A DNA stretch of 64,000 nt. It comes from Candidatus Multivorans sp. GTDB lineage: Bacteria; Acidobacteriota; Thermoanaerobaculia; Multivoradales; Multivoraceae. Positions within the stretch are counted from its first letter, which is position 1; each line of letters starts with the position of its first letter. The position numbers and the translations under genes were made by a program. Where the stretch lies: positions 1,920,001 through 1,984,000 of the forward strand of contig OZ251997.1 of assembly GCA_965247095.1 (NCBI GenBank), read 5' to 3'. Below the pieces are notes generated by a model. It did not search any database. It was given only the letters and a program-made list of their open reading frames with translations, and had not been told where the DNA came from. Positions 1-64,000 of this stretch are shown in pieces.

Positions 1-2
1 AC

Positions 3-2243
3 GTCGACGGCCTCGGGGTCGGCCTTCCAGATGAAGGCACTCCCATTGGTGGGTCGATCGACCCCGACACCATCGCCGATTATCAGGTGCTCGGCGCCGG
101 CGCCCCGGCGGAGTACGGAAACATGACGGGAGTCGCAATCAACGTGGTCACCAAGTCGGGGACCAACACCCTCCAAGGGCGTCTGGCCTACAACGGTGAG
201 TGGCCCGGGACCACCGCCAGCGGTCCCAAGGTCGAGGACGGGTTCGGGGTGGAGCGCGGCTTCGAGAGAGACACCTATGAGAACTACTCCCTGTGGTCGA
301 GCGGGCCCATCAAGAAAGACAAGCTGTTCTACTTCCTCTCGATCGGGTTGAGGGACGATCTCATGAACAATCCCGGCCACACTCCTAGCATCGACATCCC
401 CGCCGGTCAGGCAGACCACTACAACCTCAAGGTCGATTGGTCGATCAACGCGTCGCATACGCTGACGGGCGCGTACCAGTGGGAAGAGGTTGCTAGACCG
501 AGCTTCTCAACGACAGGGGGTCGCATACTCGCCAACCCGAATTCCGTTGGCATCCTGCAGGCAAGCGGCCAGCCGTACGTCCGGTTCGGCTACACGGGTG
601 TTGTGGGTGCCGCCACCCTCTTCGAGGCCAACTGGTCGGACGTCTACGGCGTGTTCCATCACACCTCGGCGACCGGCAGTTTTGAATCGCCATTCATCGA
701 CTACAACACGTCTCCCCAGACTTCGTCGGGCGGGCTGGTTTATCCTTACATCTACCCAGTCTGGTGGTCTCGCGGCCACGCCAAGGTGACGCACTTCGCC
801 GACGATCTCGCCGGCAGCCACGAGTTCAAGTTCGGTGTCCAGTACAGCACCAGCGGTCAGAAGGCAGGGGCCGTCTTTCCCGGTTTCGGCGGCAAGTACT
901 ACTACAAGTACGGGGCCAATTACTATCTCTACGCCCGCGCCGTGCACTACTACGGCGCCAAAGCAGAGGCTGTCGGGATCTACGTCGACGACTCGTGGCG
1001 TGTGACCGACAGACTGACCCTGAACGTCGGAGTGCGCGCCGACCAGGACGGGGCTGATCTGCCCTCCTTTCCGATACTCGAGGAATACCTTTGTAACGAC
1101 ATCGAATGCGGCGTCACCGTTCCCGGAGAATTCACGCCCGAATACCCCGATGTCGTCGACTATGACAGCGTCGACCCGCGCCTCGGAATCGCCTACCGGG
1201 TCGGTGAGGGACGCAGGCAAGGGGTCCTGCGGGCGTCCGCCGGCAGGTATCACGAGTTCAACGCCACCTCCATGTGGCAACAACCGCACCCCGACCGGCC
1301 CCCCGCGCGCTTCGGCTCCAGCCCCAACCGGAACGGCCCATTCACTTACTTCGCCGAGATCACGGAGGAGGACTTCGGGCTACCGCGCAAGGACTTGAAG
1401 CGACCCCAGACGGACCAGTTCTTCGTCGGCTACGAGCAGCAGCTCGGGGACTACACCGTCGGCGTTCAGCTCGTCAAACATGACACGACGGATCTGATTG
1501 GCTGGCAGCTCGACGACGACGGCGTCTACGAGGACTTTGCCTACGTCAACCCCTTGACCGGCGAGACGATCATGCTCAAGAACATCATCGAGACGCCCAC
1601 CTCTCGAAAGGGCAATGCGCCCGGTGCGGACGCCAACGTCCCAGCGGGGACGAAGTACGAGCAGCATTACCAGGCCGCTTTCCTCACCTTCGCGAAGCGC
1701 CACACCGACGGCTGGTCGGTGAGCTCATCCCTCAGCTGGTCGGAGACGAAGGGATTCCAGGCTCAGTCAGCTAACCAGAACCAGGGGGGCACTTTCTACG
1801 TCGGTCTAGATGGCAAAGACCCGAACAACCATCTCTACGGTGGAGGGCTCGGACAGGCAGACCGGCCGTGGGTGTTTCGGACCCAGGCACAGGTCGACCT
1901 GCCCTGGCAGCTCAAGGCGGTAGCCAGCTTCAACTATCAGGACGGCAGACCGTACCGACATCTGGCGCGCGTGCGACTGAACCAGGGGAATGTCACGATT
2001 CCACTCGAGCCGCTGACCGGCGACCGCCGGATGCCTACCAACACCAACCTCGACCTTGGTCTCTCGCGTCGGTTCCTTGTCGGCGATCGGGTCGGGTTGG
2101 TCGTCGACCTCCAGGCGTTGAACGTCTTGAACGACGACACCTTCTACTACTGGGGGGGCTACGGGCGCTACCCCACTCCGCTCAGTCCCTCGCAGTACAC
2201 CTATCCGCGGCGGCTGGCGCTGCGGGTGGGTGTGGACTTCTAG
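3..2243 (+). CDS. TonB-dependent receptor (Oar-like/acidobacterial type), 5' end outside window
   Basis: Frame open from position 3; plug-end motif APAEYGNMTGVAINVVTKSG, YVDDSWRVTDRLTLNVGVR, C-terminal PRRLALRVGVDF ending in an aromatic residue. Confidence 0.9.
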   Translation, partial: VDGLGVGLPDEGTPIGGSIDPDTIADYQVLGAGAPAEYGNMTGVAINVVTKSGTNTLQGRLAYNGEWPGTTASGPKVEDGFGVERGFERDTYENYSLWSSGPIKKDKLFYFLSIGLRDDLMNNPGHTPSIDIPAGQADHYNLKVDWSINASHTLTGAYQWEEVARPSFSTTGGRILANPNSVGILQASGQPYVRFGYTGVVGAATLFEANWSDVYGVFHHTSATGSFESPFIDYNTSPQTSSGGLVYPYIYPVWWSRGHAKVTHFADDLAGSHEFKFGVQYSTSGQKAGAVFPGFGGKYYYKYGANYYLYARAVHYYGAKAEAVGIYVDDSWRVTDRLTLNVGVRADQDGADLPSFPILEEYLCNDIECGVTVPGEFTPEYPDVVDYDSVDPRLGIAYRVGEGRRQGVLRASAGRYHEFNATSMWQQPHPDRPPARFGSSPNRNGPFTYFAEITEEDFGLPRKDLKRPQTDQFFVGYEQQLGDYTVGVQLVKHDTTDLIGWQLDDDGVYEDFAYVNPLTGETIMLKNIIETPTSRKGNAPGADANVPAGTKYEQHYQAAFLTFAKRHTDGWSVSSSLSWSETKGFQAQSANQNQGGTFYVGLDGKDPNNHLYGGGLGQADRPWVFRTQAQVDLPWQLKAVASFNYQDGRPYRHLARVRLNQGNVTIPLEPLTGDRRMPTNTNLDLGLSRRFLVGDRVGLVVDLQALNVLNDDTFYYWGGYGRYPTPLSPSQYTYPRRLALRVGVDF

Positions 2244-2263
2244 GCATGAGAGGAGCACTGGAC

Positions 2264-2761
2264 ATGAGAGAGACACCCGATACCCGACACCTCGTCGATC
2301 GTCGTCGTCTGCTGGCAGCGACCTCGTTGGGGATCGCGGCGGCGGCCTTCGTCCCGCGGTCGGCGGGCGCCGCTTCGACGGCGGACGAGGAGGCGAATCG
2401 ACAGACTACGCGCGACTTCACCAAGGCGATGGAGACGGGCGACTGGGATCGGGTCTCGAGCCTCCTCGCCGAGGACGCCCGGTTCATTACCCACGCGGCC
2501 AGCGGGGAGTGGGCCCGCAAAGAGGTGGAGGGCCGAACGGCGATCATGGAGACCATGGAGTCGTGCTGCTTTGACAACACGGATATGACCCTAATGATCA
2601 CGCGCGAAGAGGCGCTCGGACACGTGGTCATCCACCAGCGTGACGACAACTGGACCGACGCCCATGGCAGTCCTATGTCGATGCCCAACACCAGTATGTT
2701 CCTCGTCCACCAGGGCAAGGTCCAAGTTTGGTTCGAGCTTATCGGCGAACTCCCAGCCTAG
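2264..2761 (+). CDS. Tat-exported SnoaL/NTF2-like protein (limonene epoxide hydrolase-like)
   Basis: AGGAG RBS at 2251, ATG 2264; DRRRLL twin-arginine signal; NTF2-like body with VIHQRDD...FLVHQGKVQVWFE. Confidence 0.7.
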   Translation: MRETPDTRHLVDRRRLLAATSLGIAAAAFVPRSAGAASTADEEANRQTTRDFTKAMETGDWDRVSSLLAEDARFITHAASGEWARKEVEGRTAIMETMESCCFDNTDMTLMITREEALGHVVIHQRDDNWTDAHGSPMSMPNTSMFLVHQGKVQVWFELIGELPA

Positions 2762-2767
2762 CAGCCC

Positions 2768-3421
2768 GTGGTGGAAGTCGGTTCGGCCGGCACTCTCGCC
2801 GCCTTCCTCTGGATCGCCATCGGTCTCGCGATGCGCGCACTAGTCGTCGGCGGCGACCACCCGGAGCTGGGCCAGCCCGACGACGCCGCCTACGCTTTCC
2901 TCCAGACCTACGCTCATCCCATCCTGGCGGGGATCGTCTTCGCGGGCCTCTTCGCTGCGATCATGTCGACGGCCGACGGATTCCTGAATATCGGCGCCGC
3001 CGCCCTGATTCACGACATTCCGAAGGCCCTCACCGGCAAGCCGCTCCAGCGCGAGCTGTTCTGGGCACGCACCGCCACTCTGCTCCTCGCCGTCGGCGCG
3101 GCGCTCTTCGTGAGCTTCTCCAAGGAGGACCTCGTCGCACTGCTCGGGACCTTCGGCTGGGGCACCTTCGCCGCGGCACTTGTGCCCACGCTGGCCATCG
3201 GCTTCAACTGGAAGCGCGCGAGTGCGCTCGCCGCCAACGTCGCCATCATCTCCAGCCTCGCTCTGAACTTCATCATAGAGATCGCCGCCATCGAAGTGCC
3301 GCACGGCATCCACGGCGGCACCATCTCGCTGATTCTCTCCTCGAGCTTGTTCTTCGGAATCTCGCTCATCACCAAACCACGGAAGCTGCCCGAGAACGTC
3401 GAAGCGATCCTGGATCTCTGA
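2768..3421 (+). pseudogene. C-terminal fragment of a sodium:solute symporter (PutP/PanF-like)
   Basis: LAGIVFAGLFAAIMSTADG SSS motif and C-terminal TM helices, but only ~217 aa; the N-terminal half is absent. Confidence 0.75.
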
Positions 3422-3472
3422 GGGACCTCACTGCGCATGGCTCCGTCCCTACCAGTTCAAGTCCCCTTGGAC

Positions 3473-3498
3473 GGCGGCCCCCGAAGGGACCGGCCGCC
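3473..3498. terminator. GC-rich hairpin between convergent genes (possible terminator)
   Basis: ggcggcc...ggccgcc stem; no clear U-tract. Confidence 0.35.
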
Positions 3499-3516
3499 AA
3501 ACCGCTGAGGCCCGCC

Positions 3517-3586
3517 GAACCCGGTTGGCGCGTCCTCGCGCCAACCGCGAACCAGTCCCCGCGCCCGTCACCGGGCGCGGGGATGG
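3517..3586 (+). repeat. GAAC double-hairpin dispersed repeat, copy 1
   Basis: GAACccggttggcgcg-tcct-cgcgccaaccgc-GAACcagtccccgcgcccg-tcac-cgggcgcggggatgg; homologous to copies at 25734, 26828 and 34509. Confidence 0.85.
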
Positions 3587-3616
3587 AACGTGTGCGGCGG
3601 ACCGATCTGACGAGGC

Positions 3617-5356
3617 CTATTCGCCGCCGCCCGCCGAAATCATCAGCACGGAGCCCTGACGGTGCTCGGCGTGACGCGAGGGAGCGTTCGAGTTCGTGGT
3701 CCAGGCGTTGCCAGCCTCATCGAACTCGATCTCGCGGGTGTAGGTGACCTGCATCGGCATCCGGTACTCGACGAACTTCTCGGTCTTCGGATCGAAGCGC
3801 AGCATCGAGTCGCTGCCGGTGCCGGTGATCCAGATCTCCCCGTTCACCGGGTTGATGTTCAGCGCGTAGGGCATCGAGTTCGGGCCGTGCGGCAGGTCGT
3901 AGACCTTCCACTCTTCCGTCTCCTCGTTGAACGACGCGATGTCGCCCGAAGCCCAGCCGGGCACCCAGACGATGCCGTCGGGGGCCACGTGCAGGCGGCG
4001 CGGACCGTGGACCGGCGGCTTCCACTCGACGATCAGCTCGGGATCGTCGGCGTCGAGCTCCGGACGGATGCGGCCGACCCGCTGGCCGTTCAGCTTGCTG
4101 TAGAAAACGTGGCCGTTCGGCGCCACGTCGATGCCGTAGGGGGTCACGCCGCGCGACTCGCCGCGGGCGCCGCCGCCGCGGACCTGATCGGCCGCCGGCA
4201 GCTTGTACTCGGTGACTTCCCAGCGCTCGCCGTCCCAGGTCTCCGGATCGAGCGAGAGAACGCCGACGCCGCTCGGGTTACCGGCGTCGGTCCACCACAG
4301 AATGCCGTTCGGCGCGAAACGCAGGGTATGCGGATAGCCGCCGCGGGGACGCGGAGCGGCGCGACCGGGTCCGACCCGCCATTCCTTCGTCTCGACATCG
4401 AACTCGGCCATTCGACCCGAGTAGGCCAGGGTGGCCCACATGTTTCCGTCCTGGGCCTTCTCGATCGAGTGGATGCCGGTCGTGATGCTGGATGGCGACA
4501 GGTAGTCCTTGCCGCCGGGCACGGTGTAGAAGGCGCGCTCGCCGGTCACCGGATCGAGCGTCTCGATCACGTCCTGGGCCATGTCGACGGTGTAGACGAG
4601 GCCGTCGTCGCCGAGTTCGAGATCGTGGATCACGGCGCCGGACTGGTCGCCCATCAGCCACTCGCGAACCTCGCCCTTGAGGGCCTCGCCCTTCGGCGGC
4701 TCCGGCGGCACGAACTCCGGCCACTCTTCCTCGGCCTCACGGCTGTAGACGCTGACGATCTTGTCGACCAGAACGTCCTGGGTGTGCTTGTACAGACCCT
4801 GGAAGCCGTCCATCCGCGTGAGCATGACCTCCCAGTCCACCGGCTCCTCGGGCGAACGGAAACCGACCGTCCCGACCTGGTGGCAGTAGGTGCACATCAT
4901 CCTGAAGTTCAGGGCGTCCTTCTCGTCTTCCCACTCCAGCATGTTCATCAGGTCGTGGCCGGGGCGCTGCGACTGCAGGGCCCAACCCTCGGCCGCACGC
5001 AGGCGAACCTGGATCGGGGTCGGCTCGGTGGTCTCCTTGAGATCCTTCCACTCGTCGAGCCAGCCCATCAGGCGGACTCGGAGCTTGTACTTGCCGGCGG
5101 GAACGGCGGGCAGCTTGTAGGCGCCGTCCGGCTGGCTGTAGACCGAGATGCTCCTCTGTTCATCGGTCGAGAACAGCGACACGGTGGCGCCGCGGACCGG
5201 CTGGCCGTCGTTGCCGACGACGGTGCCGGTGTAGACGGTGAGCGGCGCGTCGAGCGCGTTGTTGGGAGCGGCCGCGGCAGTCGCCGAAGCGGCGAGCGCG
5301 AGGACGGCGAAGCTGGCGAGCGTGACCAGCGTCGGAGACGGACTGAGTCGAGACAT
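3617..5356 (-). CDS. Secreted protein: carboxypeptidase-regulatory-like domain + c-type cytochrome + Vgb/SMP-30-like beta-propeller
   Basis: Signal peptide; GTVVGNDGQPVRGATVSL; CTYCH heme motif; repeated propeller blades (PYGIDVAPNGHVF, PRRLHVAPDGIVW). Confidence 0.8.
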   Translation of the reverse strand: MSRLSPSPTLVTLASFAVLALAASATAAAAPNNALDAPLTVYTGTVVGNDGQPVRGATVSLFSTDEQRSISVYSQPDGAYKLPAVPAGKYKLRVRLMGWLDEWKDLKETTEPTPIQVRLRAAEGWALQSQRPGHDLMNMLEWEDEKDALNFRMMCTYCHQVGTVGFRSPEEPVDWEVMLTRMDGFQGLYKHTQDVLVDKIVSVYSREAEEEWPEFVPPEPPKGEALKGEVREWLMGDQSGAVIHDLELGDDGLVYTVDMAQDVIETLDPVTGERAFYTVPGGKDYLSPSSITTGIHSIEKAQDGNMWATLAYSGRMAEFDVETKEWRVGPGRAAPRPRGGYPHTLRFAPNGILWWTDAGNPSGVGVLSLDPETWDGERWEVTEYKLPAADQVRGGGARGESRGVTPYGIDVAPNGHVFYSKLNGQRVGRIRPELDADDPELIVEWKPPVHGPRRLHVAPDGIVWVPGWASGDIASFNEETEEWKVYDLPHGPNSMPYALNINPVNGEIWITGTGSDSMLRFDPKTEKFVEYRMPMQVTYTREIEFDEAGNAWTTNSNAPSRHAEHRQGSVLMISAGGGE

Positions 5357-5474
5357 GGGACCTCCTGTGCCTGCTAGGGAGTGTCTTGGGGTGTAGTTAA
5401 GCTGGGACTATACAGCAACACTTCAGCCCGTGAGCGACCTCCGCCGGCTCGCCCCCGCGGGATAACCTCCGCCG

Positions 5475-6917
5475 ATGCAGGAGCGACCCGGGGCCGATCG
5501 GCTGGACCGTTTCGTCGCCAATCCGCGGCGTGCGTTGTGGCTGCTGGCGATGCCGATCCTGATCGGCATGTCGATCCAGACGCTCTACATGATCGTCGAC
5601 ATGTTCTTCGTCGGCCGGGTGAGTCCGGAGGCGTTGACGGCCCTCGCCTTCAACATGCCGCTGGTGTTCCTGGCGATGGGCGTGACCTTCGGCCTCGGCA
5701 CCGGCATCACCGCGGTCATCGCGCAGGCGATCGGCGCGCGCGACCGGGTGCGCGCCGACTGCGCGGCCGAGCACGCCGTTCTGATCGGCGCCCTGGTCGC
5801 CGCGTTGACCACGGGCTCGGCGCTCGGCTTCGGCGTACCACTGCTCCACGCGCTCGGGGTCCCCGCCGAACTCGTGCCCCAAGCCTGGAGCTACTTCCGG
5901 GTACTCGCCTGCGGCTATCCCTTCATGGTGCTGGCGGTCTTCTTCCGCTCGATCCTCTCGGGCGAGGGCAACGTGAAGACCCCGGTCATGATCCAGGGCG
6001 CGGCCACGCTGCTCAACATCGCTCTCGACCCGCTGTTCATCTTCACGTTCGGAATGGGCGTCGCCGGCGCGGCGTTGGCCACGATCGTGAGCCAGGCGGT
6101 CGCGGCTCTGGCCTTCATCTACCTTCTCTTCGTCGCCAAGCTCTCCTACGTCCGCTTCGACCTCCGCAACTTCCACTACGACCCCTCCATCGCGCGCAGC
6201 ATCTGTGTCATCGGCCTGCCGGCATCACTGTCCTTCCTGGTCATGTCGATGGGCGGCGGCGTGTTGAACCGGATCCTGGTCGAGCACACGCCCGACGCTG
6301 TGGCCGCGCTCCAGATCGGCAGCCGCCTCGACCATGTCGTCATCCTGCCCCAGGTCGCGGTCGCCTCCGGCCTGGTGACCCTGGTCGGCATGTTCTACGG
6401 CGCCCGCCGCGGCGACCTGCTGCGGGAGATCATCACCTACGCGATGCTGCGGACGATCCTGCTCAGCATCGCTATCGCCGCCGCGTTCTACGTCCTGGCG
6501 CCCGGCCTCGTCGCCTTTTTCACCGACAGCCCGGGCATTCGCAGCCTGGGTGTCGGCTACCTGCGCGTGGTGGTGTTCGCGTATCCGTTCATCGGCATCT
6601 CGATCCTCACCGGGCGTACGCTGCAGGGCCTGGGCCGCGGCTCCCCGGAACTCTGGCTGTCCCTGCTGCGGGTGATCCTGATCAGCGCGCCGCTCGCCTG
6701 GGCGGTGACCTTCTGGCTGCGCTTGCCGGTCCAGTGGGTCTGGTACTCATCGCTCATCGGCACCGTGATTTCTGCCTCGATCGCGCTCCTGTGGCTCACG
6801 ATCGGCGTGCGCACCGCGATCAACACCTTCGGCAGCGGCGCACCGCCCCTCGGCGACCGGCCCGGCGCCGCCGAGCTAGCGGTCGATGCGACAGCCGAGG
6901 CCGCGGAACCGGCATGA
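5475..6917 (+). CDS. MATE family efflux transporter
   Basis: LAMPILIGMSIQTLYMIVDMFFVG and LNIALDPLFIF..GMGVAGAALAT motifs; ~12 TM segments. Confidence 0.92.
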   Translation: MQERPGADRLDRFVANPRRALWLLAMPILIGMSIQTLYMIVDMFFVGRVSPEALTALAFNMPLVFLAMGVTFGLGTGITAVIAQAIGARDRVRADCAAEHAVLIGALVAALTTGSALGFGVPLLHALGVPAELVPQAWSYFRVLACGYPFMVLAVFFRSILSGEGNVKTPVMIQGAATLLNIALDPLFIFTFGMGVAGAALATIVSQAVAALAFIYLLFVAKLSYVRFDLRNFHYDPSIARSICVIGLPASLSFLVMSMGGGVLNRILVEHTPDAVAALQIGSRLDHVVILPQVAVASGLVTLVGMFYGARRGDLLREIITYAMLRTILLSIAIAAAFYVLAPGLVAFFTDSPGIRSLGVGYLRVVVFAYPFIGISILTGRTLQGLGRGSPELWLSLLRVILISAPLAWAVTFWLRLPVQWVWYSSLIGTVISASIALLWLTIGVRTAINTFGSGAPPLGDRPGAAELAVDATAEAAEPA

Positions 6918-7546
6918 GCCGCTGGGCGTTCGGCGCCGTCGCCATCCTGTGCGCGACCGTGGCCACAGTACCCGCCGGCGGCCAGGAGTGCCCCGGACCT
7001 GAAACCCACGCCCTGTTCCCTCAGGACATCTACGTCCTGCGCGGCTTCGTTACCGAGGTGGCCGCGCTACCGGCGGAAGACGACGGCGCCTACCAGCTCG
7101 AGGTCCAGGTCGAAGGCTCGGTCCACCTGCCCAGACCCCGGTCGCGCTACGTGATTACCGTCGAGATCACCGGGGAAGACTGCTCGGTGCGGCCGATGAC
7201 CGCGCCGGAACTGCGCGACCGCTTCGCCGTCTCAGACGAAGTGAAGATCGTGGCCCATGCAGTGCCCGGTTCGCAGCGCTCTCTCGTGGCGCCCTACGAG
7301 CGCGTCGCCCTGGTCATGGCCGAGGCCGGTCAGCGCGGCTTCATCAAGAACGACTTCGACTACTACGACGCACTGCTGGAACTGGACGCCCGCTTCCACG
7401 ACAACAACAAGTTCTCCCTGCTCTCCCAGATGGGCCGCTACCTGGACTCCCAGGACGACTTCAAGCGCCTGCTCGAGGAACAGATCCAGCAGCGCCGTCT
7501 CAGACGCCAGTTGCTCAATCTCTACGACGTGCTGAGAGAACAGTAG
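6914..7546 (+). CDS. Hypothetical exported protein
   Basis: ATGA overlap with the MATE stop; signal-peptide-like N-terminus MSRWAFGAVAILCATVATVPAGG; coding-like codon usage. Confidence 0.7.
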   Translation: MSRWAFGAVAILCATVATVPAGGQECPGPETHALFPQDIYVLRGFVTEVAALPAEDDGAYQLEVQVEGSVHLPRPRSRYVITVEITGEDCSVRPMTAPELRDRFAVSDEVKIVAHAVPGSQRSLVAPYERVALVMAEAGQRGFIKNDFDYYDALLELDARFHDNNKFSLLSQMGRYLDSQDDFKRLLEEQIQQRRLRRQLLNLYDVLREQ

Positions 7547-7564
7547 GAGCCTGCGCGGCCGCTG

Positions 7565-8059
7565 CTACGAGCCGGCCAGGTCGCGCTCCATCACCTCGAA
7601 GTAGCAGGGGCGTAGCAGTCTCCGCGCCGGCGGCGGGTTCACCGCTTCGAAGGGTTCGGTACGCACCACGCGATAGCCGAGACGGCGATACCAGGCCGAC
7701 AGTTCAGGCCGCACGCTGAGCACCCAGAGCTCGCAGACGCCGCAGCCCGCCTCGCGCAGCCAGTTCTCGGCCGCCGTCATCAGTCTTCGGCCCAGACCGA
7801 GGCTCTGCTGCGACCGCGCGACCGACACCAGGCCGAGATAGCCGGTCTCGCCTCGCACCTCGACATAGACGCAGCCCGCCAGGCCGCCCGCTTCGGCGTC
7901 GCACACGAGGAACCAGCCGCGCTTGAGCCGCTCCCTCACCTCCGGGAGCCCGATCCGGTCGCCGGAGAGCGTGTCCGCCTCGATCATGAAGGCGTCGTTG
8001 ACGAGGGTCACGATCTCCGAGGCATCGGCGACCGTGGCGGTGCGGCAGGTGGTGGCCAT
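7565..8059 (-). CDS. GNAT family N-acetyltransferase
   Basis: VSVARSQQSLGLGRRLM acetyl-CoA motif A; WYRRLGY. Confidence 0.9.
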   Translation of the reverse strand: MATTCRTATVADASEIVTLVNDAFMIEADTLSGDRIGLPEVRERLKRGWFLVCDAEAGGLAGCVYVEVRGETGYLGLVSVARSQQSLGLGRRLMTAAENWLREAGCGVCELWVLSVRPELSAWYRRLGYRVVRTEPFEAVNPPPARRLLRPCYFEVMERDLAGS

Positions 8060-8164
8060 GGAACCGGATTCAAGTTCGGACGGGCTGGCCCGCCACAAGC
8101 AGCCGGAGATTCTAGCGCCGCCCCTGTATCCTCCCGTTCTTCCTCAAACCAACGGGGTCAGTCC

Positions 8165-11100
8165 ATGCCGCAACTCGAACGCGTCCTGATCAGCAACCGC
8201 GGCGAGATCGCCATCCGCATCGTCAAGGCCGCCTCGGCGCTGGGCATGGAATCGGTGAGCGTCTATCCAGCCGCCGACTCGCTGTCGCTCCACACCCGCC
8301 TCGCGACATCGGCCGTCGAGATCGGAAACGGCGTTCCCGACGATCCTGTGGCCGCCTATCTCGACGCGGAGGCGCTGGTGGCGGCGGCCCACGGGAGCGG
8401 CTGCGACTGCGTCCACCCCGGCTACGGGTTCCTGGCCGAGAACGCCGGATTCGCCGAGCGGTGCGCCGATGCCGGACTGGTCTTCGTGGGACCGCCGCCG
8501 GCGGCGCTCTCGCTGTTCGGCGACAAGGTGCGCTCCCGCCAGCTCGCGGCCTCTCTCGACATCCCGGTGGTTCCCGGCAGCGACGGCCCACTCGAGTCCC
8601 CGGCCGACGCGGTGGATCTGGCCGCCCTGCTCGGCTACCCGGTGATGCTGAAGGCGGCTGCCGGCGGAGGCGGCCGCGGCATGCGCAGAGTCGCGTCCGC
8701 CGGGGCGATGACCGAGGCGTTCGCCCGCTGCCGGAGCGAGGCCGAGGCCGCCTTCGGCAACGGCGCACTGTTCGTCGAGAAGCTCATCGAGCGCCCGCGC
8801 CACATCGAAGTCCAGGTTCTCGCCGATGGGGACGGCAACGTCGTCCACCTGCACGAGCGGGACTGCTCGGTCCAGTTGCGCAACCAGAAGGTGATCGAGA
8901 CGGCGCCGGCGCCGGGCCTCGACGCCGACCTGCGGGACCGCATCCTCGCCGACGCGGTCAAGCTGGTCGCGGCTGCCGGCTACGCGAACGCCGGCACGGT
9001 CGAGTTCCTGGTCGTGCCCGAGACCGGCGAGCACTTCTTCATCGAGTGCAACGCGCGCATCCAGGTCGAACACACCGTCACCGAGCAGGTCACCGGCATC
9101 GACCTCGTCGAGGCCCAGTTCCGGATCGCCGCCGGCGCCACGCTCGCTGCCCTCGGTCTCGGTAGCCAGGGCGCGGTCGGCGCGCCGCGCGGCGCCGCCG
9201 TCCAGGCCCGGGTGGTCGCCCGCGGCGCGGGGACGCTGAGCGGCTACAAGGAGCCCACCGGCCCCGGCGTACGCGTCGACGGCTGCGGCTACGTCGGCTA
9301 CGCGCCGCCACCCCAGTTCGACCCGCTGCTCGCCAAGGTCATCGGGGCGAGTTCCTCGTCGTTCGCTTCCGGTCACGCCTCCTACGTCGCCGCGGTCGAC
9401 CGCCTTCTCCGGGCCCTGGACGAGTTCCATATCGGCGGTCTCGCCACCAACCTGAATCAACTGAAGGCGATCCTCGCCCACCCCGCGGTCCGCGCCGGCG
9501 ACGCACGGACCACGCTTCTCGGCGAACACCCGGACCTGCTCTCCCCCGCCGCCGACGCCGGCGGCAACGGCGCCCTGACCCTGCTGCGGCAGCAGGCGAC
9601 GCTGGCGGGCGTTTCCGTGGCGGGCGGCGCCGGCATGCAGCCCACCGCGAGGTCGACGGCCACGGAACTCCCGGTCGGACCAGGCCAGCAAGCCGTCGCC
9701 TGCCCCATGGCCGGATCGATCCTGGAGATCCGGGTCGCCGAGGGCGACCGCGTGGCCGCCGGCGAAGCGCTGCTAGTCGTCAGCGCGATGAAGATGGAGT
9801 CCCAGGTTGCCGCGCCGCTGAGCGGCACGGTGACGGCGCTCCAGCCGCTGACGGCCGGCGACACGGTCGAGGCGGGGCAGGTCGTCGCGGTCATCGCGCC
9901 CGCTGAGGGCGCGACAAGCGAGCCGCGGGCGGAGCACCGAGCCGACACTTGGGCGCCGCTGCTCGAGGATGTCGCCACGATGCAGGCCCTGGCGCACAAG
10001 CGGCTGGCGCCCGGCTCCGACGAGCGCGGCGTGGTGCGCCAGCGCAGCCGCGGCAAGTTGACCTGCCGGGAGCGCATCGACCTCCTGTTCGACGACGGCA
10101 GCTTCCACGAGATCGGAAGCATCGCGGGCTTTGCTTCGTACGACGAGAGCGGAGCGATCGTCGACTTCACGCCCGCCAACCACGTCGGCGGCTGGGGCCG
10201 AATCGAGAGCCGCACGGCCGTCGTCTGCGCCGACGACTTCACCTCCCGTGGCGGCCACGCGGACGGCGCGATCGGGGAGAAGAGCCGCCACCTCGACCGG
10301 CTGGCCCTGGAGATGCGGGTGCCCTCGGTCCGTCTGCTCGACGGCTCGTCCGGCGGCGGCAGCGTCGCCACGATGGTGCCGCAGCAAAGACAAGAGGGCG
10401 AAAGCAAGGCCAAGGAGAGCCGCGGCGCGATCAAGGCCGGCCGGCCCCGGGTCGCGGGCGGCGGCGGTTCCTTCCTGCCCGGCCACCTCGGCAGCACGAT
10501 GTACACGGAGCAACTGAGCACCGTGCCCGTCGTCAACCTGCTGCTCGGCAGCGTCGTCGGCATCGGCGCCGCCAAGGCCGTGCTCGGCCACTTCTCCGTC
10601 ATGGTGCGCGACATCGCGCAGTTGTTCGTCGCCGGACCTCCGGTCGTCCGCCCCGCGATGGGCTACGACATCACGAAGGAAGATCTCGGCGGCTGGCACA
10701 TCCACTGCCGCAACGGCTCGGTGGACAACCTCGCCGAGACCGAGGAGGAGGCGATGGCGCTCACCCGGCGCTTCCTGTCGTACCTGCCTTCCTCCGTCTT
10801 CGAGACGCCGCCGGTCGCGCCGCCCGATCCGAGCGACCCGACCGACCGCCGCGACGAGGAGCTGTTCAGCCTGATACCCCGCAAGCGCACCGCGACCTTC
10901 GACGTGCGCAGGGCGATCCGCCTGATGGCGGACAGGGACTCCTTCTTCGAGATCGGCCCGCTCTGGGGCACCGACCAGGTCACGGGTTTCGTGCGCATGA
11001 ACGGTCACCCGATGGGAGTCATCGCCTCCGACAGCCAGCACACCAACGGCGGCGCGCTCACCGCCGACGGCTGCCGCAAACTGACCCGCCACCTCGACCT

Positions 11101-11608
11101 CTGCGACCTCTTCCACCTGCCGGTCCTGAACCTGGTCGACAACCCCGGCTTTGCCGTCGGCCTCGAACACGAGATCACCGGCACCATCCGCTGGGGCGGC
11201 CAATGGATGATCGCCTTCTCCCAGGTCACCACGCCCATCTTCACCGTCCTCATGCGGCGCAGCTTCGGCGTCGCCGGCAACAACTACGCGACGCCGAGGG
11301 CCGAGCCGTCGATGCGCGTCGCCTGGCCCGCCGCCGACACCGGCGGCATCCCGCCCGAAGGCGGCATCGAAGCCGCCTACAAACGCCAACTCGCCCAGGC
11401 CGAGGACCCCAAGGCCCTACGCGACGAACTGATGGCACGAATCGAGAGCGCCCGCGGCCCCGTCGGCCCCCTGTCCCGCTTCCAGATCGAAGAGATGATC
11501 GACCCGCGAGACACCCGCCGGATGATCTGCGAGTGGATCGAAACGGCCTGGAAGATCGTCTCCCAGCCGGCGAGGCTGCGGCCGCGGCCGATTCAGTTCC
11601 GGCCTTGA
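8165..11608 (+). CDS. Single-chain acyl-CoA carboxylase (biotin carboxylase-BCCP-carboxyltransferase fusion)
   Basis: NRGEIA, HPGYGFLAEN, GGGGRGMR, ERDCSVQ; AMKM biotinylation site; C-terminal carboxyltransferase (LVDNPGF, IDPRDTR). Confidence 0.93.
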   Translation: MPQLERVLISNRGEIAIRIVKAASALGMESVSVYPAADSLSLHTRLATSAVEIGNGVPDDPVAAYLDAEALVAAAHGSGCDCVHPGYGFLAENAGFAERCADAGLVFVGPPPAALSLFGDKVRSRQLAASLDIPVVPGSDGPLESPADAVDLAALLGYPVMLKAAAGGGGRGMRRVASAGAMTEAFARCRSEAEAAFGNGALFVEKLIERPRHIEVQVLADGDGNVVHLHERDCSVQLRNQKVIETAPAPGLDADLRDRILADAVKLVAAAGYANAGTVEFLVVPETGEHFFIECNARIQVEHTVTEQVTGIDLVEAQFRIAAGATLAALGLGSQGAVGAPRGAAVQARVVARGAGTLSGYKEPTGPGVRVDGCGYVGYAPPPQFDPLLAKVIGASSSSFASGHASYVAAVDRLLRALDEFHIGGLATNLNQLKAILAHPAVRAGDARTTLLGEHPDLLSPAADAGGNGALTLLRQQATLAGVSVAGGAGMQPTARSTATELPVGPGQQAVACPMAGSILEIRVAEGDRVAAGEALLVVSAMKMESQVAAPLSGTVTALQPLTAGDTVEAGQVVAVIAPAEGATSEPRAEHRADTWAPLLEDVATMQALAHKRLAPGSDERGVVRQRSRGKLTCRERIDLLFDDGSFHEIGSIAGFASYDESGAIVDFTPANHVGGWGRIESRTAVVCADDFTSRGGHADGAIGEKSRHLDRLALEMRVPSVRLLDGSSGGGSVATMVPQQRQEGESKAKESRGAIKAGRPRVAGGGGSFLPGHLGSTMYTEQLSTVPVVNLLLGSVVGIGAAKAVLGHFSVMVRDIAQLFVAGPPVVRPAMGYDITKEDLGGWHIHCRNGSVDNLAETEEEAMALTRRFLSYLPSSVFETPPVAPPDPSDPTDRRDEELFSLIPRKRTATFDVRRAIRLMADRDSFFEIGPLWGTDQVTGFVRMNGHPMGVIASDSQHTNGGALTADGCRKLTRHLDLCDLFHLPVLNLVDNPGFAVGLEHEITGTIRWGGQWMIAFSQVTTPIFTVLMRRSFGVAGNNYATPRAEPSMRVAWPAADTGGIPPEGGIEAAYKRQLAQAEDPKALRDELMARIESARGPVGPLSRFQIEEMIDPRDTRRMICEWIETAWKIVSQPARLRPRPIQFRP

Positions 11609-11811
11609 GGGGGGCTGCGAGCTCCCCCGGCACCAACTGAGCGCGTTGAGGAGGGAATCAACCAGAGCTCGCTCAACCTCTCCGGCTCGATCGATGACCT
11701 TGGTGAAGAGATCAGCAACCTGGCCGGCCGAGCCCGTGCCCTTCACCGTCGCGCTCTCGAACTCCGGCAAGCCGCCTGAAGCCCTTGGACTTCAACGGGC
11801 CTGCCGGCCTG

Positions 11812-12135
11812 CTAGCGGCTGGCCTCGGCCAATCTGCTCCCGGAGGATGCCGGCGAAGCGGGCAGTACCTCGCGGTCGATCGCGGCCCCTTGCTTGGCCT
11901 CGACGACGGACACGTCGTAGGCCGTTTGGAGGTTCATCCACAGGACCGCTCCCGTTCCCATGTAGCGACCAAGGCGAACCGCCGTCTCCGCGGTGACGGC
12001 TCGCTCCCCGCGGAGAATCGCCGTGATTCGATTCGCCGGCACTCGGAGCGCGAGCGCCAGTTGGTTCGCAGTCATTCCTCGAGCTTCGAGTTCTGCCTTG
12101 AGAATCCGGCCCGGGTGGTTTCTCAGTCTGTTCAT
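11812..12135 (-). CDS. higA: HigA family antitoxin (Xre HTH)
   Basis: HPGRILKAEL...LRVPANRITAILRGERAVTAETAVRLGRY...WMNLQTAYD. Confidence 0.92.
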   Translation of the reverse strand: MNRLRNHPGRILKAELEARGMTANQLALALRVPANRITAILRGERAVTAETAVRLGRYMGTGAVLWMNLQTAYDVSVVEAKQGAAIDREVLPASPASSGSRLAEASR

Positions 12136-12137
12136 CG

Positions 12138-12425
12138 TCACCCCTTGTGGTAGTCCTCGATCACGACGTCCGCAGCATCTCCGCTGGCGAACCGGAAGGT
12201 CACTCGCCATCGCGCATTGATCGTCATGGAGCTTGTGCCCTTCCGCTTTCCGCTGAGGGAGTGCAGCCGAACTGACCGTAGTTCGCGGAGCGAATCCAGC
12301 GAAGGAGCCGCATCGAGCGTGTCCAGCAGGAGCAAGGCGCGTTCATAGTCCAAGCCACGGAATCCTCGTCGACGGTTCTCCTCAAACAGACGCCGAGTCT
12401 TGCTGTCGGCGAAGGACCGGATCAC
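12138..12425 (-). CDS. higB: HigB family RelE-like toxin
   Basis: VIRSFADSKTRRLFE...RLHSLSGKRKG...INARWRVTFRF...VVIEDYH; GTG start at 12425, upstream of higA. Confidence 0.88.
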   Translation of the reverse strand: MIRSFADSKTRRLFEENRRRGFRGLDYERALLLLDTLDAAPSLDSLRELRSVRLHSLSGKRKGTSSMTINARWRVTFRFASGDAADVVIEDYHKG

Positions 12426-12431
12426 CCCCGC

Positions 12432-12460
12432 ATCGTAGTACGCGCCTCGTACTACGTCAA
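12432..12460 (-). promoter_or_regulatory. higBA promoter with palindromic operator
   Basis: Minus strand TTGACG-17-TACGAT; perfect inverted repeat CGTAGTACG-N5-CGTACTACG (12434-12456). Confidence 0.75.
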
Positions 12461-12715
12461 TCGTCAGCGCTGTCCAACAGTCCGCTCGACCCACTAAAGA
12501 CATCGGCAAGGAATCCATGCCCGCCTGGGAGGGCGAACCGATGGATCTGCGCTGCGTAACGGACGCCATGTGGTGGCCACCGCCAAACACTGCGGCGTCT
12601 GCCGGTGCGAGCCAAGCGAGAAACGGACTCGACGCTCCACGCAGTGGTGCAGTGCCGTAACATCTAACGCTCCGCTGGCTCACACACGACACGCACAGCC
12701 GAGGAGCATGCCCCG

Positions 12716-13762
12716 ATGACATCCGAAGCCCGGGAATACCTGGAGCGGGTAGCGAAAGAGAACCGCGAGGCCATCGAGGGCGGCGCGGCGCCAACCCCAA
12801 ACAAGCTGTCAGTTCGCCGCCTTCTGGCCCTGTTCGGATACGCCAAGAGGGGACGTTTGGTGGTATCCACGATCCGCAACGCTCTTGAAGACAACGGACT
12901 GCGAACGAGCCCAGACTTCGAGAGCGTCTGGATCGACCACGAGATCTCGATCGAACTCGACCGCGAGAGCACGAACGGCTGGGTAGCGGCTGCGGCCATC
13001 CAGGATCCCACAGTCCGTATCGAAGCACTCGCTGCCGCTAACCACGAGCCCGCCGTCGCTCATCCCGAAGGCCTACTGAGCGAGGCAACCACACTCATGC
13101 TGCTCAACGACTACTCCCAACTCCCCGTTACGCAGGACTGCCGAGAGATCCGCAAGATCGAGGGCATGATCAGTTGGAAGTCGATCGGTTCGCGGCTGTC
13201 ATCCGGAGTCGAGTGCGCCCGAGTCAGGGACTGCGTGAACCCGCAGGTCCGCGACGTGCGCCAGGACACCCCGCTCCTGGATGCGGTTGCCGGTATCGCC
13301 AGCAACGGCTACACGCTGGTCCGGGACTCGACGAACAAGATCGTCGGTATCGTGACGACGAGCGATCTGAGCAGGGAGTTCCTTGAACTTGCCAGCCCGT
13401 TTCTCCTGATCGGCGAGATCGAGAAGTACCTGCACACACTCGTGCATGGCCGGTTCACGAAGGACGAGATCCTGGCGGCACTGCCCGAGGGACTCACCGC
13501 CACCGGTACCGCCGACCTCACGCTCGGCGGCTACTGCCGGCTTCTCCAGAAACCCGCGAACTGGAAAAAACTGGGCCTCGAGTTCAGCCGCAAGCAGTTC
13601 GTCGCAAGGCTGGAGGCTGTCCGGGAGATACGAAACGAGGTCATGCACTTCCGCCCCGACGGCCTGGACCCGGACAAGCAGCAAGTGCTGCACGGCCTCG
13701 TCGCGTTCTTCCGCCACCTCGCGCGAATGGGCGTTGTCGACACCTCCGCGAACTCGAACTGA
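12716..13762 (+). CDS. CBS-pair protein with C-terminal HEPN-like (RxxxxH) domain
   Basis: EATTLMLLNDYSQLPV...GMISWKSI and LVRDSTNKIVGIVTTSDL CBS repeats; C-terminal IRNEVMH motif; GAGGAG RBS. Confidence 0.75.
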   Translation: MTSEAREYLERVAKENREAIEGGAAPTPNKLSVRRLLALFGYAKRGRLVVSTIRNALEDNGLRTSPDFESVWIDHEISIELDRESTNGWVAAAAIQDPTVRIEALAAANHEPAVAHPEGLLSEATTLMLLNDYSQLPVTQDCREIRKIEGMISWKSIGSRLSSGVECARVRDCVNPQVRDVRQDTPLLDAVAGIASNGYTLVRDSTNKIVGIVTTSDLSREFLELASPFLLIGEIEKYLHTLVHGRFTKDEILAALPEGLTATGTADLTLGGYCRLLQKPANWKKLGLEFSRKQFVARLEAVREIRNEVMHFRPDGLDPDKQQVLHGLVAFFRHLARMGVVDTSANSN

Positions 13763-13794
13763 CCGCGCGAAAGACGAAGGAGGAGGTTCGGAAG

Positions 13795-16209
13795 ATGCAG
13801 GAGCAACCGTTCCGCGCCTGGTTGAGAGATGTCCGAGAACAGGTGGAGGGAAGCATCGCTACGCGACTCGCCGACTGCAGCCTGGTCGAGAGACACGAAG
13901 GCGATCTGGACGCCCATTGGAACGCGGACGGGCTAAGGGGGTTGCTTGACCGGCTCACGTACTCCAGGGAAGACGAACGAAACGGCAGATCTCCGGGGCA
14001 CAACGTCCCGACCAAGGGCGACCTCTACAACAACAGCGCAACGTTCAAGGCGGCCGTGAATCTCTACCGCAAGTTCCTCGACGCCCGAGGCGACGAGGGC
14101 GCGGAAGGCTCCGTTGCCCACTGCGAACGATGGGATCGGTACCTGGAGGAGGTGCGGCGCTACGTCGAGAGCGGGAAGCTGGACCGGGAGGAGATCGACT
14201 ACAAGTCGAGGATCGCCGCGAAGCTCACGAGCGCGCGAAACGCAGTGCTCGCCGGTGACGAAGACTGGTCCGATCTACTGAAGGAAGCGATCCTGGATCC
14301 AAGCAACAACCTCATTGACTTCCGGTTCGGCAAGCCAAGGCTTCGGGACTGGCTTGAGACGCAGGCTGAAGAGGCGTTCGGCGCACTAGCGGGGCTCTGG
14401 TCCGGCGAGGACATCTCGCTGGAAGACCGGATTCGCAGCTTCACCGAGAGCTTTCCGACCGACGTACTCTCTGGCACGGGGACGCGCTTGCGCGTGATCT
14501 CCGTGCTCTTGATGGCCCTCGACGCCCACCTCTACCCACCCTACAAGTTCAAGGAGTACCACAGTGCTTTCGCCCGCACCGGGCACCCGGTGCCACCTGC
14601 GGTCAACGACGAAGCCTCTCAGTACGAGCACGCCCTCGTCTTCCTGGACAAGATCATCGAGCGCGCTCGCCTAGCGGGACTCAAACGACCGAAGGACCGC
14701 CTTGAAGCGCAGTCGGTCCTGTTCGCGGTCGCCGGAGGCAGAGGAGCTGCCCCAAAGCCAGCGGACGATCGGCCTTGCTGGTTCGTGGGCGCTTCCTGGG
14801 ATGCAGGCGATCAGACGGATCGTTTCATCCGAGAGGGAATCTGGCAGAACGGCTACGAGGAGAAGTACCTGGACTATGTCAAGTCGATAGAGCCCGGGGA
14901 CCGAATTGCCATCAAGGCCACCTTCGTGAAGAAGCACGGTCTCCCCTTCGACAACAGGAGTGAAGACACCTCCACCATGGCGATCAAGGCGACCGGTGTC
15001 GTGACCGAGAACATGGGAGACGGTCGCAATCTCCGTGTGGACTGGACGCCCGCGAAACCCAGCCGCGAGTGGTACTTCTACACGTATCAGCCGACGGTCT
15101 GGAAAGTCACGCGCGATTCGGGCTGGCAGGCAGCCGCCTTGATCGATTTCACTTTCGACGGGGCGGAACAGGACCACAAGGAGTTCCTGCGCCACCGGTT
15201 CCCCGAACGCTACGCGGACGACGATCCCAACAATGACCGAACGGATTCGGACGTAGTTCGCAGCCCGGCAGAGGTCGATGTCTCGGATCTCGCCATCGAA
15301 CTCCTGTACGAACCGGGGGTTCTTCAGAACATCACGAACCTCCTGGACGACAAGCGCCAAGTCATCTTCCAGGGGCCACCCGGCACGGGGAAAACGTACG
15401 CTGCGCGCGAGCTGGCCACCTTCCTTGCAGGATCCAATGGCCAGGTCACCCTCGTCCAGTTCCACCCCTCCTACGCCTACGAGGACTTCGTGCAGGGTTA
15501 CCGGCCGACTCTGACCGCCGGTCAGGCCGGCTTTGAACTGCGCGACGGCCCGCTGGTTGCAGCGGCAGCGGCCGCCCGGACAGAGCCGGACGCCCTGCAC
15601 TTCCTGATCATCGACGAGATCAACCGGGGCAACTTGGCCAAGGTGTTCGGCGAGCTGTACTTCCTGCTCGAGTACCGCGACGAAGACATGAGGCTCCAGT
15701 ACGCCTCCACCGAGGACGAGCCGTTCAGTCTGCCCGAGAATCTCTACATCATCGGCACGATGAACACGGCCGACCGCTCGATCGCCCTGGTCGACCTGGC
15801 GCTGCGCCGACGATTCCACTTCGTCGAGTTCCATCCCGACAAGGAGCCGGTCGAGGGATTGCTCGGCCGGTGGTTGGAAAGGAACGCGCCCGAGATGGCT
15901 TGGGTGGCGGACGTCATGAGGCGAGCGAACAGCAAGCTGGATGACCGACAGGCAGCCATCGGGCCGAGCTACTTCATGAAGGAGGATCTCAACGAGGAGA
16001 AGGTCCGGCTGATCTGGGAGCACAACGTCCTGCCGTATGTGGAGGAACATCTCTACGGCGAGCCCGACCGGCTTGCCGATTTCGACCTCGGCAAGCTGCG
16101 GCGTGCAACAGAGTCCGCCGCTTCTGCCGCGGCCTCGGACAGCCGTGAAGCACCCGGAGAGCCTGACGGCGACGGGCAAGACGAAGAAGCCGCCGATGCG
16201 GGATCTTGA
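13795..16209 (+). CDS. mcrB: McrB-like AAA+ GTPase with extended multi-domain N-terminus
   Basis: GPPGTGKT, VQFHPSYAYEDFVQG, IIDEINRGN, MNTADRSIALVDLALRRRF McrB signature. Confidence 0.92.
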   Translation: MQEQPFRAWLRDVREQVEGSIATRLADCSLVERHEGDLDAHWNADGLRGLLDRLTYSREDERNGRSPGHNVPTKGDLYNNSATFKAAVNLYRKFLDARGDEGAEGSVAHCERWDRYLEEVRRYVESGKLDREEIDYKSRIAAKLTSARNAVLAGDEDWSDLLKEAILDPSNNLIDFRFGKPRLRDWLETQAEEAFGALAGLWSGEDISLEDRIRSFTESFPTDVLSGTGTRLRVISVLLMALDAHLYPPYKFKEYHSAFARTGHPVPPAVNDEASQYEHALVFLDKIIERARLAGLKRPKDRLEAQSVLFAVAGGRGAAPKPADDRPCWFVGASWDAGDQTDRFIREGIWQNGYEEKYLDYVKSIEPGDRIAIKATFVKKHGLPFDNRSEDTSTMAIKATGVVTENMGDGRNLRVDWTPAKPSREWYFYTYQPTVWKVTRDSGWQAAALIDFTFDGAEQDHKEFLRHRFPERYADDDPNNDRTDSDVVRSPAEVDVSDLAIELLYEPGVLQNITNLLDDKRQVIFQGPPGTGKTYAARELATFLAGSNGQVTLVQFHPSYAYEDFVQGYRPTLTAGQAGFELRDGPLVAAAAAARTEPDALHFLIIDEINRGNLAKVFGELYFLLEYRDEDMRLQYASTEDEPFSLPENLYIIGTMNTADRSIALVDLALRRRFHFVEFHPDKEPVEGLLGRWLERNAPEMAWVADVMRRANSKLDDRQAAIGPSYFMKEDLNEEKVRLIWEHNVLPYVEEHLYGEPDRLADFDLGKLRRATESAASAAASDSREAPGEPDGDGQDEEAADAGS

Positions 16210-17416
16210 TCTCCGCGAGTGGACACCAACCGAAGAGCCGGTGTCACTCTCGGTCAAGGAACGCGACCAACTGAGGCCCGTCCTCGCGAGCATCGAACCC
16301 GCTCCCGGGACGAGCGACGCGTACTACCTCAGGCCAGGTTCCAAGGTCGGCGCGCTTGAGATCGGCGATCTCTCCGTCTCCATCGAACCCAAACTACCCA
16401 TCGGCCGCGTGCTCTACCTGGCGTCCTACGCCATGGGCGTCGATTTCCGGGAGGAGCGTTTCGACTACGTGAGGCAACCGACGCTGGTCGAGGCTCTGGT
16501 CCCGGCGCTCACCCGCGCCGCCCGACGCGCCTTTGCCCGCGGACTCCTCCACGGCTACCGGACCGAAGAAGAAGCGCTGCACACGGTCCGTGGACGCATC
16601 CGCGTCGCCGATCAGCTCCGCCGCAGGTTCGGCGTACCTCTCCCGGTCGAGGTCCGCTACGACGACTTCACCGACGACGTGCTCGCCAACCAACTCGTCA
16701 AGGCCGCAGCCGACCACCTCGGCAAGCTCCGCATCCGCTCACAACGTTCCCGGCGTGATCTCGCCTGGGTCGCCGCGACCCTGGACAACGTGAGCCTGGT
16801 CGAGTTCCCGACAAACACCATCCCCGAGGTCAAGTTCGACCGGCTGAACGAGCACTACCGGGAAGTCGTGACCCTGGCACGGCTGATCCTCCGCTGCACG
16901 TCCATCGAGACCGGGCGCGGTCGAGTGCGAGCGAACGCCTTCCTGATGGATATGAACAAAGTGTTCCAGGAGTTCGTGATGCGGGCTCTGCGCAAAGAAC
17001 TGCGACTCACCGAATCGACGTTCCCGTCCGACAGGAAGCTGTCGAGGAGGGTCTTCCTGGACGAAGGCAGAGAGTTCGGGCTTGAGCCCGACCTCTCCTG
17101 GTGGGACGGCACAACCTGTACGTTCGTCGGCGACGCGAAGTACAAGCGGGTCAAGAACGAGCGAGTCCCCAACGCCGATCTCTACCAGCTACTCGCCTAC
17201 ACCACCGCCCTCGACCTTCCCGGCGGTCTGCTGATCTACGCGGAAGGCGAACCGGGGAGTACGGTCCATCAAGTCCTCCACGCCGGCAAGCGTCTGGAAG
17301 TCGCGACGATCGACCTGTCTGGTTCAATCAGCGAGCTTCATGGCGAGATCAGCAAGTTGGCTGGCCGCGTTGAAGTCCTCCAGCGTCAGGCGGCAACTCA
17401 CAGGCAGGCGGCCTGA
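16196..17416 (+). CDS. mcrC: McrC-like PD-(D/E)xK restriction nuclease subunit
   Basis: Overlaps the mcrB end; FLMDMNKVFQEFV, LEPDL...VGDAKYK, ADLYQLLAY. Confidence 0.92.
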   Translation: MRDLDLREWTPTEEPVSLSVKERDQLRPVLASIEPAPGTSDAYYLRPGSKVGALEIGDLSVSIEPKLPIGRVLYLASYAMGVDFREERFDYVRQPTLVEALVPALTRAARRAFARGLLHGYRTEEEALHTVRGRIRVADQLRRRFGVPLPVEVRYDDFTDDVLANQLVKAAADHLGKLRIRSQRSRRDLAWVAATLDNVSLVEFPTNTIPEVKFDRLNEHYREVVTLARLILRCTSIETGRGRVRANAFLMDMNKVFQEFVMRALRKELRLTESTFPSDRKLSRRVFLDEGREFGLEPDLSWWDGTTCTFVGDAKYKRVKNERVPNADLYQLLAYTTALDLPGGLLIYAEGEPGSTVHQVLHAGKRLEVATIDLSGSISELHGEISKLAGRVEVLQRQAATHRQAA

Positions 17417-17494
17417 GGCTGATCCACGCAGCGAGCGGGCTAGCCGTCCGGGGGTAAAGGCCTGCCCCCGCTCTACGCGAAGGCTCCTCTTCTC

Positions 17495-17524
17495 TTGACA
17501 CGCCTCATCGCCCTCGCCTATCCT
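17495..17524 (+). promoter_or_regulatory. Sigma70-type promoter upstream of DUF3800 leader
   Basis: TTGACA (17495-17500)-18 bp-TATCCT (17519-17524). Confidence 0.65.
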
Positions 17525-17530
17525 CCTCCC

Positions 17531-17590
17531 TGAGGCGCAAGGCTCTGCCTTACCCTCCTTCCGAGGCCCACGCTACGGCGTGGGCTTTCG
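17531..17590 (+). ncRNA. Candidate structured RNA/leader upstream of DUF3800 gene
   Basis: Starts at the predicted TSS; hairpin UGAGGC/GCCUUA, pyrimidine linker, then GGCCCACGC-UACG-GCGUGGGCU with a cUNCGg tetraloop followed by UUUCG. Confidence 0.55.
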
Positions 17591-17607
17591 TGCATCCTGG
17601 GAGTCCT

Positions 17608-18408
17608 GTGACCTTCCTAGCCTACCTTGACGAGTTCGGGCATATCGGTCCCTACGTCAGTCGCGGGGACCGCAGATACAAGAGCAGCCCGGTGTTCGGG
17701 TTCGCCGGCTACGTCCTTCCCGCAGATCAGGTGCGAGGATTCGGGACTTGGTTCTTCCAACGCAAGTGCGAACTCCTGGACTTCGAGATTCGGCGCTCCG
17801 GCCGACACCCCGCATTATGGGAGAAGAAAGGTGCCAGCCTCTACACCGTGACGAACGTCACGAAGTACCGGCAACTCCGGCTCTTCACGAACCGCCTCTT
17901 CAACAAGATCGCGAGACTAGGTGGCTTCGTACTCTACGTCGGCGTTGAGAAGACCGAGCCTCACACACAGCACGACTCGAAGGACCTGTACGTTCGCGTC
18001 CTTCTTGAGGCAATCAAGCGAATCGACCAGTTCTGCATGGATGACCGCAGGCCGCCGGACAACTTTCTGCTAGCTCTGGACGAACACGAGCAGCGTTCTG
18101 ACCTGCTCACCCAGGTATCGCAAGCGATGTACGGGGGAACATCACCTCGGCGCCGGCTAGTCGAACCGCCATTCCACCTGGAGAGTCACCGCTATCAGAC
18201 CGTACAAGCCGCGGACTGGATATGCGGGCTGGTCGGGCGTCTGGGAGCATTCTGGGCAGATCCCGAAGGCTACCCCGAGAACGAACTGTTCTTCCGCTAC
18301 TTCGGGCACCGCCTCAACCAGGTCAGCCGGCGCAGTGGAATTCGCATCGCCGTGGCTCAGCCAGGAAGCAGCTCCGCCGTTCAACGCCTTGCCAATGGCC
18401 AAACCTAA
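17608..18408 (+). CDS. DUF3800 family protein (predicted RNase H-like fold)
   Basis: N-terminal AYLDEFG and C-terminal ESHRYQTVQAADWICGL, matching the DUF3800 D-E...QxAD pattern; GTG 17608 (alternative start 17590). Confidence 0.8.
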   Translation: MTFLAYLDEFGHIGPYVSRGDRRYKSSPVFGFAGYVLPADQVRGFGTWFFQRKCELLDFEIRRSGRHPALWEKKGASLYTVTNVTKYRQLRLFTNRLFNKIARLGGFVLYVGVEKTEPHTQHDSKDLYVRVLLEAIKRIDQFCMDDRRPPDNFLLALDEHEQRSDLLTQVSQAMYGGTSPRRRLVEPPFHLESHRYQTVQAADWICGLVGRLGAFWADPEGYPENELFFRYFGHRLNQVSRRSGIRIAVAQPGSSSAVQRLANGQT

Positions 18409-18450
18409 CGTGGTAGCGGCATGTGGCAACGTCCTGTCGTGAAGGAACAC

Positions 18451-19194
18451 ATGCGCCAACTCACCGACTACCGCGTTCTGACGTTTGACTGCTACGGCAC
18501 CCTGATCGACTGGGAAACCGGGATCTGGGACGCGTTGCAGCCGCTGATCATGCGGAACCGGGGCGCCGAGGTCACCCGCGAGGCCGCGCTGCTTGCGTTC
18601 GGGCAGGGCGAGAGCCTTCAGGAGCAGGAGACGCCCGGGTTGCTCTACCCCGAGCTGCTGGCTCGCGTGCATCGGCGCATCGCGGACAGCCTCGGCATGC
18701 AATCCGACCCGCAGCTCGACGAGGTGTTCGGCGCCTCGGTGCCGGACTGGCCGGCGTTTCCGGACACCGCGGACGCGTTGCGGGTCCTCAAGCGGCACTT
18801 CCGGCTGGTCATCCTGTCCAACGTGCACCGGGACGGCATCGCGGGGTCGAACCGCAAGCTCGGGGTCGAGTTCGACGCGATCTACACGGCCGAGGACATC
18901 GGCTCCTACAAGCCGGCCGACGCGAACTTCGAGTACTTGCTCGCCCATCTCGCGTCCGACTTCGGGCTCGACCGATCGAATGTCCTGCACACCGCGCAGA
19001 GCCTGCACCATGACCATGTGCCGGCGAACCGGTTCGGACTCGCCAACGCCTGGATCGACCGGCAGCGCCTGTCCGAGGGCGGGAGTTGGGGCGCTACGGA
19101 CCGCGTCCAGACGATGCCGACCACCGATTTCGTGTTCTTCTCGATGGGCGAGATGGCGGAAGCCGTAGCGGAGTGCGCGAACGCCGAGACCTGA
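18451..19194 (+). CDS. Haloacid dehalogenase type II (HAD superfamily)
   Basis: LTFDCYGTLIDWE motif I; ILSN; GSYKP; HTAQSLHHDH. Confidence 0.9.
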   Translation: MRQLTDYRVLTFDCYGTLIDWETGIWDALQPLIMRNRGAEVTREAALLAFGQGESLQEQETPGLLYPELLARVHRRIADSLGMQSDPQLDEVFGASVPDWPAFPDTADALRVLKRHFRLVILSNVHRDGIAGSNRKLGVEFDAIYTAEDIGSYKPADANFEYLLAHLASDFGLDRSNVLHTAQSLHHDHVPANRFGLANAWIDRQRLSEGGSWGATDRVQTMPTTDFVFFSMGEMAEAVAECANAET

Positions 19195-19197
19195 CGC

Positions 19198-20742
19198 TCA
19201 CGCAACCTCTGAGCCCCCGTCCTCCTCCACCGTCAGCCGGTACTTCGCCGCGGCAAGGAGGCTCGCTTCCTGGCGCAGGTCCGCACGGGTCAGCGGGGAG
19301 ATCTCGAGCCAGGCATCCGGCAGCGCCAGGCGCAGGTCCCGGCCGTCGACGTCGAGCCGGACCGCGAGCGGTTCTGTGCGGCGACTCCGGTGGAGCACCA
19401 CGGCAAGGCGGAGCAGGACGGCGAGGCGCCGCGCGGTCTGACGCCAACCGGAGGGCAGGCGGTCGAAGACCTGGCGCGGGAACTTGCGGCGGTGGCAACG
19501 GATCAGAGAAGCCAGCAGCAGGTGCTCCTGGAGCGAAAAGCCGTGCATCTCCGCGTTCTCGACGATGTAGGCGCCGTGCTTGTGGAAGCCGGCGTGGTTG
19601 ATGTCGAGGCCGACCTCGTGCAACTGCGCGCCCCACGACAGCATGAGCCGGGGAAGCTCTCCCGTCAGGTTCCACTGCTCGGCGCACTGCCCGAGGAGCT
19701 GCAGGGCGGTCTCCCGGACCCGCTCGGCCTGATCCGGCTGCACGTGGTAGCGCCGGGCCATCGACTCGACGGCGGCGTGCCGCGTGTCCTCGTGGTGAAG
19801 TCGACCGAGGAGATCGTAGAGCGCGCCCTCGCGCAGGGCGCCGCCCGCGACTCGCATGCGCTCGATGCCGAGCGCCTTGAAGGTGGCGAGGAGCACGGCG
19901 GCGCCGCCCGCGAACACCGGCGCCCGGCCCTCGCTCAAGCCCTTGATACCGCCATTCATGGTCGTGCCGCGTTCGATCAGCAACTCGCGAAGCCGCAGCA
20001 GCGCCTCCAGGGTGATCCCCTCCTCGCACCAGCCCGCCGCCTGGACAACCGCCGCCACGGAGCGCACGGTGCCCGAGGAGCCGACCGCCGACTCCCAGCC
20101 GGCGCCGAAGCGGAATCGGTGCTCGACCGGCGCCAGCTCCACCAGCGCCGCCGTCTCGGCCCGCCGCCAGCGCTTCTCCTTCACCCGGCCGTTCGGGAAG
20201 TAGCGCAGGCTGCTGCTGACACAGCCCATGTACAGGCTCTCGAGGTCCAGCGGCTGCGAGCCCTCGCCGATGATCAGCTCCGTCGACCCGCCGCCGATGT
20301 CCACGGCGAGACGCCGTTCGTCGCCGGCCAGACTCCTCGAGACGCCGAGGTAGATGAGCCGCGCTTCCTCCAGGCCCGAGATGATCTCGACGGGATGACC
20401 CAGCGAGCGCTGCGCCGCCTCCAGCAGATCGCGCGCGTTGCGGGCGAGGCGGAGAGTGTTCGTGCCCACGACGCGGACCGTCCCCAGCGGAAGGCCGCGT
20501 ACCCGCTCACCGAACCGGTCGAGACAGTCGAGCGCCCGCGCCGACGCTTCCGGGGTCAGGCGTTTGCGCTCGTCGAGCCCGGCGGCCAGACGCACGAACT
20601 CCTTCCGGCGATCGACGAACACGAGTTGGCCGCCCCGAACCTCCGCCACCACCAAGTGGAAACTGTTCGAGCCGAGGTCGGCCGCGGCAACCACCTCCGC
20701 GTCGGCCTGCGGTCGCTCTGACTGGGCCCCGGAATCGTCCAT
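19198..20742 (-). CDS. ppx: Exopolyphosphatase Ppx/GppA
   Basis: DLGSNSFHL, ISGLEEARLIY, DIGGGSTE, ALREG, HD-like LHEVG. Confidence 0.93.
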   Translation of the reverse strand: MDDSGAQSERPQADAEVVAAADLGSNSFHLVVAEVRGGQLVFVDRRKEFVRLAAGLDERKRLTPEASARALDCLDRFGERVRGLPLGTVRVVGTNTLRLARNARDLLEAAQRSLGHPVEIISGLEEARLIYLGVSRSLAGDERRLAVDIGGGSTELIIGEGSQPLDLESLYMGCVSSSLRYFPNGRVKEKRWRRAETAALVELAPVEHRFRFGAGWESAVGSSGTVRSVAAVVQAAGWCEEGITLEALLRLRELLIERGTTMNGGIKGLSEGRAPVFAGGAAVLLATFKALGIERMRVAGGALREGALYDLLGRLHHEDTRHAAVESMARRYHVQPDQAERVRETALQLLGQCAEQWNLTGELPRLMLSWGAQLHEVGLDINHAGFHKHGAYIVENAEMHGFSLQEHLLLASLIRCHRRKFPRQVFDRLPSGWRQTARRLAVLLRLAVVLHRSRRTEPLAVRLDVDGRDLRLALPDAWLEISPLTRADLRQEASLLAAAKYRLTVEEDGGSEVA

Positions 20743-20768
20743 CGAGCGCCAAGTATGATCGCCCGGCC

Positions 20769-21809
20769 ATGAACGCCCCCGTGGACCTCCGATCCGACAC
20801 ACTGACCCGGCCGTCCCCGGCCATGCGCAAGGCGATGGCCGCGGCGGAAGTCGGCGACGACGTCTTCCGGGAGGATCCGACGGTCAACCGACTCCAGGAG
20901 CGTGTCGCCGGGATGCTCGAACGGGAGGCGGCCATCTTCGTTCCCTCCGGCACCCAGGGCAACCTGTCGTGCCTGCTCGCGCACGAACTGCCGCGGGGCA
21001 GCGAAGTGCTGCTCGAGGCGAACGCGCACATCATCAACCACGAGATGAACGGGATCACCGGAGTCGCCGGCTTGCTGCCGCGCGCTGTCCCGGCGGCGGC
21101 CAACGGCACTCTTCTGCCCGCCGAGGTCGAGGCCGCGATCGCGCCAGACGACCCGACCCTGGCCCCGACGCGGCTGCTCTGCCTGGAGAACAGTTGCAAC
21201 CAGGCCGGCGGCACGATCTACAACCGGGACCGCACCCGGGCCCTCTGCGACACGGCCCACAGCCACGGTCTGCGGGTCCACCTCGACGGCGCCCGGCTGT
21301 TCAACGCCGCGACCGCGCTCGGCTGCACGCCGGCCGAAGCCGCCGGACCGGTCGACTCCCTCTCCTTCTGCTTTTCGAAGGGGTTGGGCGCGCCGGTCGG
21401 CTCCATCGTCGTCGGTTCCCGCGACTTCGTCCAGAACGCCCGCCGCTACCGGCAGATGTGCGGCGGCCAGATGCGCCAGGTCGGCGTGCTCGCGGCGGCG
21501 GCGGAAGTCGCCCTCGACGAGAGCCCGCCCCTCCTCGTTCAGGATCACGAGAACGCCCGTCTGCTCGCGGACACCTTGAACGACCTTCCCGGCGTCGCCC
21601 TGATCGCCGAGCAGCGCACGAACATCCTCGTCTTCTCGGTCGAGGGCACGGGCCGAAGCGCGGTGGCATGCGCCGAGGCCCTGGAACGCGAGAATGTGCT
21701 GTGCTTGGCGGTGAGCCCGACCCACATCCGGCTGGTGACGCACCGCGACGTGAGTCCGGAGCAGACGGCGCAGGCGGCCGAGGCCCTGACCCGGGTGTTC
21801 GGTGGATAA
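20769..21809 (+). CDS. ltaE: Low-specificity L-threonine aldolase
   Basis: DLRSDTLT, GDDVFREDPTV, HLDGARLFNA, CFSKGLGAPVGS (PLP lysine). Confidence 0.92.
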   Translation: MNAPVDLRSDTLTRPSPAMRKAMAAAEVGDDVFREDPTVNRLQERVAGMLEREAAIFVPSGTQGNLSCLLAHELPRGSEVLLEANAHIINHEMNGITGVAGLLPRAVPAAANGTLLPAEVEAAIAPDDPTLAPTRLLCLENSCNQAGGTIYNRDRTRALCDTAHSHGLRVHLDGARLFNAATALGCTPAEAAGPVDSLSFCFSKGLGAPVGSIVVGSRDFVQNARRYRQMCGGQMRQVGVLAAAAEVALDESPPLLVQDHENARLLADTLNDLPGVALIAEQRTNILVFSVEGTGRSAVACAEALERENVLCLAVSPTHIRLVTHRDVSPEQTAQAAEALTRVFGG

Positions 21810-22278
21810 AGAGCGCGGCCTCGTCGACGTCAGGCCGTTCGACGAACTGAAGATCGGCGAGAGCTTCCCACTTCCAAGCCGTACCGTCACCGAAGCGCAC
21901 TTCGCGGCGTTCCAGGCGATCTCGGGCGACAACCACCCCATCCACTACGACATCGAGTACTGCCGCTCCCAGGGCCACAGCGGGATGCTCGCCCACGGCC
22001 TCCAGGTGCTCTGCTACAGCGCCGCTGGGGCCGGCACGTTCGCCGACGTGATCGGCCGCGCCATGGTCGGTTACATCGACCAGTCATGCCGCTTCCTCAA
22101 GCCGGTGTATCCGGGCGACACGCTGTATCCGACGCTTCACATCGCGGAGCTCAGGCGTCAGCGCACGACGGGCGTGGTCGTGCTCGAGAGCGTGATCGAG
22201 AACCAGCGCGGCGAGCGGGTGCTCGAGGGCCGGCAGAGCTACCTGGTGCGGCTGGAGGGCGAAGCGGCCTCCGACTGA
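21802..22278 (+). CDS. MaoC family dehydratase
   Basis: SGDNHPIHYD...LAHGL...FLKPVYPGDTL. Confidence 0.9.
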   Translation: MDKERGLVDVRPFDELKIGESFPLPSRTVTEAHFAAFQAISGDNHPIHYDIEYCRSQGHSGMLAHGLQVLCYSAAGAGTFADVIGRAMVGYIDQSCRFLKPVYPGDTLYPTLHIAELRRQRTTGVVVLESVIENQRGERVLEGRQSYLVRLEGEAASD

Positions 22279-23078
22279 GTCAGCGGTTCGAAGTCGAAGA
22301 CGGTCGACGCGGCGCCGGGCAGAGGCACCGCCTCGACGCGGAACACGCGCCGCACAAGCTCCGGCGCCAGGACCTCGGAGGGCGGGCCCTCGGCGACCAG
22401 GGCGCCGCCGTCGAGCACGGCCACCCGATCGGCGAAGCGGGCGGCGGCGTTCAGGTCGTGGAGAACGAGCACGACCGAGCGCCCCTCGTTGACGAGCCGG
22501 CGGGCGAGACCCAGAAGGTCCAGGCCGTGGGCCAGGTCGAGGTTCGAGGTCGGTTCGTCGAGCAGCAGGACCTCCGCTTCGGTGGCCAGACAGCGAGCCA
22601 TCAGCACCCGCTGCAACTCGCCCCCGGAGAGCGTCGTCACCCGGCGTTCGGCGAGCCCCAGCACATCCGTATCGTCCAGGCAGCGGTCGATCCAGCCATG
22701 GTCGGCGGAGCGGGTGCCGAAGAGCCGGCTCTCGTGCGGGTAGCGACCGAGGGTGACGAACTCGCGCACCGTGAACTCGAACGACGGGCGCACCGACTGC
22801 GGCACGTAGGCCACCCGCCGGGCCGCCTGCCGCCGCGGCAGCTCCGCCATATCGAAGCCGCCCAACAGCACGCGCCCCTCGGTCAGCCGCCAGGTGCCGC
22901 TCAACAGCCGCAGCAGGGTCGACTTGCCGGCCCCGTTCGGGCCCACGACCGAGGTCAGCATGGACGGTTCGATGACGAGATCGATGCCCCGCAGCAGCCA
23001 GCGGCCCCGGCGCTCGACGCCGCCGCCCACGAGTTCCAGCCGCGGCGCCCTGCGCGCCGACCCCGGCGCCGCCGTCAC
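22239..23078 (-). CDS. Iron-siderophore/heme/cobalamin ABC transporter ATP-binding protein
   Basis: GPNGAGKST, LSGGELQR, LLLDEPT, VLHDLN. Confidence 0.92.
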   Translation of the reverse strand: MTAAPGSARRAPRLELVGGGVERRGRWLLRGIDLVIEPSMLTSVVGPNGAGKSTLLRLLSGTWRLTEGRVLLGGFDMAELPRRQAARRVAYVPQSVRPSFEFTVREFVTLGRYPHESRLFGTRSADHGWIDRCLDDTDVLGLAERRVTTLSGGELQRVLMARCLATEAEVLLLDEPTSNLDLAHGLDLLGLARRLVNEGRSVVLVLHDLNAAARFADRVAVLDGGALVAEGPPSEVLAPELVRRVFRVEAVPLPGAASTVFDFEPLTQSEAASPSSRTR

Positions 23079-24132
23079 CGCGACACCGCCACTTCGCCCT
23101 CATGGCGCATCAGCAAGTAGAGGAAGAACGGAGCGCCCACGAAGGCCGTGACCACGCCCAGGTGGACTTCCTTGGGCGCCGCCAGCGTACGCGCCAGAAG
23201 GTCGGCGCCGACCACGAACCACGCCCCGGTCAGGAACGAGGCCGGCAGCAGGCGGCGGTGGACGGGTCCCAGCAGCAGGCGCACGAGGTGCGGCACCACG
23301 AGGCCGACGAAGCCGACCACACCGCTGACCGCGACGGCGCTGCCGGTCAGGATGGCGGCACTCCACAGTACGGCCCGCTTCGCCCGCTCGATATCGACCC
23401 CGAGCGATGCCGCCACCTCCTCGCCTTCAAGCAGCAGATCCAGGTCGCGCGCAAACCAGGCCGCCACGACGCAGCCCACGACCATCCCCGGCAACAGCAT
23501 GCCGACGTGGTTCCAGCCCCGGTCCGTAACGCCACCCATCATCCAGAAGGCGATCTGGCGCGCCGCCTCGTACTGCTCCCACGAGCGGGCGATCAGCCAC
23601 GAGTTGACCGCGGCCAGCAGGGCGTTGAGCGCCACACCCGCAAGCAGCAGGGTGGTCACCGGCGTGTAGCCGTCGCGGGTCGCGATCCGGGTCACGATCA
23701 GCAGCGACAGCAGCGCGCCCCCGACCGCGAACAGCGGCGCGGCGAGGAGGAAGGTGCCGGCCAGACCGAAAGTGAGCGCAAAGACGGCGCCCACGGCAGC
23801 ACCGGTACTCGTGCCGACGATCCCGGGCGAGGCGAGCGGATTGCGGAACAAGCCCTGCATCTGCGCGCCGGCGAGCGCCAGGCAACCGCCGACCATCGCC
23901 GCCACCACCACCCGCGGCGCCCGCAGCGACCACACGATCGTGTCCACCTGCGGATCCACGGGGCCGTACTCGCCGGGAAGCAGATGCCGCGCCAGCACGC
24001 CATGACTTCCGCTGGATCGAGAGCGACCGAGCCCCGGTACAGACCGATCGCCGCGAACGCCACGAGCAACACCGCGCCAGCGGCCATGTACCACCAGAAT
24101 CCGACCCGGTACACCCCCAGAGCGATTCTCAT
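23075..24132 (-). pseudogene. FecCD/BtuC ABC permease, frameshifted near 24000 (or sequencing error)
   Basis: N-terminus MRIALGV...LDPAEVM in one frame; GVLARHLL...LRAPR...FRNPLASP...GFVGLVVPH in another; a single missing G restores continuity. Confidence 0.8.
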
Positions 24133-25196
24133 TCGGCGCCACCCGCCGCCGCATCCCGACCGCCCGCGGCTTCAAGCCGTTCCGCGGCGTCAACCAGCGC
24201 GTCCGCGAGCCGGTCGACCAACCCGACGACGTGGTGCGAGACGGCGGCCATGTCCCGGCCGTCGAGGGCCACCACGTTGCCGAGTCCAGCGGCCCGGGTG
24301 CCGTCCGGGACGCCCACCGCCGCGGCGTCGAGCACATAGGAGTCAGTGAAGATCACGTCCGGGTTCCATAGCACGACCTGTTCGGCGCTGATCCGCGGCC
24401 AGCCGACGAGGCCCTTCTCCGCCGCGAGGTTCACCGCACCCAGGTAGCGAACGGCGTCGTCGAACACGGTCCTCCCACCCAGCACCACGCCGCCGCTGTA
24501 GTGGACGACGCGCAGGCCCGCCACCCGGGCGCCAGCCCGGGCCCGCGCCGCCTCCAACCGGGCCCGCATCGACTCCACCAGCCGCTCCGCCTCGCTCTCG
24601 CGGCCGATCGCGAAGCCGACGACCCGGATGTTGGCCTCGATCGCCGCCAGGCTCTCGTGATCGAGCAGGACGAGTACGGGCACACCCGCCGCCTCCAACT
24701 GGGCGAGTGTCTCCCGGGTGTTGAACCCGGCCGCGAACACCAGGTCGGGCGAAACCGCCAGGATCTCCTCCGTGCTGAAGCCGCCTACACGCCCCAGGCG
24801 CCGCGCCGCGTCCGCGCTGGGACTGAACGCCGGATCGCCGGCAAAGGGCGATAGCAGCACGATCCGCTCCGGCTCGGCGATCTCCAGTAGGATCTCGTCC
24901 GTTGCCAGGGTCCGCGATGCAATCCGTTCGGGCGGCGCCGCCAACCGCACCACTCGCCCGCCGCCGCGGATCTCGCGCCAGACGCCGTCACCACCCGGTT
25001 CGACGAGTTCGAGCTCGGCGCCCGCCACGCTTCCCAGGTACGCGGAGTGCTCGACGCCCAAGTCGAACGCGCCCGCGTCTCCGGCCTCGCCGTCATCGGA
25101 AGTCCGGGCACAGGCACAGACCAGCAACGCGAGACCGATCACCCGGACCAAGGGCGTCCGAGCCACGACCATCTCCGCCTGCATACGCCTCCGCAC
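24129..25196 (-). CDS. ABC transporter periplasmic binding protein (BtuF/FhuD-like), probable lipoprotein
   Basis: PERIASRTLATDEILLEI, EEILAVSPDLV, lipobox-like LLVCAC. Confidence 0.88.
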   Translation of the reverse strand: MRRRMQAEMVVARTPLVRVIGLALLVCACARTSDDGEAGDAGAFDLGVEHSAYLGSVAGAELELVEPGGDGVWREIRGGGRVVRLAAPPERIASRTLATDEILLEIAEPERIVLLSPFAGDPAFSPSADAARRLGRVGGFSTEEILAVSPDLVFAAGFNTRETLAQLEAAGVPVLVLLDHESLAAIEANIRVVGFAIGRESEAERLVESMRARLEAARARAGARVAGLRVVHYSGGVVLGGRTVFDDAVRYLGAVNLAAEKGLVGWPRISAEQVVLWNPDVIFTDSYVLDAAAVGVPDGTRAAGLGNVVALDGRDMAAVSHHVVGLVDRLADALVDAAERLEAAGGRDAAAGGAE

Positions 25197-25259
25197 AAGT
25201 CGCGATCATAGTTATACTGCCGGCCCCATCGGACCCAGGAACGTCACGGAGCGGAGTTC

Positions 25260-25745
25260 ATGAGCATCAAGACCGGGGAGACGATCCCCGAAGCCAGCTT
25301 CAAGCAGATGACATCGGACGGCATCGTCGACATCTCGACGCGGGAGCTGTTCAAAGGCAAGAAGGTCGTCCTCTTCGCAGTGCCCGGCGCTCTGACGCCG
25401 ACCTGTTCCGAGGTCCACATGCCCGGCTTCGTCGAGCACCTGGAGACGATCAAGGCCAAGGACGTAGACACGGTGGCCTGCGTCGCGGTCAACGACGTCT
25501 TCGTGATCAACGAATGGCGCAAGGCGCGGAGCATTCCCGACGACATCCTGCTGCTCTCCGACGGCAACGGCGAGTTCACGGCCAAGGTCGGACTGGAACT
25601 CGACGCCTCGCGCTTCGGCATGGGCACCAGGTCCCGGCGCTACGCCGCGGTCGTCGACGACGGCGTGGTGAAGTACCTCGGCGTCGAGCCGGCGGGTCAG
25701 GTCGGCGTCAGCGGCGCCGAAGCAGTGCTGGAGGAACTCGGGTGA
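25260..25745 (+). CDS. Peroxiredoxin (Prx5 type)
   Basis: KKVVLFAVPGALTPTCS, VNDVFV, SDGNGEF, RSRRYA. Confidence 0.93.
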   Translation: MSIKTGETIPEASFKQMTSDGIVDISTRELFKGKKVVLFAVPGALTPTCSEVHMPGFVEHLETIKAKDVDTVACVAVNDVFVINEWRKARSIPDDILLLSDGNGEFTAKVGLELDASRFGMGTRSRRYAAVVDDGVVKYLGVEPAGQVGVSGAEAVLEELG

Positions 25746-25803
25746 CGCGTTCCGCGTCAGCCGTGAACCAGTCCATGCGCCCGTCATCGGGCGCATGGAT
25801 GAC
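25734..25803 (+). repeat. GAAC double-hairpin dispersed repeat, copy 2 (overlaps peroxiredoxin stop)
   Basis: GAACtcgggtgacgcg-ttc-cgcgtcagccgt-GAACcagtccatgcgcccg-tcat-cgggcgcatggatgac. Confidence 0.85.
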
Positions 25804-25845
25804 ACTCGGCTGATCCAGCGCGGCTATCCGTAGCCCGGGGGTCTC

Positions 25846-26802
25846 TTGACCAACCACAAGGTCGACTCTCTCACCGACTCGATCTACGTCACCTTCGACG
25901 AGGAGGCGTGGGGACGTCTGCGTGCCGACACGCCACTGACGCTGTCCGAGAGCGAACTGCAGCGGCTGCGCGGCATCAACGAGAACGTGTCGCTGGACGA
26001 GGTCGCGCAGATCTACCTGCCGATGTCGCGCCTCCTGAATCTCTACGTCGGGCGCACCCAGGATCTCTACCGCGCCAGCACCACCTTCCTCGGCGGTCTG
26101 GCGCCCAAGGTGCCGTACATCATCGGCATCGGCGGCAGCGTCGCGGTGGGCAAGAGCACCACCGGCCGCATCCTGCGCGAGCTCCTCGCGCGCTGGCCGA
26201 ACCACCCCCAGGTCGACCTGGTGACCACCGACGGCTTCCTCCACCCCAACGCCGTCCTGAAGGAACGTGGGCTCATGGAGCGCAAGGGCTTCCCGGAGAG
26301 CTTCGACATACGCACCCTGGTCAACTTCGTCCTCCAGGTGAAATCGGGCGAGCGTCGAGTCAAGCACCCCGTCTACTCGCACCACTCCTACGACATCCTG
26401 CCCGGGGCCACCGAGATCGTCGATCAGCCCGACATCCTGATCCTGGAGGGCTTGAACGTGCTCCAGGCGCGGTCGGAGGCGCCGAAGAGCAGCCGGCTGA
26501 TGCTCTCCGACCTGTTCGACTTCTCGATCTACGTGGACGCCGAGACCGAGGTCGTGGAGCGCTGGTATGTAGAGCGCTTCCTGACCTTCAGGGGTACCGC
26601 GTTCCAGGACCCCGACGCCTACTTCCACCGCTACGCGAGCCTGAGCGAAGAGGACGCGATCGAGACCGCGCGCGGCATTTGGCAGGCGATCAACGAGCCG
26701 AACCTGACCCAGAACATCCTGCCCACCCGCGAGCGGGCGGATCTGATCCTCGAGAAGGCGCCCGACCACGCGGTGCGGCGGGTGCGTCTGCGGAAGCTGT
26801 AG
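25846..26802 (+). CDS. coaA: Type I pantothenate kinase
   Basis: [51 protein letters not shown]. Confidence 0.95.
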
Positions 26803-27410
26803 CTAGCGCGGCGCCTGCCAGTTCGGCGTCATCCATGCGCCCGATGACGGGCGCATGGACTGGTTCTGGCGCGGAACGCGCCACCCGGGTTCCCGCAGGG
26901 CTCCGGCCTCGTCGAGAAGCTCGTCCAGCCGCCCGGACAGGCGGTCGAACAGCGCCTTGAGTGCCAGCACCTCGGCTGCCTCTTCGCCGTCCTGGCTCCG
27001 CGCGTTCCGGGCCGCGACCGCCAGTCGCGTCTCGACGTTGCCGGCGCCGTGACGGGTGATGAAGCTGCCCAGGAGGTTGTCTCTCTCCGCCGGGTCGGCC
27101 TCCAGGTCGTAGAGCTCGTAGCGGTCCCACACGCCGTGGAATCGCATCAATCCGGGCCGCGGCTCGTCGGACGTGCCGCCCATGTGCCATTTGCCGACGA
27201 AGGCCGTCCGGTAGCCGGCGCCCTGGAGTTCCTGCGGGAAGGTCGGCGTCGACGGATCCAGACGGGTGCGGTTGTCGAGTACGCCGTGACGGTGGGCGTA
27301 CTGCCCGGTGAGGATCGAGGCGCGGCTCGGCGAGCAGAGCGACGTGGTCACAAAGGCGTTCTCGAACAGCACCCCGCGTTCGATCAGCCGGTCGAGGTGC
27401 GGGGTCTCGT
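26803..27410 (-). pseudogene. Sulfatase remnant (N-terminus lost, large in-frame internal deletion)
   Basis: TPHLDRL..FENAFVTTSLCSPSRASILTG (CxPxR) and GKWHMG joined directly to C-terminal ELYDLEADPAE; a stop codon lies just upstream of ETPHLD. Confidence 0.85.
26828..26892 (-). repeat. GAAC double-hairpin dispersed repeat, copy 3
   Basis: Reverse complement GAACccgggtggcgcg-ttc-cgcgcca-GAACcagtccatgcgcccg-tcat-cgggcgcatggatgac; 39 bp identical to copy 2. Confidence 0.85.
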
Positions 27411-27429
27411 CATCTCAGCTCCCGTCACC

Positions 27430-28353
27430 TCAGTCTTTCTGGGGAAGTTCGCCCAGACCGACCGCGGCCAGTTCCTCGGGCTCGTAGTTCCAGCGCCGGT
27501 AGTTCCACATCCACTGCTCGGGCTGCGCCCGCACTCTCCGTTCGATCGCCGCGGCGATCCGCTGCGACAGCTCGACCGCGTCCCTCGTACCGCCGGGCGA
27601 GCGCAGGATCTCACTCTCCAGCCGGTACGAGAAGGGGCCCTCCCGGACGCAGAACGCGGCGACCAGGGGGCAGTCGCGCTTGGCCGCCAGCGCCGCCGGA
27701 CCGCCGACGAACTCCGTGCGGCGGCCCAGGAAGGAGACCTCCGGCCCGCGCCGCTGGTCGGGCCGCTGATCGACCACCATGATCAGCGTCTCCTTCCGCG
27801 TGAGGCAGCTCAGCATGTCGCGCAGGAGAGAAGCGCGGCCGCTCCAGATCACTCGCACATCCGACCGCGCCCGCATCCGCTCGACAAAGAGCGACATCGC
27901 CGCGGAACGCGCGGGCTTGGCGACCGCGCACACCGGAGAGGCGGCCGCGCGCACGGTGCTCTGAGCCAGCAGTTCCCAGGCACCGAGGTGGGCCGTGACC
28001 AGCACCTGGCCGCGGCCGCAACCCTCGACCTCCGCCATCAACCGCTGCAGGTCGCCGAAGCCCTCCATCGCTCCTACCTCGAGCCGCTTCTGGTCGAAGC
28101 TGATCCGCACCGTCTCCAGCGCCGCCACGATCTGATGCCGGACGCAGCGCCACTCCAGGTCGCGCGCCTCCGGCGACCCCGGAGGCAGCCCCAGAACCAC
28201 CGCCAGATTGCGGCGCATCAAGCGCACGTCACGCGGCGTGATCCGGCGGCAATGGGCCAGCAGCCCCGCCAGCGGGCCGAAGGCGGCCGCCGGCAGCAGG
28301 CGCAGCAGCCACGAGGCGGCGTGGAGGAAGGCTCCCATGGTGCGATTGGACAT
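27430..28353 (-). CDS. Lipid A/lysophospholipid acyltransferase (LpxL/HtrB-like)
   Basis: LVTAHLGAWEL, MVVDQ, VSFLGR, RAQPEQWMWNYRRW. Confidence 0.88.
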   Translation of the reverse strand: MSNRTMGAFLHAASWLLRLLPAAAFGPLAGLLAHCRRITPRDVRLMRRNLAVVLGLPPGSPEARDLEWRCVRHQIVAALETVRISFDQKRLEVGAMEGFGDLQRLMAEVEGCGRGQVLVTAHLGAWELLAQSTVRAAASPVCAVAKPARSAAMSLFVERMRARSDVRVIWSGRASLLRDMLSCLTRKETLIMVVDQRPDQRRGPEVSFLGRRTEFVGGPAALAAKRDCPLVAAFCVREGPFSYRLESEILRSPGGTRDAVELSQRIAAAIERRVRAQPEQWMWNYRRWNYEPEELAAVGLGELPQKD

Positions 28354-28499
28354 CAGGGACTTGGTGAGTGTAGTGAGGGATCCGTCGCACCACCGCAGTT
28401 CTCGAACAACGGGCCGTGGACTACGACAACCATCGTCTCAAAGATACTCGGCCCTACACGTATCCTGGCCCACCCGGTCGCTAGGGGCCGCGCCCGGCC

Positions 28500-28745
28500 C
28501 GTTCCCTGCTCCACGGCGGCGGCACGCAAGCGACGCCAGCCACAGGACGGCGGGTCAGCCGTCCCCGCGGGGCCCCCGAGGCGGAGAGACCGGGCGAAGC
28601 GCTGCAGATCGAGCAGGCACCCTTCAAGGTGCGCACCATCCATGTCGATGGCGGCAGGGAATCACCGCCGACCTTGAACAGGCCTGCGCTGAGCGGGGAA
28701 TCGGGCTCGGTGTCCTGCCGCGTCACTCGCTCACACTCAACGGAA
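28500..28745 (+). mobile_element. Degenerate IS481-like transposase (integrase core) remnant
   Basis: Fragments AERPGEALQIE, PFKVRTIHVDGGRE and (frameshifted) DLEQACAERGIGLGVLPRHSLTLNG resemble rve-core motifs; left boundary approximate. Confidence 0.6.
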
Positions 28746-28754
28746 GCGGGAATA

Positions 28755-29075
28755 TGGCGGCCGCGATGACGGGATGACCACAGCGGAGCGCGGGAAGCTT
28801 CGGAGGCTTCGGCGGGAGAATCGGCGGCTGCGCGAAGAGCGGGAGATCCTGGCAAACCAACGGCCTGGTTCGCTCGGGAGACGGGGCCCACGAGGTCTAC
28901 GGGTTCATGAAGGCGAACCACGCCAGAAGAGACTCTTCCGCTACGTCGAGGCTGATACGATCCGCATCGTCGGCACTCCGCCGTCGGACACCGCCCTTCC
29001 TCAACTTCGAGAAACCTACCGCGAAGCCGCTTGTGTCCCTAAACGTAGACTGTCCACGAAACCGGGGCAACCTCG
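28755..29075 (+). mobile_element. Internally deleted IS3-family remnant with right terminal inverted repeat
   Basis: OrfA tail TTAERGKLRRLRRENRRLREEREILA; OrfB start VYGFMKAN; OrfB end LFRYVE...RRHSAVG; IRR-like ctgtccacgaaaccggggcaacctc at 29050-29074. Confidence 0.8.
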
Positions 29076-29191
29076 CTTCTTCGCAATTCCCCCGCATTGG
29101 ATCCCGTTCATTTGCTAGGTGTCGAGGGTGTGGCGAGCTGCTAGTGTGTCCCTCCAACTAAGAGGTTTCCCGCCTCAAGAAGGAGTTCCTG

Positions 29192-29455
29192 ATGAAGAAG
29201 AGCGTTTGGATCCACGCTGTGATGGCTGTCGTGGCGGCTGCTCTAATGGGCGTCGGGTCGGCCGGTGAAGTGCTTGCCGACGAGTGCGACCAGAAATGTA
29301 AATTCACCATTGGCCCGAACGGAACCACGGTGGAATGCACCACGGTCGCGCCCGGCGAGACGGGCGCGAAAGTATGCGTTCCAATCAACACGAAAGACGA
29401 CAACTACTGTGAACTTGAGCTATGCGACGACGGCTTTGCCTATCCGATAGCGTGA
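29192..29455 (+). CDS. Small secreted cysteine-rich peptide
   Basis: AAGGAG RBS; Sec signal ending VLA|D; mature ~58 aa with 6 Cys. Confidence 0.75.
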   Translation: MKKSVWIHAVMAVVAAALMGVGSAGEVLADECDQKCKFTIGPNGTTVECTTVAPGETGAKVCVPINTKDDNYCELELCDDGFAYPIA

Positions 29456-29474
29456 CGAGGACGGAGCCTTCGAG

Positions 29475-31754
29475 GTGGGGCGCAAGCTAACTAAGATGCC
29501 TCAAATGGATGGACCCTGTCGCCGGCTTGTCCTGTCGGCCCTCGTTATGGCTGCGACGGTGTCGGTCCATCGGCCGCTGACGGCCCAGGTCGCCATCTCG
29601 GTTCAGGTAGAGGCGAATCTAGTGCCCGGTGAGGCGTCCCCGGACCAGGCCGAGGTCCTGCTGGCTCTCGCCCCGACCCGGGAGATCGTTGGTGGGTACA
29701 CGGTGAGCGAGATTCCGGGCTCGGTCACCGCCAACGTTCCCCCTGCCGCGAACGGATGGATCGTGGAGGTGTCGGCGCCCGGCTGGTGGGCGCCGACGGC
29801 TCGGGTGACGTCAGACGATCCGGAAGCCTCGTTGGTTCTGGTGCCCGAAGGTCGGCTCCGATTCCGTCTGGAGGGCGCCGACCTCGGCGTGGAGACCCTG
29901 GACAGCGGAAGCGTCCGAGTCTTCGGGCGAGTCTGGGGCGAGGAGACGAGGTTGGGGCGTGGCATCCACGGCGGGCCGTGCGAGATCGACCTCGACCGGG
30001 ACGATCGGGACGCGTCGGTTACATGCCCCTTTGCGCTCGGGGTAAAGGCGGACCTTCAGGTCTTTCTAGGGCCCTTCCTGCCGTGGATCCAGTCTGGTGT
30101 CGTGGTGGCCGAGAACACCGACTTCGGAGCATTCAATCCGGAGCGCGGAGCCTCGGCCTCCGGCCGCGTGCGGGCTGCCGTCGGGCAAGGTGCCCTGCTG
30201 CTAGCCCTGTCGCCGAGAAACGGGTCCTTCCCCTTCACGACCTGGACCGACGAGCAGGGCGTCTTTGCGTTCGAGGGCCTTGCTTCGGGAACGTACGACC
30301 TCCATCTGGAGCAGTCGCCACGGGACCGCTGGGCGGTTCGGGTCGAGTCGGTGCTGGATCAGATCGACCTGGGCGAGATCGTTTCGGCGGCTGCCAACCG
30401 ATTCTCCGTGGACGTCTCCGCCCCCCACGCGATTCTTCCCAACCTGACCGTGAAGGCCAGTCGGGTATCCCTCCGCGAAGACGGCACGCCCGCACCCAGG
30501 GTCTTCGGGCAGCACCTCGCGAAGCGGTCTTTCGACGGTGGTTCGATCTTTGTCTGGTCTGGCATACCCGGCGGGTCCTACCTGATTCTGGTCGAAGGCC
30601 AGTGGGGCAATCGGTGGCATCGCGAACACATCGACTTCTCTGCTGCCTCCCATCATGCCATCGATATGGATGGGGTCCAGATCCGAGGTCGAATTCGAAG
30701 AGGCGCCAAGCCCCTGGAAGATGTGCTCGTCTGGTTCGGCGGTCTCACGGGCGGAGAGCGCATCGCCATGAAGAGTCGGCATGATGGTCGGTTCGAGGGT
30801 TGGCTGCCAACTCGTGCGCACCTCGGAGATTCCGGGGACGAGTGGCACGTCCAAGTGACGCAGGCGCCGGCCTGTGGGCCATGTGAGGGCGACTGGACAA
30901 CTTGGCAGAGCTTCGATTCTGGCCAGGTCGTGAATGCGGGCGTGGTAGAGATCGTCGAGAACGTAGATGGCGTCGGGCGTGTCGAGATCAGCCTGCCGGA
31001 CGGGCGGATCAGCGGCCGCGTCCTGCGAGTGGACGCCGAAACCGCTGACCGCACGGCCCTATCCGGCGCCACCGTCCGGCTCAGCGCGCGGGACCATGGC
31101 CGTTGGGACTGGAGTACCGTGACCTCGGAAGAAGGAGGTTTCGAGTTTCTTGGCGTACCAGAGGGGGAAGTCGATCTGTCTGCCGAAGCCCGTGTGGACG
31201 ATCAGATCTTTCGGTCCGGCCGAACGCAATTGCAGCTCTCGGAGGGAGCAGCCGTTGAGGATGTTGAGATCCACCTTGAACCGCAGCAGCTCTTCAACCT
31301 GCTCGTTCGGACACGCAACGGTCCGCTGAGGAACGCCACGGTCCTGCTCTTGGACACAGAGTCCGCAGCAGCCCGTGTACAGTGGACTCTCGCCAACGGG
31401 TCCACGCAGTTCTGGGTTCCTGCCGACCGCCTCGTCCAGTTCGTCGTTCTGGCCTCTGGCTTGGGGGCGGACGGGTGGCGGGTGAGATTGCCGCCAGAGG
31501 GCGATCTTGAAGTCGAGCTCTTCGATACACGAGGCGACCTGCTGCTGCCGGACACCGTCGAGGCGACGATCGTCAACTCCCGCGGCGTTGCGCTGCGACT
31601 CTCGGTCCTGCGACACGTGGGCCAGATTCGCGACACGGAAGAGGGCGAGGTGATCAGAAACCTCGCCCCTGGCAGCTACAGCTACTGCCCGCGAGACGCC
31701 GAATGCGCAATGGTGCACGTCATCGCTGGAACACTCAATCGAATCGGTCCGTGA
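29475..31754 (+). CDS. Exported protein with multiple carboxypeptidase-regulatory-like/Cna-B beta-sandwich repeats
   Basis: Signal-like N-terminus; repeats such as TWTDEQGVFAFEGLASGTYDL, TVTSEEGGFEFLGVPEGEVDL, IRNLAPGSYSY. Confidence 0.75.
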   Translation: MGRKLTKMPQMDGPCRRLVLSALVMAATVSVHRPLTAQVAISVQVEANLVPGEASPDQAEVLLALAPTREIVGGYTVSEIPGSVTANVPPAANGWIVEVSAPGWWAPTARVTSDDPEASLVLVPEGRLRFRLEGADLGVETLDSGSVRVFGRVWGEETRLGRGIHGGPCEIDLDRDDRDASVTCPFALGVKADLQVFLGPFLPWIQSGVVVAENTDFGAFNPERGASASGRVRAAVGQGALLLALSPRNGSFPFTTWTDEQGVFAFEGLASGTYDLHLEQSPRDRWAVRVESVLDQIDLGEIVSAAANRFSVDVSAPHAILPNLTVKASRVSLREDGTPAPRVFGQHLAKRSFDGGSIFVWSGIPGGSYLILVEGQWGNRWHREHIDFSAASHHAIDMDGVQIRGRIRRGAKPLEDVLVWFGGLTGGERIAMKSRHDGRFEGWLPTRAHLGDSGDEWHVQVTQAPACGPCEGDWTTWQSFDSGQVVNAGVVEIVENVDGVGRVEISLPDGRISGRVLRVDAETADRTALSGATVRLSARDHGRWDWSTVTSEEGGFEFLGVPEGEVDLSAEARVDDQIFRSGRTQLQLSEGAAVEDVEIHLEPQQLFNLLVRTRNGPLRNATVLLLDTESAAARVQWTLANGSTQFWVPADRLVQFVVLASGLGADGWRVRLPPEGDLEVELFDTRGDLLLPDTVEATIVNSRGVALRLSVLRHVGQIRDTEEGEVIRNLAPGSYSYCPRDAECAMVHVIAGTLNRIGP

Positions 31755-31758
31755 CTGG

Positions 31759-32259
31759 ATGGTCACAGATCAACGACGAAACAAGGAGGAACTTCGAGTG
31801 TCTCTCGAAACAAGTGGACGACGTGCCGTCGTCATCGCAGTAGGCGTCATCTTCTCGGCCGGCTTGCTCGTGGCCCAGGCTGCGCCGGGGCCTGGCTACT
31901 TGGGAATTGGCTTTTCGATAGATCCCGAGTCGGGAGTACTGTCAGTACGTCAGATCGTCCCCGACAGTCCTGCTGCGTCTGTGGACATTGTAGTCGCTGA
32001 CGAGATCCTGAGAGTCGATGCAAAGGAGATCCGGTTTCCTTCTCACCGAGCTGCGTTGGAGTTTCTCTCCAAGCGTGCCCGCACGGGTGTCGTCTTAGTG
32101 CTGACAGTCAGGAGAGGGGGGGTGCTACGGGAGACGAGAATCGTCCCCGAGGAACCGCCCCCGTCGCTTGCATCCCAGAACGAACTGGCACTCCGCTGCG
32201 CCGACGGAGAAGATCGACCCGAGGCAGCTTGGTCTCGCGCGTTCGAGTCGGTTCCGTAG
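31759..32259 (+). CDS. Exported stand-alone PDZ domain protein
   Basis: Hydrophobic signal segment; GYLGIGF carboxylate-binding loop, IVPDSPAA, DEILRVD, LTVRRGG. Confidence 0.8.
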   Translation: MVTDQRRNKEELRVSLETSGRRAVVIAVGVIFSAGLLVAQAAPGPGYLGIGFSIDPESGVLSVRQIVPDSPAASVDIVVADEILRVDAKEIRFPSHRAALEFLSKRARTGVVLVLTVRRGGVLRETRIVPEEPPPSLASQNELALRCADGEDRPEAAWSRAFESVP

Positions 32260-32404
32260 CAGTCCAGTCGCGAGAGTGCGGCGATGGGGCCATGAAGGGT
32301 CTCGAGCAACCGTCGCGTTCCTGACTCTGTTCGCCGGCACGGCCGCCTTCGCGGGAGGCGACGACCTGCCGCCATCGCACAGGACGGTGCTACGATCCCG
32401 GCTC

Positions 32405-32659
32405 TTGAGCAGTCAATCCGAGCAGTCCGCCTACTGGCGAGCGAACCTGCGACTGATGGCGACCCTCCTCGCCGTCTGGTTCTTCTGCTCCTACGTGCTC
32501 GGCATCTTCCTGGTTGAGCCGCTGAACGGCGCCCGCATCGGCGGCTTCCCGCTCGGATTCTGGTTCGCGCACCAGGGATCGATCTACGTCTTCATCGCGC
32601 TGATCCTGGTCTACGCGACGGTCATGGACCGCCTCGACCGCCGCTACGGAGTCGACTGA
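32405..32659 (+). CDS. DUF4212 small membrane subunit of sodium:solute symporter
   Basis: AYWRANLRL...GGFPLGFWFAHQGSIYVFIALI...MDRLDRRYGV; TTG start assumed. Confidence 0.88.
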   Translation: MSSQSEQSAYWRANLRLMATLLAVWFFCSYVLGIFLVEPLNGARIGGFPLGFWFAHQGSIYVFIALILVYATVMDRLDRRYGVD

Positions 32660-32738
32660 ACCGCTCAGGCGACCTGCCCGGCGCTTCCCGAGACCCGACT
32701 GACCGCACGCGAATGACGACAGAGGGGAGCAGCAGCCG

Positions 32739-34442
32739 ATGAACGTCCAGGCCTGGACCTACGTCATCGTCTCCGCGACCTTCGCGCTCTACATCGGCAT
32801 CGCCTGGTGGAGCCGGGTCAAGTCGACCTCCGGCTTCTACGTCGCCGGTCGCGGCGTTCCGGCGATCGCCAACGGCATGGCAACCGGCGCCGACTGGATG
32901 AGCGCCGCCTCCTTCATCTCGATGGCGGGCCTCGTCTCCTTCATGGGCTACACCGGCACCATCTACCTGATGGGCTGGACCGGCGGCTACGTGCTGCTGG
33001 CGCTCCTGCTAGCGCCCTATCTGCGCAAGTACGGCAAGTTCACGACCTCCGAGTTCGTCGGCGACCGCTACTACTCGGACGCCGCCCGGCTGGTGGCCGC
33101 GGGCTGCACGATCTTCGTTTCCTTCACCTACATCGCCGGCCAGATGCGGGGCGTCGGCGTCGTGTTCTCGCGCTTCCTGGAGGTCGAGATCTACTGGGGC
33201 GTGGTGATCGGCGTGGTGATCGTCTTCTTCTACGCCGTGGTCGGCGGCATGAAGGGAATCACCTACACCCAGGTCGCCCAGTACTGCGTCCTGATCGTCG
33301 CCTATCTCATTCCGGCCGCGGCGATCTCGTGGAAGATCACCGGCAACCCCATCCCGCAGTTCGGGTTCGGCGGCGCGGTCCAGGAGGGCCAGGCGGCGGG
33401 CGTCTTCCTGCTCGAGACCCTGGACGCCCTGCACCGGGAGCTGCGGCTGCCCGAGTACACCGCCGCCTTCGTGCCGGGCAAGAAGAGCATGATCGACGTC
33501 ACTGCGATCACGCTCGCCCTGATGGTCGGCACCGCCGGCCTGCCGCACGTGCTGGTCCGCTTCTACACCGTGCGCAGCGCCAGAGCCGCGCGCTGGAGCG
33601 CGCTGTGGGCGCTGGTCTTCATCGGCCTTCTCTACACCACCGCGCCCGCGGTCGCCGCCTTCGCCCGGGTGAACCTGATCTCCACCCTCCACGGCGCGAG
33701 CTACAGCGAGGTCCCGGAGTGGTTCCGGAGCTGGGAAACGACCGGCCTGATCGCCTTCGACGACAAGAACGGCGACGGCATGATCGACATGGCCGACGGC
33801 GCCAACGAACTGACCGTCGACCCCGACATCATGGTCCTGGCCAATCCGGAGATCGCGGAGCTTCCCGCCTGGGTCGTTGCCCTCGTCGCCGCCGGCGGGC
33901 TCGCGGCGGCGCTCTCCACCGCCGCCGGCCTGCTGCTCGTGATCGCCTCGGCGATCTCTCACGACGTCGGCAAATCGGTCCTGTGGAAGGACATGAGCTC
34001 GCGCAAGGAACTCCTGCTGGCGCGGAGCACCGCGGCCGCCGCCGTGGTCGTGGCCGCCTACTTCGGCATCTCGCCGCCGGGCTTCGTCGCCCAGGTCGTC
34101 GCCTTCGCCTTCGGCCTGGCCGCGGCGAGCTTCTTCCCCATCCTCGTTCTCGGCATCTTCACCCGCAGCACGACGAAGGAGGGCGCGATTGCCGGCATGA
34201 GCACCGGCATCCTGTTCACCGGCACCTACATCGTCTACTTCCGCCTGATCCGGCCCGAAGCCACCGCCGAGGACTGGCTGTTCGGCATCAGCCCGGAGGG
34301 CATCGGCGCCGTCGGCATGCTGATCAACTTCTCCCTGGCGCTGATCGTGAGCCGCTTCACCAAGCCGCCGCCGGACGAAGTGCAGCGCCTGGTGAGTGAG
34401 ATCCGCCTGCCGCGCGAGCGGGCGGCCGACGCTGCGCCGTAG
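32739..34442 (+). CDS. Cation/acetate symporter ActP-like sodium:solute symporter
   Basis: NGMATGADWMSAASFISMAG, GTAGLPHVLVRFYT; downstream of DUF4212. Confidence 0.92.
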   Translation: MNVQAWTYVIVSATFALYIGIAWWSRVKSTSGFYVAGRGVPAIANGMATGADWMSAASFISMAGLVSFMGYTGTIYLMGWTGGYVLLALLLAPYLRKYGKFTTSEFVGDRYYSDAARLVAAGCTIFVSFTYIAGQMRGVGVVFSRFLEVEIYWGVVIGVVIVFFYAVVGGMKGITYTQVAQYCVLIVAYLIPAAAISWKITGNPIPQFGFGGAVQEGQAAGVFLLETLDALHRELRLPEYTAAFVPGKKSMIDVTAITLALMVGTAGLPHVLVRFYTVRSARAARWSALWALVFIGLLYTTAPAVAAFARVNLISTLHGASYSEVPEWFRSWETTGLIAFDDKNGDGMIDMADGANELTVDPDIMVLANPEIAELPAWVVALVAAGGLAAALSTAAGLLLVIASAISHDVGKSVLWKDMSSRKELLLARSTAAAAVVVAAYFGISPPGFVAQVVAFAFGLAAASFFPILVLGIFTRSTTKEGAIAGMSTGILFTGTYIVYFRLIRPEATAEDWLFGISPEGIGAVGMLINFSLALIVSRFTKPPPDEVQRLVSEIRLPRERAADAAP

Positions 34443-34479
34443 CGCGCGACGGCGTTGGACGCACCCGCCCGTCTTGGGC

Positions 34480-34699
34480 CAGGAGGGGTCAGCTCCCAGG
34501 TGACGTGCCATTCGTGCGCCCGCTGACGGGCGCACGGACTGGTTCACGGGTGGCGCGGATCGCGCCACCCGGGTTCGCGCTTGAGAGGAAATGTAGGGGG
34601 TTGCGCTCACTCCGCTTCACTCGCTCCGGTTGGGCGTCGGTCAGTGCGATGTCGTTGAGCGTCGCTCGTTCAGAGGCACCTGGGAGCTGACCCCTCCTG
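34480..34699. repeat. ~220-bp non-coding element bounded by perfect 23-bp inverted repeats (MITE/BIME-like)
   Basis: caggaggggtcagctcccaggtg (34480-34502) is the exact reverse complement of cacctgggagctgacccctcctg (34677-34699). Confidence 0.75.
34509..34576 (-). repeat. GAAC double-hairpin dispersed repeat, copy 4
   Basis: Reverse complement GAACccgggtggcgcg-atc-cgcgccacccgt-GAACcagtccgtgcgcccg-tcag-cgggcgcacgaatg. Confidence 0.85.
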
Positions 34700-34820
34700 C
34701 CCCGACTGGGCTGGCGGCCGACCCACGGTCCCGATCTGCGACCCCTCAACGGGGCCGCTACCGCCGCCCAAGGACTAAGGTATCCTCCAAGCCGACAACC
34801 CACTCCGGAAGGAGGAGACC

Positions 34821-35009
34821 ATGCGCAACAAGAATGCGGGCCAGAAGCCTGCTACTACAGTGACGAGCCGACCGGCGCAAGACCGCCCCCCTACGGTCCA
34901 CGTTCCTTCTCGTCCTGTGGCGCGCCCCGCTTCCAGGAAGTCTGAGGCAATCATCAAAGAGGTCTCGGTCCGGCGACGTACGGCGATGAAGGTCTTGGCA
35001 AATCGCTGA
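34821..35009 (+). CDS. Small putative antitoxin of Doc toxin
   Basis: GGAGG RBS; C-terminal helix IIKEVSVRRRTAMKVLANR, typical of Doc-neutralising tails; immediately precedes the doc-like gene. Confidence 0.6.
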   Translation: MRNKNAGQKPATTVTSRPAQDRPPTVHVPSRPVARPASRKSEAIIKEVSVRRRTAMKVLANR

Positions 35010-35391
35010 CGGCCACTACCAAGTCACTTGGGCAGACGCGATCCGCGCCCATGAGGAGGCGCTGCGAGATGGTGGTGCCGCCGGCATCCTCAACCGTTCC
35101 GCCATTGAGTCCGCTATCGCCCGGCCATATCATGGCTACCATCAGCACGTCCACCAGAAGGCTGCGGCTCTGGTCCACGGTATCGTCTCCAATCACGGCT
35201 TTGTGGATGGCAACAAGCGCACGGCGCTCTACTTGGTAGAACTCTTGGCAGTCCGAAGCGGATACCGTCTAGCAGTGGACGACCTCCTTCTAGCAGACGT
35301 CATAACGGCTGTGGCCCGTCGAAAAATGGGCTACGACCCACTTGAAACTTGGTTCAAGGAGCGGCTCAAGTCGGCTTGCGGCACCGCATAG
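34999..35391 (+). CDS. doc: Doc/Fic family toxin; no canonical start codon in frame
   Basis: Open frame HYQVTWADAIRAHEEAL...IESAIARP...KAAALVHGIVSNHGFVDGNKRTA (Fic motif HxFxDGNKR). Confidence 0.8.
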   Translation, partial: QIADGHYQVTWADAIRAHEEALRDGGAAGILNRSAIESAIARPYHGYHQHVHQKAAALVHGIVSNHGFVDGNKRTALYLVELLAVRSGYRLAVDDLLLADVITAVARRKMGYDPLETWFKERLKSACGTA

Positions 35392-35421
35392 CAAGCCCTC
35401 TACTTGGCCCTAGTTGGACCG

Positions 35422-36358
35422 ATGAAGAACAAGAGAGACACTGGAAAGCCCGAAGATCCCCTGCGGGAAATCAAGCAAGCCACTGTAGCGATCGGCACAG
35501 TGCCAAAAGCGCCGAGGCCCCCGAGCGACGGCCCTTTCTACGATGGAAACCTTGTGGACTTTGAACTAAAAGGGACGGGCCTCATCTATTCATACACCCC
35601 AATGGAGTACGCCCCCGTCAAATCTCCTCCCGATCCGAAAGACGGGAGCAGTCTACTACTGGGCCAGGATGTGGATCGTAACGTGTAAGCACTGCATCCA
35701 AGACACTCCTGTAGTCGCAGTCCGTGCGGACACGAATGATGGCACTCGCGTGTATCCGATCCGCGCATCAAAATGGAGCCGACACCCAAACGAAGACGTC
35801 GCAGTAACTCCCTTCGGGCTGGACGGAGAAGCGAAAGACACAGCCGACGATGTCGCCGCTGCTGCGTTTCGAGGTTTGGTCATTTCCAGCGTAGGAAGGG
35901 AACTCACTGCGACTAGGGACCAAATCATGAGAACCGGGTTCTGGGAGGGCACGCCTGTGTCGATGATCGGGTTTCCCGCCGGTATGATTGAAGGCGGGAA
36001 GAAGAACTATCCGGTCGTTCGCGGCGGGACGATCGCTCAAATTCAAGGCTATCTGGATCGTGACCCCGAACACCGCAACTTCCTCATCGACGGATCCGTC
36101 TTCGGCGGCAACAGCGGAGGCCCCATAGTAGTCCGAAAAGGCGTGATGAATTGTGAGAATCAGGCTCTTTCGCATACTGTCTTGATCGGCATGGTGTCTG
36201 CGACGGTTCGAGTGGAAACCGAACGGCACGACCAGTCCCCTCGCGATGTCTTCGAAAACGCAGGCCTCGTGCACGGAGTCAGCGTGGACGCGATTAACGA
36301 CACAATTCACCGATACTACGTCTCGAGTGCGAACTCGAAGGAGGATATCTCGAGCTGA
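35422..36358 (+). pseudogene. Trypsin-like serine protease split by a +1 frameshift near 35645
   Basis: KGTGLIY in the first ORF; IVTCKH (His), EDVAV (Asp) and GGNSGGP (Ser) in the second ORF. Confidence 0.75.
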
Positions 36359-36474
36359 ACCCGGTAGCTCGCGGGTGGTAGTCGAGTTCCCGGCGGTAGT
36401 AGCCGTGCGGGGCGGAGAGCGAGGGCAAGAGGTTGCGACTCGAGGCGAGGCCAGAAGAGGGCAGGGTAAGGGCC

Positions 36475-38739
36475 CTAGGCCAGCTCCGCCAGTTGCTCGC
36501 GGAGAGTGGAGTAGCGGCGGAGGTCCGAGGCCTCATCAACAGCCTTTTGGAGCGCCCATTTCTGGCCGACGATTACCACCACCTGTCGGCCTCTGGTGAT
36601 CGCCGTGTAGAGGAGGTTGCGGCGCAGCATGACGTAGTGGTGCGTGGAAATCGGTATGACGACAGCGGGATACTCCGAACCCTGCGACTTGTGGACGGTG
36701 ACGGCGTAGGCGAGCATCACGCGGTCAAGATCGGGGAACGGGTAGCTGATGGGACGACCATCGAACTCGATCGTCATCTTCTGTTCCCCGGGGTCGATCG
36801 AGACCACCCGGCCGAGGTCGCCGTTGAAGACTTCGCGCCCGTAGTCGTTCTCGGTCTGCATCACTTTGTCGAGTGCGCGGTACTTCCAGCCGAAGCGTTC
36901 GACCTCGACCGCGCCGGACTTGGGCGCCGGATTCAGCACCTCCTGCAGGGTCGCGTTGAGCGCCCGGGCGCCGAGCGGTCCGCGGTTCATTGGCGACAAC
37001 ACCTGGACATCGCGCACCGGGTCGAGGCCGAAGCGCATGGGGATACGTCCCTTGACGATCCGAGCGATCTTCTTCTGCGCGTCCTCGGCATCCTCGGCGG
37101 GCACGAAGTAGAAGTCGCTCAGTTCGTCCGACCTCGACTCCAGTTCCGGTAGGTAACCCCGGTTCACGCGGTGGGCGTTCCTCACGATCCGGCTGTTGTC
37201 GGCCTGGCGGAAGATCTCCTTCAGACGCGCCACCGGGAGAGCGTCGGAATCGATCAGATCCCGCAGCACCTGGCCGGGGCCCACGGACGGCAGTTGGTCC
37301 GCGTCGCCGATCAGGAGCAGCGATCCTTCCGCCGGCAGCGCCTGGAGAAGCGCCGCCATCAGCTCCACGTCGACCATCGACGCCTCGTCGACCACCAGCA
37401 GGCCGCAGTCGATCGGTCGCAGGCGGCCGCGCCGGAAGGTCCCGTTCGACGGGTCGATTTCGAGCAGCCGGTGGATCGTCTTCGCGGTGTGGCCGGTGCT
37501 CTCGCCGAGCCGCTTCGCCGCGCGGCCGGTCGGGGCGCAGAGTGCGCAGCGCACGTCGCGGGTCCGCAGGATCCGCAGCACCGCGTTGACCAGGGTCGTC
37601 TTGCCGACGCCCGGGCCGCCGGTGATCACGGCAACCCGCGAGCGCAGGCTGGTCTCGACCGCGGCGCGCTGGGTCGGCGCCAGGGTCACGTCCAGCCGCT
37701 TCTCCACCCAGGTCAGGGCCTTGGCGGCGTCGATGTCCGCCCAGGGGGGCGGGTCGGCCCGGATGAGTTCACCCAGCCGGCGGGCGATGGCCCGCTCCGC
37801 CGACAGCAGCAGCAGCAGGAAGATCGCCTCCTCGCCGCCCAGACGCGTGGCAACCAGCCGCTCCGCGCGAAGGCCTGCAGCCGCCTCAGGATCTCGCCGA
37901 CCGGCACCTGGCGCGTGTCGGCGACGGTCAGGGCCTCTTCGAAGCTCATCCGCCAGGGCAGTGACGAGGATCTCCTCCGGGATCTTCAGCAGCTCCTGTG
38001 CCTGCTCGAGGAGTTCGCTTCGGGGCAGGCCGCAGTGTCCGGCGCCCCGGGCCTGCTCCAGGGTGTAGCGGAGGCCGGCGCGCGCCCGCGGCAAACCCTC
38101 GCGGTCCTTGCCCAGACTCGCGCCGATGCTGTCGGCGATCCGGAAGCCGATGCCCCGGATATCCCGCGCCAACCGGTAGGGGTCCTCGGTCAGCAGCGTC
38201 GCGGCGTCGGCGCCGTACCTGCGGTAGATCCGAGCCGCCCTCGACGATCGGAGTCCGTGGGTCTGCAGGAAGACCATGATGTCGCGTACCGCCTTCTGGT
38301 CCGCGAAGCCCTCGCTCAAACTCTTCGCGCGCTTCGGGCCGATGCCCGGTACCTCCGTCAGCCGCTCCGGCTCGTTCTCGATGACCTCGAAGACATCCTC
38401 GCCGAACGCCTTCACCAGCCGTCTCGCCATCTTGGGTCCGACGCCCTGCACCTTTCCCGACCCGAGGTAGCGCCGCATGCCTTCGAGCGAATCCGGCGGC
38501 GATACGGCGAGCCGTTGAGCCTGGAACTGGCGCCCGTGGCTCGGATCGTTGCGCCAGGAGCCGGACGCCTGGATCGTCTCCCCCTGCGAGACCACCGGCA
38601 GCCGCCCGACTACCGCCACAGGTTGACCGCGGCCGCGGACCCGTACGCGCATCACGGCGAACCCGTTCTCCGGATTGTGGAAGACGACCCGCTCAACGAC
38701 CCCGGAGAGAGCCTCCCGATCCTGGTCCGAAGCCGTCAT
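36475..38739 (-). CDS. recD2: ATP-dependent RecD2-like DNA helicase
   Basis: GVVERVVFHN, HhH repeats, TGGPGVGKTT, APTGRAAKRL, DEASM, GDADQLPSVGPG, AYAVTVHKSQGSE. Confidence 0.95.
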   Translation of the reverse strand: MTASDQDREALSGVVERVVFHNPENGFAVMRVRVRGRGQPVAVVGRLPVVSQGETIQASGSWRNDPSHGRQFQAQRLAVSPPDSLEGMRRYLGSGKVQGVGPKMARRLVKAFGEDVFEVIENEPERLTEVPGIGPKRAKSLSEGFADQKAVRDIMVFLQTHGLRSSRAARIYRRYGADAATLLTEDPYRLARDIRGIGFRIADSIGASLGKDREGLPRARAGLRYTLEQARGAGHCGLPRSELLEQAQELLKIPEEILVTALADELRRGPDRRRHAPGAGRRDPEAAAGLRAERLVATRLGGEEAIFLLLLLSAERAIARRLGELIRADPPPWADIDAAKALTWVEKRLDVTLAPTQRAAVETSLRSRVAVITGGPGVGKTTLVNAVLRILRTRDVRCALCAPTGRAAKRLGESTGHTAKTIHRLLEIDPSNGTFRRGRLRPIDCGLLVVDEASMVDVELMAALLQALPAEGSLLLIGDADQLPSVGPGQVLRDLIDSDALPVARLKEIFRQADNSRIVRNAHRVNRGYLPELESRSDELSDFYFVPAEDAEDAQKKIARIVKGRIPMRFGLDPVRDVQVLSPMNRGPLGARALNATLQEVLNPAPKSGAVEVERFGWKYRALDKVMQTENDYGREVFNGDLGRVVSIDPGEQKMTIEFDGRPISYPFPDLDRVMLAYAVTVHKSQGSEYPAVVIPISTHHYVMLRRNLLYTAITRGRQVVVIVGQKWALQKAVDEASDLRRYSTLREQLAELA

Positions 38740-38837
38740 GGTGCCGAACTATGCCGCAAAGGCCACTCGCCACGACCCATCGGTGTCACAATCACGCGCC
38801 TTCCCTCCCGCGACCCAAACGCCCAGGAGCTCCACGA

Positions 38838-39503
38838 ATGACCGACGCCTGCCGATTCGACCACCTGGCGCTCAACGCCAACGACCCGGCTGCAGCGGCC
38901 GCCTGGTACGCGCGCCACTTCGGCGGTTCGCTGATCGACGAGGACTCGACGGAAGGCGGCGGCGGAATGGTTGCGGCCCGGTTCCAGGCCGGCGCCGGCA
39001 CGGCGCAACTTCGCTGGCGCGATGCTGAGGCCCCCGGCCCCAGCATCGGCACCGGGCTCGACCACTCGGGGTGGTCGGTCGACAACCTCGATGAGCTCCA
39101 CGCCGCAATGCTCGCCGATGGCGCGGAGGAGTTCTGGGAGCCGAGACACTTCAGACCGGCGAAGCTCTACATCTCCTTCGTCACCGATCCCTGGGGCGCA
39201 AAGATCGAACTCCTGGAGGACGAGCACCACCCCGGCTTCCACCACGTTCACATCCTCGGTCCCGATCCGGAGCAGGATCGGGCGTGGCTGCTGGAGCACG
39301 CGCCGGGCGAAGCCGAGACCTTCAAGGGCATGCTGCTCGCCGTCAACTACGGCACGATGAGGGTGCTGTTCCGCCAGACCGACGACGAACTGCAACCGAC
39401 CGCCGGGCGGGCAATCGACCACCTCGCCTGGAACTCCCCTGACATCAGCGGCGGCCTGCACACAAGCCCGACCGGCGTGAACATCCGGGTGGACGCTGTC
39501 TGA
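38838..39503 (+). CDS. VOC/glyoxalase family protein
   Basis: AGGAG RBS; FDHLAL, LDHSGWSV, FVTDPWGAKIEL, FHHVHI. Confidence 0.85.
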   Translation: MTDACRFDHLALNANDPAAAAAWYARHFGGSLIDEDSTEGGGGMVAARFQAGAGTAQLRWRDAEAPGPSIGTGLDHSGWSVDNLDELHAAMLADGAEEFWEPRHFRPAKLYISFVTDPWGAKIELLEDEHHPGFHHVHILGPDPEQDRAWLLEHAPGEAETFKGMLLAVNYGTMRVLFRQTDDELQPTAGRAIDHLAWNSPDISGGLHTSPTGVNIRVDAV

Positions 39504-39513
39504 CGGGCTGCCG

Positions 39514-41508
39514 ATGAGCCTCTGGCCGCCGCCGCGGCGGGTCGAGGAACCTGACGCCGCCCCTCCCCTGGTCGTCCCCGCGGGCGCGGCGGTTGGGCTC
39601 GCGATCACCGGGGCGGGAGGCGCGGCGGACCAGTACCCAATCGCGGAGGAACTGCGGCTCGCGGTTGCCGGTCTACAACGAGCTCTGGCGAGCGTCGAAC
39701 GGGAGTTGGTCGTTCCGGATGCCGAAGGCGACGCCGCCGGGAACGGAACCGACATCGCCTGCCGGGTCTCCGTCGACTCCGCCACCTCCGTAGGCGAAGC
39801 GCGAGCCGCCGTTCCCACGGACGAGAGCTACCGCCTGCGGATCGACCGCGACGGCATCGCGATTGAAGCCGCAACACCGGCCGGCCTGTTCCGAGCCGCC
39901 GCGACGCTGCGGCAGTGGCTCGCCTCGCACGGACGGCAGACCGACCGCGGACTCGAGGTCGCGGCGGTCGAGATCGAGGATCGGCCCGATTTCCCGGTCC
40001 GCGGCGCGATGCTGGACGTGAGCCGGAACCGGGTGCCCACGATGGCGTACCTGGAGCGTCTGATCGACCGTCTGGCGGAGTGGAAGGTCAACCACCTCCA
40101 GCTCTACGTCGAACACACCTACGCCTACGAAGGCCACGAGGATGTCTGGCGGCACGCCTCCCCCTTCACCGCCGCCGAGATCCGCTCACTCGACGCCTAC
40201 TGCCGCGAGCGGTTCATCGAACTGGCCCCGAACCAGAACAGCTTCGGCCACTTCCACCGCTGGCTCGTCCATGACCGGTACCGCCCGCTGGCGGAGGTGC
40301 CCGAAGGGTTCCGCCACCCCTTCTCCGTCGACCCCGAACCGTTCAGCCTGTGCGCGACCGATCCGAGGGTTATCGAGCTCCTCGGCGGCCTCTACGACGA
40401 GTTGCTGCCGCAGTTTGTGAGCCGTCGCTTCAACGTCGGCCTGGACGAGACCTTCGACCTGGGTCGCGGCCGCTCGGCGGAAGCCTGCGCCGAGCGCGGC
40501 AAGCCGGCCGTCTACCTGGACTTCCTGCGCCAGGTCCACGGCCTCGTCACGGACCGCGACAGGCAGATGCTGTTCTGGGGCGACATCATCCTTGAGCACC
40601 CCGAGGTGATCGATCAGATCCCCGAGGACGCGGTCGCGCTGTGCTGGGGTTACGAGGCCGACCACCCCTACGCTGACCAGTGCGCCCGTCTGGCCGCGTC
40701 CGGCCGGGAGTTCTGGGTGTGTCCGGGCACCAGCAGTTGGCACAGCTTCGGCGGCCGGCTACAGAATGCCGTCTCAAACTTGGCTTCCGCCGCGACGGTG
40801 GGCTTCGACGCCGGCGCCCTCGGGCTCCTCGTCACCGACTGGGGCGACCACGGACACCTGCAACCCCCCACGATCGCCGAGCTGCCCCTTTCGATCGGCG
40901 CCGGCTTCGCCTGGTCCGTCGAGGCGGCACGGAAGGAATGCGGACGCGCCGCCGACCAAACCGAACGATGGCTCCAGCACGCCGTCCGCTTCGTCTACGA
41001 CGGCGACGAGGCGGTCGCGCGCACCGTCGTCGAACTCGGCGCCATCGACCTCGACTGCGGCGGCCCGGTCATGAACGGGACCACTCTCTTCTACCTGCTT
41101 CGGTTCATCGACGAGGACTTGACCCACCGCCGTTTCGCCCGGCTCAGCGTCGCCAAACTGCAACGGACGTACGCCCGTCTGGCCGAGATCCGCGACCGGC
41201 TGGCAGGCGCCCACGACTACACCGCGCTGGAGTGGACCTGCCGGATCATGACGTGGTGCTGCCGCCTGGGGATGGAGCGCCTCGGCGCCGGCCGAGGCCA
41301 ACGGGTTGAGCAACTCGCCTCGACCGTCCGCTCCGCCCTCGGCACCGAGCTGCGCCAGATCGCCGACGACCTGCCGCCCGTCTGGCTCGCCACCAGCCGC
41401 GAAGGCGGTCTGCAAGAATCCCGCGCGCTGCTGCTGCGTGCCGCCGCAAGGTTCGAGAACGCCGATGCCGGGCCGGCCACGGAGAGCGGCGCCGCAATCG
41501 GTGGTTGA
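39514..41508 (+). CDS. Glycoside hydrolase family 20 (beta-N-acetylhexosaminidase-like)
   Basis: DESYRLRI, IEDRPDFPVRGAMLDVSR, NSFGH, NVGLDE catalytic pair, TDWGD. Confidence 0.9.
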   Translation: MSLWPPPRRVEEPDAAPPLVVPAGAAVGLAITGAGGAADQYPIAEELRLAVAGLQRALASVERELVVPDAEGDAAGNGTDIACRVSVDSATSVGEARAAVPTDESYRLRIDRDGIAIEAATPAGLFRAAATLRQWLASHGRQTDRGLEVAAVEIEDRPDFPVRGAMLDVSRNRVPTMAYLERLIDRLAEWKVNHLQLYVEHTYAYEGHEDVWRHASPFTAAEIRSLDAYCRERFIELAPNQNSFGHFHRWLVHDRYRPLAEVPEGFRHPFSVDPEPFSLCATDPRVIELLGGLYDELLPQFVSRRFNVGLDETFDLGRGRSAEACAERGKPAVYLDFLRQVHGLVTDRDRQMLFWGDIILEHPEVIDQIPEDAVALCWGYEADHPYADQCARLAASGREFWVCPGTSSWHSFGGRLQNAVSNLASAATVGFDAGALGLLVTDWGDHGHLQPPTIAELPLSIGAGFAWSVEAARKECGRAADQTERWLQHAVRFVYDGDEAVARTVVELGAIDLDCGGPVMNGTTLFYLLRFIDEDLTHRRFARLSVAKLQRTYARLAEIRDRLAGAHDYTALEWTCRIMTWCCRLGMERLGAGRGQRVEQLASTVRSALGTELRQIADDLPPVWLATSREGGLQESRALLLRAAARFENADAGPATESGAAIGG

Positions 41509-41533
41509 TTGCAATGCAATCACAGCGTAGGCT
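41505..41533 (+). promoter_or_regulatory. fitAB/vapBC promoter with palindromic operator
   Basis: TTGATT-17-TAGGCT; perfect palindrome TGATTGCA-A-TGCAATCA (41506-41522). Confidence 0.75.
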
Positions 41534-41565
41534 CACAGGAGCTTTGATCGGAGGGACAGAGAGCA

Positions 41566-41811
41566 ATGGCGAGCATTACAGTCCGCAATCTCGATGAGGA
41601 CGTCAAGAGTCGCCTACGGCTGAAGGCGGCCGGGAACGGCCGTTCGATGGAGGAGGAAGCGCGGATCATCCTGCGCGAGGCTGTCGCTGACGATGGAGTC
41701 CCCGAGAAAGGGCTGGGAACGGCGTTGCACGAACTCTTCAAGCGCTTCGGCGGCGTGGAACTCGAGTTGCCTCCGAGGGAGCCCATGCGTGAGCCACCCC
41801 GTTTCGACTGA
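41566..41811 (+). CDS. FitA-like ribbon-helix-helix antitoxin
   Basis: MASITVRNLDEDVKSRLRLKAAGNGRSMEEEARIIL. Confidence 0.92.
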   Translation: MASITVRNLDEDVKSRLRLKAAGNGRSMEEEARIILREAVADDGVPEKGLGTALHELFKRFGGVELELPPREPMREPPRFD

Positions 41812-42247
41812 ATCACCGGCCGCCGTCATCGTCGACACCAACGTCGTGTCGGAGTTGATGCGCAGCAGGCCGGAGGCCACGGTCATTGCTTGGCTGGACG
41901 ACCATTTCAGGCGCAATCTCTTCGTGACCGCCGTAACCGAAGCTGAGATCAGAGCCGGCATCGCCTATCTGCCTCAGGGCGAACGCCGGCGGCAACTCGC
42001 CCGAGCAGCCGAACGGGCCTTCGCCTCCCTGTTCGCCGGCCGCGTGCTGCCCTTCGACACGGAAGCGGCGCGCGCATATGCCGTGATCGCCGCTCGATGT
42101 CGTGAAGCTGGACGCCCGATCTCACAAGCCGACTGCCAGATCGCTGCAATCGCACGCACGCAAGACACGACCCTGGCAACGAGGAACGTTCGGGACTTCG
42201 AGCTGGCGGACGTGAAGGTCGTCGATCCATGGGCGTTCGCGGAGTGA
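41789..42247 (+). CDS. vapC: VapC/FitB PIN toxin
   Basis: IVDTNVVSELM, TEAEI, ADCQIAAIA, LATRNVRDF; start position uncertain. Confidence 0.9.
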   Translation: MSHPVSTESPAAVIVDTNVVSELMRSRPEATVIAWLDDHFRRNLFVTAVTEAEIRAGIAYLPQGERRRQLARAAERAFASLFAGRVLPFDTEAARAYAVIAARCREAGRPISQADCQIAAIARTQDTTLATRNVRDFELADVKVVDPWAFAE

Positions 42248-43422
42248 AGGTCGACGATCTCGCCGGCGCCTTCCGCGATCGCTTCGGAGCCGAACCCGAG
42301 GTCGTCGCGCGCGCTCCGGGGCGGGTCAACCTGCTCGGCGCCCACGTCGACTACAGCGACGGGTGGGTCCTGCCGGCGGCGATTGACCGGTCGGTCTGGG
42401 TCGCGGCGCGGCGCGCGCCGGGCGAACGGACGCGCCTCGTGGCAAGCGACTTCAGCGAAGAGGCGTCCTTCGACGCGGCCGACATCGAGCCGCCCGTTGC
42501 GGAGCGCGGCGGAGAGACGTCCTGGAGCGACTACCCGCAGGGCCTGGCCTGGGCGCTCGCACAGCGCGGCATTGAGGCGCCGGCGATCGAAGCCGCCTTC
42601 GGCGGCGATCTGCCGATCGGCGCCGGCGTCAGCTCTTCGGCGGCGGTCGAGATGGCGTTCCTGCTCGCCTGGGAGCAGCTTGCCGGCTTCCATCTCTCAG
42701 GCATCGAATGCGCCCAGGTCGGACGCCTGGTCGAGAACGGCTACGTCGGCGTCCAGTCCGGGATCATGGACCAGTTCGCCTCGGTTCACGGCCGCCAGGG
42801 ACATGCCCTGCTGCTCGACTGCCGGTCGCTCGAACACGAGCTCATCCCGACGCCGGAGGACCTGGTCTTCCTGGTCGCCGACACGGGCGTCCGCCGCGCC
42901 CTCGCCGCCGGCACCGGCTTCAACGACCGCAAGAGCGAGTGCGCCCGGGCCGCGGACCTGCTGCGGCCGTACCTGCCTGGCCTCTCCACCCTCCGCGACC
43001 TGGCGCCCGCCGACCTCGACCGGCTGCAGCACGTCCTCGAGCCGCCGCTCGACGGCCGCGCCCGCCACGTCGTCACCGAGTGCCGGCGCGTCCTTGACGG
43101 CGCGGAGGCCCTACGCCACGGCGACCTGCACACGCTCGGCGACCTGATGGGCCAATCGCACCGGAGCTCCCGCGACGACTACGACGTCAGCATCGAGGAA
43201 CTCGACGTGCTCGCCGAAGCCGCCGCCGGCGCCGACGGCTGCTTCGGCGCCCGGCTCACCGGCGCCGGTTTCGGCGGCTGCGTCACCGCGATCACCAGCG
43301 AAGACGCCGCCGACCGTGTGCGCGAGCAGACCGCCGTCGCCTTCGAACGGCGCTTCGGCCGCCGGCCGGAGATTCACACCTGCCGGGTCGGGGACGGGGC
43401 GGGCGTGGTGGAGACCGGTTAA
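42244..43422 (+). CDS. galK: Galactokinase
   Basis: APGRVNLLGAHVDY, PIGAGVSSSAA, GIMDQ, GARLTGAGFGG. Confidence 0.92.
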   Translation: MKVDDLAGAFRDRFGAEPEVVARAPGRVNLLGAHVDYSDGWVLPAAIDRSVWVAARRAPGERTRLVASDFSEEASFDAADIEPPVAERGGETSWSDYPQGLAWALAQRGIEAPAIEAAFGGDLPIGAGVSSSAAVEMAFLLAWEQLAGFHLSGIECAQVGRLVENGYVGVQSGIMDQFASVHGRQGHALLLDCRSLEHELIPTPEDLVFLVADTGVRRALAAGTGFNDRKSECARAADLLRPYLPGLSTLRDLAPADLDRLQHVLEPPLDGRARHVVTECRRVLDGAEALRHGDLHTLGDLMGQSHRSSRDDYDVSIEELDVLAEAAAGADGCFGARLTGAGFGGCVTAITSEDAADRVREQTAVAFERRFGRRPEIHTCRVGDGAGVVETG

Positions 43423-43581
43423 GTCGCCGCCGGCCATGTCCTTCCGATGAACAAGACGCGGTTCCGACCAACTAGTTGCGCCAGGGCACCCCACTCGAAG
43501 CGACGACGTCTCTCTGGGTGCGCGGGCCTTCTGGCCCGCATCAAGTGCGAGGCCGCGAAGCGGCCGGCGCGAGTCGCCCCG

Positions 43582-43986
43582 CTAGGCCGAGACGAGCGAG
43601 TGCGCCAAGTCCCGCACTCGACGAGGGTTCCCATCCTCCGGCCGCCACCCTGCCGAAAGCAGGCCGGCGGGTGAACGACCGTCGAGCAGCGCCCGAGGGC
43701 GATCGAACCAACGCCGCACGCCGGTCTCGCTGTAGGCGCCCAAGAGATCGTCCACCACCAAGGCGAGGAAGCGCAGCCGCGCCGCCAAGTCATCCGGCAT
43801 CTCGCCGCCCTGCGACAGGTAGCGGTGCAGACTAGTCGATGAGACCCCAAGCAGACGGGCCAACAGTTCAACGCCAAGGAGACCGTTCAGTTCCTTTCCC
43901 TTAGACGATGCAGGCGACGAAACCATGCTGGAAACGTACTCCCAAAGGTCCCGCCCGGTCAAGGGGGTCGGCAGGATAGGGATCAT
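43582..43986 (-). pseudogene. Xre/MbcA/ParS-like antitoxin (probably truncated); no RES toxin partner seen
   Basis: HTH LLARLLGVSSTSLHRY plus GVRRWFDRPRALLDGRSPAGLL toxin-binding motif. Confidence 0.65.
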
Positions 43987-44039
43987 TCAGGACCATTGAG
44001 GGCGACCGGTTCCGCCTACGGACTTAGCCCATCATGGAG

Positions 44040-44097
44040 AGTCAGTCCGCCGGGGCCAGGACGGACCCTAAGATGTCAAGATCGTCACTACCACTAA
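44040..44097 (+). pseudogene. Degenerate higB toxin 3' remnant
   Basis: gatgtcaagatcgtcactaccactaa approximates the HigB C-terminus DVEIVDYH* with a 1-nt deletion; directly before higA. Confidence 0.6.
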
Positions 44098-44111
44098 GGA
44101 GGCCTACCGAG

Positions 44112-44417
44112 ATGACCGCCAGAAACGGCATGAGACCCGTACATCCCGGCGAGATTCTGCGTGAAGAACTGGACGAACTCGGTCTGTCGGCCAACGCACT
44201 GTCGAAGGCCCTGGGCGTGCCTGTGCATCGCCTCACGGCCATCCTTAACGGGCAGCGCGGGGTTACAGCGAACACCGCGCTGCGTCTGGCCCGCTACTTC
44301 GGCACGACGCCCGAGCTCTGGCTGAACCTCCAGAAGACGTGGGAGCTCCGCTGTGCCAAGATCGAAGCAGGCCGCCAGAGCGCCGATCAGATCGAGCCCC
44401 GGCCGACTGTTGCGTAG
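44112..44417 (+). CDS. higA: HigA family antitoxin (orphan)
   Basis: AAGGAGG RBS; MRPVHPGEILREEL...TANTALRLARYFGTTPELWLNLQ. Confidence 0.92.
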   Translation: MTARNGMRPVHPGEILREELDELGLSANALSKALGVPVHRLTAILNGQRGVTANTALRLARYFGTTPELWLNLQKTWELRCAKIEAGRQSADQIEPRPTVA

Positions 44418-44498
44418 GGGAAAGGAGGAGGCTCTCCCTAGGTACACAACACGGCTGCGTGTTGACTTTTCCGTGTATCACGGCTACGGTACCCAGAC

Positions 44499-45107
44499 AT
44501 GGAGAGATTGATTGACGTGGCCCGAGTCAGCCAGGGTCTAGCCCGCTCGGGCCGCGGGGCCGGCAACCAGACCGGAAATTGGAAGCTCCGAGTTGTCGAG
44601 AGTGCCAACGTGGCCCATGACGGATGGCTCTGCCTCGAGGGTCTACCGGAAATCGAGGTCGCGCAGAACACCCGCACGGAGCGCCACCTGCTTCGGCCCT
44701 TTGATGTACTCGTCACGGCCCGCTCTCTGCACGCACACGTGGCGCTGGTCCCACCGATCGTCTCGCGGACCGTGGCCAGCATCACCCTGCTGGTCGTGCG
44801 CCCCAACCGCCCTGAGGCGGGCATGGGCCACTACCTCTACTACTACCTGAGTTCGACTTTCGGCCGGAGGCAAATCGCCAGGCACCTGACGGTCGGCACC
44901 AGGTTCCCACTGATCTCAGCCAGGAGCCTCGGAGAGATCCAGGTGCCGTTGCCGTCTGCACGAGAACTCGACCTGATTGCTCAACTTGTGGAGGCATCAG
45001 AGGCTGCCCACACTTCAGCAATCACAGCCGCCCGGCTACGCCGCGAATCGCTCCGCGACTCCATCATCCACACTATCGGCGCCAAGACGGCCTCGATTTC
45101 TCCATAG
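44499..45107 (+). CDS. Single-TRD HsdS-like specificity protein
   Basis: LLRPFDVLVTAR, YLYYYLSS..GRRQI, LGEIQVPLPS followed by a helical tail; 8 bp before hsdM. Confidence 0.7.
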   Translation: MERLIDVARVSQGLARSGRGAGNQTGNWKLRVVESANVAHDGWLCLEGLPEIEVAQNTRTERHLLRPFDVLVTARSLHAHVALVPPIVSRTVASITLLVVRPNRPEAGMGHYLYYYLSSTFGRRQIARHLTVGTRFPLISARSLGEIQVPLPSARELDLIAQLVEASEAAHTSAITAARLRRESLRDSIIHTIGAKTASISP

Positions 45108-45115
45108 GACAGCGC

Positions 45116-46645
45116 ATGCCACTAACAAGCCAGGAACTCCAATCCAAGCTGTGGCAGGCCGCGGACATCCTCCGTGGCCAGATCGACGCCGCCGACTACA
45201 AGAACTACATCTTCTCAGTGCTGTTCCTGAAACGGCTCGCAGACCGATTCGACGAGGAGGTGGGGGCCGCCATCTCGGCAGGCGTACCGCACGACGCAGC
45301 GTTGACCGACGCCGACGAGCATGAGTTCTTCGTCCCGGCGTCCGCACGCTGGGCGGCGCTCACCGCGGCCTCGATGAATCTCGGCGAGGCGCTCAACGTC
45401 GCCGGCCAAGAAATTGAGGATGCGAACACACCCAGGCTGGACGGCGTACTGACGAACACGAACTGGAACGACGAGTCCAAACTCGGCAGCCCGGCCAACC
45501 GCGAACGCATCATCCGCAGCCTGTTGAACCACTTCGCTGCTCTCGATCTGCGCGACGCAAACCTGCGAGACCCGGACGGTGGCGTCGACAACGTGCTGGG
45601 CGATGCCTACGAGTACTTGATCAATCAGTTCGCCGACGACGCCGGCAAGAAAGGCGGCGAGTTCTACACGCCGCGCCCGATCGTGCAACTGATCGTCGAA
45701 CTGCTCCAGCCGAAAGAGGGAATGCGGATCTGCGACCCCACGGCGGGTTCGGGCGGCATGCTCATCTTCACCGCGCAGTTCGTGCAGAAGAACGGTGGCG
45801 ACCGGCGGAACCTCGTGCTCCATGGGCAAGAGCGCAACCTGGGAACACTCGCCGCAGGCAAGCTGAACCTCCTGCTCCACGGTCTGTCCGCGGCCAGGCT
45901 GGAGGCCGGCGACGTGATCGCAGAGCCCGGCCTAGTCGACTCCAAGGGCCGCCTGCTCTCGTATGATCGCGTGGTCGCCAATCCTCCCTTCAGCCTCAAG
46001 AACTGGGGTCACGACTTCGCGCCAAACGACCCACACCGCCGCTTCAACCGCTTCAAAGCGATCCCGCCGCGAACGAGGGGTGACCTAGGCTTCCTGCTCC
46101 ACATGCTGGCGGTGACCAATGCGAAGGGCATGGTGGGCGTGGTGATGCCCCACGGCATCCTGTTTCGTGGCGGGGCCGAAGGGAAGATCCGCCAGGGCAT
46201 CGTCGAGGCGGACCTCTTCGAAGCGATCATCGGATTGGCACCCAACCTCTTCTTCGGCGCCTCCATACCCGTGTCCATCTGCGTCCTGAACAAGGCGAAG
46301 CCGCCGGGCCGCCGAGGCAAGGTCTTGTTCGTGGACGCGGCGCAAGAGGGCTGCTTCCGGCAAGGAAAGGGCCAGAACTTCCTGGATCCCGAGCACATCG
46401 ACAAGATCGCCAAGGCGTACCACGCCTTTTCGGACATCGAACGGTTCGCCCATGTCGCCGACTTGGCCGAGATTGAGGCCAACGACTTCAACCTGAACAT
46501 CAGCCGCTACGTCGACACGACGGAAGTGGAGGAAGTGTTGAGTGTCGAGGAAGCGCTCACGCAGTTGCGGCACGCGGAGCAAGAGCGCGAAGAAGCCGTG
46601 GCAACGATGGATGGGCTGCTGAGGGAGCTGGGCTATGACCGATGA
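45116..46645 (+). CDS. hsdM: Type I R-M m6A methyltransferase
   Basis: LWQAADILRG, GEFYTP, DPTAGSGGML, NPPF, PHGILFRG, FNLNISRY. Confidence 0.95.
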   Translation: MPLTSQELQSKLWQAADILRGQIDAADYKNYIFSVLFLKRLADRFDEEVGAAISAGVPHDAALTDADEHEFFVPASARWAALTAASMNLGEALNVAGQEIEDANTPRLDGVLTNTNWNDESKLGSPANRERIIRSLLNHFAALDLRDANLRDPDGGVDNVLGDAYEYLINQFADDAGKKGGEFYTPRPIVQLIVELLQPKEGMRICDPTAGSGGMLIFTAQFVQKNGGDRRNLVLHGQERNLGTLAAGKLNLLLHGLSAARLEAGDVIAEPGLVDSKGRLLSYDRVVANPPFSLKNWGHDFAPNDPHRRFNRFKAIPPRTRGDLGFLLHMLAVTNAKGMVGVVMPHGILFRGGAEGKIRQGIVEADLFEAIIGLAPNLFFGASIPVSICVLNKAKPPGRRGKVLFVDAAQEGCFRQGKGQNFLDPEHIDKIAKAYHAFSDIERFAHVADLAEIEANDFNLNISRYVDTTEVEEVLSVEEALTQLRHAEQEREEAVATMDGLLRELGYDR

Positions 46646-46690
46646 AGGGCAGCACCTAGGCGACGATCGGGCGATTCCCGAGGCGCGCGC

Positions 46691-47929
46691 ATGACGGAAC
46701 GAAGACCAGTCCCGGACGGCTGGAACCGGGTGCCGCTCAGTGCCGTTGCGACCGTAGTGATGGGCCAGTCGCCGCCCGGCAACACCGTGTCTGACCTCAG
46801 AGAAGCCACCCCTGAGGATGGTGGGCTGCCCTTCCTTCAAGGCAACGCTGAGTTCGGGCGCAGTTCCCCCGCTCCAACGAAGTGGTGCTACCGACCTGCC
46901 AAGGTGAGCGCCGCTGGGGACCTCCTGATCAGCGTGAGGGCACCTGTCGGCCATACGAATCGGGCTGACCAGCCACTCGCCATCGGCCGTGGCCTCGCCG
47001 CCGTTAGGTTCCTCCATGTGTCCCCGGATTTCGGATGGCATGCCGTGAATCGCGCGAAGAAAGCTCTCCAGCGGCTCGCGCAAGGCAGCACTTTCGGAGC
47101 TATCAACGGGAAAGAACTGCGTCAACTGACCTTTCCCCTCCCTCCCCTCCACGAACAACAAGCCATCGCTACGACGCTCAACGCCATCGATGAAGCGATC
47201 GGGCGAGCCGAGAACATCATCTCCGTCACTGAGAACCTGCTCGATGCCCTCCGCCAGGAACTCCTCACCCGCGGCCTCCCCGGCCGCCACACGGGGTGGC
47301 GAGAAGTACCGAAGCTCGGCACGATCCCCTGTTCTTGGAGAACCGCCAAGGTCGAGGATGTCGCCGAAATCGTGGGCGGAAGCACTCCGGCTAGAAGCAA
47401 GCCAGAGAATTGGGGTGGCGACATCCCATGGCTGACACCTTCGGAGATCTCTGAGAACACTGGAATGTACATTTCCCGTTCCCGCGAGAAACTCACGGCG
47501 GCCGGCCGTAGAACCGCCGGACTCTCACTCCTGCCCAAGGGATCCGTACTCCTCACGAGCCGGGCCACGATCGGGGCCACGGCTGTCGCGACGATGGCAA
47601 CCACAACGAACCAAGGCTTTCAGAACCTCGTACCGCGGGAACGCACAGACCCGCTGTGGCTCTACTACGAGATGACCCACAGCAAGCAGCGTCTGAAGGC
47701 ACTCGCTGCCGGCAGTACGTTTCGGGAAGTCTCCCGCAGAGCCGTCGCCACCCTCGACATTCCGTACCCTCCTTTGCAAGAGCAGAAAGCGATAGCCGGG
47801 GTCCTAAGTCGCGTCGACGGGGCGATCGAGCAGGCCGCGAATCAACTGCAAGCGATGGTCGGGCTGCGAACGGCGATGGCCGATGCACTGCTGACCGGCC
47901 GCCTTCGAGTCGTGAGCGCACGTGGCTAG
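46691..47929 (+). CDS. hsdS: Type I R-M specificity subunit (two TRDs)
   Basis: PDGW..., MGQSP, LPPLHEQQAI, GGSTP, YPPLQEQKAI, LLTGRLRV. Confidence 0.93.
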   Translation: MTERRPVPDGWNRVPLSAVATVVMGQSPPGNTVSDLREATPEDGGLPFLQGNAEFGRSSPAPTKWCYRPAKVSAAGDLLISVRAPVGHTNRADQPLAIGRGLAAVRFLHVSPDFGWHAVNRAKKALQRLAQGSTFGAINGKELRQLTFPLPPLHEQQAIATTLNAIDEAIGRAENIISVTENLLDALRQELLTRGLPGRHTGWREVPKLGTIPCSWRTAKVEDVAEIVGGSTPARSKPENWGGDIPWLTPSEISENTGMYISRSREKLTAAGRRTAGLSLLPKGSVLLTSRATIGATAVATMATTTNQGFQNLVPRERTDPLWLYYEMTHSKQRLKALAAGSTFREVSRRAVATLDIPYPPLQEQKAIAGVLSRVDGAIEQAANQLQAMVGLRTAMADALLTGRLRVVSARG

Positions 47930-48905
47930 GCCCACCCGATCCACGTCCATGGCAAAGTGTGCTGAGTCCGCCCTTCTTGCAGCGATCGACGTCTACAACA
48001 AGCCCTTGGCCGAGCACCGGGAGCAGACTCTCGCGTTGCTCCTCATCAACGCCTGGGAGGTCCTGCTCAAGGCCCGCGTACTGCAGCTCAACGACAACAA
48101 GCTGCCTTCAATCTACCAACGCCAGAAGGGGTCGCGTCGCTACCGGCGCACCCGGACGGGTGAACCCTGGACAATCGATATCTGGGATGCGCTCAATAGG
48201 GTCGCCGCGCCCCAGCCGATTCGCTCGAACCTTGACGGCCTGAACCTGGTCCGAAACCAAGCCGCGCACGAAGGCCTTCTAGCGAACCCACTAAAGCGGA
48301 GTGTTCTCGACTACGGGACGGCGGCTGTTCAGAACTTCGCCCACTACGCCGAGTCCTGGTTCGAACTCACTGTGCGAGTCCCCTACCTGCTTCCGATCGG
48401 CTTTCTCGGTGCCGCTGCGGCTGCGGGGCCGCCTCCGAACCAGAGCCAAAGACAGCTACTCAGAAATCTCAAAGAGATCGCATCGGACCATGGGGACCCA
48501 GATTCGCAGTACGCAGTCACCATTAGACTCAGGATCGAGCTGAATCCCGGATTCTCAGGCGGCGGCAGCATCGGCCCAACCACCGACCCCCTTGCCCCCA
48601 AAGTGCGGTTGTCGGACGATCAAGCGCTTGAGATATTCCCCGCCACCTACGGGCAAATCCTTGAGGAGTGCAGGACGCGTTACCCGCAGTTCAAGCAGAA
48701 CAGGCGCTTCAACCACGCGATGAAGGCGGTGAAGGAGGATCCTGAATGCGCCTACAAACGCAAACTTGATCCTCGACAAAAGGGCGGCACCGAACGGACA
48801 TTCTACAATTCATGCACGACCCTGGCGCGCCTCGACCGTGAGTATCGAACACACGCCGCGAAGACGGGACGAGCCGTACAGATGAACAAGGGGACGCCGC
48901 GGTGA
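47922..48905 (+). CDS. DUF3644-like protein with HEPN-type RxxxxH motif
   Basis: ALLAAIDVYNKP...LLINAWEVLLKA; VRNQAAH; overlaps the hsdS stop. Confidence 0.75.
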   Translation: MARPTRSTSMAKCAESALLAAIDVYNKPLAEHREQTLALLLINAWEVLLKARVLQLNDNKLPSIYQRQKGSRRYRRTRTGEPWTIDIWDALNRVAAPQPIRSNLDGLNLVRNQAAHEGLLANPLKRSVLDYGTAAVQNFAHYAESWFELTVRVPYLLPIGFLGAAAAAGPPPNQSQRQLLRNLKEIASDHGDPDSQYAVTIRLRIELNPGFSGGGSIGPTTDPLAPKVRLSDDQALEIFPATYGQILEECRTRYPQFKQNRRFNHAMKAVKEDPECAYKRKLDPRQKGGTERTFYNSCTTLARLDREYRTHAAKTGRAVQMNKGTPR

Positions 48906-49765
48906 CCACGAAGCGAATAGCCCTCACATTCGAGGGGCCCGACGTCAATGAACGCGGCGTTCCTCTGGACGACCTCCAAAGAGCGCTAGGGCACGTTCAA
49001 CGGGCGCTGGAACTCACCGTGCGGCACCTGGCGGGCCTCCACGAGGCCGATCCGCTGCCGGAGGCCCTCAAGGCCCAGTGCGAGCTCAGGGTGGTGGGCA
49101 TCTACCGAGGTTCTCTGACCGTGGAACTGGAACTGAAGTCGGAGGGGGCTCTGCCACCGGACTCCGACGACCTCGGCGCTCAAGCCCTCAATGCCGTCCT
49201 GAACTGGTGCAGTGGCGGAGCCCAGGGTGGCACGCGCCTGCAACCGGCCGCGGCCGCGGAGCTTGCCGCAGTCCGCGAGGACGTGTCGTCGAACCTGACC
49301 GCCGTGAAACTCGAGGGGATGTCGCTCCCTCCTTCTTCCGGTCCGAAGCGCCCCCTGCCGCCACGGACCGCAGAATCGAGACCGAACGGAGAGAAGCTCA
49401 AGGCACACCTGCATGGAACCCTCTCGGAGGTCGACTGGGGGCGCCGTACTGCCCGGCTTCGCCAACACGGCGGCACGCCCGTGCCACTCAGCTTTGGAGC
49501 GGACCTCGACGAGGACATGCTGCGGCTGGCAACGCAGTACGTTGAGGTAGAGGGCGAGGGTTGTATCGAGGCGGACGACGAACGGTGGACGAGCGTCGAC
49601 GTCAGGAGGATTACGGGGACGCGATCCTGCTTTGAACCCTTCGATCTCGGAGAGCTGGATGGGAGAGCAGGCTTCGTATTCGGGCGTGACGCGAGCGTCA
49701 CGGTGAGCGATCCCTACGACCACGATGAGTTCATGCTCGTCATCCGGGAAGCGCGGGGAGCGTAG
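48902..49765 (+). CDS. Hypothetical protein (possible OB-fold and acidic C-terminal tail), coupled to PIN gene
   Basis: GTGA overlap with the upstream gene; LHGTLSEVDW..TARL..YVEVEGEG; C-terminal DPYDHDEFMLVIREARG. Confidence 0.7.
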   Translation: MTTKRIALTFEGPDVNERGVPLDDLQRALGHVQRALELTVRHLAGLHEADPLPEALKAQCELRVVGIYRGSLTVELELKSEGALPPDSDDLGAQALNAVLNWCSGGAQGGTRLQPAAAAELAAVREDVSSNLTAVKLEGMSLPPSSGPKRPLPPRTAESRPNGEKLKAHLHGTLSEVDWGRRTARLRQHGGTPVPLSFGADLDEDMLRLATQYVEVEGEGCIEADDERWTSVDVRRITGTRSCFEPFDLGELDGRAGFVFGRDASVTVSDPYDHDEFMLVIREARGA

Positions 49766-50175
49766 TGGATGCCAAGGGCCAGACGAACGCCGTGCTCGAC
49801 ACCAGTGTCGTCTCCATACTGTTCGGCGACACCAGCAAATCTCCGCTCTACAGCAAGGAACTTGTTGGCCTTAGAGGGGTCATCTCGTTCCAGACGTTGG
49901 AAGAAGTGTGGTTCGGAGCGTTCTTGGCAGGCTGGGGAACGCGCCGAAGAGCCGAACTGGCGGCACACCTGAACCAGTACCTCGTGATCTGGCCCAATCC
50001 AGCCCTCGTTGATCGATGCGCTCGCCTCCGTACGGCGAGGCGCGCCGCCGGGAAGGAGCTGAGTACTGCTGACGCATGGATCGCCGCCACCGCCATCATG
50101 CTGGGGTGCCCATTGGCGTCGGACGACGGCGACTTCGACCGCATACCAGGGCTTGAAGTGATCCGGATCGAATGA
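49765..50175 (+). CDS. PIN domain (VapC-like) ribonuclease
   Basis: VLDTSVVS, TLEEV, ADAWIAATA, LASDDGDF. Confidence 0.9.
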   Translation: MDAKGQTNAVLDTSVVSILFGDTSKSPLYSKELVGLRGVISFQTLEEVWFGAFLAGWGTRRRAELAAHLNQYLVIWPNPALVDRCARLRTARRAAGKELSTADAWIAATAIMLGCPLASDDGDFDRIPGLEVIRIE

Positions 50176-53100
50176 CCCGCATCGACAACTTCAACGAGTT
50201 CACGCAAGCCGAAGACCCTGCCCGCAGGTTGCTTGAGCGGCTCGGTTGGACCTATGTGCCTCCGGATGCGCTGGCTCAGGAGCGCAGCGACTACGGGCAG
50301 GTACTACTGAAAGCGCGACTACAAGCCGCATTGAGGCGGTTGAACGAGTGGATGTCCGAGGATCAGGCGGCCCGCGTCATCTTCGAGCTGGAGCACATCG
50401 ATGCCGTCGGCATGGGGCGCAACCAGAGAGTCCATGAGTACTTGACCTACGGCATGCCGCTCAACGTCGACGGTTCGAGCGGGCAGCGCTCCCGTGTCGT
50501 ACGCTTCTTCGACTTCGACCGACCCGAAGGCGGCTTGAACGACTTCGTCGTCACAACTCAGTTCCGGGCCCACCGCGGCGTCAGACCCGGCGAGGCCGGA
50601 GCGGGGAAGCGGGTCGTCATACCGGATCTGGTGCTGTTCGTGAACGGCATCCCCGTGGTGGTCATGGAGGCGAAGTCACCGACGCTCTTTGGCGAGTGGA
50701 AGGCCAAGGCTGTGGACCAGCTTCGCCGCTACCAGGAGGCCGATCCGGAGTGGCGCGGAACGGGCGCCCCCGCGCTCTTCCACTACAACCTCCTCTGCGT
50801 CGCCCACTGCGGCGCCGCAGCGGCCTACGCGCCCCTCGGCGCACCCGAGAACGCCTACCGCGAATGGAAGTCCGTCCTGCCGTTCACCGAGGACGAGGTT
50901 CGGCATCGTTTCGGCTGCGAACCGTCCGGCCAGGCCCAACTCATCGTCGGGATCCTCAAGCCCGTGACCCTGCTCGACATCCTCCGCGACTACGTCGTCT
51001 ACGAACCGGAGCGCGGCCGGCTGGTCAAGAAACTGCCCCGCTACCAGCAGTTTCGCGCCGTCGGGGCGGCGCTGACGCGCATCGCGGAAGGCCGGCGGCC
51101 CGAACAGCGTGGCGGCGTCGTCTGGCACACACAGGGGTCGGGCAAGTCGCTGACCATGCTCTGGTTGGCGACCAAACTGCGTCGCGACGCGCGTTTGTCC
51201 AACCCGACCATCGCGATCGTGACCGATAGGCGGCAACTCGACCGCCAGATTGCGGGCACGTTCGAACGCTGTGGTTTCCCCGCACCGGAGCGCGCAGTCA
51301 ACACAGCGGACCTGCGCCGGCTGCTCACCGCCGGACCGGGGCGCACCGTGCTGAGCACGATCCAGAAATTCGAGGACGCATTGGAAGCCGCCGAAGGTGA
51401 ACTCGACGCGCTCGACTCGTCCGGGAACGTCATCGTCATGGTGGACGAGGCGCATCGGACCCAGTACGGAATCTTGGGGGCTCGATTGTCGAAGGCTCTT
51501 CCCAATGCGGCACTCATCGGCTTCACGGGCACGCCCATCGACAAGGGGTTCCGGCGCAGCACGATGCGGCGTTTCGGCGCCCTCATCGACTCCTACACGA
51601 TTCCCCAGTCGGTGGCCGACGGCGCCACGGTGCCGATCCTCTACGAGGCGCGGCTACCCGAGTTGGCCGTCGAGGGCGCGGGAACGCTCGACCGCCTCTT
51701 CGACGCCCTGTTCGGCGACGAGACTCAGGAGGCTCAGGTTCGGATACGCAGGCGCTACGCCAACAAGGAAACCGTGGCCACCGCGGATCGACGCATCGAG
51801 ATGGTCGCCCTAGACATCGCAGAACACTTCAAGGACAGAGTGCGGCCGAATGGCTTCAAGGCGCAGGTCGTGGCGCCGAGCCGGGCGGCTGCTCTGCGCT
51901 ACGCAAAGCACCTGAGCGGCTTCGGCGTAAGCGCCTACCCCATCATCACGACCGGACCGAACGACGGAGCCGAATTCCAGGCAGCACGCGAACTCGACCA
52001 GGAACAGATCACGAACGCCTTCGTCGACCCTGAGGGAGAACCGGAGATTCTTGCCGTGGTGGACATGCTCCTGACCGGCTTCGACGCGCCCGTCGAGCAG
52101 GTGCTCTATCTGGACCGCTCACTCCGTGAACACGGCCTGCTGCAGGCCATAGCCCGGGTGAACCGTCGATTCTCGCACGCGAAGAACGGCGTTCCCACCG
52201 AGAAGGAGTACGGCCTGGTCGTGGACTATCACGGCGTGTCGGGAAATCTGGAACAAGTCCTATCGACATTCGACTGGCAGGATGTTCAGCAAGCATTGGA
52301 GCAGATCGAGGACGATCCCGCGCCCTCCATCGACGCAGCCGCCGTCCAGGCTGAATCGCACTTCGAGGGCCGGAGCCTGAGCGACACGTGGGCCTGCGTC
52401 AGCGTGTTCGCGCCCGACGCCGAAACGGAAGGTAACTACAAGGCCGACCTGTTCGAGCGGTTCAACACGGACTACCGCCTGTTCTCACGGCTGATGGACC
52501 GCTTCCTACCTGATCCCCGGGCGCTCGACTACACCGACCGTCTCGCGCGCCTGACAGAGATTCGCGCCTACGTGCGCGCTCAGTTCCTTCGCGAGGATGC
52601 CGACGTGAACTGGACCGACATCGGCGCCAAGGTCAAGAAATTGATCGACGAGCGGATCAGCGCCGAAGTCCGACGGCTGATGAAGCCAGTCTCGATCCTC
52701 GACAGCGACTTTGATGAGAAGGTTGCATCCCTGCCCAACGAGGAAGCGCGCGCATCCTTGATGGAACACGCGATCCGGGCGCAACTGCACGAGCGGCTCC
52801 ACGACAATCCGGCCTACTTCGGGAAGCTCTCGGAGCAACTCGAGCTGATCATCGAAGACCTCCGCAACCGATTGATCGACTCGGCTGAGGCCAGCAAGCG
52901 ATTTGCCGAACTCAGGCAGCAGATTCGGAGCGAAACTGACATAGCAGGACATTACGGGCTCTCCCCCGTCTCCTTTGCCATCTATGAGTTGCTGGACGGC
53001 GACCCGGCGAACAATTCCGGAACAGGACATGGTCAGACCCTCCACGAAGCTCGGAGCGTCGTGCCCGACTGGCTGTCGCGGGACAAGACCAGTCCCCGAC

Positions 53101-53315
53101 TGGACCAGGAGATGAAGAGCGTCGCGTCGCTGCTCGACGCCGTCCTGAAAGCCCACACCACCGTTATCGACTGGCAATCCAACCTCGAAGTCCAGCGCGA
53201 AATGCGGCGAGACATCAAGCGGCAACTGCGGAAGACCGGGGCCCGCCCCGACGACCAACTCGACAAGCTGGCAAACCAGATCGTCGAAGTGGCGAGACGG
53301 CGGTACACGATGTGA
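50172..53315 (+). CDS. hsdR: Type I restriction endonuclease subunit R
   Basis: PDLVLFVNGIPVVVMEAK, WHTQGSGKS, DEAHR, FTGTP, MLLTGFDAP, QAIARVNR. Confidence 0.95.
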   Translation: MTRIDNFNEFTQAEDPARRLLERLGWTYVPPDALAQERSDYGQVLLKARLQAALRRLNEWMSEDQAARVIFELEHIDAVGMGRNQRVHEYLTYGMPLNVDGSSGQRSRVVRFFDFDRPEGGLNDFVVTTQFRAHRGVRPGEAGAGKRVVIPDLVLFVNGIPVVVMEAKSPTLFGEWKAKAVDQLRRYQEADPEWRGTGAPALFHYNLLCVAHCGAAAAYAPLGAPENAYREWKSVLPFTEDEVRHRFGCEPSGQAQLIVGILKPVTLLDILRDYVVYEPERGRLVKKLPRYQQFRAVGAALTRIAEGRRPEQRGGVVWHTQGSGKSLTMLWLATKLRRDARLSNPTIAIVTDRRQLDRQIAGTFERCGFPAPERAVNTADLRRLLTAGPGRTVLSTIQKFEDALEAAEGELDALDSSGNVIVMVDEAHRTQYGILGARLSKALPNAALIGFTGTPIDKGFRRSTMRRFGALIDSYTIPQSVADGATVPILYEARLPELAVEGAGTLDRLFDALFGDETQEAQVRIRRRYANKETVATADRRIEMVALDIAEHFKDRVRPNGFKAQVVAPSRAAALRYAKHLSGFGVSAYPIITTGPNDGAEFQAARELDQEQITNAFVDPEGEPEILAVVDMLLTGFDAPVEQVLYLDRSLREHGLLQAIARVNRRFSHAKNGVPTEKEYGLVVDYHGVSGNLEQVLSTFDWQDVQQALEQIEDDPAPSIDAAAVQAESHFEGRSLSDTWACVSVFAPDAETEGNYKADLFERFNTDYRLFSRLMDRFLPDPRALDYTDRLARLTEIRAYVRAQFLREDADVNWTDIGAKVKKLIDERISAEVRRLMKPVSILDSDFDEKVASLPNEEARASLMEHAIRAQLHERLHDNPAYFGKLSEQLELIIEDLRNRLIDSAEASKRFAELRQQIRSETDIAGHYGLSPVSFAIYELLDGDPANNSGTGHGQTLHEARSVVPDWLSRDKTSPRLDQEMKSVASLLDAVLKAHTTVIDWQSNLEVQREMRRDIKRQLRKTGARPDDQLDKLANQIVEVARRRYTM

Positions 53316-54040
53316 CCTCGCGCGACGAAGTCCGCTTCGGCGAGACCACGATCGAGTACCAGGTGCGGCGGAGCCAGCGCCGTCGGAAGACGGTCCAGAT
53401 CACAGTCGACGGCAACGGCGTGCATGTCACCGCCCCCGCAACTACGCCGGACCGCGAACTGCGCTCCATTGTCCGTAAACGAGCTGCCTGGATAGTCCGG
53501 CATGCTCACGGCGCACCCCTCTCCGTCCCCCAGAAGCGCTTCGTCAGCGGCGAGACGCTCCCCTACCTGGGCCGCAACGTCCGCATGGTCTTTGAGTCAG
53601 CGAAGACTCGGCGCGCCCTGCTCCGGTTCGACCACTGGCGCTTCCGCATCACAGTACCGGAAGGCCTATCCGACCAACAGCGCTATCAGCGAATCCGCCA
53701 CGTCGTCATCGATTGGTACCGCAACCGGGCTGCACAGCGCCTACCCGAAACCGTCGACCGCTGGTGGCCACAACTCGGACGCGGCGACCGCCCGCAGATA
53801 CTGATCCGGGACCAGCGCCGCCGCTGGGGAAGCTGCGCCGCCGACGGCACCCTGCGCTTCAACTGGCGGGCCATGATGCTGGAGCCTTCGCTCATCGACT
53901 ACATCGTGGTCCATGAGTTGGCCCACCTGACGATCAGGAATCACTCGGAGGCGTTCTGGGCATTGGTGTACGACGCGATGCCGGACTCACAGGTCCGGCG
54001 CCGGCGGCTTCGAGAGGCAGGGTGCTCGCTGCCCCTCTAG
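53312..54040 (+). CDS. M48/YgjP (DUF45) family zinc metallo-hydrolase
   Basis: RRWGSC, IDYIVVHELAHL, NHSEAFW; usual position after hsdR. Confidence 0.9.
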   Translation: MTSRDEVRFGETTIEYQVRRSQRRRKTVQITVDGNGVHVTAPATTPDRELRSIVRKRAAWIVRHAHGAPLSVPQKRFVSGETLPYLGRNVRMVFESAKTRRALLRFDHWRFRITVPEGLSDQQRYQRIRHVVIDWYRNRAAQRLPETVDRWWPQLGRGDRPQILIRDQRRRWGSCAADGTLRFNWRAMMLEPSLIDYIVVHELAHLTIRNHSEAFWALVYDAMPDSQVRRRRLREAGCSLPL

Positions 54041-54337
54041 CCATCATCGGGATATCGGCTTGTCCGCCTGCTCCGTTCGACACCCAGACTGACGTCAGCG
54101 GCCGGCGCGGTGGGTCGCAGCACGATTCGAGGACTCGGAACCGACTCCGACGCTCGCCCATCACTACACAACCTGTTGTGCCAGACCAACCTTAAAACCA
54201 CTACATGTTGACACCGCGGCAAACCTGGGACACCATTTGCGGCTCCCCGGCCCGCGAACGACGAACGACTCTCACTGACTCGTCCGATGCCGCTCGTAAA
54301 GGCTGAACTACAAGACGAGAACCAGGAGGAAACCACG

Positions 54338-54535
54338 ATGCCCAAGAAGACGAGCGGACTCAGACCCGGCCAGAAGGCCCCTGTTTCCGGTCAGTTCCAG
54401 AGGATCGGCCCCCGAGGCGGCAAGGGCCCAGAGGTCACTGCGGTCAAAGGCAAGCCGTTACCGCCCAACCCGAAGAGTGGCAGCACGTACACGCTCGCCG
54501 ACCCCACCAACAATGACTCGGGACGGCGAAGATGA
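54338..54535 (+). CDS. YjzC-like small protein
   Basis: AGGAGG RBS; RPGQKAPVSGQF..IGPRGG..EVTAVKGKPLPP. Confidence 0.75.
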   Translation: MPKKTSGLRPGQKAPVSGQFQRIGPRGGKGPEVTAVKGKPLPPNPKSGSTYTLADPTNNDSGRRR

Positions 54536-54551
54536 ACGGAGGAATACAGCC

Positions 54552-55322
54552 ATGAGATTTTCCCACTACAGCCTCGGCCACAAGCAGGCCGGGGAAGTCG
54601 TCGAAGTCAACCTCTCCGGCAACGCTGCCAACGTGCGACTCCTGGACAGCGCGAACTTCTCCAACTACAAGAACGGCCGGCGACACAAATTCTATGGCGG
54701 TCTAGCGAAGAAGTCTCCGGTGCATCTCCCAATCCCACACTCCGGCACTTGGCACGTCACGGTAGACATGACGGGGCTGCGCGGCAGCACTCGCTCAGGC
54801 GTCCGGATGATGCCCAGGCCACTTGCGCCAATCAAAGAACCATCGCTTTCGTCGGTGCCTTCGCTCGTACGTGATCAACCACCCGAAGTGGACCAATCCG
54901 GCGACGCCTTCGATGTCTTCATCTCGCACGCGTCCGATGACAAGGATGACGTCGTGCGTCCGCTCGCGAGCGCACTGAAGGAGAAGGGTCTTCGTGTCTG
55001 GTACGACGAATTCGAGTTACAGATCGGATCCAGTCTAAGGCAGACGATCGACCGGGGCATCGCGCGGAGTCGGTTCGGCGTGGTGGTACTCTCTGGCCCG
55101 TTCTTCGAGAAGGGCTGGCCAGCCTACGAGCTCGACGGGCTCGTGACGCAAACCGTCAGTGGCCAACAAGTCCTTTTGCCGATCTGGCACGGTGTCACAA
55201 AGCAACAAGTGATGGACTTTAGTCCCTCGCTCGCCGACAAGCTTGCGCGGAGCACGGCGACTCACACCGTGGCCGAGATCGCGGCTGAAATCGCGACGGT
55301 CGTACAGGACCGAGGGTTCTGA
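54552..55322 (+). CDS. DUF1883-TIR domain protein
   Basis: VVEVNLSGNAANVRLLD..F..Y..GR...IPHSGTWHV (DUF1883); DVFISHAS.DK...VWYDEF...KGWPAYELDGL (TIR with catalytic Glu). Confidence 0.85.
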   Translation: MRFSHYSLGHKQAGEVVEVNLSGNAANVRLLDSANFSNYKNGRRHKFYGGLAKKSPVHLPIPHSGTWHVTVDMTGLRGSTRSGVRMMPRPLAPIKEPSLSSVPSLVRDQPPEVDQSGDAFDVFISHASDDKDDVVRPLASALKEKGLRVWYDEFELQIGSSLRQTIDRGIARSRFGVVVLSGPFFEKGWPAYELDGLVTQTVSGQQVLLPIWHGVTKQQVMDFSPSLADKLARSTATHTVAEIAAEIATVVQDRGF

Positions 55323-55444
55323 GCCCTTGCCTCCACTGTTCCGCCCGAGAGAACCGCCGCTGTGCGTGCCACCCATGGCATAACGCCACCTGCCGTCACT
55401 GGCCCAACCCGCACCCAACGGACAGAGTATGACCAGGAGACGGA

Positions 55445-56176
55445 ATGGACAAGGTAGCCCTCGTCGTCGGCGCCGGCGACTACATCGGATCGGCGATCGC
55501 CAAGCGCTTCGCCAAGGGCGGCTTCACGATCGTGGCCGGGCGGCGGAACGGCGACAAGCTGCAGCCTCTCATCGAGGAGATCGAGTCTTCCGGCGGCCGC
55601 TGCTACGGCTACTCACTCGACGCCCGGCAGGAGGAGCAGATTACAGGCCGGTTCGCCCAGGTCGAGCGGGACATCGGACCGATCGAGGTCTGCGTCTTCA
55701 ACGTCGGCGGCAACGTCCGGTTCCCGATTCTCGACACGACGACCCGGGTGTTCACCAAGGTCTGGCAGATGGCCTGCCTGGCCGGGTTCCTGGCCGGCCG
55801 GGAGGCGGCGAAGTACATGGTCCCGCGCCAACGCGGAGCGATCTTCTTCACCGGCGCCACCGCGAGCATGCGCGGCGGCAGCGGCTTCTCGGCCTTTGCG
55901 GCCGGCAAGTTCGGGCTGCGGGCGGTGGCGCAGAGCATGGCCCGGGAACTCGGGCCGAAGAACATCCATGTCGCACACCTAGTCATCGACGCCGGTGTCG
56001 ACACGGAGTGGGTGCGCGGCATGATCGCCCGCGGCGGCCGCGATCCGGACGAACTGCCGCCGGACACCCTGATGAACCCCGCTTCCGTCGGCGAGGCGTA
56101 CTGGCAGCTCTACAACCAGAGCCGCGACGCCTGGACCTTCGAGCTCGATCTCAGGCCCTTCCGGGAGAGCTGGTGA
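55445..56176 (+). CDS. SDR family oxidoreductase
   Basis: VVGAGDYIGSA, FTGATAS, FAAGKFGLR, WTFELDLRP. Confidence 0.9.
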   Translation: MDKVALVVGAGDYIGSAIAKRFAKGGFTIVAGRRNGDKLQPLIEEIESSGGRCYGYSLDARQEEQITGRFAQVERDIGPIEVCVFNVGGNVRFPILDTTTRVFTKVWQMACLAGFLAGREAAKYMVPRQRGAIFFTGATASMRGGSGFSAFAAGKFGLRAVAQSMARELGPKNIHVAHLVIDAGVDTEWVRGMIARGGRDPDELPPDTLMNPASVGEAYWQLYNQSRDAWTFELDLRPFRESW

Positions 56177-57027
56177 TGGCCGCGATCGACACCGGCACGA
56201 ACGAACTGCTGTGCGACCTGGAGGACGGCGTCGCCACGGTGACGCTGAACAAGCCGGAGAAGCGCAACGCCCTCGGCGACATCCTGACCCCGGCACTGCG
56301 GAGCATCCTGCTGGAGCTCGAAGCGGATCGGCGCTGTGGCGCGATCCTGCTCACCGGCGCCGGCAAAGCGTTCTGCGCCGGCGGCGACGTGTCGGGAATG
56401 GGGTCGAACCGCGGCAAGGGCAACGGCACCCGCGCCGGCAGCAGCGACACCCCGAGCGAACCGCCCAGCCATGACCAGGCCGTCCGTAACCTGATCGAGA
56501 AGCAGGAGTCGCTGACTCTTCGCATGGCGGAACTGGACAAACCGATCGTGGCCGCCCTGCCCGGCCCGGCCGCGGGCGCAGGGCTATCGATCGCGCTCGC
56601 CGCCGACCTGCGGATCATGGCCGACGACACCTTCGTCACCACCGCCTTCCGCCGTATCGGCCTGTCCGGCGACTACGGCTCGAGCTGGTTCCTGACCCGT
56701 CTGGTCGGACCGGCGGTGGCCAAGGAGCTGCTGATGACCGGCCGGCGCATCCCGGCCGAGGAGTGCCTGCGCCTGGGGATCGTGAACCGGATCGTGCCGT
56801 TCGACGACCTGGCCGCGGAGGGGAGGAACCTGGCACTGGAGCTGGCGAACGGCCCCAGGAACGCGCTCCGGTTGATGAAGGAGAACGTGAACCGGGCCGT
56901 GCTCGGCGATCTGCGCGCGTGTCTGGCCGGCGAAGCCGAGGGCATGGTCGCGTCGGTGCGGACGGCCGACCACAGGGAGGCGGTGCGGGCGTTCATGGAG
57001 AAAAGGGAGCCGCGGTTCGGGGGGTGA
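56176..57027 (+). CDS. Enoyl-CoA hydratase/isomerase
   Basis: TLNKPEKRNAL, AFCAGGD, GPAAGAGLSIALAAD, AFMEKREP. Confidence 0.92.
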   Translation: MAAIDTGTNELLCDLEDGVATVTLNKPEKRNALGDILTPALRSILLELEADRRCGAILLTGAGKAFCAGGDVSGMGSNRGKGNGTRAGSSDTPSEPPSHDQAVRNLIEKQESLTLRMAELDKPIVAALPGPAAGAGLSIALAADLRIMADDTFVTTAFRRIGLSGDYGSSWFLTRLVGPAVAKELLMTGRRIPAEECLRLGIVNRIVPFDDLAAEGRNLALELANGPRNALRLMKENVNRAVLGDLRACLAGEAEGMVASVRTADHREAVRAFMEKREPRFGG

Positions 57028-57028
57028 C

Positions 57029-58531
57029 TCAGTCTCCGTCGACGACGCTGGACCGGATCCCGCTGCCCGGCAGGGCGCCTTCGACCAGTTCGCCGTCCCG
57101 CACCACAAACACCCCGTCGACGAGGACGTGGGGAATCCCCGCCGAGGGCACGGCCGGCTCGGCGAAGGTGGCCCGGTCGGCCACGGTCTCCGGGTCGAAG
57201 ACGGTGATGTCCGCGTCCGCGCCGACCGCTACCCGGCCCTTCTTCGCCATCGCCGGCGCCACCGCTTCGAGGCGCTGAGCCGGCGCCAGGGTCATCTTGC
57301 GGATCGCCTCCATCAGGCTGAGCCGTCTCTGGTCCCGTACGTAACGTCCCAGCACGCGCGCGAACGTTCCGGCGCCGCGGGGGTGGGCGCGGCCGTCGAT
57401 GTAGCCGACGCCGTCGCTCGCGATCATCACCTCGGGGTGCGCGATCGCGTCCCCGAGTTCCTGCTCGGGGATGATGTGGGCGATGACGATCGCGGGCGCC
57501 GTGTCCGGAGTTTCCATTCGCCGGTGCATGAAGGCCGCTTCATCCAGCCGTTCGCCGGTGGCGACCCATTCGATGTCGCGGTAGTTCGCGCCCATGCGCT
57601 CGCGCCAGCCCGGGTCGAAGATGGCCGAGCGGATATCCGTCGACGCGGCGGTGTATGGATAGACCTCGGTCGTCACGTCGATCCCGGCCGAGGCGGCATT
57701 GCTGATCATGTCGATGACCACGGGCATCTGCTCCAGCCCGGTCGAGCCGATGTGGACGATGTGAACCGAGCCGCCCGAGCCCGCGGCGTCGGCGATCATC
57801 TCCTGGACCGCGGAGATCGCGCTCTCCGGCTCCTTCATCCCCGCGTAGCGGATATGGGCGAAGACGGTCACGCCGGCTTCCGCCGCGGTCTGGAACATGC
57901 GGAAGATCTCGGTGCGCGAGGCGCCGGGCTGGTACTGGAGCGGCAAACCGACTCCGAGAGCGCCGTCGGCGAGCCCCTCCCGCAGCGTTTCCTGAATGGC
58001 TTCGATCCGCTCGGGACTCGCCTCCTCGTTTCGCGCGGCCTGCTCGTCTTCGCCGAATGCCAGCACCCGCGCTGCCCCGTACGCCGTTGTGGCGCCGAAG
58101 TGGATGCGCCAGGAACCCTCGCGCTCCGCGTACCACTCGTCGACCGGGAACGCTCCCCCTTCGAGCTCGAAAGCGGCGGTCACGCCGTCGCGCACCTGCA
58201 GGTCGCGGCTGAAGGGATCATGGCCGTGGGCATGCAGATCGATGAACCCGGGCGCCACGACCAGGCCCGAAACATCGATCACTTCCGAACCACTCAAGGG
58301 CTCGGCCGAGATCGCCGCGATCGCCGCCCCGCTGACGCCGACGTCCATCACCGCGTCCAGGCTCGATTCCGGATCCATGACCCGGCCGCCGCGAAGCACG
58401 ACGTCGTACAGAACCGGCTCGGGCGCGCAGGCGATCAGCAGGAGGACCGCGAGCGGAAGTGCTGCAACCGCCCAACGCCCGGAGGCCGGCGCCGCGCGCC
58501 GAATGCACACAGTCCGCTGCTCAGACTGCAT
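57029..58531 (-). CDS. Amidohydrolase (N-acyl-D-amino acid deacylase-like), probable lipoprotein
   Basis: PGFIDLHAH, ASDG, HPRGAGTF, GADADITVFD; LLLIAC lipobox. Confidence 0.88.
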   Translation of the reverse strand: MQSEQRTVCIRRAAPASGRWAVAALPLAVLLLIACAPEPVLYDVVLRGGRVMDPESSLDAVMDVGVSGAAIAAISAEPLSGSEVIDVSGLVVAPGFIDLHAHGHDPFSRDLQVRDGVTAAFELEGGAFPVDEWYAEREGSWRIHFGATTAYGAARVLAFGEDEQAARNEEASPERIEAIQETLREGLADGALGVGLPLQYQPGASRTEIFRMFQTAAEAGVTVFAHIRYAGMKEPESAISAVQEMIADAAGSGGSVHIVHIGSTGLEQMPVVIDMISNAASAGIDVTTEVYPYTAASTDIRSAIFDPGWRERMGANYRDIEWVATGERLDEAAFMHRRMETPDTAPAIVIAHIIPEQELGDAIAHPEVMIASDGVGYIDGRAHPRGAGTFARVLGRYVRDQRRLSLMEAIRKMTLAPAQRLEAVAPAMAKKGRVAVGADADITVFDPETVADRATFAEPAVPSAGIPHVLVDGVFVVRDGELVEGALPGSGIRSSVVDGD

Positions 58532-61500
58532 CGAAAACCTCCTCCATCGCGGCCTCGGCAGGCTCGGGCGGCGGCTTCACACCGTGGACCGCGAGTTGAG
58601 ACCGGAAGTCGTTCAGGATCGCGTAGAGCGACGGCACGAGCACCAGCGTGATCGCCGTCGCGAACAGGACGCCGAAGGCGAGCGAGACGGCCATGGGCAC
58701 CAGGAACTGCGCCTGGAAACTCCGCTCCAGGAGCAGCGGCAGCAGGCCGACGAAGGTGGTCAGCGAGGTCAGGACGATGGGCCGGAAGCGGGCGGCGCCG
58801 GCATCGCGGATCGCCTCGTGGACCATCATGCCGCTCGCAAGCCGCCGGTTGATGAAGTCGACCATGACCAGCGAGTCGTTGACGACCACACCAGTCAGGG
58901 CGATCAGGCCGAGGAGCGACAGCATGGTCAGGTTCAGACCGACCACCCGGTGGCCGACCACGGCGCCGATCAGGCCGAACGGGATCGCACTCATCACGAT
59001 CATCGGCTGCAGGTAGGAACGGAACGGAATCGCAAGCAGGGCGTAGATGACGATCAGCGCCACTCCCAGCGCTTCGAACAGCCCCTGGAAGGTCTGACGC
59101 TGCTCCTCCTGTTCGCCCGCGAACGAGGAATTGACACCGGGGTAGCCGGCCAGGATCTCGGGCAGCACGTTGGCTTCGAGGTCGCCGACGACTTCGTTCG
59201 CGGTCACGGCCCCCGGATCGACATCCGCCGTGATGTTGAGCACCCGCCGCCGGTCGATGCGCCCTATGGTCGCGAAACCGCGGCCGAAATCGGCGCGGCC
59301 CGCGAACGAGAACGGGACCTCGGCCCCGGTCGGCGTCCGGATCCGCATGTCCTCGAGCGACGCCAGGGTCTCCCGTTCCTCCAACGGATAGCGAACCATC
59401 ACCCTCACGTCGTCGCGCCCGCGCTGGATCCGCTGCGCCTCGGCGCCGTAGAAGCCCTGTCGCACCTGACGGCCGAGAGCCTCGAGGCTCAGGCCCAGGG
59501 CTTCGGCCCGCGGATCGAGCTCCAGCCGGATTTCCCGCTTGCCGGCACGGAAGGAGTCCGAGATGTCGAAGACGCCGGGGTAGTCGGCCAGGCGGGTCTT
59601 GATCTCCTCCCCCGCCGCCCGAAGCTGGTCGAGATCCGCACCGGTGAGCTGCACATCGACCGGCGAACCGAAGCTGACCAGACTCGCGGTGTACGCGACG
59701 CGGACCGCGTCGGGCACGCTGCCCACCTTCTCGCGCCACCGTCGGACGACCTCGGTGGCCCGGATCGTCCGCTCCCGGGACGACATGAGTTCGATGTTCA
59801 CCTCGCCCTGATGCGGCGCCGCGACCGCCACCTGGAAGCTGGCGGTCGGTCCGCTCGCCTGCTGCAGCGCCGCGTAGGGCTGCGAGCCAACCGTCGCCAT
59901 CACATGGCGGAATACGTCGCCGTGACCCTCGCGCCGCAGTTCCTCTCCGAGTTCGAAGGCCGCCGCTTCGATGCGCCCGACAGCCGCGAGGGTGGTCTCC
60001 GCCGGCGTTCCCTGCGGCATGGTCAGCAGCACGACCGCGTTGTCCGCCTCGACGTCCGGGAAGAACTCGAACTTCATCCGACCGGAGAAGATGTACCCGG
60101 CCACAATCATGAACACCGCCACTGCGATGGCCACGGTGGTGTACCGCCACTCGATCGCCCGTTCGATCAAGGGCCGGTAGGCGCGTTCGATCGCCCACTT
60201 CATCCCCTCGCCGAAGAAGCCCTGAAAACGGTACCAACCACGCGAGATGCCGTGCCGCTCCCGGTCTTCGCGCCGGTGCGACAGGTGGGACAGGTGATTC
60301 GGCAGCACCAGCATGGACTCGATCAACGAGAACGCCAGACAGCCGATGACCACCAGGGGAATCGTCCGCGCGATGGCGCCCGAGGGGCCTTCCATCGAGT
60401 AGATCAACGGCGAGAAGGCGGCCACGGTGGTGAGGATCGAGAACGTGACCGGCGTCGCCACCTGGCGCGCGCCGTCGATCGCCGCACGCATGCCCCGCTT
60501 GCCCATCTCGAAGTGGCGGTAGATGTTCTCGCCGACCACGATCGCGTCGTCGACCACGATCCCGAGCACCAGGATGAACGCGAACAGCGACATCACGTTG
60601 ATCGACACGTTGACGTACGGCAGCACGGCGAGCGCGCCCAGGAACGAGACCGCGATGCCGACCGACACCCACAGGGCCAAGCGGAGTTTCAGGAACAGGG
60701 CCAGCACCAGGAACACGAGCAGCAGACCCAACCGTCCGCTCTCGAGCAGGACCCGCAACCGGTCCTGCAGCGGCACCGTGTCGTCGAGCCAGGTGGTCAT
60801 CTGCAGGCCGGGCGGCAGGGCCGCCGACCTCTCCGCGATGAAGTCCTTGACCTGGCGGGCAATGCGGAGAGCGCTCTGATCGCCGACCCGGTAGACCTGG
60901 ACCAGGGCCACGGGCTGCCCGTCGAAGCGCGACGTCACGTCAGTCTCGGCGAAGCCGTCCGTCACCCGCGCGATGTCGCCTAGTACGAGCCGGCTGCCGT
61001 CAGCCCGCGCCCGCAGCACGATGCCGCCGAACTCGGCGCCCCGGTACGCCTGCCCCATCGTGCGCAGGAGGATCTCGCCCTCGCGCGCTCTGACCGCGCC
61101 GCCCGGAAGATCGAGCGATGACCGCCGCACCGCCAGCACGACCTCGTCGAAGGTCAGGCCGTACTGCCGGAGCGTGTCCTCCGAGACCTCGATCGAGATC
61201 TCGTAGGGCCGCACCGCGTCGAGTTCCACCTGGGTGATGTCGGGAAGTTCCGACAGGCCCTCGCGCACCTGCTCCGCGACCGCCTTGAGCGCCCGCTCCT
61301 CGACATCGCCGTAGACCGCCACCGTGATCACGCGGCGACGGATGAGCGCCTCCTGGATGATCGGCTTCTCGGTCTCTTCGGGAAAGGTCGTGATCGCGTC
61401 GATCCGCGACTTGACCTGGTCCAGCACCTCGCGGGTGTCGGCGCCGCTCTCCAGTTCGATGACCACGGTGGCGACTCCCTCCGCCGCCGTGGAGCGGACC

Positions 61501-61739
61501 TTGCCTATGCCCTCCAGGTCCTGCACCGCCTCCTCCACACGCAGGCAGACACCCTGCTCGACCTCTTCCGGCGCCGCACCCAGGTAGGGCACGGTCACCG
61601 TGATGCTCTGCGTCTCCAGGCTCGGGAAGACCTCGATCGGCATGCCGGTCATGGCGAGCAGACCCCAGACCACGACAAAGACCATCAACAGGTTCGCCGC
61701 CACGCCGTTGCGGGCGAACCAACCGATCACTCCGCTCAT
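58521..61739 (-). CDS. RND efflux permease (AcrB/AcrD/AcrF family)
   Basis: FARNGVAANLLM, LGIVVDDAIVVGEN, RFRPIVLTSLTT. Confidence 0.95.
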   Translation of the reverse strand: MSGVIGWFARNGVAANLLMVFVVVWGLLAMTGMPIEVFPSLETQSITVTVPYLGAAPEEVEQGVCLRVEEAVQDLEGIGKVRSTAAEGVATVVIELESGADTREVLDQVKSRIDAITTFPEETEKPIIQEALIRRRVITVAVYGDVEERALKAVAEQVREGLSELPDITQVELDAVRPYEISIEVSEDTLRQYGLTFDEVVLAVRRSSLDLPGGAVRAREGEILLRTMGQAYRGAEFGGIVLRARADGSRLVLGDIARVTDGFAETDVTSRFDGQPVALVQVYRVGDQSALRIARQVKDFIAERSAALPPGLQMTTWLDDTVPLQDRLRVLLESGRLGLLLVFLVLALFLKLRLALWVSVGIAVSFLGALAVLPYVNVSINVMSLFAFILVLGIVVDDAIVVGENIYRHFEMGKRGMRAAIDGARQVATPVTFSILTTVAAFSPLIYSMEGPSGAIARTIPLVVIGCLAFSLIESMLVLPNHLSHLSHRREDRERHGISRGWYRFQGFFGEGMKWAIERAYRPLIERAIEWRYTTVAIAVAVFMIVAGYIFSGRMKFEFFPDVEADNAVVLLTMPQGTPAETTLAAVGRIEAAAFELGEELRREGHGDVFRHVMATVGSQPYAALQQASGPTASFQVAVAAPHQGEVNIELMSSRERTIRATEVVRRWREKVGSVPDAVRVAYTASLVSFGSPVDVQLTGADLDQLRAAGEEIKTRLADYPGVFDISDSFRAGKREIRLELDPRAEALGLSLEALGRQVRQGFYGAEAQRIQRGRDDVRVMVRYPLEERETLASLEDMRIRTPTGAEVPFSFAGRADFGRGFATIGRIDRRRVLNITADVDPGAVTANEVVGDLEANVLPEILAGYPGVNSSFAGEQEEQRQTFQGLFEALGVALIVIYALLAIPFRSYLQPMIVMSAIPFGLIGAVVGHRVVGLNLTMLSLLGLIALTGVVVNDSLVMVDFINRRLASGMMVHEAIRDAGAARFRPIVLTSLTTFVGLLPLLLERSFQAQFLVPMAVSLAFGVLFATAITLVLVPSLYAILNDFRSQLAVHGVKPPPEPAEAAMEEVFDAV

Positions 61740-63328
61740 GGCGCGCCGCCGCGCAGACGCAGACGCAGCCCCGCACGATCCGCGATCGGCTCCACGTCGC
61801 CCGCGGCGGCGCCGTCGATGACCACGCGGGTGACCGGGTCGGCGCCGCCGCGGAACTGGGCGACACGGACAGAGCGTGCCGGCGAGCCGCCGGTTGAACC
61901 TCCGTCACCCTCCTGGTCCACGGCGACCAGGGTGTTCGAGACCCGCATCACGCAACCCGAAAGGTCGACCACGTAGCGCGGCGGATCGTCCAGCCAGAAT
62001 GTCCGGTAGACGGGTTCGCCGCCGGCGCGGAGCAGCACGTCGACGTACCCGGCGCCGCGCTCCAGTTCGACGCCGGTGAGGGTCAATCGCCGGGTCTTGA
62101 GCGGGTCGGCGGCGGCGGCGCCGCGGGCAGCCGGGGCCGCGGGTGTCGGCTCCTCGGCGCCGGTCGCAGGCGCAGCGGGCGCGGGCACAGGCTCCAACTC
62201 CGGCGTCACCGCCATGCCGTCCATGGCCGTTTCGAGAATCGTCAAACTGATCCGATCGCCGCTTACAAGGCCGTCGGAGACGATCGCCACCTCCGGATCC
62301 GAGCGCAGGACCCCGACCTGCCGCAGGGCCAGCCGGCCGTCCTCTACCAACCACAGCCGGTCCGCGCCCACCAGCGCGCCGCGCGGCACCTCGAACACGG
62401 AGTCGACCGAACGCCCGACCACTTCCGCGTCCACGAACAGACCCACCGACAGCGGCGGGCGTTCCCCAACCGCCCGGTAAGGGTCCTCCACGCGGGCGAT
62501 CAAGTTCACCATGCGCGTCGCCGGGTCGATCTCGCCGCCGACGCGGACGATCCGGGCCTCCCATTCGTGCCGCCCGCCGGCGAACTGCGCCCGCAACAGC
62601 ACCCGCGGCCCGCCGCCCCCCAGTGCCGTGCCCAGCGGCAGGTCGAGGAAGGCGAGCTCCGAGTCGGGTACCGGCAGGGTGACCTCGGCCGCGTCCACGG
62701 AGTAGATCGTCGCCAGGGGCGCGCCGCGGTTCACGAACTCGCCGCGGTCTACCCGCTTGGCGCGCAGGCGGCCGGCAAACGGCGCCCGGATCGCCGTTCG
62801 CTCCAGATCCAGGTCGGCGCGAGCCTGGTTCGCCAGGGCGGCCTCGAGACGGGCCCTGGCCTCGTCCAACTGAGGCTCGCGGAGCACCAGGGGCCCCGGC
62901 TCGCCAGACTCGCCCAGATCCTCCCACTCCTCCCGCGCGACCTCGGCCTCCGCCTCCTCCCGCGTCAGCGCGACCCGCGCCTGCGCCACCGACGCCCGGG
63001 CGCTGGCGACCGCCAGCTCGTAGTCGCGGCGGTCCAGCCGCAGCAACACGTCACCGGCGTCGAAGAACCCGCCGACCTCGAAGCTCGCAGCCACCCAGAC
63101 GATGTTGCCGGCGACCTCCGAGACCAGGCCGGCCTCGGTCACAGGAACCACCGATCCCTGAGAGCGCACGCTGAGTTCGAGCGAGGTCGGCGCCACAGTC
63201 AGGACCCGGACAGGAGGCGGCACGACCTGCCGCGGCGCGGTCTCCACCACCGGCCGCGATATCACCAGACCCACGACGATCACCACGGTAAGCGCCACGA
63301 CCGCGACGGGCAGAATCCACTTCAGCAC
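61736..63328 (-). CDS. RND periplasmic adaptor (MFP) with C-terminal AMIN-like domain
   Basis: LERTAIRAPFAG, IDPATRM; after a Pro/Ala linker, YRTFWLDDPPRYVVDL...VRVAQF...TRVVID. Confidence 0.85.
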   Translation of the reverse strand: MLKWILPVAVVALTVVIVVGLVISRPVVETAPRQVVPPPVRVLTVAPTSLELSVRSQGSVVPVTEAGLVSEVAGNIVWVAASFEVGGFFDAGDVLLRLDRRDYELAVASARASVAQARVALTREEAEAEVAREEWEDLGESGEPGPLVLREPQLDEARARLEAALANQARADLDLERTAIRAPFAGRLRAKRVDRGEFVNRGAPLATIYSVDAAEVTLPVPDSELAFLDLPLGTALGGGGPRVLLRAQFAGGRHEWEARIVRVGGEIDPATRMVNLIARVEDPYRAVGERPPLSVGLFVDAEVVGRSVDSVFEVPRGALVGADRLWLVEDGRLALRQVGVLRSDPEVAIVSDGLVSGDRISLTILETAMDGMAVTPELEPVPAPAAPATGAEEPTPAAPAARGAAAADPLKTRRLTLTGVELERGAGYVDVLLRAGGEPVYRTFWLDDPPRYVVDLSGCVMRVSNTLVAVDQEGDGGSTGGSPARSVRVAQFRGGADPVTRVVIDGAAAGDVEPIADRAGLRLRLRGGAP

Positions 63329-63330
63329 GT

Positions 63331-64000
63331 TCAGTCTCCGCCTCCAGCGACCGGGGCGCCCAGACCGCCATAGACGCCCCCACCCAACGCCAGGATCAGA
63401 TCCGTCCGCGATTCGAGTTGCTGCCGACGGGCGGCAAGCAATTGGCGCTCCGATTCGAACGACGTGCGCTGACTGTCGAGCACCTGCAGGTAGCCCACCA
63501 GTCCCTGCCGGTACCGGCCCTCGGCCAGGCGTTCCGCCTCCCGGCTCTCGGTAGCCGCCCGCTCCAGCGCCCCTGTCCGCTCCGCCAGCATCCGTTCCGC
63601 CACGAGACCCGACTCGACTTCCGCGAAGGCCGCGAGAGCCGTCTGCAACCAGTTCGCCTCCGCCGCGTCCAGGCCCGCCAGCACCAGATCCCGCCCGGCG
63701 CGGAGCCGGCCACCCGAAAGCAGGGGCTGCAGCAGGCCGGCGGCCACACTCCAGACCGAGAAGTCTCCGTCCAGCAGGTCGCTGAGCTCTCCGCTCGACG
63801 TGCCCGACGAGCCGTTGAGCCTGAAGGTCGGGTACAGAGCCCGGCGGGCGGCGCGGAGCCGTTCGGACGAGGCGACCGCGCGGTACTCTGCCGCCCGCAG
63901 GTCCGGCCGGCGCGCGAGCAGATCCGCCGGCACGCCGGTCGCGGGCAGCGGCGGCAATTCGGGCAGGCCCTCGGCCGCCTCGATCTCGCCCGCCGGATAG
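63331..64000 (-). CDS. Outer membrane efflux factor (NodT/OprM-like), 5' end outside window
   Basis: GVPADLLARRPDL, LYPTFRL, RYRQGLVGYLQVLDSQR, LILALGGG. Confidence 0.92.
   Translation of the reverse strand, partial: YPAGEIEAAEGLPELPPLPATGVPADLLARRPDLRAAEYRAVASSERLRAARRALYPTFRLNGSSGTSSGELSDLLDGDFSVWSVAAGLLQPLLSGGRLRAGRDLVLAGLDAAEANWLQTALAAFAEVESGLVAERMLAERTGALERAATESREAERLAEGRYRQGLVGYLQVLDSQRTSFESERQLLAARRQQLESRTDLILALGGGVYGGLGAPVAGGGD

What the first reader, a model, noticed from the sequence alone, without database searches (positions are those of the whole stretch)
12716..17416. CBS-HEPN protein co-oriented with McrBC: candidate nucleotide-sensing RNase backup to type IV restriction
Seen: a 348-aa ORF with a tandem CBS pair and a C-terminal helical domain bearing R-N-E-V-M-H, ending 32 bp before mcrB, which in turn overlaps mcrC. 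Established: CBS pairs bind adenosyl ligands (AMP/ATP/c-di-AMP/Ap4A); RxxxxH HEPN domains are RNases in abortive-infection effectors; McrBC cuts modified DNA. Inference: a three-gene system in which a change in the adenine-nucleotide pool, or a signal nucleotide, gates a HEPN RNase when restriction fails. This would be a CBS-gated analogue of CARF/SAVED-HEPN effectors. No cyclase is encoded nearby.
Basis: partly seen in the sequence, partly recalled or inferred. Interest (0 to 1): 0.7.

Follow-up and report, generated by a model that had tools for sequence, protein, structure and literature searches.

The report
Known DS-11 gene in defence hotspot
The gene beside this restriction system belongs to DS-11, a published one-gene anti-phage family that likely shreds RNA after binding a small adenine-containing signal; it is gained and lost independently of its neighbours, and published plating data hint, untested, that the signal comes from a phage enzyme that destroys the cell's methyl donor.

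Summary
The 348-aa ORF (12716-13762) passes the curated cut-off of NCBIfam DS11_antiphage. It aligns full-length (36%) to E. coli DS-11 and keeps all three residues whose mutation abolished defence (Y133, R306, H311).

It is not an obligate three-gene system. It occupies a variable slot in a genus-level defence hotspot anchored on mcrBC. Only 6 of 21 genus genomes with this mcrC have DS-11 beside it. None of 72 other DS-11 loci has adjacent mcrBC, and each side decays without the other. This scan has met DS-11 before beside other neighbours.

One new lead concerns the whole family. In the published 24-phage screen, DS-11 rows exist only for T3 and Bas67. Those are the only 2 of 23 panel genomes with a SAM lyase; T7, which has Ocr instead, has no row. 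DS-11 may therefore sense the lyase product MTA and guard SAM-dependent restriction. This is a two-phage correlation with rival triggers, but it is cheaply testable.

The parts
12716..13762 (+). DS-11 family CBS-HEPN anti-phage gene, 348 aa
   Evidence: NCBIfam NF053863 316.3 bits against cut-off 260; 36% identity over the full length to E. coli DS-11
12716..12976 (+). Conserved N-terminal alpha/beta domain (aa 1-87), function unknown, present in E. coli DS-11 too
   Evidence: AF2 secondary structure and confidence; R34, F40, R45, R54, P66, D67, F68 nearly invariant
13004..13402 (+). CBS pair (aa ~97-229). Predicted adenosyl site: YSQLP 133-137 (Y133 = E. coli Y157) plus GIVTTSD 211-217. The second site looks degenerate (GMISWKS lacks the Asp; motif roles recalled)
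13397..13726 (+). Swt1-like HEPN domain with RNEVMH (13631-13648; R306/H311 = E. coli R330/H335)
   Evidence: alignment to DS-11; paper's HHpred HEPN_Swt1 98% for DS-11; 19 of 40 homologue domains hit PF18731 weakly, the window's own did not
13795..16209 (+). McrB-like GTPase, 804 aa, with three swappable N-terminal modules (about 13795-14109, 14110-14754, 14770-15234) before the AAA domain
   Evidence: AAA_5 and NF008457 hits, the latter below its cut-off; motifs; module presence varies among relatives
16196..17416 (+). McrC PD-(D/E)xK nuclease subunit, 406 aa
   Evidence: PF10117 183 bits; PD...DAK at 17087-17146
11666..11779 (+). Relic 3' end of an earlier mcrC copy (37 codons plus stop), left by a previous replacement of the hotspot
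   Evidence: tblastn 20/37 identical, E 7e-9; maps onto mcrC 3' ends of relatives
11812..12425 (-). higB-higA toxin-antitoxin pair; in most relatives that carry it, it follows mcrC
   Evidence: PF05015, PF01381; positions in relatives
17590..18408 (+). DUF3800 gene, another variable hotspot passenger, with a sigma70-like site at 17495-17524
   Evidence: PF12686; full-length in 2 and a fragment in 1 of 24 related loci; promoter scan
8165..11608 (+). Biotin-dependent carboxylase, conserved left boundary of the hotspot
18421..19194 (+). HAD-family hydrolase, conserved right boundary of the hotspot

Best explanation
The 348-aa gene is a member of the published one-gene anti-phage family DS-11 and likely works on its own: a predicted homodimer whose CBS pair would bind an adenosyl metabolite made during infection and would then switch on a shared HEPN RNase site, likely arresting the infected cell. 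It sits in front of mcrBC because both occupy a variable defence hotspot between the carboxylase and HAD genes of this genus, not because they form one system. Shown here: family membership, conservation of the tested residues, and independent gain and loss. Shown by others in the E. coli homologue: defence, and loss of defence in Y157A, R330A and H335A. Inferred: RNase activity, the dimer, abortive infection and the ligand. My leading ligand candidate (about 0.35) is 5'-methylthioadenosine released by phage SAM lyase.
For: Membership: NF053863 above cut-off; full-length alignment to the L082 ORF, which reads identical by eye to WP_000257686.1 printed in the paper's Table S8; Y133/R306/H311 = Y157/R330/H335. 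Published phenotype: -logEOP 1.6-3 on T3 and 1.4-1.7 on Bas67, about 0 or below for the three mutants (Table S7 rows). Dimer: ipSAE 0.60 against best control 0.00, runs agree in at least 77% of contacts, pLDDT at least 80; the mark was reached by 20 of 30 solved pairs and 1 of 23 single chains; the interface includes CBS helices and residues 306 and 310-312. Independence: 21 of 36 genus genomes have a full-length mcrC orthologue, and DS-11 is next to it in 6. G003 has DS-11 with no McrC match, and G011 has it with only a stopped mcrC relic. Of 6 fetched loci with both, L009 lacks aa 1-103 and L010 lacks the DNA carrying the RxxxxH motif. None of 72 DS-11 loci outside this site has adjacent mcrBC; one has it 5 kb away. 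DS-11 presence is not clustered on the HAD tree (6 changes, shuffled mean 6.9) or the McrC tree (5, mean 6.1). The same slots hold methylases, PIN toxin pairs, a DUF4143 ATPase and others in relatives.
Against: No experiment exists on this copy. The window's own HEPN domain hit no Pfam family, and the fold search did not test it because the CBS pair filled the list. Within the genus, DS-11 at this site lies directly upstream of and co-oriented with mcrB wherever both are present, with a 32-bp gap here, so co-transcription is likely. The published assay host MG1655 carries its own mcrBC (recalled), so McrBC-independence was not formally shown. Only the best 80 of 524 GTDB matches were examined, and 8 of the 72 outside loci have under 2 kb downstream. 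Many homologues sit among housekeeping genes, so a non-defence role in some lineages is not excluded.
Confidence: 0.82

Rival explanations
1. DS-11, McrB and McrC form one coupled system in which McrBC activity or failure gates the RNase.
For: Tight co-oriented spacing; adjacency in 6 of 21 mcrC-bearing genus genomes; precedent for McrBC-linked HEPN effectors as a predicted abortive second line (PMC11090510, passages); one longer DS-11 homologue is fused to a RAMA domain (P0122).
Against: 15 of 21 orthologous mcrC loci lack adjacent DS-11; 0 of 72 outside loci have adjacent mcrBC; DS-11 is kept after mcrBC loss and decays beside intact mcrBC; presence is unclustered on the trees; E. coli DS-11 was cloned as one gene.
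Confidence: 0.08
2. Trigger variant: DS-11 is stand-alone but senses something other than the SAM-lyase product, such as an ATP/ADP/AMP or Ap4A shift, c-di-AMP in this host, or a small T3/Bas67 protein; or T7 simply blocks it.
For: Six other annotated T3 genes (0.6, 0.65, 1.05, 1.1, 4.3, 7.3) and two unannotated ORFs also match Bas67 but not T7, and gp1.2 is closer to Bas67. The paper modelled ATP. The best CBS matches bind diverse ligands, including AMP, c-di-AMP and SAM/MTA. The host has a DAC cyclase.
Against: Of those candidates, only gp0.3 is a known enzyme acting on an adenosyl metabolite. E. coli is not among the control genomes with a DAC match, yet DS-11 works there. A general ATP shift would be expected with many of the other panel phages (inference).
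Confidence: 0.5
3. In this lineage the protein is a general nucleotide-sensing stress RNase rather than a phage defence.
For: Several lineages keep it at fixed housekeeping sites, such as after an amidase in 7 loci and before a conserved 300-aa gene in 5. CBS-HEPN fusions were proposed in 2013 as ligand-regulated RNA-stability factors (PMC3710099, passages).
Against: Patchy presence: 11 of 36 genus genomes have any match, one of them only a short N-terminal piece, and 9 of 151 class genomes match, all in one genus. It sits in a hotspot. At least 12 of 72 outside loci have a recognised defence gene within two genes. The homologue has a phage phenotype.
Confidence: 0.08

Closest known systems
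DS-11 (DefensePredictor; WP_000257686.1; NCBIfam NF053863; PMC13092281)
   Same: Same three-domain layout, 36% identity over the full length, all three mutated residues kept, HMM score above the equivalog cut-off.
   Different: About 24 aa shorter linker. Acidobacterial host (from relatives' record titles). Neighbour is mcrBC, whereas the E. coli KE47 copy sits between an integrase and PD-T7-5. Untested.
McrBC type IV restriction, NxxD clade (PMC11090510)
   Same: AAA GTPase with Walker A/B and NTAD, followed by an overlapping McrC with PD...DAK.
   Different: Three N-terminal modules with no Pfam or PDB-sequence match, swapped between relatives; below the E. coli McrB/McrC equivalog cut-offs; target modification unknown.
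CoCoNuTs (McrBC variants with HEPN effectors; PMC11090510)
   Same: McrBC homologue plus a HEPN RNase in one predicted operon; layered-defence logic.
   Different: No helicase or wHTH-HEPN CnuE gene lies between the boundary genes; HEPN is on a CBS sensor; the association is not conserved.
CARF/SAVED-HEPN effectors (Csm6/Csx1; recalled) and PrrC/RloC restriction guards (recalled; discussed in PMC3710099)
   Same: Ligand-gated, predicted dimeric HEPN RNase; a possible second line behind restriction.
   Different: The sensor is a CBS pair with no dedicated cyclase; there is no evidence of a physical link to a restriction enzyme as in PrrC.

Membership tests
DS-11 | Scores above the NCBIfam NF053863 equivalog cut-off | tested here: met
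   316.3 against 260 bits, profile 1-304 of 305
DS-11 | Full-length homology to WP_000257686.1 with N-terminal domain, CBS pair and HEPN in that order | tested here: met
   133/373 identical, E 2e-75, against the L082 ORF; L082 reads identical by eye to the supplement sequence
DS-11 | CBS aromatic Y157 and HEPN R330/H335 required for defence are conserved | tested here: met
   Y133, R306, H311
DS-11 | C-terminal domain has the Swt1-like HEPN fold | tested here: inconclusive
   19 of 40 homologue domains hit PF18731 at E<=1 (best 1.2e-4), the window's did not; fold search dominated by CBS; paper's HHpred 98% for the E. coli protein
DS-11 | Homodimer with HEPN motifs meeting | tested here: inconclusive
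   Predicted only: score 0.60 against control 0.00, residues 306 and 310-312 at the interface
DS-11 | Protects against phage as a single gene | not testable with these tools
   Shown only for the E. coli homologue
McrBC | McrB AAA GTPase with NxxD motif and overlapping McrC PD-(D/E)xK | tested here: met
McrBC | N-terminal modified-base reader domain | tested here: inconclusive
   No Pfam hit, no PDB sequence hit for the third module, single-sequence fold failed at pLDDT 38
Conserved three-gene DS-11-McrBC system | Linkage conserved across lineages, genes lost together | tested here: not met
   6 of 21 within the genus; 0 of 72 outside; independent decay
CoCoNuT | Associated helicase CnuH and wHTH-HEPN effector CnuE (types II/III) | tested here: not met
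   No such ORF between the carboxylase and HAD genes; features. The coiled coils of type I were not tested.

The most novel reading that the evidence does not exclude
DS-11 is a guard for SAM-dependent restriction. Its CBS pair binds 5'-methylthioadenosine released when a phage SAM lyase destroys SAM, and this fires the HEPN RNase. Its repeated placement beside McrBC, DNA methylases, type IIG enzymes and BREX would then be complementary layering: McrBC cuts methylated phage DNA, and DS-11 kills cells infected by phages that abolish methylation.
Probability: 0.3. Interest if true: 0.78.

Novelty: new member of a known kind. Interest (0 to 1): 0.38.

Why it matters
As a locus it is ordinary: one more DS-11 in a defence hotspot. 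The DS-11 paper states that its adenine-derivative ligand remains to be discovered. The exact match between DS-11's published phage range and SAM-lyase carriage makes that open question testable with one T3 gene deletion and one ligand assay. If true, it would be a counter-counter-defence that reads the by-product of a phage anti-restriction enzyme. My searches found no paper making this link (titles and abstract openings only, open-access library).

Tried and rejected
PADLOC: no model for the ORF.
Phage collection tblastn: no DS-11 match.
ESM Atlas gave no result for the protein or one homologue.
Single-sequence fold of the McrB N-terminus was useless (pLDDT 38), so its modules stay unassigned. 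PDB sequence searches of module 3 and of the HEPN alignment found nothing significant.
Repeat scan found no att-like or cassette repeats around the unit beyond short, probably chance, pairs.
No promoter-like site was found on the + strand before DS-11.
RNA evidence: one metatranscriptome held small exact contigs in DS-11, mcrB and DUF3800 (share 0.06). Contigs cannot show transcription or an operon, so this is not used.
The SAM-site residues of human cystathionine beta-synthase could not be checked (no passages), so sequence did not discriminate SAM/MTA from AMP/ATP.
A search for fused forms found 1 among 7993 candidates, weak evidence either way.
c-di-AMP as the family ligand was set aside because E. 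coli is not among the DAC-positive controls; it is not excluded for this host.
Enrichment of SAM-dependent systems beside DS-11 (4 of 72 outside loci, plus 3 methylases at the genus site) has no baseline and is not claimed.
The IMG/VR scan for T3-type SAM lyase gave 20 loci, all on 38-42 kb contigs, with no host information.

Full report
Observation. The ORF at 12716-13762 encodes 348 aa. It ends 32 bp before an 804-aa McrB (13795-16209), which overlaps a 406-aa McrC (16196-17416) by 14 bp. Pfam finds CBS, AAA_5 and McrBC. The AF2 model (70-sequence alignment, pLDDT 90) shows an N-terminal alpha/beta domain, a CBS pair (best Z 14.6) and a helical C-terminal domain with RNEVMH at 306-311. The region 12-19 kb is somewhat lower in GC (0.62-0.65) than its flanks (0.68-0.73).

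Identity. NCBIfam NF053863 DS11_antiphage scores 316.3 bits against a cut-off of 260. The DefensePredictor paper (PMC13092281; passages and Tables S6, S7, S8, S11 in part; preprint passages) describes DS-11 as a one-protein CBS-HEPN system. Y157A, R330A and H335A abolish defence, and the ligand is left undiscovered. An E. coli KE47 ORF (L082) reads identical by eye to the published protein and aligns to the window protein at 133/373 identities. The three residues map to Y133, R306 and H311. Across 121 aligned proteins position 133 is Y in 94 and F in 27, and R306 and H311 are each present in 120. The HEPN call for the window protein rests on this homology: its own domain hit no Pfam family, 19 of 40 homologue domains hit HEPN_Swt1 weakly, and the paper's HHpred gave 98%. 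A homodimer with ATP riding along scored 0.60 against a best control of 0.00. The runs agreed in at least 77% of contacts with pLDDT at least 80, and the mark was reached by 20 of 30 solved pairs and 1 of 23 single chains. CBS helices and residues 306 and 310-312 lie at the interface. This may reflect likeness to solved CBS dimers. CBS-HEPN fusions were already noted in 2013 (PMC3710099, passages).

Is it one system with McrBC? GTDB gave 524 relatives, of which the best 80 were fetched (the scan patterns included the HEPN motif, so these loci do not test motif conservation). Intact adjacent mcrBC occurs in 6 of 80, all at one site between a biotin carboxylase and a HAD hydrolase gene. Two more loci at that site keep DS-11 with only mcrB or mcrC fragments. 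Of the other 72, none has adjacent mcrBC and one (L024) has it 5 kb away; 8 of the 72 have under 2 kb downstream. Among 36 genomes of the same genus, 21 carry a full-length mcrC orthologue. DS-11 is adjacent in 6 of these, elsewhere in 2 and unmatched in 13. G003 has DS-11 without an McrC match and G011 has it with a stopped relic. These genus genomes overlap the fetched loci and are not a second independent sample. In L009 DS-11 lacks aa 1-103, and in L010 the DNA matching 13460-13683, which holds the catalytic motif, is missing, while mcrBC is intact in both. DS-11 presence needs 6 changes on the HAD tree (20 rows; shuffled mean 6.9; 177 of 500 shuffles as low) and 5 on the McrC tree (23 rows; mean 6.1; 101 of 500). 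Both trees are poorly resolved, but starred branches force at least 3 changes. The window's closest HAD relative (L093) lacks DS-11. The slots around mcrBC hold N6/N4 and MT-A70 methylases, PIN toxin pairs, higBA, a DUF4143 ATPase and DUF3800 in different relatives. McrB's N-terminal modules are shuffled between relatives. The window itself keeps a 37-codon relic of an older mcrC end before higBA, which suggests the present block was re-acquired. Outside the site, neighbours vary: type IIG RM (L014, L025, L081), BREX (L048), Dnd (L017, L040), Druantia (L023), Cas3 (L037), AbiE (L053), PD-T4-3 (L046), DrmD-like (L034) and MkoA-like (L051), which is 12 of 72. Many others have housekeeping neighbours (115 of 138 nearest ORFs went to Pfam and 76 chosen ORFs to PADLOC, from a crude gene caller). 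Earlier scan notes report DS-11 beside still other partners; these are leads only. Against my reading: wherever both are present at this site, DS-11 is directly upstream and co-oriented, so one transcript is likely; the assay host MG1655 has mcrBC (recalled); and one Micromonospora protein fuses DS-11 to a RAMA domain.

How it most likely works. An adenosyl ligand binds the intact CBS site (YSQLP plus GIVTTSD; motif roles recalled), the dimer rearranges, and the two RxxxxH motifs form an active RNase that arrests the cell (inferred from HEPN family behaviour). Y157A removed defence in a viable strain, which fits an activating ligand better than release of an inhibitor (inference).

Lead on the ligand. 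In Table S7's screening sheet the only DS-11 rows are T3 (-logEOP 3) and Bas67 (1.7) (90 of 109 occurrences read, the whole screening sheet among them). T7 is in the panel and has no DS-11 row. I read that as no effect, but I did not see the figure. I searched 23 of the 24 panel genomes (Candy has no accession; T3 through NC_003298, whose gp0.3 is identical to the panel record's) with the SAM-lyase family PF23780. Exactly 2 of 23 match: T3 and Bas67. Bas67's gene is annotated 'SAM hydrolase / restriction inhibitor' and is 66% identical to T3 gp0.3, while T7 has Ocr (PMC8594841 passages). An exact match has chance 1 in 253 if phages were independent, but only 1 in 3 among the three Autographiviridae. 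The pattern runs against phylogeny, since T3 groups with T7. Phage SAM lyases convert SAM to MTA and homoserine lactone and neutralise RM and BREX (PMC12255297 passages; 10.1101/2023.02.27.530186 search listing). CBS pairs solved with SAM or MTA are among the top fold matches (4uuu, 3kpb), but so are AMP and c-di-AMP binders. Rivals: six other annotated T3 genes and two unannotated ORFs also match Bas67 and not T7, gp1.2 is closer to Bas67, and T7 might carry an inhibitor. Whether phages of this host carry SAM lyases is unknown. I put MTA at about 0.35 as the ligand. Searches showed no paper linking DS-11 to SAM lyase, judged from listings in an open-access library.

Verdict. A new member of a known one-gene family in a variable defence hotspot. 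The three-gene system is not supported. Interest 0.38, carried mostly by the testable SAM-lyase lead.

Noticed in passing
window 13795-15234 and L002-L010, L083-L098: McrB N-terminal modules are mixed and matched across one genus (module 1 is 97% identical in L003 while module 2 is 56%; module 2 is duplicated in L010, L084, L086, L087; HARE-HTH in L087). None of the window's three modules has a Pfam name. Possible specificity shuffling of a type IV enzyme.
   Followed up: partly
window 11666-11779: Relic 3' end of an older mcrC upstream of the present block, showing replacement at the hotspot.
   Followed up: yes
window 12716-12976; G015:C1:19503-19685, G034:C1:1999012-1999164: The DS-11 N-terminal domain has short separate matches in small open frames of two genus genomes; it may exist apart from CBS-HEPN. 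Function unknown.
   Followed up: no
P0122 (761 aa, Micromonospora): Full DS-11 fused behind a RAMA domain (aa 298-400), linking a restriction-associated reader to CBS-HEPN in one chain.
   Followed up: partly
L002:6106-7855, L007:5899-7485, L009:6133-7954: An N6/N4 DNA methylase lies divergently just upstream of DS-11 in three loci, with an MT-A70 gene or an unannotated ORF beside it.
   Followed up: partly
L032, L035-L038, L044, L052 and L012, L016, L019, L030, L060: DS-11 is kept at fixed housekeeping sites (after an amidase gene; between kinase-like genes and a conserved 300-aa gene) in two lineages, away from defence islands.
   Followed up: no
run X6, joint window 12162 to 18450: A contig joins higB directly to the HAD gene, skipping DS-11-mcrBC-DUF3800; probably a related strain with the other hotspot arrangement.
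   Followed up: no
window 17590-18408: DUF3800 gene with its own sigma70-like site; another patchy passenger of the hotspot, possibly a defence gene.
   Followed up: partly
G000:C1:3167415-3167765: The host genome encodes a DAC-family diadenylate cyclase, so c-di-AMP may exist in this organism.
   Followed up: no

Follow-up and report, generated by a model that had tools for sequence, protein, structure and literature searches.

A mobile cassette of three exported proteins in Candidatus Multivorans: a cysteine-rich mini-protein, a beta-sandwich protein and a stand-alone PDZ protein

Gene organization of the cassette

The window, that is, the whole stretch of 64,000 nucleotides analysed here (Candidatus Multivorans sp., contig OZ251997.1, positions 1,920,001 to 1,984,000), carries on its plus strand three consecutive genes for exported proteins. 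The first, taken from the ORF call, encodes an 87-aa peptide with 6 Cys (29192-29455), of which residues 1-29 form a Sec-type signal peptide (29192..29278) with predicted cleavage at VLA/DEC, and the remainder an acidic mature mini-protein of 58 aa (29279..29455), described from alignments and an AF2 model. The second encodes a 759-aa multi-beta-sandwich protein (29475..31754), characterized by Pfam, AF2, Foldseek and an alignment of its family, and the third a 166-aa stand-alone PDZ protein of the HtrA type (31759..32259), recognized by Pfam PDZ_2 and by invariant alignment columns. An earlier reading of this DNA from the sequence alone (the sequence-only reading) had described three tightly spaced, co-oriented genes, and the ORF coordinates confirm this, with intergenic gaps of 19 and 4 nt; the big ORF is annotated from Met11 (749 aa) in relatives, and with that start the first gap would become 49 nt. 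A good match to the ribosome-binding site AAGGAG precedes the ATG of the peptide gene, and a plus-strand promoter and terminator scan placed no terminator-like site in either intergenic gap and gave no useful promoter signal. The less GC3-biased codon usage that the same reading had noted was borne out by measurement, with GC3 of 0.68, 0.75 and 0.61 for the peptide, big and PDZ genes versus 0.89-0.95 for the flanking genes, and overall GC is ~0.62-0.64 across 28500-32500 versus ~0.70 outside. The export signals that it had seen on all three proteins were also found, each comprising a basic N-terminus, a hydrophobic stretch and an AxA-like site; these calls were made by eye, and a hydropathy rule was applied to the peptides only. 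The trio is a genuine operon of exported proteins.

An identical 528-nt contig from run X10, a sponge metatranscriptome, covers 31551..32078 on the plus strand, running from the 3' end of the big gene into the PDZ gene, and as an RNA-library contig it may also reflect DNA carry-over, which is possible in such libraries. No contig of run X10 covers the small ORF or most of the big gene, which is not evidence of absence. As the one RNA-library contig bridging the big and PDZ genes, it was counted, along with the short gaps, as operon support.

An insertion between two core genes

The cassette and neighbouring IS fragments form an accessory block of ~4.04 kb (28354..32390, unstranded) between core genes. 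On the left lies an lpxL-like lipid A acyltransferase gene (27430..28353, minus strand; Pfam Lip_A_acyltrans, 1.4e-24), which is 72-91% identical in 15 congeners, and on the right, both on the plus strand and assigned by Pfam, lie the genes for a DUF4212 small subunit (32399-32659) and an SSF sodium:solute symporter (32739-34442). In all 15 same-genus genomes searched, the lpxL-like gene lies directly beside the DUF4212 gene in divergent orientation, at a distance of 28-283 nt, and a contig of a related organism (run X5) joins position 28353 to 32391 through 30 letters of different sequence, an empty site. The stretch 28354-32390 represents an insertion specific to this lineage, its site being empty in 15 of 15 congeners.

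IS debris had been reported next to the cassette, and it proved to be two fragments ~80% identical to both ends of a multi-copy element. Fragment 1, the 5' end (28747..28924, plus strand), shares 79-83% identity with 5 other sites in G000 and contains the start of a transposase OrfA-like ORF (28774-29118) that has no Pfam match; fragment 2, the other end of the same element (28929..29071, plus strand), shares 77-82% identity with 6 other G000 sites, each of which has a fragment 1 copy 0.7-2.7 kb away. The interior of the element is deleted at the cassette, and at least 5 other copies are present in this genome. Across genomes, cassettes occupy different positions and show presence/absence polymorphism, and some genomes (G023 and G043) hold two cassettes, with one peptide type per cassette. 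The cassette is horizontally mobile.

Recurrence, gain and loss

A homologue of the 759-aa gene followed by a PDZ gene was found at 15 distinct assessable loci in the order. An exported Cys-rich ORF (6-8 Cys) lies directly upstream of the big gene at 12 of these 15 loci versus 1 of 27 PDZ-less paralogue loci, counts that overstate independence because the loci are related to one another; the rule, which asked for an exported ORF carrying 4 or more Cys, was the same for all loci and was drawn up once the first examples were known. Three of the 12 peptide-bearing loci belong to another family, in which the big proteins are only ~24% identical. The prediction that the three-gene arrangement recurs therefore stands. 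On a tree of the loci, 2 changes of the PDZ label suffice, and incomplete arrangements also occur, with peptide and big gene and no PDZ gene at L092, and big and PDZ genes with no peptide found at L097. The big-protein family itself is present in 108 of the 201 genomes of the order, and its core gene in the cassette is one member of this widespread family of ~760-aa beta-sandwich-bead proteins, on a minority of whose loci the peptide and PDZ genes are paired add-ons, gained and lost together. An acidobacterial VWFA protein (TIGR03436, NCBIfam; no match from Pfam) is a frequent neighbour of the big-gene paralogues.

The cassette is restricted to one lineage, comprising Candidatus Multivorans/Thermoanaerobaculia records and at least one sister family. 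No PDZ relative was found in viral contigs, and metagenome contigs yielded 6 weak PDZ matches, all in frames of ~480-540 aa with no big-family gene near. A full-text literature search found no description of such a cassette, and we regard the module as real, undescribed and lineage-restricted. Its host lineage is apparently sponge-associated.

The add-on genes are also seen to erode. In the orthologous cassette of G162 the big gene is intact, the peptide gene has lost its start and signal sequence, and the PDZ gene lacks its first ~98 codons. In contigs of two other runs (X5 and X8) from two studies, a 1-nt deletion at 32035 frameshifts the PDZ gene, and the peptide gene looks intact. The PDZ protein is therefore dispensable in these near-identical strains, and the erosion of both genes in close relatives makes the add-on as a whole dispensable there. 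All three ORFs are intact in the window and in the relative that holds P0002 and P0007. In this uncultured lineage the cassette illustrates how modules are gained and lost on mobile DNA.

The mini-protein

The mature peptide comprises an N-terminal (D)ECxxxC, 6 Cys in all, four beta strands and a free C-terminal tail, GFAYPIA. In the AF2 model the core reaches a pLDDT of 80-87 and the tail 45, the tail being the sole low-confidence part of the mature model; a helix at residues 11-20 of the signal region is likewise of low confidence. All Cys and the YPIA end are retained in relatives that are 65-77% identical. Beyond these the peptides are very divergent, and what they have in common is a Sec signal, an N-terminal CxxC or CxxxC, an even Cys count, a net negative charge and a hydrophobic residue at the end. 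Each of the 16 mature peptides is acidic, its net charge lying between -1 and -15 (-7 in the window). In 15 of the 16 the CxxC or CxxxC is no more than two residues from the predicted mature N-terminus; for the exception, L096, an earlier Cys that probably belongs to the signal region entered the count; even Cys counts were likewise returned for 15 of 16, the ninth Cys of L096 probably belonging to the signal region. The tail had been proposed to be hydrophobic, as a PDZ ligand should be, and this extends to the whole set: the last residue is A, L, Y, V or I in 16/16 peptides versus a hydrophobic end in 0/30 big proteins, and the tail consensus is D-[FW]-G-x-P-[IE]-[AYL]-COOH. In three sister-family peptides the last Cys is 2 residues from the C-terminus (CAV, CAI, CIA), which leaves little free tail.

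The peptide ORF has a dN/dS of 0.18-0.33 in 3 close pairs, like that of neighbour genes, and on this measure the small ORF is a genuine gene that purifying selection maintains. Searching 1.84 billion representatives with a profile retrieved 12 protein clusters, all of the same design. With the window peptide as a single query, no homologue was found in 24 congeners at E <= 0.1; the peptides of other cassettes are too diverged for such a search. Pfam gave no match, the best ESM Atlas score (0.81) was below the useful range, Foldseek against the PDB gave no match at E <= 0.001, and a wide VIA-align search gave none at Z >= 2. Assignment to ExtJ (NCBIfam NF040942) was rejected at 17.2 bits versus a cut-off of 52.5. 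Lacking any assignable family in Pfam, NCBIfam or the Atlas, and any structural counterpart in Foldseek or VIA-align, the mini-proteins constitute a new family. Bacterial proteins that are small, stable and rich in disulfides draw interest as inhibitors, signals or toxins.

The beta-sandwich protein

CarboxypepD_reg (PF13620) matches the 759-aa protein at 57.2 bits (cut-off 32.3) in 2 stretches and is carried by all 22 database relatives. The AF2 model (mean pLDDT 84) is all-beta, with ~8 sandwich beads resembling CarboxypepD_reg, transthyretin-like and Cna-B-like domains, and the top Foldseek matches are the B. anthracis TIE protein, SdrD, Cna B1B2 and Gram-positive pilins, together with MG-domain arrays. 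For the Cna-B part of the scaffold proposed from the sequence, SdrD_B (PF17210) falls just under its cut-off (29.6 versus 29.7 bits), and SdrD and Cna B1B2 are matched in Foldseek at a probability of 1.00 with low TM-scores (0.06-0.14), as expected because chains of beads are flexible. No enzyme domain was found by Foldseek or in the model. An alpha-2-macroglobulin or thioester protein was considered and rejected, since the sequence contains no CxEQ and the MG-array matches reflect a generic sandwich. Three Cys pairs are conserved, including an invariant CxPC-EGxW loop; its C467-x-P-C470 is present in 30/30 big proteins and is equally conserved in paralogues with neither PDZ gene nor peptide. 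The cassette may provide a handle on the function of this large, uncharacterized family.

The PDZ protein

The description of the third gene as a stand-alone PDZ protein holds: PDZ_2 (PF13180) scores 30.1 bits versus a cut-off of 27 (47.8 and 30.0 bits for PDZ proteins of sister loci), and the 166 aa contain no protease domain. A signal or anchor segment (residues ~22-42) is followed by the carboxylate-binding loop G46-Y-L-G-I-G-F52 and, in the C-terminal tail, by C147. The loop and an S-H pair are invariant in 6/6 aligned PDZ proteins, and GY[LM]G[IVF]GF is kept in 11/11 genus-level ones; C147 shows the same distribution, invariant in the 6 and kept in the 11. Sister-family PDZ proteins have neither the S-H pair nor the conserved Cys. 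A profile search of PDB sequences placed the PDZ domains of DegP (PDZ1-like), RseP and CtpA closest, all of which bind C-termini, and NCBIfam likewise pointed to HtrA-family and Ctp/Prc PDZ domains as nearest in sequence. Two protease assignments were rejected: an HtrA/DegP/DegS endopeptidase, of which only the PDZ is present (degS 20.6 versus 422.95; degP_htrA_DO 15.2 versus 416.2), and an S41 Ctp/Prc peptidase, of which the PDZ part alone matches (prc 22.7 versus 218.6). A weak search for longer fused relatives found none. Among microbial PDZ proteins that have been classified, 88% carry a protease domain alongside the PDZ, according to a passage of PMC6411480. Across clades, PDZ subtype and peptide tail subtype change together, a covariation that is confounded by phylogeny.

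Possible function and alternative explanations

We propose, tentatively but as a plausible overall reading, that the cassette is a mobile trio in which a tail-gripping PDZ protein, a mini-protein and a beta-sandwich platform work together. All three proteins would cross the inner membrane by Sec, and the mini-protein, once oxidized, would adopt a compact fold of four strands containing 3 or 4 disulfides, its flexible hydrophobic C-terminal tail remaining free. This tail would be held in the carboxylate-binding groove of the PDZ protein, which would act as escort, cap or receptor, and the beta-sandwich protein would be the platform with which the pair works, possibly in contact with it; it might display or sense the peptide, as the sequence-only reading suggested. 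Because only Sec signals are present and the host makes lipid A and is thus diderm, the "secreted" of the sequence-only reading may mean periplasmic. The most likely role would be that of an envelope factor or of a factor in interaction with host or competitors. This reading draws on the recurrence of the trio, the selection on the small ORF, the conserved PDZ loop, the ligand-like peptide tails and the joint loss of peptide and PDZ. Counting against it are the scant free tail of the sister-family peptides, whose PDZ proteins have no S-H pair, the incomplete loci L092 and L097, and the frameshifted PDZ gene in near-identical strains.

The best surviving alternative, which we nevertheless consider unlikely, is that the genes are co-regulated neighbours without contact between peptide and PDZ, the PDZ binding other C-termini, such as those of misfolded envelope proteins, and the mini-protein acting alone or with the big protein only. 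The likeness of the PDZ to the quality-control domains of DegP, RseP and Ctp would fit this, as would the sister-family peptides with almost no free tail and the single-add-on loci L092 and L097. Against it stand the co-occurrence of peptide and PDZ (12/15 versus 1/27), their joint erosion in G162, and the conserved motif and invariably hydrophobic end of the peptide tails.

A bacteriocin-like toxin/immunity system, in which the mini-protein would serve as weapon or effector, the PDZ would neutralize it in the producer by capping its tail and the big protein would help delivery or be the self-receptor, is in our judgement improbable. In its favour, the cassette is accessory, IS-flanked and variable in position and presence, each cassette has one peptide type, with two cassettes in G023 and G043, and over larger distances the peptide changes more quickly than the big and PDZ proteins (40% identity versus 55% and 68% between L032 and L042). 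However, the uniform acidity of the 16 mature peptides is unlike most membrane-active toxins, close pairs give dN/dS values far under 1, and an outer-membrane exporter, a lysis gene and a double-glycine leader are all absent. Moreover, a search of PADLOC-DB 2.0 with all three proteins (E <= 0.01) returned 0 families, and in X5 and X8 it is the supposed immunity gene that carries the frameshift, next to an apparently intact peptide gene.

We give even less credence to a periplasmic thiol or metal module, in which the CxxC/CxxxC of the peptide, the CxPC of the big protein and the PDZ Cys form a redox or metal relay. The near-terminal motif in 15/16 peptides, the invariance of C467-x-P-C470 (30/30), the retention of C147 in genus-level PDZ proteins and the acidity of the peptides are compatible with it, but even Cys counts in 15/16 peptides and a compact beta fold fit structural disulfides, sister-family PDZ proteins lack the Cys, and no thioredoxin fold or metal-binding family was matched by Pfam, NCBIfam or Foldseek; nor can CxPC explain the add-ons, because it is equally conserved in paralogues without them. 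That the cassette is decaying accessory DNA, a recently transferred remnant without present function in this lineage, is very improbable: the copy eroded at both ends in G162, the X5/X8 frameshift, the empty site in a relative and the IS debris speak for it, whereas the three intact ORFs here and in the relative with P0002 and P0007, the strong ribosome-binding site, the purifying selection in other cassettes and the RNA-library contig over the big/PDZ junction speak against it.

Returning to the cooperating trio, a more specific version of it, which we offer as a rather doubtful possibility, is a ligand-receptor module: a protease-free PDZ tail receptor dedicated to a co-encoded, diversifying, disulfide-knotted acidic mini-protein whose fold has no solved relative, mounted as a mobile add-on on a beta-sandwich platform, with each cassette a matched tail/PDZ pair by which sponge-associated Acidobacteriota might recognize hosts or competitors at the surface or within the envelope. 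If true, the cassette would show a bacterium using PDZ in the scaffold-type manner typical of animals, through a secreted PDZ protein that has no protease and a dedicated ligand encoded beside it.

Comparison with known systems

The PDZ domain of DegS reads the YxF tails of outer-membrane proteins, and DegP PDZ1 and the Ctp/Prc tail-specific proteases also read C-terminal tails. With these HtrA-family and Ctp/Prc domains the cassette PDZ shares a GYxGIG-type loop, a probable periplasmic setting and a candidate ligand with a hydrophobic or aromatic end; it differs in having no protease domain, scoring far below the family cut-offs, and in that its partner, the candidate dedicated ligand, is a co-encoded mini-protein rather than bulk envelope proteins. 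The big protein, modelled as a string of ~8 sandwiches, resembles the Cna-B/SdrD B-repeat and CarboxypepD_reg stalks of surface proteins and pilins, but it has no sortase signal, wall anchor or adhesin head, its host is a diderm acidobacterium, and its sandwiches are stabilized by three conserved Cys pairs including the CxPC loop.

RiPP clusters likewise have a short precursor whose leader and ends are conserved around a variable core. The cassette leader, in contrast, is an ordinary Sec signal, and the claim that this is not a classical RiPP cluster agrees with the neighbourhoods: beside the window cassette, flanked by the lpxL-like and DUF4212/SSF genes, and beside the other cassettes examined, there is no modifying enzyme, dedicated leader protease or transporter. 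The mini-protein may resemble the Sec-dependent disulfide-rich mini-proteins, such as class II bacteriocins and knottin-like inhibitors, and polymorphic toxin cassettes, with which it has in common a small exported disulfide-rich product that varies between cassettes on mobile accessory DNA. In contrast to these, the cassette encodes an acidic product without immunity or exporter genes of known type and without a relative in sequence family or fold.

A Recurrent Module of Three Exported Proteins

Three co-oriented genes are present on the forward strand exactly where the sequence-only reading placed them, encoding a mini-protein of 87 aa with six cysteines (29192–29455), a big protein of 759 aa (29475–31754) and a PDZ protein of 166 aa (31759–32259), with gaps of 19 and 4 nt. 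For the big protein, a length of 749 aa in database relatives raises the possibility of a true start at Met11, in which case the first gap would be 49 nt. The peptide ATG is preceded by a strong AAGGAG ribosome-binding site. The export signals claimed for all three proteins were likewise recognized when their sequences were read, each N-terminus combining basic and hydrophobic stretches with an AxA-like site.

It is well supported that these genes form a real, recurrent module, in which a widespread beta-sandwich “platform” gene carries two add-ons, the upstream peptide gene and the downstream PDZ gene, and that the add-ons are gained and lost together. Strong homologues of the PDZ protein (41–46% identity) are encoded directly downstream of big-gene paralogues in genomes G008, G010 and G014 and twice in G023, with a weaker one in G034, a genome of another family, and a pattern-based scan across 185,579 species genomes revealed four further PDZ loci, all within the same lineage. 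At the PDZ-linked loci read, the big gene is directly preceded in every case by a different small ORF, with a signal peptide and 6–8 cysteines. Every locus collected was then scored by a fixed rule, drawn up once the first examples were known, which called for an ORF of 45–160 aa ending near the start of the big gene, a basic N-terminus, a 12-residue hydropathy window of ≥ 2.0 and ≥ 4 cysteines after residue 20. Such an ORF was found at 9 of 11 PDZ-linked and 0 of 12 PDZ-less loci in the first set, and at 12 of 15 and 1 of 27 (L092) in the distinct totals, the loci being related to one another; the expected recurrence of the arrangement at other loci and in other genomes was thus observed. The three PDZ-linked misses comprise L028, with a truncated 55-aa, 3-Cys ORF upstream, L041, where a DDE transposase occupies the expected place of the peptide gene, and L097, where the fixed rule found no upstream Cys-rich ORF. 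The totals leave out duplicates of one place under two locus identifiers, G018:C64 (PDZ gene at the contig start), L095 (contig ending just past the big gene), L077 (big gene interrupted by TGA) and L078 (second copy of the L010 place).

Both add-ons are absent at the two paralogues in the window's genome and at the closest orthologue of the first sample (G003, 49% identity). Three trios occur in a sister family (G034, G055 and G099), with big proteins only ~24% identical to that of the window. A further caution on the counts is that, in a maximum-likelihood tree built from 30 big-protein sequences, as few as two changes of the PDZ label are required (bootstrap range 2–3).

In a sponge metatranscriptome, a 528-nt contig identical to 31551–32078 runs from the 3′ end of the big gene into the PDZ gene, the peptide ORF lying outside it; this run was examined as contigs, which cannot show absence, and DNA may be present in the library.

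Insertion and Erosion of the Cassette

The cassette block is mobile, accessory DNA. Elsewhere in the genus, the lpxL-like gene directly adjoins the DUF4212/SSF symporter genes in divergent orientation, 28–283 nt apart, in 15 of 15 genomes searched; in the window the two are separated by ~4.04 kb. An empty site is seen in a contig of sequencing run X5, from a related organism (12 of 124 letters differ), where 30 other letters stand between 28353 and 32391. Other cassettes lie in quite different neighborhoods, for instance near groEL, ndk/sucCD or a thymidine phosphorylase-like gene (named by eye from translations). The lower GC3 reported for the cassette was confirmed, at 0.68, 0.75 and 0.61 for the peptide, big and PDZ genes versus 0.89–0.95 in flanking core genes, within a GC dip to ~0.62–0.64 across 28500–32500. 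The adjacent IS debris is also real, consisting of two fragments (28747–28924 and 28929–29071) ~80% identical to the two ends of a multicopy element that occurs at least five more times elsewhere in the genome. The first fragment showed 1-nt insertions at 28853–28857 and very high read depth in three runs, as expected for a multicopy element with variant copies.

Genome G162 carries the cassette at the same site, with flanking genes 96–99.6% identical to those of the window and a big gene of only 85% identity (88% for the DNA). Its peptide has an IS OrfA fragment fused in frame at about residue 34, with the start codon and signal peptide gone, and the first ~98 codons of its PDZ gene are deleted. 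As the fusion (L098, 5300–5680) lies at a shared Q-K codon pair, a microhomology-mediated deletion from a window-like arrangement is suggested. Near-identical strains also vary, as contigs of runs X5 and X8, from two studies, lack one base of a three-T run at 32035 in the PDZ gene; across the peptide start (28810–29396), an X5/X8 contig shows a one-letter difference only. Given the broken add-ons of G162 and the one-base PDZ deletion in X5 and X8, the big gene persists where the peptide and PDZ genes, being dispensable, tend to be lost, a pattern that matches the many paralogues devoid of both.

A second low-GC patch (34500–36500, GC 0.58–0.62) contains a 229-aa trypsin-like peptidase ORF (35669–36358; Trypsin_2, 3e-9; GC3 0.64) and a 62-aa ORF (35203–35391) weakly matching the C-terminal part of the Doc toxin (TIGR01550, 20.3 bits versus a cut-off of 38.65), and is probably another accessory island with a toxin–antitoxin remnant. 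On the reverse strand, a 189-aa ORF (26803–27372) matches only positions 37–138 of the 301-position Sulfatase model and has the appearance of a fragment or short form; congeners match only its first 77–116 residues.

Properties of the Three Proteins

The big protein matches CarboxypepD_reg (57.2 bits, cut-off 32.3) and scores 29.6 bits against the SdrD_B cut-off of 29.7. The window's genome, a single 4.62-Mb contig, encodes two full-length paralogues (40 and 36% identity), and relatives were found in 20 of 24 other genus genomes and, by profile, in 108 of 201 sampled genomes of the order (E ≤ 1e-15). Public records with close relatives bear the titles Candidatus Multivorans or Thermoanaerobaculia bacterium (Acidobacteriota), and a word-indexed protein database returned 22 relatives, all with PF13620 and with “carboxypeptidase regulatory-like domain-containing protein” as the sole source name shown. 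AlphaFold2, given a 30-sequence alignment, predicted an all-beta chain with around eight sandwich domains (mean pLDDT 84, pTM 0.49); its Foldseek matches, with low TM-scores, are tandem Ig-like arrays such as the B. anthracis TIE protein, SdrD, Cna B repeats, Gram-positive pilins and MG-domain arrays, with no enzyme domain among them. Six cysteines are invariant in 30 of 30 big proteins, including a C-x-P-C-E-G-x-W loop.

Many paralogues adjoin a regulator of unusual sensor–regulator architecture, in which a Diphthami_syn_2 ATP-pyrophosphatase-like domain is fused to an AraC helix-turn-helix (L002, 259–1374; L030, 6473–7633; also L011, L013, L028, L032 and L092). It occurs near both PDZ-linked and PDZ-less big genes, with three copies in the window's genome and none in the window. 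Many also adjoin a TIGR03436 acidobacterial VWA-domain protein (“acidobact_VWFA”), for example on the reverse strand at L002 3823–5202 and L028 1604–3406. This gene has a convergent orientation in PDZ-less loci, and in L028 it lies downstream of the PDZ gene. Two full big-gene copies lie ~1.9 kb apart at G016:C1 752377–758592, and a 238-aa N-terminal fragment precedes a full copy at G023:C6 324140–327909. Upstream of one paralogue in the window's genome (L003, 1387–3732), the stretch at L003 473–1260 (G000:C1 ~3,852,000) holds a 198-aa ORF without a Pfam or NCBIfam match, which has a signal peptide (MKKDSW...LLSGLFFALL) resembling those of the cassette peptides, then a CPAPC motif and hydrophobic segments; a 65-aa membrane ORF follows it and a full IS copy (G000:C1 3847450–3850266) lies just upstream.

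The mini-protein has no Pfam match and only a sub-threshold NCBIfam match (ExtJ, 17.2 versus 52.5). Its database matches are P0001, 99% identical, and P0002–P0004, which keep all six cysteines and the (F/G)YPIA end at 65–77% identity; P0002 probably shares a contig with P0007, a relative of the big protein at 84% identity, as the longest contig listed for each measures 144,198 bases. Sixteen cassette peptides have in common a Sec signal, a CxxC or CxxxC no more than two residues from the predicted start of the mature peptide, a last Cys pair spaced C-x(4–7)-C, an acidic net charge (−1 to −15) and six or eight cysteines, save an extra one counted in L096 that is probably in the signal region. 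The last residue is A, L, Y, V or I in all 16 and hydrophobic in 0 of 30 big proteins; the tail follows D-[FW]-G-x-P-[IE]-[AYL] in the genus and ends in CAV, CAI or CIA in the sister family. Three close pairs gave dN/dS of 0.18, 0.28 and 0.33, comparable with the big (0.21) and PDZ (0.13–0.29) genes, and a deeper pair is 40, 55 and 68% identical in peptide, big protein and PDZ protein. Searched against 1.84 billion representative proteins, the 16-peptide profile gave 12 matches at E ≤ 0.001, all plainly of the same design, so the family is small and lineage-restricted. From 25 sequences, AlphaFold2 modeled the mature core (residues ~31–80) as four beta strands (pLDDT 80–87), with the last seven residues at ~45; neither Foldseek (E ≤ 0.001) nor VIA-align over 48,161 chains (Z ≥ 2) found a match to the fold.

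The PDZ protein matches PDZ_2 (30.1 bits, cut-off 27). By profile, its closest PDB sequences are DegP-like PDZ1 (5e-14), RseP and CtpA PDZ domains, and its NCBIfam matches, far under the cut-offs, are the PDZ parts of prc, Ctp and DegS. It has no protease domain, and a search for longer fused forms, a weak test, found none; according to a passage in PMC6411480, a protease domain accompanies PDZ in 88% of classified microbial PDZ proteins. Three features are invariant in six aligned PDZ proteins: the GYLGIGF loop, an S-H pair that opens the second helix and a single C-terminal-tail cysteine (C147). The loop, as GY[LM]G[IVF]GF, the pair and the cysteine are kept in 11 of 11 genus-level proteins; the pair and the cysteine are not kept in four sister-family proteins or L097. 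The residue after GIGF tracks tail type (S with PIA or AFA, E with PEL, A with PEY), a pairing confounded by clade structure.

Interpretation and Comparison with Known Systems

Because an lpxL-like lipid A acyltransferase gene is present, the host is taken to be diderm; this, together with the presence of only Sec signals, makes the periplasm the default location of the three proteins. The best-supported mechanism is that the PDZ protein would bind the C-terminal tail of the mini-protein: the peptides are the only cassette products with PDZ-type C-termini, their tail has a genus-wide motif and is predicted to be flexible, and the carboxylate-binding loop is invariant in the genus. We infer this tentatively, at slightly less than an even chance, since sister-family peptides have only two residues past the last cysteine and single-add-on loci exist. 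A thiol- or metal-related role would fit the Cys motifs, but paralogues that lack the add-ons conserve the CxPC loop just as well. Toxin and immunity functions, which would fit the mobility and diversity of the cassette, are opposed by the acidity of the peptides, the absence of an exporter and the strains with a broken PDZ gene yet an intact peptide.

As a set, the trio is described by no family, defense-system model or solved fold in the databases searched, and its description was not found in a full-text literature search. The peptide is a new small family, and the other parts are known kinds of domain. Among known systems, the cassette is comparable to PDZ tail recognition and to secreted disulfide-rich peptides carried on mobile cassettes.
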